A program made the position numbers and the translations under genes. From a virus (Duplodnaviria; Caudoviricetes), in the IMG/VR virus record IMGVR_UViG_3300025280_000165, positions 1-24,219 of that record: a DNA stretch of 24,219 nucleotides; one strand, written 5' to 3'. Below, piece by piece: positions 1 through 24,219 of the stretch (its first letter is position 1; every line of letters starts with the position of its first letter). The notes below the pieces were generated by a model, which saw only the letters and a list, made by a program, of their open reading frames with translations, was not told where the DNA came from and made no database searches.

Positions 1-199
1 CCGAAGGCTTCAAGGTTGCACCAATAGATTCTGAAATAGTACCACTAGCTTCAATACATATCAAGTCACCAGTATACAGTTTCTTGGGAGCACGAGTTAT
101 AGTAGTAGGGGAAATCAAAGTACTTGATCCACCCGTATTATAATTCTGTCCCTTTTTTCGAGCAGGAAGGAAGCCACGTAGTGCTCTTGTACTAGACAT
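1..199 (-). CDS. Head-associated (putative capsid decoration/cement) protein, 5' part only
   Basis: Not in ORF track because it runs off the window edge. ATG at 199 (minus) with GGAAGGAG RBS; open to position 1: MSSTRALRGFLPARKKGQNYNTGG...LYTGDLICIEASGTI. Function inferred from position after the scaffold gene. Confidence 0.6.
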   Translation of the reverse strand, partial: MSSTRALRGFLPARKKGQNYNTGGSSTLISPTTITRAPKKLYTGDLICIEASGTISESIGATLKPS

Positions 200-225
200 A
201 GTATTCTCCTTCCAATGTTTAAGAA

Positions 226-717
226 CTACTCCTGAAACGTAGGAGTTCGTCCTTTAAATGTTCTCGATTTGCTATTATTGGAAATAGGCATCTGTGAACT
301 GGAATGTCTCATCAACTGTGAATTAACAGCTTCCAGCATCTCATTAGCCTTATTCCTATAATGCTTTCTTTTGGCCTCTAGCTTTACCGTGGGTATCTTA
401 CCCAAGGCTATGTCTCCACGACAGACAACTCCAGCATATCGACCTTCTTCTCTCACGGTAGAAGTGGCTCCCATCTCAGGAACTTCTTCAGGAGAAACAA
501 ACTCCCATCCTTGACCTTGTTTCTTACCAACTTCTTGGTAATCATCCTGACCATTAAGAAGGATACGTAGCCAACCAAGAGACATATCTTGCTGACGATA
601 TCTTTCCTCAACTTCACGAGGTATATAAGTTGCGTTTGGTTCTTCAAAGACGTACTCTGTTTCTTCTCTGGTTTCATTTTCCCTTGTTTGAGAATTACGT
701 GATTCAATACGTGTCAT
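226..717 (-). CDS. Conserved hypothetical phage protein in head module
   Basis: 163 aa, GGAGGAG RBS upstream, co-oriented and tightly packed behind the scaffold gene. Confidence 0.75.
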   Translation of the reverse strand: MTRIESRNSQTRENETREETEYVFEEPNATYIPREVEERYRQQDMSLGWLRILLNGQDDYQEVGKKQGQGWEFVSPEEVPEMGATSTVREEGRYAGVVCRGDIALGKIPTVKLEAKRKHYRNKANEMLEAVNSQLMRHSSSQMPISNNSKSRTFKGRTPTFQE

Positions 718-732
718 AATTTCTCCTCCACG

Positions 733-1668
733 TTACAGTTTAATTGCTGTGTATTCGCCATCGGCATCCTGTACCTTTAGCTTTTCAGCAGCATATTGTT
801 CAAGTGGTATACCCCAATTTTGTGCAAGCCTCACATCTTCTTTCGTCAGCTTTACTTTATTTGGGGCTGGAGTGGAACGTGACGCTCCAGCTACTACTTG
901 AGCAGGTTTTGACGGTTGTTCCTGCACCGAACTTTGAGTGACATCAGAGTTAAACTTAGTTGGAAATGCTTCCTTAATTCTGTTGTCAACTTCGTTATAA
1001 AATTCTGGATCATTTGGATCATACCCCTGTTCTTTTAATTCTGCATCTAAAGCCAGAGCAGCAGCGGTCATAATCCTATCCTGTCCAAACCATTCATTTC
1101 GTTGTGTCCATTCAACAGCTTTAGGATCTGGCCTATTCGTCTGTTGTACAGGCTGTACCTGTTGCTGAACTTGTTCAGGCTCTTGTTCAAAATGAGTTTT
1201 TGTTACAGTTAATGTTTTAAGATCATTCTGTGCATCATTTAAAAACTCTTGTGCTTGTAATATTTTACCTGTGTCTCCCTCATCATGTGCTGATTTGTAG
1301 GCAGCTCTGGCAAGTTCTAATTTATCTGTTAACTGCTTTTCACTTGCATCTAAGTTAAGTTTATTAATATTAGTAAATTCTTTTTCTCTACTGGTAATTC
1401 TACTAGAGAGTTGCTCATTCTGTTGTATAAGCTGCGAGATCTGATCATCACGATCCTTACGTTGTTTAACCAGTTGACGTATACGTTTCTGAGCACCTTT
1501 AGTTTCTATACCCTCTAATTCTTTTGATTCTTCTTTTGTTTCGGTATCTGAAGGAGCTTCTGGTTTAGCTGTAACCTTTTCCTCCTCTTGTTCTACTTCA
1601 AACTCGACTTTAGTTTCCTCTTTGGACGAGGGTGCTTCTACTTCAGTCCATTCTTCTTTCTCAATCAT
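733..1668 (-). CDS. Putative capsid scaffolding protein
   Basis: Acidic low-complexity N-terminus, long coiled coil (QKRIRQLVKQRKDRD...), Q/P-rich linker, short helical C-terminal domain; AAGGA RBS; downstream of portal and GroES. Confidence 0.75.
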   Translation of the reverse strand: MIEKEEWTEVEAPSSKEETKVEFEVEQEEEKVTAKPEAPSDTETKEESKELEGIETKGAQKRIRQLVKQRKDRDDQISQLIQQNEQLSSRITSREKEFTNINKLNLDASEKQLTDKLELARAAYKSAHDEGDTGKILQAQEFLNDAQNDLKTLTVTKTHFEQEPEQVQQQVQPVQQTNRPDPKAVEWTQRNEWFGQDRIMTAAALALDAELKEQGYDPNDPEFYNEVDNRIKEAFPTKFNSDVTQSSVQEQPSKPAQVVAGASRSTPAPNKVKLTKEDVRLAQNWGIPLEQYAAEKLKVQDADGEYTAIKL

Positions 1669-1718
1669 TTCAGTTCCTTTCGTTGCTTACGAAGCATACG
1701 GATTTACGTTACTACTTT

Positions 1719-1747
1719 ATTATACTATAAATTATATAAATGTGCAA
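1719..1747 (-). promoter_or_regulatory. Sigma70-type promoter for scaffold/capsid genes
   Basis: Minus strand TTGCAC (1747-1742), 17-nt spacer, TATAAT (1724-1719), in the gap between GroES and scaffold. Confidence 0.7.
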
Positions 1748-1750
1748 GTA

Positions 1751-2173
1751 CTATGATCCAGTTGTTAAATTAAATGTAGGATCTAGATCTCTTGGATGTT
1801 CTACTCTACATATTATCTGATCATCAAATAGTAGAATAAGTCTTACTGACTTATAAAATAATTTCTGACCAGCATGTTTAGCATAACATACAAAATCTCC
1901 TTCTTGGCACCATGCTCCATTTGGAAATTTTCCTTCATCGTCATATGCCAGTTCTCCTAAAGATAGGACTTTGCCTACCGTTGTGAGATATGCCATATCA
2001 TCTCTGGTTGAGTCAGGTAGCATAATGCCACCCTTTGTCACACCTTTTATACTTATGGGCCTAACTAAAATATGAAAGCCCGGTAGTTCTGGTAGAGGAT
2101 TGGGATCTTTGACCTCATCCTCTGTGATCCACATATCATTCTTGATAGCGTTTCCTAAATGTACCTGTTGCAT
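1751..2173 (-). CDS. groES: Co-chaperonin GroES (Cpn10)-like protein
   Basis: PGFHILVRP, mobile loop TKGGIMLPD, VGKVLSLGELAY, GDFVCYAKHAG and LLFDDQII match the Cpn10 pattern. Confidence 0.9.
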   Translation of the reverse strand: MQQVHLGNAIKNDMWITEDEVKDPNPLPELPGFHILVRPISIKGVTKGGIMLPDSTRDDMAYLTTVGKVLSLGELAYDDEGKFPNGAWCQEGDFVCYAKHAGQKLFYKSVRLILLFDDQIICRVEHPRDLDPTFNLTTGS

Positions 2174-2365
2174 TTACTCCTCATCATCATACATTCTCTT
2201 CTTGAGAATAGTTGTAAAAATTTCTCTACTCCAACGAATACCCTGCATATGTCCAACAAGTTCTCTATAGTTAGAAAAACTTTCGGCACCACCTTCAGAG
2301 ACTACAGTTTGTAACTTCTGTAATTCGTTATTATATTCTTTTATTACCTCATCCCAAATTTCCAT
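2174..2365 (-). CDS. Small hypothetical protein between portal and GroES
   Basis: 63 aa helical ORF; start overlaps the upstream stop and its stop abuts the groES start. Confidence 0.75.
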   Translation of the reverse strand: MEIWDEVIKEYNNELQKLQTVVSEGGAESFSNYRELVGHMQGIRWSREIFTTILKKRMYDDEE

Positions 2366-2574
2366 TATCTAACTGGCTTGGGATATTTCCATGCAGATGC
2401 ATCTCGTTCATTCAGCACACCTTTACGTGCTCTGGCACCAACACCGCCATCTGCCTCAGACTTCTTAGTGAAATCACCATATGCACCACCGTCACCGTTG
2501 GGTACATGTTCTGGGTATCCATTAGTTACACCCTTAAAATCGTTAGGGTAGTGTACTCCTCTATACTTAGGCAT
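2365..2574 (-). CDS. Small hypothetical protein
   Basis: 69 aa, AAGGAG RBS in the portal 3' end, coupled to both neighbours. Confidence 0.7.
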   Translation of the reverse strand: MPKYRGVHYPNDFKGVTNGYPEHVPNGDGGAYGDFTKKSEADGGVGARARKGVLNERDASAWKYPKPVR

Positions 2575-2575
2575 C

Positions 2576-5179
2576 TTATTCTCCTTTCCTATTAGATTTA
2601 TCTTTCATAAGATCACTTACTATATCAACAAGTTTTAACTGCTTATCTTTATCTATATCAGCTGACTTTTCTAAAGCCTTACTTCGTATTTTTTCGATAT
2701 CCATATTATGTTTATTCTTACCGATAGATGCTTTAATTGCCATGTCTACCATTTTTAACTCACTATCTTGATTTAGTTTTAATTCATCTATACCAGCTTT
2801 AGTTAGTAATTCAACAGTCTTCATAGTTTCCTTACTTGCTCTATCCAGATCAGACTTCTCCTGCCTATATGCAGAATTTAAACCTGATTCCATAGCATCT
2901 TGAGCTAACTTGGCTTCTTCCAATTGTAACTTCTGTGCATCCAATGCAGCTTCCGCAGCATTCTGTGCAGCATCTAATTGTAATTTCTGCTGTTGCAATT
3001 CTACCTTTTTCTGTTCGAGAGCAACTAGTTGTTGTTCAGGAGACTGTGCCTGACCCATAGCCTGATTAGCATTAAGTACCTGTTGAGCAGCATAAACCAT
3101 AGCACCTTCCATAACTTCTGGAGATTGTTCTGGAACCTGTTGTAATGCCTGTTGAGCAACACCATTAATCTGCTCTTGATACTTATGTACCATATGTTCC
3201 TGAATATTAGCTTCCAATATAGGCTTCGTACGTTGCATAGCTGGATTCTTTCCATGAACAGGATCTTGTAAATAAGCTGTCTTAACCTGTATATGAGCAT
3301 CATGATTCTGACCGGGAAAGGCACCAATAGGTATACCCTTTGTCGCAGCCATGATATCTGATACAGGATCAAGTTCTTTTGGTTTACGTTTAGGTGGAAG
3401 TATCTCTTCCATATTCGGCATGTTGGCTGCATTTAAAATTGTTCTGTTTAATGCTTCCAAGTTAAACATGCCGGGAGGTGATTGCTGTGCCATTTGCATA
3501 GCCATTTGTGCAATCATAAGGCGGTGAGCATTGGATGGAATATTGGGATCGCTGACGGGGATAACGTCCACTCTTCCATCAAAGTCGGACTTGAATATAC
3601 TCCGACTTTCATACGGCACATCGTAGGGATATTCACTTGGTAGATAATCATAATCTATTCTAGCCAAGATCCTAAATTCATCTCTCTGGGATTTATGCAA
3701 TCTCTTGTGGATTGCAGAGAAGAATTTACTGGATGCTTCCAGTAGTGCCATAGTTGTACCCACAGGTCCGTAAGAAGATGCTTCCGATACAATCTGTTCT
3801 GTACTGTCGGCAAACTTCTGACCTGCTGTTGTTACGAAACCCAACATCTGGAACAAGGTCGAGGAAGGCTCTTTGTAGGGGAGAGGAACGATAGCCTTTG
3901 CCAAGTCCATACCTGTAGATTCAACTTCTTTAAACTCACCGGGACTGATAGGATCATTGTCACCAACCATCCTAACACCTTTTGCCTTAAAGCCTCCCGG
4001 CAGGTTCGCAAATTGACCTGCATCAATGAGACTTCTCATTGCTGCTGTAGCACTCATGGTTAGATTACCAAGGAAGTGCATGAGGCCAAAACCGTAGAAA
4101 CCAAAACCCGGTACGAATCTATAATGTACAAAGTGATTCACTTTTTCTTTATTCGGATCATCAGGTTTATAGTTTCTACGAATACATAAAACTTTTCTGG
4201 ATTGTTCTTCTATTGTTACAATGTAGGGAAGTGCTATTCCCTCTTCTTTATTAGGTTCATCCAATTCCAGATAACAATGCTGTTCCAGTAAAACATATTG
4301 AGGATCTGTATCCTGTGTTGGAGAGAACCCTAATATTGTATCCATCTTGGATGCAAATGCCGTGGGTTCAGGATTGGATGCTTCCGGTAATTCTGTATCG
4401 GAATATATTCCTGAACGAATATCTTTTGCCAAATCAACTGGACTACGATAAATTACATGTGTATACCTGTCAGCCTTGGAAAGATTACTGGAATAATAAG
4501 ATACGTAAAACTGGTCAATAGGAACAAATTCTGACACTGGTCGTTTAAGATTTGCATCGTAATATACTTTCTTAAATGCAGAGCCTATTAATGGAAGATG
4601 GAAGAGCATCTTTTCAAATTCGTCAAAGTACTCTGGCATCTGCTCTGTAAGCTGATAGTTCATAAAGTTCTTAACACGATTAGCTTGTGTCTCACGTTGA
4701 GGAGTGGACTTGCCAAGTATCTGTGTCTTTATCGGACCTGCTGATGGAAACAATTCCTGTGATGCTTTACTCTGGAACTTCACGGCTGATTCAATTAGCA
4801 ATGGATGTACAGCCGTACATGCACCTTCAAATGGTTCGGAGGATTCCTGTATCTTCAGACCAAGCAGATCGAAGCCACGTTCAAACATGGACTCCCATTC
4901 TTGTCGGGAGTTCTTATCTGCATCGTAATTATTATAAGTATCCTCTGCAATTTCTCCCAGAGTACTTTCATCTAGATCTTCTGCAAGATTTGTATACCAT
5001 TCTTTTATAGGAGCTTCTGCTTCCATTTCAACAGTATTGCTAAAATCTACAGTAACTCCACCATCAGGATCTAATTCAAATGTTGCTTCTGTTTCTTCTT
5101 CCATAGGAACAGGACTCATAGGAACTACATTAGATACTTCCTGTGGTATTTGTTCAAATGGATTTCGTTCTGTTGCCAT
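2576..5179 (-). CDS. Portal protein (P22-like, long C-terminal coiled coil)
   Basis: 867 aa; PFEGACTAVHPLLIES, HLPLIGSAFKKVYYD, FVPGFGFYGFG, DAGQFANLPGGFK, PVGTTMALLE, PVSDPN motifs; Q-rich coiled-coil tail; lies downstream of TerL. Confidence 0.9.
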   Translation of the reverse strand: MATERNPFEQIPQEVSNVVPMSPVPMEEETEATFELDPDGGVTVDFSNTVEMEAEAPIKEWYTNLAEDLDESTLGEIAEDTYNNYDADKNSRQEWESMFERGFDLLGLKIQESSEPFEGACTAVHPLLIESAVKFQSKASQELFPSAGPIKTQILGKSTPQRETQANRVKNFMNYQLTEQMPEYFDEFEKMLFHLPLIGSAFKKVYYDANLKRPVSEFVPIDQFYVSYYSSNLSKADRYTHVIYRSPVDLAKDIRSGIYSDTELPEASNPEPTAFASKMDTILGFSPTQDTDPQYVLLEQHCYLELDEPNKEEGIALPYIVTIEEQSRKVLCIRRNYKPDDPNKEKVNHFVHYRFVPGFGFYGFGLMHFLGNLTMSATAAMRSLIDAGQFANLPGGFKAKGVRMVGDNDPISPGEFKEVESTGMDLAKAIVPLPYKEPSSTLFQMLGFVTTAGQKFADSTEQIVSEASSYGPVGTTMALLEASSKFFSAIHKRLHKSQRDEFRILARIDYDYLPSEYPYDVPYESRSIFKSDFDGRVDVIPVSDPNIPSNAHRLMIAQMAMQMAQQSPPGMFNLEALNRTILNAANMPNMEEILPPKRKPKELDPVSDIMAATKGIPIGAFPGQNHDAHIQVKTAYLQDPVHGKNPAMQRTKPILEANIQEHMVHKYQEQINGVAQQALQQVPEQSPEVMEGAMVYAAQQVLNANQAMGQAQSPEQQLVALEQKKVELQQQKLQLDAAQNAAEAALDAQKLQLEEAKLAQDAMESGLNSAYRQEKSDLDRASKETMKTVELLTKAGIDELKLNQDSELKMVDMAIKASIGKNKHNMDIEKIRSKALEKSADIDKDKQLKLVDIVSDLMKDKSNRKGE

Positions 5180-5195
5180 ATTTATTTTCCCGTCT

Positions 5196-6167
5196 TTATC
5201 TATCTACTGGTATTTGAAAATCATAATCATCATCATGTGCTGTAGGTGTTGGACCCATTACATAAGCAGCAGCTCCCAGTGGAGTTCCTCTTTTAAATAC
5301 TGATAGAGCTGATAGTAATTTATTTATAGATGGCTTATCAGTTTCTTTTGGACCTGTTATCTGTTTTGAACCTTTAGGCTTTGTATCTTTTTTATCAGCC
5401 AGTTGAGTTAGTAATCTTCCTAATGCATGTGTACCAACCGTTTTACCTACATCTTTTATACGTTCTTCTGGTGTATCTTTTTTTCTTTCAGTTGGAAGTT
5501 CTGCTACAATATCTTCTATTGAAAATTCATCATCTTCCGATTCTTCATCATCTTCCCACACATCAACTATCTGATCAAAATTAGTTCCTACAGGTTCTCC
5601 AGCTTCATAATCTTTTATTGCAGTATTGATAATATTTTCCATTTCTGTTTCTATTGCAGTATCTAATTCTTCACCAGAAAGTATTTCAAATTCTGGTTCT
5701 TTACCTTCCTCTCCATAATGGTATCCAATAAATTTAGAATATTTGTCCAGATTCGACATATAACCTTGATAAGTATCTCTAGCTAATCGTGTAGCTATAT
5801 AGTTAGCTTTATCCTCACTAATTCCATCCTTCATTAATTCTTGTTTTAAATTGTGAAAATTATCTGATAGAGCATTCTTAAGATGTTTCCATGAATTTAT
5901 TCCATGTGTTACATAGTCAGGATTCATTTCCATATCTTCTCTTTCATTACCAAGATCTAGGAACTTAGATACTAAAGATTTTAGAACTTCAGGTGAAGAT
6001 CCTTTTGATTTACTAGGTACTATATCACCTAGAGTAAGATCTGCTATAGCACCGGGAAGGGAAGGCAGAACGGCTCTACCTATTGTTGCTAGACCACCAC
6101 GTAAAACTTCCCTCCGATCTACTTCAGGTATTATATCAGGTAAATTTGTTTTCTTATCATTAGCCAC
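5196..6167 (-). CDS. Hypothetical acidic protein with N-terminal twin-arginine-like motif
   Basis: 323 aa, GTG start with AAGGGG RBS, fills the TerL-portal gap; DRREVL motif followed by an apolar stretch. Confidence 0.7.
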   Translation of the reverse strand: MANDKKTNLPDIIPEVDRREVLRGGLATIGRAVLPSLPGAIADLTLGDIVPSKSKGSSPEVLKSLVSKFLDLGNEREDMEMNPDYVTHGINSWKHLKNALSDNFHNLKQELMKDGISEDKANYIATRLARDTYQGYMSNLDKYSKFIGYHYGEEGKEPEFEILSGEELDTAIETEMENIINTAIKDYEAGEPVGTNFDQIVDVWEDDEESEDDEFSIEDIVAELPTERKKDTPEERIKDVGKTVGTHALGRLLTQLADKKDTKPKGSKQITGPKETDKPSINKLLSALSVFKRGTPLGAAAYVMGPTPTAHDDDYDFQIPVDR

Positions 6168-6196
6168 GAGAGTTCCCCTTTAACTCCATTATACAC

Positions 6197-7738
6197 CTAA
6201 GTTCTCCAATATGCAACCCTTTGTTGCTTTCTTGGTTCATCTTCCCATTGAGGATCTTCTGGATGTGTTACATGCCATGATTCTCTTAGGAAATGTATAG
6301 CCATTGTCAAGGCATCTACCTGATCATCATGGGCTGCATTGGGAAACTGTATCAGTTCTTCTATAAGATCAGCAGCCCACTTCTTATGTACAGGTATCCA
6401 AACCTTTCCTGCTTCCATCATGGGAGAAGCTGCATATACCCTGCTGACTTTATCCCTATCTGGAAGATATTCTCTTATAGGTAGGCCACTTCTTCTCATA
6501 TCCTGTATGAGTGACTGACCACTTGCCTTCTTCTCTATAATACATACATCTGGTTTAAACTGATCGTACAACATTTGTGATATTCTACGTAGTTCTGGAT
6601 ATTCAAAGCGACCTTTAAGATTACCAAGAAGAATCAGATTGGATACATAAGATTCTCGTCCGTCTTCCTCCTCATCAAACATGGAGAATATACCCCATGT
6701 CTGTATTACACTAAAGTCTGCCGTAGTTCGAGTGGAAAAGGCCGTATCATATGTTTGCAGGATAAAGTCACATGTTGGTGGATCTTCGTATTCCCACTCT
6801 CGTATCCATTTCTTCTTTATCAGTCCACCTTCTTCTGGAGTTGGATCTTGCATGTACAATGCATTCCAGTATCGTGCTCCATTCGAGGCTTTAATCTCAT
6901 TCTCATCAATTTGTAATACTTCTTTGGGCTTCCATTCGGGAAAATAGGAAGAACCCACTGGTAGCTCTAAAAGTTCTGCCGCTTCATCATCTAACCATGC
7001 AGGTATTCGTACAACTTCCCAAGGTAGAGTCTCATATTCACTCATTTCCTCTTGTTGTTTTAGCAACCAGCCACATAAATCATCGAAATGATACCTTGTA
7101 TTAATGATGAGTATGGAACCATTGGGCATTATACGTGTACGTAGGCCAGCAGGATACCATTCTTTGACATATCTACGGCCAGCTTCGGAATATGAGTCCT
7201 CTTCGGACATCACATCGTCCAATATGGCTATATTAGCCCCTCGTCCTGCAATCTGACTACGGACCCCGGCTGCGTAATAGGTGCCATTCTGGTTTGTTTT
7301 CCACTTTCCTGCTGCTCTAACGTCCGTCCGTAACGAAACTCCTTTAAATATCTCCTGAAACTGTTCAGAGTTAACAACGTCACGAACAGAACGGCCAAAA
7401 TCACTAGAAAGTTGATCACTGTGAGAAACAGTAAGAATTTCATGTTCTGGATTTCTCCCTATATACCATGCTGGAAACAATTTGGAACAGATAACAGACT
7501 TGGAACTCCGTGGTGGTAGGAATACCATCAGCCTTTTTATCTCTCCAGCCTCTAATTGTCTTAATTTATTGGAAATTACCTCTATATGCTTACCCATCTT
7601 CCAATCGGAGACAAGCATCGGGGCCATTAAACGGACAAATGACAGGAAATCATCTTTAGTTTCCTGTAGTACACTTAGATTTAATAGACCTTGAAGGTTA
7701 ACATACGGAGATACAATAGAATCTTCTTGTAAATTCAT
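6197..7738 (-). CDS. terL: Terminase large subunit
   Basis: Walker A-like PPRSSKS, Walker B AILDD, NTRYHFDDL coupling motif, ALYMQDP linker, RNase H-like nuclease motifs YDTAFS, IEKKASG and HDDQVDA. Confidence 0.95.
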   Translation of the reverse strand: MNLQEDSIVSPYVNLQGLLNLSVLQETKDDFLSFVRLMAPMLVSDWKMGKHIEVISNKLRQLEAGEIKRLMVFLPPRSSKSVICSKLFPAWYIGRNPEHEILTVSHSDQLSSDFGRSVRDVVNSEQFQEIFKGVSLRTDVRAAGKWKTNQNGTYYAAGVRSQIAGRGANIAILDDVMSEEDSYSEAGRRYVKEWYPAGLRTRIMPNGSILIINTRYHFDDLCGWLLKQQEEMSEYETLPWEVVRIPAWLDDEAAELLELPVGSSYFPEWKPKEVLQIDENEIKASNGARYWNALYMQDPTPEEGGLIKKKWIREWEYEDPPTCDFILQTYDTAFSTRTTADFSVIQTWGIFSMFDEEEDGRESYVSNLILLGNLKGRFEYPELRRISQMLYDQFKPDVCIIEKKASGQSLIQDMRRSGLPIREYLPDRDKVSRVYAASPMMEAGKVWIPVHKKWAADLIEELIQFPNAAHDDQVDALTMAIHFLRESWHVTHPEDPQWEDEPRKQQRVAYWRT

Positions 7739-7822
7739 TATTAGCTCTAAAAAAATAATAAAAAATAAAAAATATTCAAATAAGTTTTAATAATTTTAGT
7801 TGATCTACTTATTTTATATATA

Positions 7823-7851
7823 ATTATACAACAAAAGTGGTGAACATCCAA
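7823..7851 (-). promoter_or_regulatory. Putative sigma70-type promoter for the packaging/head arm
   Basis: Minus strand TTGGAT (7851-7846), 17 nt, TATAAT (7828-7823), in an AT-rich tract upstream of terL. Confidence 0.55.
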
Positions 7852-8095
7852 ATGATTTTTACTATGACCCTGTAATTTTAGGTAAATATGTGGCACCCCA
7901 TTCTATATATATGATCAAGCCAGCCATTTTTCCCTCCCCCTCCCCATTTTTGGCTGTTTTGCTTGCTTTTTGGGGCAAAATGATACCTTGGTGATATCCC
8001 TAGGTTTTCTCATGGTTTATATGTCTGTTTAGTGGGTTTTCCCTAGGTTTTCTGCCGTTTTTGGACCTTGGTTGACGATGAAGGTCGATGAAGAT

Positions 8096-8250
8096 TTAGA
8101 AACCCTAGACTCCTCCTTCGGAGTCGTAGGGTTTCTTAGGCTGCAAATTCCACAGCAAATTTTCATTTCATTTTTCACATCGTTGCAAGGTGAAATCGAA
8201 AATCAATTAGAAACCCTAGACTCCTCCTTCGGAGTCGTAGGGTTTCTTAG
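8096..8250. repeat. Exact 44-bp direct repeat (8096-8139 and 8207-8250), each copy a hairpin
   Basis: TTAGAAACCCTAGACTCCTCCTTCGGAGTCGTAGGGTTTCTTAG twice, 111 bp apart; AGAAACCCTAGACTCC pairs with GGAGTC(G)TAGGGTTTCT; both copies are followed by AATTCCACAGCAA. Confidence 0.95.
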
Positions 8251-8288
8251 CCTACGAATTCCACAGCAACCAATTCCGGTTGTTGAAC

Positions 8289-8312
8289 CTAGCTACCAGC
8301 AATGGTAGTTAG
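8289..8312 (+). promoter_or_regulatory. GNRA-capped stem-loop in the leader of the first early gene
   Basis: CTAGCTACCA-GCAA-TGGTAGTTAG: 10-bp stem with one G-U pair and a GCAA tetraloop. Confidence 0.6.
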
Positions 8313-8348
8313 CCGTTGTTGGTGGCACTTGATCGAAAGGATCAAAAA

Positions 8349-8684
8349 ATGACCACAAAACAACAAGTTACCGACTTAGCCAAGATCGTTCTTGGACTAG
8401 CCAATCAGGTCGAAGAACTCACCAATCAGGTGAAAAACGACCAACCAACCAAGGCTAAAAAGTCTCGGAAAACGGCGGCTAGAGCCACGAAAGCACCTGC
8501 AAAAAAGCAGGTAACTCGTTGGTTTAAGCAAGGTAAAAATGGCAAGTGGACCGAAACCAAGGATGGATCTAGGGTTCAATTCCAAAAAGACAAGGAAGCC
8601 CTAGTCCCTCTGGCCATGTTCAACTCCAAAACTGGAGAATTGAAAGCATGGAACTCTGACGGTGACGTTTCATTGCCAGTATAG
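8349..8684 (+). CDS. First early protein; coiled coil, Lys/Ala-rich linker, small C-terminal domain
   Basis: Start revised to ATG 8349 (AAGGA RBS); KAKKSRKTAARATKAPAKK linker. Confidence 0.8.
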   Translation: MTTKQQVTDLAKIVLGLANQVEELTNQVKNDQPTKAKKSRKTAARATKAPAKKQVTRWFKQGKNGKWTETKDGSRVQFQKDKEALVPLAMFNSKTGELKAWNSDGDVSLPV

Positions 8685-8693
8685 CTAGGTTAA

Positions 8694-8816
8694 GCCATGA
8701 GGGGGGCTATCAAGCCCCCCGATTGGTTTCTATAAGCCCTATCCGTAGGGTTTATAAAAACCAATTGAGGTTTATCGAATAGGTCTATCATGGCCTATAA
8801 TGGCCCTATCATGGGC
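8694..8816 (+). repeat. Structured intergenic cassette, copy A
   Basis: Four consecutive hairpins (8701-8720, 8722-8765, 8779-8798, 8803-8816); homologous to 9982-10081. Confidence 0.9.
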
Positions 8817-8840
8817 TAACAATCAGCAAGGGAGTTTATT

Positions 8841-9038
8841 GTGACTATCAAGCTGAAAAACTGTGGTAATGCCTTCTTTCTATCAGGCAAGCAAGGCAAC
8901 GCCGACAAAGACTGCAAGCCTGTAGGCCGTAGACAAAAACGGCAAGCAAGCAAGCTCTTAAGGCAAATAAGCAGCGAGGAAGCCATTAAGATATTAAATG
9001 ATGAGACTTACTGGCAGCAGGAAGGAATGAACCAATGA
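8841..9038 (+). CDS. Hypothetical basic early protein
   Basis: GTG start with AAGGGAG RBS; ATGA coupling to the next ORF. Confidence 0.7.
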   Translation: MTIKLKNCGNAFFLSGKQGNADKDCKPVGRRQKRQASKLLRQISSEEAIKILNDETYWQQEGMNQ

Positions 9039-9115
9039 CAGGCATCATATGGTTAGATGTAGCTATAGGACTAGGTTGTGCTATAGTCATGGTTGCTTTA
9101 TTTTATACAGATTAA
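9035..9115 (+). CDS. Unannotated 26-aa putative membrane peptide
   Basis: MTGIIWLDVAIGLGCAIVMVALFYTD; AAGGA RBS, ATGA overlap with the upstream stop. Confidence 0.55.
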   Translation: MTGIIWLDVAIGLGCAIVMVALFYTD

Positions 9116-9228
9116 TTCCTCTTTAGCGTAGGGGCTAGGCAAGTTAGTCTAGCCTCTTTCTAAGTAGGAATTAGCACACAACGTGCTGATAATGACCTTA
9201 TCATAGGTCACTACGGGCTATCATGCCC
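9113..9228 (+). promoter_or_regulatory. Structured intergenic cassette B (long stem plus three short hairpins)
   Basis: 24-bp interrupted stem 9113-9173; AGCAC-acaac-GTGCT; TGACCT-TATCAT-AGGTCA (9193-9210); GGGC-TATCAT-GCCC (9215-9228); then AAGGAG RBS. Confidence 0.85.
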
Positions 9229-9244
9229 AGAAAGGAGCATCCTT

Positions 9245-9421
9245 GTGGCATCAACCATAAAGGAAGCAATGGCTAATGCTGAACAGCATAAGCAAAATAC
9301 CGAAGAAGTGCTGGACCTTATAGAAGAAGGTGCAGCTAAAATATCCCTAGGCAAGGGAGACTATGTTGAAGTCTCCATAAGCCCTAGCGGTAGAGTTAAA
9401 TTTAACATAGTAGATAAATGA
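9245..9421 (+). CDS. Unannotated 58-aa hypothetical protein
   Basis: GTG start after AAGGAG; MASTIKEAMANAEQHKQNTEEVLDLIEEGAAKISLGKGDYVEVSISPSGRVKFNIVDK; ATGA coupling to the 9418 ORF. Confidence 0.75.
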   Translation: MASTIKEAMANAEQHKQNTEEVLDLIEEGAAKISLGKGDYVEVSISPSGRVKFNIVDK

Positions 9422-9723
9422 AAACTCTCTTTGGTACACCAGTAAATCCTTTGGTATTAGAGGTATCAAAGGACCACCCATTGCACGTTAGCAATCTCAA
9501 GGAATGGTACGATCATGCTAAAGAACAGGCAAGGCAGTGTCGTTCCATGATAAGACTTGCTAAGAAGCAAGGGGATAAACGTGCTACGGATAAGCACATA
9601 ACCAACCTATATAGCCATAAAGGATATATGAAAAGTATCCGTCAGTATGTCAAGTATGGCACATGGGTCGATAACTTTTGGGGTAAAGACCAAGAGTTTC
9701 GAGTAACTTGGAGGACGTTATGA
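9418..9723 (+). CDS. Hypothetical early protein
   Basis: 101 aa with ATGA coupling at both ends. Confidence 0.75.
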   Translation: MKTLFGTPVNPLVLEVSKDHPLHVSNLKEWYDHAKEQARQCRSMIRLAKKQGDKRATDKHITNLYSHKGYMKSIRQYVKYGTWVDNFWGKDQEFRVTWRTL

Positions 9724-9968
9724 AGTGGATGAGAGTTAATTTCTCCCGTTGGTATAAGTATCCTGAAGGAGATTCTCACTTAGAAAACTCCAAATATTAT
9801 ACAGTAGCTTGTCATAATAGATCTCAAGCTATCACCAAGGCTCATGCTTTGGCAGTTAAGGATAACTTTGGATCTAAAACTTTCAAGTATTTGCTTACAC
9901 ACATACTGAATATGCAATCAAGCTACGATGTTCATGTTACAGTGGAAGGAGATGTAATGGTAAACTAA
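9720..9968 (+). CDS. Hypothetical early protein
   Basis: Start revised to ATG 9720 (GGAGG RBS, ATGA overlap). Confidence 0.7.
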   Translation: MKWMRVNFSRWYKYPEGDSHLENSKYYTVACHNRSQAITKAHALAVKDNFGSKTFKYLLTHILNMQSSYDVHVTVEGDVMVN

Positions 9969-9981
9969 TATCTCTTGATAG

Positions 9982-10102
9982 GCCAGTTGGGGGCTAACAA
10001 CCCCCGATTGGTTTATATAAGCCTAATTGGGTTTATATAAACCAATTATGGTTTACAGAATAGGTCTTACTATAGACCTATGGGTGGCACACCCACTGTG
10101 CT
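9982..10102 (+). repeat. Structured intergenic cassette, copy C
   Basis: Hairpins 9989-10005, 10007-10046, 10060-10081 (loop TACTAT) and 10086-10102; homologous to 8694-8798. Confidence 0.9.
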
Positions 10103-10123
10103 AATGAGTGAAAGGAAATAGCT

Positions 10124-10549
10124 ATGACTATTTACACACCTCATTTTGATGAAACGCCAGTAGTATATAAGCCTATAATCAGGAACATTCGGGCTTTCTG
10201 GTGCAAATGGGTCAAATCTGTACCCGGATTTAACTATGAAGAAGGGTGGGCAGAAGGGGAGAGTATCCTAGCTCCTGATCGTGCCTTGTATAGTAATTGT
10301 GATATCTTAGAGTTAGAAAGATATCGCAGAGGAGAGGGCTATGAAATAGATCACAAGGGCTATTATGATGGTCATGAGATTATGTTCATAGTTACTTTTC
10401 AAATTGGTAGTAGAATGGAGAAAAGGTTCTATAAGCCTGAACATTTCTTTCAAATACTACATGATGCAAACTTTGAATCTTACGATGAGGAGTTTACATC
10501 AAGGGCATTCCCGCCGCAACCTGAGTATAAAGTGGAGGAATCGAAATGA
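10124..10549 (+). CDS. Hypothetical early protein
   Basis: 141 aa, AAGGA RBS, ATGA coupling downstream. Confidence 0.75.
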   Translation: MTIYTPHFDETPVVYKPIIRNIRAFWCKWVKSVPGFNYEEGWAEGESILAPDRALYSNCDILELERYRRGEGYEIDHKGYYDGHEIMFIVTFQIGSRMEKRFYKPEHFFQILHDANFESYDEEFTSRAFPPQPEYKVEESK

Positions 10550-10938
10550 AGCTCGATGACTTTGACGATTGGGGCGACAGAGTAAACTACCTTGGTAGTA
10601 GTCGTCGTCGCATTACTCTAACTATCGATGTAAATATGGAATCCTTTACGGGATGGGGAACTGATGTTGACGATCATGTTCAATCCTATGTTCGTATGAT
10701 CCAAGAGAAGGGAGATTGGTTGAAGCCATTAGTGATATCAGCACAATCTTCCATGTCTCCTGTTCAATATGAATATGTGGAAGGAACGGGTCATGGTCTG
10801 GTTCCTATAGATGAAACTGAATGGTGGAAATCTATGAATGACGAAGAAGAAAAGTTCGTTAAGACGAACATATTTACAGTAAAAGAACATCAACTGTCTG
10901 AACCATCGTGGAAAGAGGAGAAAAATAATGACCTATGA
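10546..10938 (+). CDS. Hypothetical acidic early protein
   Basis: 130 aa, GGAGG RBS. Confidence 0.75.
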   Translation: MKLDDFDDWGDRVNYLGSSRRRITLTIDVNMESFTGWGTDVDDHVQSYVRMIQEKGDWLKPLVISAQSSMSPVQYEYVEGTGHGLVPIDETEWWKSMNDEEEKFVKTNIFTVKEHQLSEPSWKEEKNNDL

Positions 10939-11116
10939 ATGTCCAGAAATGGGTTGTGATTGTCATGTGGAAGGGCCAAGAGTGCTTAAATCAGCAGCCG
11001 GATTTTATATCGGGTACTTCTGTAATGAGTGTGGCCCTTGCACCAGAGATTCTTCCTACTTTTCCAATGAGGAAGAAGCTAGTCGTGTTCTTCATCTAAA
11101 TAGGGAGTATCTATAA
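10928..11116 (+). CDS. Small Cys-rich (putative zinc-binding) protein
   Basis: GAGGAG RBS; CPEMGCDC and CNEC clusters around SAAGFYIG. Confidence 0.75.
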   Translation: MTYECPEMGCDCHVEGPRVLKSAAGFYIGYFCNECGPCTRDSSYFSNEEEASRVLHLNREYL

Positions 11117-11355
11117 TGGCTTATGTTGTTGAGTTTACCCAACGTGAGTATGATAACAAGTGGATTCGTTGGGAGTTAATGGATTCCAAGAAGAAAAATG
11201 GTATTGGTGATACTTCTACTTGGAATCGATTCAAGTGGGTAATTACAGGTGTTTGGCACCATGAGCCAAAAGATCTGATGAAAAGATTATCCACTAAGCT
11301 GCACTCAATACAGGAGAATAAGGATGGTCGTCGCACTCTCACTTATCATCTGTAG
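11116..11355 (+). CDS. Hypothetical early protein
   Basis: GGGAG RBS; TAATG stop-start overlap. Confidence 0.7.
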   Translation: MAYVVEFTQREYDNKWIRWELMDSKKKNGIGDTSTWNRFKWVITGVWHHEPKDLMKRLSTKLHSIQENKDGRRTLTYHL

Positions 11356-11422
11356 CGTAGTATGTTTGCCGTTTATCATAGCGGTAGGTATGTTTATCCA
11401 TCATCAACTAACAGAAAGGTAA
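11324..11422 (+). CDS. Unannotated 32-aa putative membrane peptide
   Basis: AGGAG 7 nt before the ATG; MVVALSLIICSVVCLPFIIAVGMFIHHQLTER fills the gap before the 11428 gene. Confidence 0.55.
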   Translation: MVVALSLIICSVVCLPFIIAVGMFIHHQLTER

Positions 11423-11427
11423 TAAAT

Positions 11428-11616
11428 ATGAAACTATTTGGATATAAATTTCACGGTCGTATTCGTAAACCTAATGCACATCAAGTGCGAAAGGGAGTAA
11501 GGGATAATAACCCTAGCTTCTTCTACAAAGGAACCACCATTAATGCGGAGGGAGTAGTAGGTAAACGGTACGATATAGGAAGATTATATCTTCACGTTGC
11601 CAATTACGACAGGTAA
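11428..11616 (+). CDS. Hypothetical basic protein
   Basis: Start revised to ATG 11428 (AAGGT RBS). Confidence 0.7.
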   Translation: MKLFGYKFHGRIRKPNAHQVRKGVRDNNPSFFYKGTTINAEGVVGKRYDIGRLYLHVANYDR

Positions 11617-11625
11617 TGTTATAAT
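11597..11625 (+). promoter_or_regulatory. Strong sigma70-type promoter
   Basis: TTGCCA (11597-11602), 17 nt, TATAAT (11620-11625), with extended -10 TG at 11617-11618. Confidence 0.75.
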
Positions 11626-11634
11626 ATAACCTAT

Positions 11635-11669
11635 GGGATGGGTGGTATAATCACCATCCATCCCTTTTT
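11635..11669 (+). terminator. Terminator-like hairpin
   Basis: GGGATGGGTGGT-ATAATC-ACCATCCATCCC (12 bp, one G-U) followed by TTTTT. Confidence 0.65.
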
Positions 11670-11683
11670 ATTGGAGAAAAATT

Positions 11684-12445
11684 ATGAATACTTACAATGA
11701 CATACTAAAGGTAACTCCCGCTGATAAAGAGTATTCAGAACTGGAGTTCTTTAATGGTAATCGAATTATAAATTCTAAGAATCTAGCTACTTTAATTAGA
11801 GCTATACACGAATGTAATTTACTACCATTATGCCCATTGTTAGTAGTATATCTAGGGGGAAAGTATATAATTGTAGATGGTCAGCATAGATATATGGCAG
11901 CTAAAGAATTAAATCTATCATTTTATATGGTAGTTTTGAAGGAACCCTTTGATCTTTGTATGATAGGTAGATTAAATACCAATCATAAAAACTGGGGGCT
12001 TGGTGATTATGCTAGGCATTGGGCTGCTCAACTGGATACATCTGACATATATCAGGAGTATCTTGAGTATTATAATAATAATAATATAACACATGGGATA
12101 TTAATTGCTATATATAATCGAACACATATCAAACTACGAGAAGATGGGGGGAATAAAGTATTCAAAGATGGTAAGTTATTGTGTAATAAAGCTATTCGAT
12201 TATATATTACAGAACGATTGTATCAATTAAGACAACTAGAAGGAGCAGCTTTAAATCCTGTACTCACACGATCAACGCTACGAAAGCAGCAGTTTCAAAC
12301 TGCTATCTTGTTTGCTTTATCTAATGAACACTTCAACTATAAAAGATTTCTAAAGAACCTATATAAAAGGAGACATAATTTTAATTTAATTGCAAAACAT
12401 GTTGACATGGTACATGAAATATATAGAATAGAAAATATAAAATAG
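11684..12445 (+). CDS. ParB/Sulfiredoxin-like N-terminal domain protein
   Basis: GNRIIN, PLLVV, IVDGQHRYMAAKEL signature; GGAG RBS. Confidence 0.85.
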   Translation: MNTYNDILKVTPADKEYSELEFFNGNRIINSKNLATLIRAIHECNLLPLCPLLVVYLGGKYIIVDGQHRYMAAKELNLSFYMVVLKEPFDLCMIGRLNTNHKNWGLGDYARHWAAQLDTSDIYQEYLEYYNNNNITHGILIAIYNRTHIKLREDGGNKVFKDGKLLCNKAIRLYITERLYQLRQLEGAALNPVLTRSTLRKQQFQTAILFALSNEHFNYKRFLKNLYKRRHNFNLIAKHVDMVHEIYRIENIK

Positions 12446-12453
12446 AGGAACCT

Positions 12454-12660
12454 ATGAAAAAACATAGATACATTAAGGTAAAAGATCCTAGTTGTAAAAA
12501 TGTTAATGATATGTATGCTAATTACTCTGGGTTGTGGAACTTTTTAAAGTTAAATAAAGTACAACGAAGGGGTGATAGGGGATACATGTTGTGGACAAAT
12601 GAGCATGTATATAGATTGGAGGTAAGTAATGTCCCAACCACCAGCAGAGAGGAAGTATAA
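12454..12660 (+). CDS. Hypothetical protein
   Basis: GAGGA RBS; in operon. Confidence 0.65.
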   Translation: MKKHRYIKVKDPSCKNVNDMYANYSGLWNFLKLNKVQRRGDRGYMLWTNEHVYRLEVSNVPTTSREEV

Positions 12661-12835
12661 GTACAAAGATCATAGGGATATTGGCCCTGATATGGTTGAT
12701 TATCTGCTTTCAGCCGCCGATGTCTCCAATATCTATGCCTTGGATATTGAGGAGATTAATGATTTTTTAAATGGGCAAGAACAATATCACGATGAACAAT
12801 ATGTACAATATCAACAATCAAATAGGAGTATGTAA
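12629..12835 (+). CDS. Hypothetical acidic protein
   Basis: GGAGGT RBS; in operon. Confidence 0.7.
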   Translation: MSQPPAERKYKYKDHRDIGPDMVDYLLSAADVSNIYALDIEEINDFLNGQEQYHDEQYVQYQQSNRSM

Positions 12836-12836
12836 C

Positions 12837-13763
12837 ATGGGTGTAATGTTTAACCATGACAAGATTGATTTTAATGTAGAGAAGTTTGATCTTTATCATT
12901 GGGTATTAAAGGAGAACATCTGGAATACTGATTGTAAAGTACCAAGTGATATTGGTGTAGGTCTTAGACGTACTGATACTAAGGAACCTCTCTCTATAGT
13001 TGCTGAGGCATACGAACCAGTACAGTATAAACCTATAGTAAATAATGTTGAGCAGTCTATATATAAATCAGGTATGGATAGAACTGATGCTGTATTTGAA
13101 ACTAATGTCTTTGATAATGGAGCAAGGCTTGAGTTACGTGCTAAATTCCCTGCCCATCAGATGCAGATAGCCCAAGGAGACACAGTTATACCTGAGTTTG
13201 TCTTTCGTACTTCTCACAATAGAACATGGGCTAACAACGGTATGATGGGACTATGGAGAGGCTTCTGCTGGAATACATTAGTATCGGGAGACAAGCTGGC
13301 CTATGTCTATGGTAGGCACACCAAGAACTTTAACGTGCAAGGCTTTGCCTCAAAGATAGAGAAGGCTGCTGAGTATATAGCTAGTGGTGGACTAAAGCAG
13401 ATGAAGACTTGGTATAATACAGATGTAAGCCGTGATAACATAATTCATCTGTTTACTCATACCTTGGCTAAGAAAACTAATAATGTTAGTCGTGAGGTGG
13501 AACCTAATAAGGTTATGCTCTCTAATCTAATGAAGATCTTTGATGAAGAGAACCGTCACCTACATGGTCGAGCTAACTATGAGAAGTATGCTACTCGTAA
13601 TCGGGGTACTCTCTGGTCTGCTTATCAGGCTGCTACGTACTGGTCTAGTCATGACAAGGATGGTGGTAAACAATCCCGTCCATCACATACTGTCATAGGT
13701 GGACGAGAAGACAAGGTAAGAAAGATGTTACACTCACCACAATGGATGCAACTAGCTGCTTAA
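12837..13763 (+). CDS. DUF932 (LGT_TIGR03299-like) family protein
   Basis: Start revised to ATG 12837 (AGGAG). RTDTKEPLSIV..YEPVQ, RTSHN, R.FCWN, RHT and GTLWSAYQAATYWSSH motifs. Confidence 0.8.
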   Translation: MGVMFNHDKIDFNVEKFDLYHWVLKENIWNTDCKVPSDIGVGLRRTDTKEPLSIVAEAYEPVQYKPIVNNVEQSIYKSGMDRTDAVFETNVFDNGARLELRAKFPAHQMQIAQGDTVIPEFVFRTSHNRTWANNGMMGLWRGFCWNTLVSGDKLAYVYGRHTKNFNVQGFASKIEKAAEYIASGGLKQMKTWYNTDVSRDNIIHLFTHTLAKKTNNVSREVEPNKVMLSNLMKIFDEENRHLHGRANYEKYATRNRGTLWSAYQAATYWSSHDKDGGKQSRPSHTVIGGREDKVRKMLHSPQWMQLAA

Positions 13764-13774
13764 CTAACTGTAAC

Positions 13775-13805
13775 TAGGGAGAGATTAAGTTCTTTCCCTA
13801 TTTTT
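13775..13805 (+). terminator. Rho-independent terminator
   Basis: TAGGGAGAGA-TTAAGT-TCTTTCCCTA then TTTTT, right after the DUF932 stop. Confidence 0.75.
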
Positions 13806-13818
13806 AAAGGATAGGATT

Positions 13819-14013
13819 ATGAAAGAACCAGATGTATATCAACAGAATTTAGAGAGAATAACACAAATCGAAGAAGCTGTTGATAAGATGGTAAATGAGT
13901 GGGATTTAGAAACACTTATACACTTTGCTTGTGTAGATAGAGTAGATTACTTTTGTCAGAATGCTGATAAAGAAGAGGTACAAGAACTATTACGTACATG
14001 GGGAAAGGAATAG
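13819..14013 (+). CDS. Hypothetical acidic protein
   Basis: AAGGA RBS, 64 aa. Confidence 0.7.
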   Translation: MKEPDVYQQNLERITQIEEAVDKMVNEWDLETLIHFACVDRVDYFCQNADKEEVQELLRTWGKE

Positions 14014-14017
14014 AATT

Positions 14018-14338
14018 ATGGATAATGTAATGAATATAACAGAAGAAATGTCAGTACATATAGGACCAAAGACAGGATGTATTCTTCTTTGGGAAGAACT
14101 ACCACAATATTGTGGGAGATATGGGGGTGTTAATATGTACACTACGAATGTAAGAGATGGATTTACTATAGAGTTTAGAGGGTATGATGTTAATCCTTTA
14201 CTTAAAAAGATTAAAGAGATTAAAGATAGAAATCTTCACTTCCCATTTAATAACCATATTGACAATTTGGAAGAAGATATAAAAAGAGAAGTAAAATTTA
14301 GACTGAATGAAGAAATGGACGCAGGATATGGGATATAG
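14018..14338 (+). CDS. Hypothetical protein
   Basis: Start revised to ATG 14018 (AAGGA RBS). Confidence 0.7.
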   Translation: MDNVMNITEEMSVHIGPKTGCILLWEELPQYCGRYGGVNMYTTNVRDGFTIEFRGYDVNPLLKKIKEIKDRNLHFPFNNHIDNLEEDIKREVKFRLNEEMDAGYGI

Positions 14339-14341
14339 ACT

Positions 14342-14485
14342 ATGACTATGGAAAAAATAGAATTAACTGAGGAACAGATTAATTATATTAGACTATATAT
14401 AGAGGAGGAGATTGACTATAATATAGTTGGTTTATCTAATACAATACGAGATTCTATAGAAGCATACAATGGTGGAGCTAGATAA
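14342..14485 (+). CDS. Unannotated 47-aa acidic protein
   Basis: MTMEKIELTEEQINYIRLYIEEEIDYNIVGLSNTIRDSIEAYNGGAR fills the gap between flanking genes. Confidence 0.65.
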   Translation: MTMEKIELTEEQINYIRLYIEEEIDYNIVGLSNTIRDSIEAYNGGAR

Positions 14486-14495
14486 GGAATAGAAC

Positions 14496-15122
14496 ATGCC
14501 ATCAGCTATACATATATCTAAATTAACAGGTAAGCTAGAGGATTTTCGTGCCATCTCTGTTAATACCTTGACCAATGAGTTCTGTAATAAGATGCACAAG
14601 TCAAAGAGGAAGGATCATATATGTCCCAAGTGCTATAGTTTTGCATTGCTCACGGGCTTTCGTAAGAATGTAGCACCACCATTGGAACGTAACTCACGAT
14701 TGTTAAGCAGTCGGTTGCTATCTATTGATGATGAGCTACCCTTTATTAACGATGCTTACTTTAGGTTCGATGCTCATGGTGAGTTAATAAATCATACACA
14801 TCTTTTGAACTATATAAATATAGCACGTAAGAATCACGGCTGTAACTTTGCTTTGTGGACTAAGAGAAAAGATTTAATAAATAAATACTTTAAGTTAGGA
14901 CTTACTAAACCTGATAACTTAATCTTAATATACTCTAACCCTCTTGTTAGTAGTATCATGGACACACCACCTAAATATTTTGACAGGACATTTAATAATG
15001 TACTGGAACATGAAGAGGTGGAACGTCAGAATTGTACTGGACAACAGTGCAAGGATTGTTTATTGTGTTACACTCCTAACAATAGAGTTACCACGATAGT
15101 CGAGAAAGTTAAGAGGTACTAA
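14496..15122 (+). CDS. Gp88-like Cys-rich protein (radical-SAM-like arrangement)
   Basis: C-x11-CPKCY, FRFDAHGE, FALWTKR, PDNLILIYS and C-terminal CTGQQCKDCLLCY. Confidence 0.7.
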   Translation: MPSAIHISKLTGKLEDFRAISVNTLTNEFCNKMHKSKRKDHICPKCYSFALLTGFRKNVAPPLERNSRLLSSRLLSIDDELPFINDAYFRFDAHGELINHTHLLNYINIARKNHGCNFALWTKRKDLINKYFKLGLTKPDNLILIYSNPLVSSIMDTPPKYFDRTFNNVLEHEEVERQNCTGQQCKDCLLCYTPNNRVTTIVEKVKRY

Positions 15123-15259
15123 TGAAGAAAGTTGTTGGTAAACGTAAGAATAATCCGGTAGCAAAGCAACTTGCTAATCCTAAATGGAGAAAGAGAATTG
15201 TTATGAGCAAAGTTATGTATAACAGAAAGAAAATAAATGTGGATCATAACGAAATATGA
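15122..15259 (+). CDS. Unannotated 45-aa basic ArfA-like peptide
   Basis: GAGGT RBS, TAATG coupling; MKKVVGKRKNNPVAKQLANPKWRKRIVMSKVMYNRKKINVDHNEI. Confidence 0.65.
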   Translation: MKKVVGKRKNNPVAKQLANPKWRKRIVMSKVMYNRKKINVDHNEI

Positions 15260-15425
15260 AGAGGAGGATTTGTTTGATGTCTTGACAGATGAGGACGGTA
15301 ACACTATTAAGTTTAGCAATGAGGTGTCTGCTTGGAGATATTTAGAATTACTATGTAGTGATTACGATATATCTTCTGAAGATTTTGTTGAAAACGAAGC
15401 AATAGAAATATGCAGGATACATTAA
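15237..15425 (+). CDS. Very acidic hypothetical protein
   Basis: 62 aa, 17 Asp/Glu versus 4 Lys/Arg; stop abuts the next ATG. Confidence 0.7.
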   Translation: MWIITKYEEEDLFDVLTDEDGNTIKFSNEVSAWRYLELLCSDYDISSEDFVENEAIEICRIH

Positions 15426-15893
15426 ATGTATAAATATATATTATTAATTTTATTAACTATGTTATTCATAGCTTCAGCAAGTTACGCTGAAGATAACGAA
15501 GAGTATCATTGTTTAGTTGAAGCTATTTACTTTGAAGCTAGATCTGAATCTAAGATAGGGCAATTAGCGGTTGCCAATGTTATCTTAGAAAGAGTAAGAC
15601 ATGAGGATCATCCCGATACTATATGTAAAGTAGTACATGAATGGAAATATTATCCTCAATTACATAGATGTTCTTTCTCTTACTACTGTGATGGTAAGAA
15701 AGAGATTATGTATGAAAAAGAATCTCTTTCTAACGTCATGCATATAGCTACTCTTGCTTTAAAGGGAGCTGTAGTGGAAGATGTATGGGGATCTACTCAT
15801 TATCATAGTAGACATGTTGAACCATACTGGACAACCGATATGTTTTATATTGGTTTAATAGGTGAGCACCTATTTTATGATAGCACACATTAG
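15426..15893 (+). CDS. SleB-like cell wall hydrolase (Hydrolase_2) with signal peptide
   Basis: CLVEAIYFEARSE with catalytic Glu, GQLAVANVI, PDTICKVV, CSFSYYCDGK, GSTHYH, IGEHLFY; hydrophobic N-terminus ending ASYA. Confidence 0.9.
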   Translation: MYKYILLILLTMLFIASASYAEDNEEYHCLVEAIYFEARSESKIGQLAVANVILERVRHEDHPDTICKVVHEWKYYPQLHRCSFSYYCDGKKEIMYEKESLSNVMHIATLALKGAVVEDVWGSTHYHSRHVEPYWTTDMFYIGLIGEHLFYDSTH

Positions 15894-15894
15894 A

Positions 15895-16290
15895 ATGATA
15901 AGATATATTCATCAAGGACCAGCCAATGGTATTGGTTGGCAGGTGTATGTTAATGATTTACTAGGTAACCCATTGATATTGCGAGAGTTTATTAATGAGA
16001 GTGAAGCTATTACATATTGGAAAAAATTTAATAACGCAACAGGTAACGGTATGAATATAGAAAAAGAATTAAGACGTAACGTCAAAGAATTACAAGGACA
16101 ATTACAACGTGCTTATGAAAGGATTAAATTATTACAGAACGAAATTCATAATCAAAACAAACGGGAGTATTATAATGATCATTTCTCTAAACAAAATATG
16201 TCTGGGTGGGCTATGATGGAAGATCCTCCTGAATATTTAGAGAAGGGAAAGGATGAACTTCCATATCCTACAGATAAAGATAACGAATGA
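15895..16290 (+). CDS. Hypothetical protein with coiled coil
   Basis: Start revised to ATG 15895; ELRRNVKELQGQLQRAYERIKLLQ heptads. Confidence 0.65.
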   Translation: MIRYIHQGPANGIGWQVYVNDLLGNPLILREFINESEAITYWKKFNNATGNGMNIEKELRRNVKELQGQLQRAYERIKLLQNEIHNQNKREYYNDHFSKQNMSGWAMMEDPPEYLEKGKDELPYPTDKDNE

Positions 16291-16601
16291 TCAAAGAAGA
16301 TGCACTCCATTTAAGTCGCTCTAATTTTTTAGAAAAGTATGGAGATTATAATGAATGGCTTTATGATAAGGTACACGGCGAATTAATTCGACAGGTACTT
16401 AAAGAAAGTCTTGAAGCTATAAGAAGAGATAAAGAAAAGGAATATCTTATGAGTAAGGTAAAGGATTGGTTGATTGAAATGGAAGAAGATGCCGCTTACT
16501 TAACACTCCCTGAGTGGGTAGCAAAACACGGGAGCAGTCACCAAGATATATGGCATAGAATACAAGGTGATACAGAAGATCAATTTGAGATGGAGTTGTG
16601 A
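16287..16601 (+). CDS. Hypothetical protein with internal duplicated domain
   Basis: ATGA coupling; two similar ~30-aa segments; possible internal start at 16449. Confidence 0.7.
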   Translation: MIKEDALHLSRSNFLEKYGDYNEWLYDKVHGELIRQVLKESLEAIRRDKEKEYLMSKVKDWLIEMEEDAAYLTLPEWVAKHGSSHQDIWHRIQGDTEDQFEMEL

Positions 16602-16602
16602 T

Positions 16603-16794
16603 ATGACTACAAGTTTTATACAAAAGGAAAGACAAAGAATCTTTAGGGATTTAACAAGACAGTACCAACAAGAAGGCTATGCAACTAGAGAAGCAAAGCG
16701 AATAGCTAAAAGGGAAACCGATGATATCATGGCAGATAAAGAAACTTTTGTTGAGAATTTTGTACAAGATACGTGGGGTGAAATCGATGAGTGA
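16603..16794 (+). CDS. Hypothetical protein
   Basis: Start revised to ATG 16603 (GGAG RBS). Confidence 0.7.
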   Translation: MTTSFIQKERQRIFRDLTRQYQQEGYATREAKRIAKRETDDIMADKETFVENFVQDTWGEIDE

Positions 16795-17080
16795 AACTGT
16801 TATATGTGTGGAGTGGATTGATTCAGCTTCCTATGAAGATGGCAAGTGGAAAACAGAGGAAGAGAAAAATGAGTTGGTTCCTATGCGAATTAAGTCGTGT
16901 GGTATATTAGTAAATGAAGATAAACTATACGTAACTTTAGCTGGATCAATTAATAATGCTGATAAAGAAACTGAAGCACAGTATGGAGAGTTGATTAGTA
17001 TACCAAAGTTTGCTATTGTAAAACGGTGGAGTTTTCCACGTAGCTTTTTAGACGGCACATGGCCGGGACCGGGGGTATAA
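16787..17080 (+). CDS. Conserved small phage beta-barrel-type protein (VxVxWxDS family)
   Basis: Start revised to ATG 16787 (GGGGTG RBS); VEWIDSA..W..SCGILV..ISIPK pattern. Confidence 0.7.
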   Translation: MSETVICVEWIDSASYEDGKWKTEEEKNELVPMRIKSCGILVNEDKLYVTLAGSINNADKETEAQYGELISIPKFAIVKRWSFPRSFLDGTWPGPGV

Positions 17081-18705
17081 TGCAACAACAAAAATGGTTA
17101 GATCGTGGGCCTTGTCCTGAGTGTGGATCAAGTGATGCCAATGTAACACACTCAGCAGGATATTCTTATTGCTTTTCTTGTAAGACTAGGTTCGGATATA
17201 AGAATGAAAATATATTATCAATACCAAAGGTAAAGGTAAAACGTATGGCAACAACAGGTGAGTGGGGAGATATAACAGATCGTAATATCTCTATGGAAAC
17301 TGCAAAGAAATTTAATACTAAAGTTAAACGATCCGGTAATATAATTACTCATCACTTATATCATTACTATAATGATAAGGGTGATCATATAGGTAATAAG
17401 ATACGGCAGACTAAAGATAAAAAAATGTGGGTAGAAGGAGAGCTATCGAATGCTGTACTCTTTGGTCAGAATATATTTAATCAGAAGGCAAAGTATATAA
17501 CTATTTGTGAAGGTGAAGTAGATGCTATGGCAGCTTACGAACTTATGGGATCAAAGTGGCCTTCAGTTTCTATAAAAACCGGGGCGGCAGGGGCTTTAAG
17601 AGATTGTAAGGAAGCCTTTAATTATCTTGATAAGTATGACAACATAATCATATCCTTTGATATGGATAAGCAGGGACAAGAGGCCGCTGAAAAGGTAGCC
17701 CAATTGTTTGCTCCTAATAAATGTAAGATTATGAAGATGGAGCATAAGGATGCTAACGAATATCTAAAGATGAACCAAAGAGAATCATTCACCCAAGCAT
17801 GGTGGAATGCTAAATCCTATACACCTGCTGGTATTATTAATCTTAAAGATTTAGGTGATAAATTATTTGAGGAAGATTATTGTGAGACTTGTCTCTATCC
17901 TTGGCCTAAGATGAATGAGAAGACTTACGGAATGAGAACCGGGGAATTAATTACGTTCTGTTCCGGGTCGGGAATGGGAAAATCGTCCATCATACGAGAA
18001 CTTATGCACCACTTCTTACGTAACACAAAAGATAACATAGGTATACTAGCTCTTGAGGAAAGCATTAAGAATACGGCGTGGAATATTATGTCAGTGGAAG
18101 CGAGTGCTCGTTTATATATTAAAGAAATAAGAGAAGGCTTTACACCTGAACAGTTAAAGAAATTCCAAGAAGAAACTATTAACTCTGGTAGGTTCTTTGC
18201 CTTCGATCACTTTGGATCAGTAGATAATGACGAGATACTAGCAAGGGTTAGGTTTATGGCTCAAGCTCTTGATTGTAAATGGATTTGTTTGGATCACTTG
18301 AGTATACTTGTATCAGGTCAGGAAGATACAGATGAACGTAAGTCCATCGACATACTAATGACTAAGCTAAGATCTCTGGTGGAACAGACAGGTGTATGCT
18401 TGTTACTTGTATCCCATCTACGTAGACCTGCTGGTGATATAGGACATGAGGGTGGCAAAGAGGTGACACTTTCACACCTCAGAGGGTCAGCCAGCATCGG
18501 TCACTTGTCAGACGGGGTGATAGCTTTGGAAAGAAATCAACAGGATGACGATCCTATTATATCTAATACTACAACAATACGTATCCTAAAGAATAGATAT
18601 ACTGGTGATACAGGTATAGCTACTCACCTATTCTATGATAAAAATACTGGAAGAATGACAGAGATTGACAACCCCTTTACTGTAGGAGATAACAATGGGA
18701 ACTAA
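17080..18705 (+). CDS. T7 gp4-like DNA primase-helicase
   Basis: Zn finger CPEC/CFSC, TOPRIM EGEVDAM and DMD, Walker A SGSGMGKS, SF4 motifs DHL, VSHL, LRGS and KNR; start likely 17080 (TAATG overlap). Confidence 0.97.
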   Translation: MQQQKWLDRGPCPECGSSDANVTHSAGYSYCFSCKTRFGYKNENILSIPKVKVKRMATTGEWGDITDRNISMETAKKFNTKVKRSGNIITHHLYHYYNDKGDHIGNKIRQTKDKKMWVEGELSNAVLFGQNIFNQKAKYITICEGEVDAMAAYELMGSKWPSVSIKTGAAGALRDCKEAFNYLDKYDNIIISFDMDKQGQEAAEKVAQLFAPNKCKIMKMEHKDANEYLKMNQRESFTQAWWNAKSYTPAGIINLKDLGDKLFEEDYCETCLYPWPKMNEKTYGMRTGELITFCSGSGMGKSSIIRELMHHFLRNTKDNIGILALEESIKNTAWNIMSVEASARLYIKEIREGFTPEQLKKFQEETINSGRFFAFDHFGSVDNDEILARVRFMAQALDCKWICLDHLSILVSGQEDTDERKSIDILMTKLRSLVEQTGVCLLLVSHLRRPAGDIGHEGGKEVTLSHLRGSASIGHLSDGVIALERNQQDDDPIISNTTTIRILKNRYTGDTGIATHLFYDKNTGRMTEIDNPFTVGDNNGN

Positions 18706-19165
18706 GAAATTTGATAGAGAATTATATAATGTATCGGATACTCTTACAAAAGGGGTGATGGGTACATGGTTAGAAGAAGAAGGATATACATCTATAAATG
18801 ATAAAGAAAATTATGGAGTAGATATATCTTGTGAGAAAAATAAAACTAAATATTATTTTGAAACAGAGGTGAAGTATGGTTGGAAAGATAAGTGGCCTGA
18901 TACATGGAAAGAAGTTCGTATTCCCTATCGAAAGAAAAAGATTATAGATAAATGGATAAGGGAAGGAGCAGATGGATATTTAACTTTCGTAATATTTAGA
19001 AAGGATTGTAAACAGGCTTGGTTTATAGATGGTCATGTGGTAAACGTAAGCGAAGTTCGTTCTATTAATAATAGATATGTATCAGATGAAAAGTTCTATC
19101 ACATTAATATAGACGATGCTACATTAAAGGATATGGAAAATGGATCTAGTATCAGTAACAACTGA
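18695..19165 (+). CDS. PD-(D/E)XK-type nuclease-fold protein
   Basis: YGVD...FETEVK catalytic pattern; AGGAG RBS. Confidence 0.65.
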   Translation: MGTKKFDRELYNVSDTLTKGVMGTWLEEEGYTSINDKENYGVDISCEKNKTKYYFETEVKYGWKDKWPDTWKEVRIPYRKKKIIDKWIREGADGYLTFVIFRKDCKQAWFIDGHVVNVSEVRSINNRYVSDEKFYHINIDDATLKDMENGSSISNN

Positions 19166-19463
19166 GGCCAATAATCATCTATCAGATATTGTTAGCTCAG
19201 AGAATGCAATAGGTATAGAGCTTGGTGTTAAAGGTGGTGGTTGTGCTGGCTTTACATATCAATGGGATGTTTTGTTTGACATACCAGATCAACATGATAT
19301 AATTCCACTTAAGAAAGGTAAGTTATATATTAAGAAAGATGCAGGGGTTCTAATGATAAATACAACTATAGACTTTTCAAAGGGTATTAATGGTAACTAT
19401 ATTGTATTTAAAAATCCTAATGCTACATCTCAATGTGGATGTGGAGAAAGTTTTGGGATATGA
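19140..19463 (+). CDS. iscA: A-type Fe-S cluster carrier (HesB/IscA/ErpA family)
   Basis: GVKGGGCAGFTY and NPNATSQCGCGESF signatures with all three Cys intact. Confidence 0.95.
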   Translation: MDLVSVTTEANNHLSDIVSSENAIGIELGVKGGGCAGFTYQWDVLFDIPDQHDIIPLKKGKLYIKKDAGVLMINTTIDFSKGINGNYIVFKNPNATSQCGCGESFGI

Positions 19464-19666
19464 AATATAAAATGTGGGAACATATGTGTCCGGTGGAACA
19501 TACTATATTGTATGTAGGAAAGGGAGAGGAGTGTAACTGGTGTGGACAAGACGAGGAATATGAAAGTCGCAATCGTAGATATAGAAACAGATTCACTGCA
19601 ACCAACACTGATCCATTGCATAGTAGCAAAGGATCTACAGACATCACAAGTACTAGTGTGGGATAG
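19460..19666 (+). CDS. Small zinc-ribbon-like protein
   Basis: ATGA coupling to the iscA stop; WEHMCP...GEECNWCG; tail overlaps the polymerase start. Confidence 0.6.
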   Translation: MKYKMWEHMCPVEHTILYVGKGEECNWCGQDEEYESRNRRYRNRFTATNTDPLHSSKGSTDITSTSVG

Positions 19667-21197
19667 AAATAATCTAAATCAATTTAAAGATTGGTCTTTA
19701 TCTATTGATAGATTTGTTATGCATAATGGTATCTCGTTTGATGCTCCAGTTTTAAATAGATTATTGAATACTAATATAAAACTTAATCAAGTTATTGATA
19801 CTCTTATATTATCTCAGTTATTTAATCCTATTAGAGAAGGAGGTCATAGTTTATCTTCTTGGGGTGATAGATTAGGTCATCCTAAATGGGAGCAAGAAGA
19901 CTTTGCAGTATATACAAAAGATATGTTAGAGTATTGTAAGAATGATGTTGAAGTTACAGAAAATTTATATAAAGAACTCAGTAAAGAAAGAAGAAACTTT
20001 TCTTCATACTCTATTAAACTGGAACATAAGATTAGAGCTATCATAGATCAACAAGAACGAAATGGTTTTACTTTAAACATGGAGAAAGCCATCGGACTTT
20101 TAGCTAGGTTATCTGATGAAGCTAATCGTTTAGAGAATTGGGCCAAGAAAGAATTTGAACCAACAGTTGTTGAACTTAAAACTAAAACAAAATACATACC
20201 ATTTAATATAGGTTCCCGACAACAGATAGCCAATAGATTAGTAGAACGTGGCTGGAAACCTAAACGATTTACAGATAAAGGTAATGTGATTGTAAGTGAA
20301 GAGATTCTTGATAAAATTAATATGAAAGAAGCTGAACAATTTTCTAGATTCTTTCTATTACAAAAGAGAATAGCCCAAATACAATCATGGATTAATAGTT
20401 ACAACGATAGTACGGGTAGGGTACATGGCAGGGTGTTGACATTGAAAACTATCACTGGGCGTATGGCACATCATAGTCCTAACATTGCTCAGATACCAGC
20501 AGTACGTAGTCCCTTTGGTGCAGAGTGTAGAGATTGTTGGACTGTAGGTAATCCATACACACATACTCTAGTAGGTACAGATGCTTCTGGTTTAGAGTTA
20601 AGATGTCTTGCACATTTAATGAATGATAAGGACTATACAAATGAAATATTAAATGGTGATGTACATACCGCTAATATGAAAATGGCTGGCTTAAGCAATA
20701 GAGATCAAGCAAAAACTTTCATCTATGCCTTTTGTTATGGGGCAGGTGCAGAGAAAATTGGTAAGATTGTTGGAGGAGACAGACATAAGGGACAAGAGTT
20801 AATAGATAAATTCTTATCTAAACTTCCTGCCTTAAAGAGAGTACGTACTAAGGTACAGAAGGCAGCTGAAAGGGGGATGATCAAAGGAATTGATGGTCGT
20901 ACCTTACGAGTACGTAGTCCTCATTCAAGTCTTAACACTTTAATTCAAGGAGCAGGAGCAAGTATATGTAAAGAATGGTTAGTTAATATGACACAAAGAA
21001 TATCCAGTAGTGGAGTAGATGCTAAGTTAGTAGCTTCTATTCATGATGAGTATCAATTTGAAGTAGCTAAAGGAGACATACAAAAGTTTGGAAGTATAAC
21101 AAGAGAAGCAATTAAAGATACTGAACGTAAGTTAAAATTCAATTGTCCTCTAGATAGTACATGGAAAGACGGGGAAACTTGGACCATGACACATTAG
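19560..21197 (+). CDS. polA: Family A DNA polymerase with 3'-5' exonuclease
   Basis: Exo I DIET, Exo II HNGISFD, Exo III YCKND, motif A DASGLELR, motif B RDQAKTFIYAFCYG, motif C IHDE; start 19560 with GAGGA RBS. Confidence 0.98.
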   Translation: MKVAIVDIETDSLQPTLIHCIVAKDLQTSQVLVWDRNNLNQFKDWSLSIDRFVMHNGISFDAPVLNRLLNTNIKLNQVIDTLILSQLFNPIREGGHSLSSWGDRLGHPKWEQEDFAVYTKDMLEYCKNDVEVTENLYKELSKERRNFSSYSIKLEHKIRAIIDQQERNGFTLNMEKAIGLLARLSDEANRLENWAKKEFEPTVVELKTKTKYIPFNIGSRQQIANRLVERGWKPKRFTDKGNVIVSEEILDKINMKEAEQFSRFFLLQKRIAQIQSWINSYNDSTGRVHGRVLTLKTITGRMAHHSPNIAQIPAVRSPFGAECRDCWTVGNPYTHTLVGTDASGLELRCLAHLMNDKDYTNEILNGDVHTANMKMAGLSNRDQAKTFIYAFCYGAGAEKIGKIVGGDRHKGQELIDKFLSKLPALKRVRTKVQKAAERGMIKGIDGRTLRVRSPHSSLNTLIQGAGASICKEWLVNMTQRISSSGVDAKLVASIHDEYQFEVAKGDIQKFGSITREAIKDTERKLKFNCPLDSTWKDGETWTMTH

Positions 21198-21200
21198 GAC

Positions 21201-21229
21201 TTGACAGGTTATATAAAATATGAGAAACT
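21201..21229 (+). promoter_or_regulatory. Putative promoter for ssb
   Basis: Perfect TTGACA (21201-21206), 17 nt ending TGA, then weak -10 GAAACT. Confidence 0.45.
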
Positions 21230-21262
21230 ACATTTTTAAACACAGCAAAAGGAGCTAAAAAT

Positions 21263-21736
21263 ATGTCAGTAATTTCAGGAAATGCTTATTGGGCAGCGAT
21301 CACCAATCCAAATACTACCTTTGATCCCGATGGTACATGGACTATTGATGTTTGTAATCTTGATAAGAAAAACTTGGATACTATTAAGAAGGACGGTCTA
21401 ACTGTAAAGAATAAAGGTGATGATCGTGGAGATTTTATTACTATTAAACGTAAGGTACGTCGTAAGGATGGCTCCCTAAATCGTGCTCCTGATCTTGTGG
21501 ACGGTCAGAAAAGAACCATGACTCAGACTCTTATAGGTAATGGTTCTGAAGTTAATGTTCACTATACTACTTATGACTGGGAGTTCAAGGGTCGTGCTGG
21601 TGTTAGTGCTGATCTACGAGCAGTCCAAGTAGTTAATTTGATTCCTTATAATACAGAAGCGGATGAGGCTTTTGATGTTGTTGATGGTGGTTTTACCAGT
21701 GGTGAAGGGGATGAAGACATTCCCTTTGCTTCTTAA
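21263..21736 (+). CDS. ssb: Single-stranded DNA-binding protein (T7 gp2.5-like)
   Basis: WAAITNPNTTF, IGNGSEVNV, LRAVQVVNL and acidic tail GEGDEDIPFAS; AAGGAG RBS; follows the polymerase. Confidence 0.88.
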   Translation: MSVISGNAYWAAITNPNTTFDPDGTWTIDVCNLDKKNLDTIKKDGLTVKNKGDDRGDFITIKRKVRRKDGSLNRAPDLVDGQKRTMTQTLIGNGSEVNVHYTTYDWEFKGRAGVSADLRAVQVVNLIPYNTEADEAFDVVDGGFTSGEGDEDIPFAS

Positions 21737-21751
21737 CTTCTAACTAGGAGA

Positions 21752-21781
21752 GGGGAGAGGTGAAAGCCTCTCCCTATTCTT
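21752..21781 (+). terminator. GAAA-capped hairpin after ssb (weak terminator or 3' stabiliser)
   Basis: GGGGAGAGGT-GAAA-GCCTCTCCCT followed by ATTCTT. Confidence 0.65.
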
Positions 21782-21783
21782 AT

Positions 21784-22647
21784 ATGAAAACTATAAATAC
21801 ATTAGTCGAAGATATATATAATCTATTCAATGCTAAAGATTCTTCTTTAAGTGAAGAAGAAATATTTGAATGCATTGATGAGTTCGGAGATAATATAAAA
21901 GAACATCTTAGGTCAGCTTTATATGATCCAGCTGATCAAGGTAGAAATAATTTAAGATTGTCTGCTATAGGTAGACCGGATAGACAGATATGGTATGATG
22001 TTAATTTAAAAACAAAGGATGATCCAATAACTTCTTCTACTCGTATTAAGTTTTTATATGGTCATCTATTGGAAGAGTTACTTATAGCATTTACAAAATT
22101 GTCTGGTCACAAAGTAACAGATGCACAAAAAGAATTATATGTTGAAGGAGTAAAAGGACACCAAGACTGTGTGATAGATGGAGTTCTTGTAGATTGTAAG
22201 TCTACTTCTCCAAGAGGATTTGAAAAATTTGAGAAGGGAGACTTAGTTAAAGATGATCCCTTTGGTTATATAGCACAGATCTCAGCATACGCTGAAGGTA
22301 ATAATGTAGATGAGGCAGCTTTCTTAGCTATTAATAAGCAAAGTGGGGAGATATGTTTAGCTCCTGTTCATTCTTTAGAAATGATTAATGCAAAGGATAG
22401 AGTTAAGTATTTAAAATCTATTGTTAAATCTAAAGTTATGCCACCTAAATGTTTCAGTGATGTAAAAGATGGAGCCTCTGGAAATAAAAGATTAGGTACA
22501 TCTTGTATATACTGTAACCATAAAAGAGAATGCTGGAAGGATGCCAACAATGGAAAGGGATTACGTGTATTCGATTATGCCAGAGGATACAGGTATCTAA
22601 CTACAGTAGCCAAGCTGCCTGAAGTACCAGAGGTAGTTGATTGGTAG
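21784..22647 (+). CDS. PD-(D/E)XK exonuclease (Cas4/RecB-like)
   Basis: LRLSAIG..RQIWY, GHLLEE, GHQD..IDG..VDCKS, YIAQISAY and C-terminal CIYCNHKREC; start revised to 21784. Confidence 0.9.
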   Translation: MKTINTLVEDIYNLFNAKDSSLSEEEIFECIDEFGDNIKEHLRSALYDPADQGRNNLRLSAIGRPDRQIWYDVNLKTKDDPITSSTRIKFLYGHLLEELLIAFTKLSGHKVTDAQKELYVEGVKGHQDCVIDGVLVDCKSTSPRGFEKFEKGDLVKDDPFGYIAQISAYAEGNNVDEAAFLAINKQSGEICLAPVHSLEMINAKDRVKYLKSIVKSKVMPPKCFSDVKDGASGNKRLGTSCIYCNHKRECWKDANNGKGLRVFDYARGYRYLTTVAKLPEVPEVVDW

Positions 22648-23078
22648 ATCATCATTGGCTAAAGTTTGGTAGTCGTAAAAAGTTTAAGCCGAATGTAGAT
22701 AAATTCGGATTTGTCTATGTAATTACTAATCGTCAAACAGGTAAAGCATACATAGGATGTAAACAGTATATGGTTAAAGGTAAGTTTGGAGATAAACAAT
22801 CTAACTGGAAAACATATACTGGTTCATCCAAATGGTTGAATGAAGATATAGATAAAATAGGAAAGAAAAAATTTAAGTTTGAAATCATAGCTGAATATAA
22901 AAATAGACGTAGCCTTAGATATTATGAACTATACTATCAGATGAAGTATAATGTTCTAGCTACTACGCTAGAAGGAACAGATGAACCAGCTTACTATAAT
23001 TCAAGAGTAGGTGGTAAGTTCTATCGTCCGGTTGAAAGTTATAAAGATCCAGAAAATGTACAAACCAAAGAAAAATGA
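22641..23078 (+). CDS. GIY-YIG family endonuclease
   Basis: GFVYVITN...YIGCK, YTGSS, FKFEII, ELYYQ and YYN motifs; no C-terminal DNA-binding repeats. Confidence 0.85.
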   Translation: MVDHHWLKFGSRKKFKPNVDKFGFVYVITNRQTGKAYIGCKQYMVKGKFGDKQSNWKTYTGSSKWLNEDIDKIGKKKFKFEIIAEYKNRRSLRYYELYYQMKYNVLATTLEGTDEPAYYNSRVGGKFYRPVESYKDPENVQTKEK

Positions 23079-23382
23079 AGATATATTTATCGATCCTATA
23101 GTTCAGTTTGAAAGAAAAGAACCTGAACGTAGATTATATTTGGCTATTATATTACAAGCTCTGTTAGATGCTACCAATAAAACAAATATAGTAGTAAAGG
23201 ATAGAGCAAGAGCATGGTTCTTCTGTAGTGTCGGAGTAACGTGTGAAAATTTTGAGTTTATATGTGACAATGCTAATGTAGATACAAATTCTGTAAGAGG
23301 ATTTGCTTACGAAGTTATTAATAAAAAACAGGAATCAAATTTTAGATATAGAATTTATCAGATATTATCTGATAACAAATAG
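23056..23382 (+). CDS. Conserved hypothetical phage protein
   Basis: PERRLYLAIILQALLDA...ARAWF...FEFICDNA helical pattern; start uncertain. Confidence 0.7.
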   Translation: MYKPKKNEDIFIDPIVQFERKEPERRLYLAIILQALLDATNKTNIVVKDRARAWFFCSVGVTCENFEFICDNANVDTNSVRGFAYEVINKKQESNFRYRIYQILSDNK

Positions 23383-23392
23383 GAGCATTTGA

Positions 23393-23626
23393 ATGTCAGC
23401 TACCAAATACCAAATAGGGGGTAATCATTATAGTAGTTTAAAAATACAACCGACAGAATATATCATAGCTAATAATCTTAGCTGGTGTGAAGGTAATGCA
23501 GTAAAGTATATTACTAGACATCGTATAAAGGGTGAAGGTAAAGATGATTTATTAAAAGCTAAACATTATATTGACTTATGTATTGAATTTGAATATGGGG
23601 AGAATAGTGATGGGACTACCGACTGA
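23393..23626 (+). CDS. DUF3310 (T7 gp1.7 nucleotide kinase/SaV-like) protein
   Basis: QIGGNHY, IQPTEYI, EGNAVKYITR and DLLKAKHYI; AGGAG RBS. Confidence 0.9.
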   Translation: MSATKYQIGGNHYSSLKIQPTEYIIANNLSWCEGNAVKYITRHRIKGEGKDDLLKAKHYIDLCIEFEYGENSDGTTD

Positions 23627-24219
23627 GTACCAGAACTTTATTTACTTGTCCCGATACTCCCGATGGCTTGAAGAGGAAGGTCGTAGGGAGACATGGGATG
23701 AGACTGTTAATAGATTAATTAGTTTCTTTAGAGTACATGTGGAAACAAACCTTGGAGTTAAGGATCAACTTGATACCAAGGATTGGACTATGATACGTAA
23801 TGCTATTCTACATCTGGAAGTAATGCCTAGCATGAGATCGTTGATGACTGCTGGACCTGCCCTTGAGAGAGAGAATATAGCTGGATACAATTGTTCCTAT
23901 ATACCAGTAGATAATCCAAAGTCCTTTGACGAGATACTTTATATTCTTATGAATGGTACAGGTGTAGGCTTCTCCGTTGAGAGGCAATATGTCAACCAGC
24001 TTCCTACTATTCCAGACGTAGCTTTTGATAAGACAGATGATGTTATTAGTGTAGCTGATTCCAAAGAGGGATGGGCCAGAGCATTCAAAGACTTGATATC
24101 CTATCTGTATACCAACAGAATACCAAAGATAGATGTAAGCAAAGTACGTCCTGCTGGCTCCAGATTAAAAACCTTTGGTGGTAGAGCCAGTGGTCCTCAA
24201 CCGTTGGTAGATCTGTTTG
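23610..24219 (+). CDS. nrdJ: Class II (adenosylcobalamin-dependent) ribonucleotide reductase, 5' part
   Basis: Not in ORF track because it runs off the edge. ATG 23610 after GGGGAG: MGLPTEYQNFIYLSRYSRW..RRETWDETV, MPSMRSLMTAG, GYNCSY, GTGVGFSVE, DSKEGW, FGGRASGP. Confidence 0.95.
   Translation, partial: MGLPTEYQNFIYLSRYSRWLEEEGRRETWDETVNRLISFFRVHVETNLGVKDQLDTKDWTMIRNAILHLEVMPSMRSLMTAGPALERENIAGYNCSYIPVDNPKSFDEILYILMNGTGVGFSVERQYVNQLPTIPDVAFDKTDDVISVADSKEGWARAFKDLISYLYTNRIPKIDVSKVRPAGSRLKTFGGRASGPQPLVDLF

What the first reader, a model, noticed from the sequence alone, without database searches (positions are those of the whole stretch)
8701..10081. Family of hairpins with fully covarying stems and a conserved TATCAT loop ahead of early-gene RBSs: candidate undescribed regulatory system
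Seen: ATAGGTC-TATCAT-GGCCTAT (8779-8798) with GCCC-TATCAT-GGGC (8803-8816), and TGACCT-TATCAT-AGGTCA (9193-9210) with GGGC-TATCAT-GCCC (9215-9228). Between the two loci the stem arms are swapped while the loop keeps its orientation, so this is neither simple duplication nor inversion. Loop spacing is kept at 21 and 20 nt, and each pair lies just 5' of an RBS. Variants: GGGGGGC-TATCAA-GCCCCCC (8701), GGGGG-cTAACAA-CCCCC (9989), ATAGGTCT-TACTAT-AGACCTAT (10060). The one non-Watson-Crick pair in these stems is G-U on the plus strand, pointing to RNA or ssDNA. Inference, two models: (a) tandem UAUCAU RNA loops bound by a dimeric protein that controls translation or antitermination, as CsrA does with paired GGA loops; (b) cruciform-displayed -10-like hexamers (TATCAT, TACTAT fit TAnnnT) acting as hairpin promoters or sigma decoys, since no good -35/-10 pair is seen here. 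I do not recognise this as a known Rfam motif.
Basis: partly seen in the sequence, partly recalled or inferred. Interest (0 to 1): 0.85.

Follow-up and report, generated by a model that had tools for sequence, protein, structure and literature searches.

The report
Fixed-loop RNA hairpins before phage genes
An uncultured marine phage and its close relatives put a small hairpin with a changing stem but a nearly fixed six-letter loop just ahead of the start of several early genes; it likely folds in the messenger RNA and is likely read by a still unidentified protein that would switch those genes down, and it matches no RNA family in Rfam.

Summary
The hairpins are real: five TATCAT-loop stems on one strand, against at most two same-loop stems in 150 shuffles. 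They belong to a larger cassette repeated between early genes of a marine podovirus lineage: stop codon, long stem, A-rich hairpin, one or two UAUCAU-type hairpins, RBS. Relatives down to about 30% protein identity keep the loop while stems change in pairs (10 different 4-bp stems; 15 of 31 cassette pairs change on both sides). 58 G-U cells against 0 A-C point to sense-strand RNA. The promoter/cruciform model is not supported: no -35, no TG, weak DNA stems, and a canonical conserved promoter lies elsewhere. Genes are gained and lost at the cassettes. Best reading (inferred): a protein-read translational operator, like Aca2 or CsrA hairpins, behind a likely RNase III site. No binder, host or RNA data were found. 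No Rfam match; the alignments of one large phage-RNA catalogue could not be read. The scan has noted fixed-loop hairpins before early genes in other phages, with other loops. Verdict: new variant of a known kind, lineage-restricted, function untested.

The parts
6197..7738 (-). terminase large subunit; genes diverge from the 7740-8340 region
   Evidence: PHROG 38; 42% to HTVC027P terL
8349..8684 (+). first early gene, 111 aa, lineage-restricted; predicted N-terminal helix, basic linker, small alpha/beta domain; candidate reader (untested); has no fixed-loop hairpin in its own leader
8691..8774 (+). module A junction: outer helix 8691-8696/8769-8774 enclosing an A-rich-loop hairpin (8701-8720) and a long stem of about 21 bp (8721-8767)
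8779..8798 (+). fixed-loop hairpin (TATCAT), one G-U that is A-U in L082
8801..8818 (+). fixed-loop hairpin (TATCAT), ends 22 nt before GTG 8841; RBS 8828-8834
8841..9115 (+). two small ORFs (8841-9038, 65 aa; 9035-9115, 26 aa hydrophobic)
9114..9172 (+). module B long stem P1 with internal loops, candidate RNase III site (inferred)
9171..9189 (+). module B A-rich-loop hairpin Ha
9193..9210 (+). fixed-loop hairpin (TATCAT); closing pair T-A here, C-G in L082 and L317
9215..9228 (+). fixed-loop hairpin (TATCAT), ends 16 nt before GTG 9245; RBS 9231-9237
9245..9968 (+). three small ORFs (9245-9421, 9418-9723, 9720-9968), no family match
9979..10055 (+). module C junction, duplicate of module A (A-rich hairpin 9989-10005, long stem 10006-10047)
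10060..10081 (+). fixed-loop hairpin variant (TACTAT), 42 nt before ATG 10124
10086..10102 (+). third hairpin type (5-nt pyrimidine-rich loop) kept before homologues of the 10124 gene
11359..11394 (+). sixth fixed-loop hairpin (TATCAT) on a long G-U-rich stem, 33 nt before ATG 11428; three stem changes in L317 all keep pairing
11597..11670 (+). canonical sigma70-type promoter (extended -10 at 11617-11625) followed by a leader hairpin (11635-11664); reference for what a real promoter looks like here

Best explanation
A small hairpin with a varying stem and a nearly fixed UAUCAU loop is repeated just before the ribosome-binding sites of early genes in this phage lineage; it likely folds in the early mRNA and is likely bound at its loop by one protein, probably phage-encoded, which would block ribosome loading and so turn these genes down together. 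Shown: the cassette (stop codon, long stem P1, A-rich hairpin Ha, one or two fixed-loop hairpins, RBS), its covariation, its sense-strand G-U bias, its position, and gene turnover at cassettes.
For: Loop kept, stems changed: 17 distinct 18-mers with 10 distinct inner 4-bp stems; loop T1 and A2 in 17 of 17, A5 and T6 in 16 of 17 (sites were picked for stems of 4 or more, so pairing there is by construction). Test without that selection, window against L082, L317, L318: 8 stem changes, 6 keep pairing (5 via G-U, 1 double change), 2 break only the outermost pair, 0 loop changes. 17 aligned cassettes: 94.9% of cells paired against 84.8% shuffled, 15 of 31 pairs changed on both sides, 0 of 500 shuffles as high, slid controls 32-52%. 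58 G-U cells and no A-C among 27 unpaired cells. Sense strand folds better in 15 of 15 cassettes; last stem ends 11-22 nt before the start codon in 13 of 15. The apical loop of P1 varies freely in the same cassettes. Precedent: Aca2 binds two 5' UTR hairpins and represses translation, and the Aca1 motif ends about 20 nt before the start codon (PMC13551039, passages).
Against: No reader identified: the first gene has no family or fold match and its co-occurrence with the hairpin may be shared ancestry only. No HTH or RHH match in the early proteins scanned. Two of six window sites lie 33 and 42 nt from the start codon. Most cassettes carry one hairpin, not a pair. The sequences are related and the structure was derived from the same alignment; the count of further pair types was below the shuffles (32 against 36). 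A U-U first mismatch and copying between cassettes could hold part of the loop constant without a protein.
Confidence: 0.42

Rival explanations
1. Processing and stability only: RNase III would cut P1, and the small hairpins would shield the new 5' ends; the loop stays similar through hairpin stability and copying between cassettes, with no specific reader.
For: P1 has 19 consensus pairs, lies between stop codon and next RBS and has no U-tract; T7 R1.1 is such a site between early genes (PMC6121014, passages); distant relatives carry long repeated stems before RBSs without the small hairpins; identical hairpin copies occur within genomes.
Against: Stems have turned over by paired changes while loop positions 1, 2, 5, 6 hardly changed, and the P1 loop next to it varies.
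Confidence: 0.22
2. The loop is read by a protein or by the host ribosome (for example S1) to enhance translation or protect the RNA rather than to repress.
For: Same covariation data; the first gene lacks the hairpin, as expected if its product activates later genes; RBS regions are mostly predicted open.
Against: Stems ending 11-14 nt before the start codon (7 of 15) would lie under the initiating ribosome (footprint recalled), which fits repression better.
Confidence: 0.15
3. nut/boxB-like antitermination: the loops load a factor that lets host RNA polymerase read through early terminators.
For: GC-rich short stems with a lineage-specific loop recall lambdoid boxB (recalled); terminator-like sites at 11635 and 13775; basic stretches in the 8349 and 8841 products.
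Against: Sites repeat before each RBS, not once behind a promoter; no boxA-like motif was tested; the 11635 hairpin follows its own promoter and lacks a U-tract in most relatives.
Confidence: 0.09
4. The loop is a -10 element shown on a DNA hairpin or cruciform, or an RNA mimic of -10, acting as promoter or sigma70 decoy.
For: Loop keeps T1, A2, T6 like TAnnnT, and the 3' arm has G at its second base in 15 of 17, like a discriminator; a purine often stands 7 nt behind the loop.
Against: No -35 enrichment, no TG; loop position 4 is always C or T, never the consensus A; 58 G-U cells would be A-C on the other cruciform arm; DNA stems weak; the real promoter is canonical; N4 promoters have a 3-base loop and need a virion RNA polymerase (PMC4496689, passages).
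Confidence: 0.08

Closest known systems
Aca2 and Aca1 RNA motifs in acr-aca 5' UTRs (PMC13551039, passages read)
   Same: Short covarying hairpins, single or paired, ending about 20 nt before the start codon of early phage genes, also between genes
   Different: No Aca, HTH or RHH match, no acr match tested, no operator over a promoter at each site; here joined to a long stem and an A-rich hairpin; motif sequences could not be compared (figures not held)
PeSL cassettes of T4-type phages (PMC2839356, passages; PMC4122927, abstract)
   Same: Repeated intergenic cassette flanking small variable ORFs that are gained and lost between relatives
   Different: No sigma70 promoter in the cassette, no U-tract terminator, three hairpins and a fixed loop
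T7 early RNase III sites such as R1.1 (PMC6121014, passages)
   Same: Long stem with internal loops between early genes
   Different: Cleavage untested; T7 sites are not known to me to carry a fixed-loop hairpin before the RBS (recalled)
CsrA/RsmA sites (search listing and abstract starts)
   Same: Sequence-specific loop on a hairpin near the RBS
   Different: Loop has no GGA; restricted to one phage lineage
MS2 translational operator (PMC13720505, passages; ANYA named in 10.1101/137877, one passage)
   Same: Inner four loop bases are AUCA, AUUA, AAUA or ACUA, i.e. ANYA, in 16 of 17 distinct hairpins
   Different: Six-base loop with a U-U (once U-C) mismatch, no bulged A, DNA phage
N4 virion RNA polymerase hairpin promoters (PMC4496689, passages)
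   Same: Short stem with variable pairs and conserved loop in the early region
   Different: 6-base loop, G-U pairs on the sense strand, no polymerase found

Membership tests
Rfam families | match at gathering score | tested here: not met
   0 matches at E<=5 in the window; 9 and 8 weak matches, all below gathering
Aca RNA motifs | covarying hairpin ending about 20 nt before an early start codon | tested here: met
   11-22 nt in 13 of 15 cassettes; covariation
Aca RNA motifs | co-encoded HTH or RHH Aca protein | tested here: inconclusive
   no such match among early proteins in PHROGs, Pfam, NCBIfam; only the first gene was folded
Aca RNA motifs | hairpin directly behind a TSS with a DNA operator on the promoter | tested here: not met
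   cassettes follow stop codons and hold no promoter signal
Aca RNA motifs | protein binding and repression | not testable with these tools
   needs EMSA and reporters
PeSL | repeat flanking variable small ORFs | tested here: met
PeSL | consensus sigma70 promoter in the repeat | tested here: not met
PeSL | terminator activity of the stem-loop | tested here: inconclusive
   only 8701 flagged, with a broken T-run; activity untested
T7-type RNase III site | duplex of about 20 bp between early cistrons | tested here: met
   19 consensus pairs in P1
T7-type RNase III site | cleavage by RNase III | not testable with these tools
   no RNA reads
CsrA site | GGA in the loop | tested here: not met
MS2 operator | ANYA tetraloop plus bulged A | tested here: not met
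   ANYA core present but in a hexaloop; stems unbulged
N4 hairpin promoter | 3-base loop | tested here: not met
   6-base loop
N4 hairpin promoter | phage RNA polymerase | tested here: inconclusive
   PF00940 in 0 of 4 records, but the control rang nowhere; longest ORF seen in the structural arm 1042 aa
lambdoid nut site | boxA next to the hairpin and an N-like protein | not tested
   comparison recalled only

The most novel reading that the evidence does not exclude
Each lineage of this marine phage group writes its own loop code (UAUCAU here, UGUAAAAG in a sister lineage) into mobile RNA cassettes that cut, tag and shuffle early genes, and the code is read by a new family of dimeric RNA-binding proteins, here the 111-aa first gene, so that any gene dropped between two cassettes falls at once under the phage's post-transcriptional control.
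Probability: 0.17. Interest if true: 0.8.

Novelty: new variant of a known kind. Interest (0 to 1): 0.52.

Why it matters
Phages without their own RNA polymerase must time a fast-changing set of early genes. A cassette that joins a likely processing stem, a protein-read tag and a recombination junction would let new genes be added already regulated. It would extend the Aca2 principle beyond anti-CRISPR operons, and the short motif with natural compensatory variants makes a direct test easy and could give an orthogonal RNA-protein pair.

Tried and rejected
Rfam: no match. Pattern scans for single hairpins gave mostly unrelated matches: 120 loci, 7, 27; only records of this lineage showed protein homology; L207 is inside a coding region. 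No RNA holder listed; the one DNA run laid gave contigs only. No terminase relative in prokaryote genomes, so no host hint. RNA polymerase search inconclusive. First-gene product: no match in PDB or BFVD at E<=0.001, best VIA Z 4.2, atlas scores under 0.8. A screen for long stems did not separate real from shuffled sequence (4-21 against 6-16 per region) and is not used. The bridging hairpin at 8792-8805 is not a conserved switch: it is broken in L082. A TACTAC-loop stem at 22961 lies in a coding region and is treated as doubtful. Kissing of the loop with start codons or with the conserved motif at 7982 was considered and dropped, because loop variants do not pair. Literature: no relevant paper among the 15 of 26 listed for UAUCAU + hairpin + loop + phage; one paper for the early-region RNase III search (listing only). 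In PMC10690425 the readable supplements held no match, but the alignment archives could not be read, so the motif may be among its unnamed candidates. No look-alike earlier finding by place or sequence.

Full report
Context. The window is part of a tailed phage: portal and terminase on the minus strand, then small early ORFs, primase-helicase, family A DNA polymerase, gp2.5-like SSB and Cas4-like nuclease on the plus strand. The nearest cultured phages are distant: terminase 42% to Pelagibacter phage HTVC027P, polymerase 45% to HTVC103P/104P/115P. Near-complete relatives are 58-60 kb. No RNA polymerase was seen, but that search was inconclusive. The host is unknown.

Observation. Every quoted hairpin is present at the stated place. 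A further TATCAT hairpin lies at 11359-11394. Five same-loop hairpins on one strand compare with at most two in 150 shuffles of the window. The three modules fold with z of -5.5 to -5.9. The pattern was not found in 23.6 kb of the same phage's structural arm; one doubtful stem lies at 22961.

Relatives. Eighty loci found through the terminase (77-100% identity) and eighty through a small early protein showed the TATCAT hairpins only in records of this phage, in L082 (95%) and in L214 (31% in that protein). A metagenome scan gave 13 loci: 2 identical to the window, L317 (96%), L318 (81%) and L319-L327 (27-45%). In these a cassette is repeated between early genes: stop codon, long stem P1, A-rich hairpin Ha, one or two fixed-loop hairpins Hb, RBS, start codon; L321 has four cassettes and L327 three full ones and a partial one. 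Window module B (9113-9247) is such a cassette. Modules A and C are duplicates of each other with a different 5' part, a predicted three-way junction, followed by Hb. A covariance model of the cassette hit only the window and loci of this lineage among 69 sources, and the Hb pattern occurred twice in 656,850 bases of 105 partly overlapping regions from more distant relatives. The element is therefore lineage-restricted.

Covariation. From the list I took 31 sites, leaving out duplicate records, identical copies in close relatives, the bridging TATAAT/TACAAT stems and a TAATGG stem. They give 17 distinct 18-mers with 10 distinct inner 4-bp stems; loops are TATCAT (12), TATCAC, TATTAT, TAATAT, TAATGT and TACTAT. 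Those sites were selected for pairing. The unselected test is the comparison of six window sites with their positions in L082, L317 and L318: 8 stem changes, 6 keeping the pair, 2 breaking only the outermost pair, none in a loop. On 17 aligned cassettes, 15 of 31 pairs change on both sides and 94.9% of cells pair (84.8% shuffled; 0 of 500 as high; slid controls 32-52%), while the number of further pair types was lower than in shuffles. The rows are related and the structure came from the same alignment, so these are not probabilities. In the same cassettes the P1 apical loop varies in length and sequence and the Ha loop is only A-rich. Selection on the Hb loop sequence is the simplest reading (inference).

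RNA or DNA. The consensus structure holds 58 G-U cells and no A-C among 27 unpaired cells (the folding program favours G-U, so this is biased). The sense strand folds better than the antisense strand in 15 of 15 cassettes, by 8.1 kcal/mol on average. Five of six pair-keeping changes among close relatives run through G-U. As DNA the hairpins give -0.9 to -4.4 kcal/mol, as RNA -6.0 to -9.6. This favours sense-strand RNA; single-stranded DNA is not excluded. No RNA run was listed.

Promoter model. For it: T1, A2 and T6 are the best kept loop bases, and G follows at the second base of the 3' arm in 15 of 17. Against it: the best -35 match averages 2.84 of 6 against 2.92 in background, 0 of 19 loops have the extended -10 TG, and position 4 is never A. 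The phage group has an ordinary promoter, TG-N-TATAAT at 11617-11625, seen in the same context in 16 of 25 distinct rows and followed by a leader hairpin with a variable loop. N4 hairpin promoters have a 3-base loop and need the virion polymerase (PMC4496689, passages).

Arm swap. The swap needs no special mechanism: between two tandem copies the 3' arm, a six-base AT-rich linker and the next 5' arm form the swapped hairpin, as seen in L321 and at 8792-8805. A register shift after duplication could give it (inference). The bridging form is broken in L082.

Gene turnover. Between the first gene and the 9418 homologue, relatives differ in ORFs, each preceded by a cassette; two ORFs found only in L321 and two found only in L327, among the ten loci compared, have Hb on both sides. 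This matches the PeSL pattern (PMC2839356, passages; PMC4122927, abstract), but the cassette holds no promoter.

Mechanism. The last stem ends 11-22 nt before the start codon in 13 of 15 cassettes, 33 and 42 nt in the other two. A protein on the loop would overlap the initiating ribosome (footprint recalled). Aca2 represses translation through two 5' UTR hairpins, the Aca1 motif ends about 20 nt before the start codon, and such motifs also lie between genes; Aca1 showed binding but no silencing (PMC13551039, passages). I commit to a protein-read translational operator at 0.42. P1, with 19 consensus pairs and no U-tract, resembles T7 early RNase III sites (PMC6121014, passages); cutting is inferred. 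The first early gene is the candidate reader only by position, lineage restriction (6 proteins; 6 clusters) and a predicted helix-linker-domain build (mean pLDDT 69); it has no family or fold match. A sister lineage has its own repeated hairpin with a TGTAAAAG loop before RBSs, in some records before a T-run instead, which hints at a group-wide principle with different codes.

Novelty. No Rfam family matches. The paper searches showed no description of this motif in the rows listed; the alignments of the largest phage-RNA catalogue could not be read, and most subscription papers are not searched. It fails membership of PeSL, CsrA, MS2-operator and N4-promoter classes on defining features and is undecided for Aca. 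The scan has noted fixed-loop hairpins before early genes, and hairpin cassettes at gene junctions, in unrelated phages (unchecked notes, one of which gave me the Aca lead). Verdict: a real, lineage-restricted, uncatalogued-in-Rfam RNA cassette, a new variant of known kinds, function untested; interest 0.52.

Noticed in passing
window 7982-7989: The 8-mer GATACCTT is invariant 226-439 nt upstream of the terminase match in most relatives while its flanks have diverged (regex hit in 51 of 54 loci, four of them off-position); candidate packaging, origin or promoter site of the whole group.
   Followed up: partly
window 8085-8158 and 8196-8269: Duplicated long hairpin before the first gene; L082 has wholly different sequences at both places that still form hairpins, and the AATTCC loop at 8272 is kept with a changed stem.
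   Followed up: partly
window 11597-11670: Conserved extended -10 promoter at the end of a small ORF, followed by a leader hairpin; in this phage the loop holds a second TG-N-TATAAT and a T-run follows.
   Followed up: partly
window 10086-10102; L320 652-696 and 1063-1113: A second, shorter cassette type (hairpin with 5-nt pyrimidine loop, then an RBS-containing hairpin in relatives) repeated before variable genes.
   Followed up: no
L076, L078, L080, first 4.5 kb upstream of terminase: TCGGG-N5-CCCGA repeated five to six times with the spacer in both orientations, operator-like.
   Followed up: no
L061, L063, L072, L075, L077, about 1000-1300 nt upstream of terminase: Hairpin with TGTAAAAG loop and covarying G/C stem before RBSs, twice in some records.
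   Followed up: partly
L004, L033, L041, L044 early regions: Long stems with genome-specific apical sequences repeated three to five times before RBSs.
   Followed up: partly
L002, 90-310: 20-nt tandem array of about 12 units just upstream of the terminase gene.
   Followed up: no
window 19140-19463 and 1751-2173: IscA/SufA-like Fe-S assembly gene and GroES-like gene carried by the phage.
   Followed up: no
window 22954-22973: Perfect 7-bp stem with TACTAC loop inside the GIY-YIG-like ORF; doubtful member of the family.
   Followed up: no
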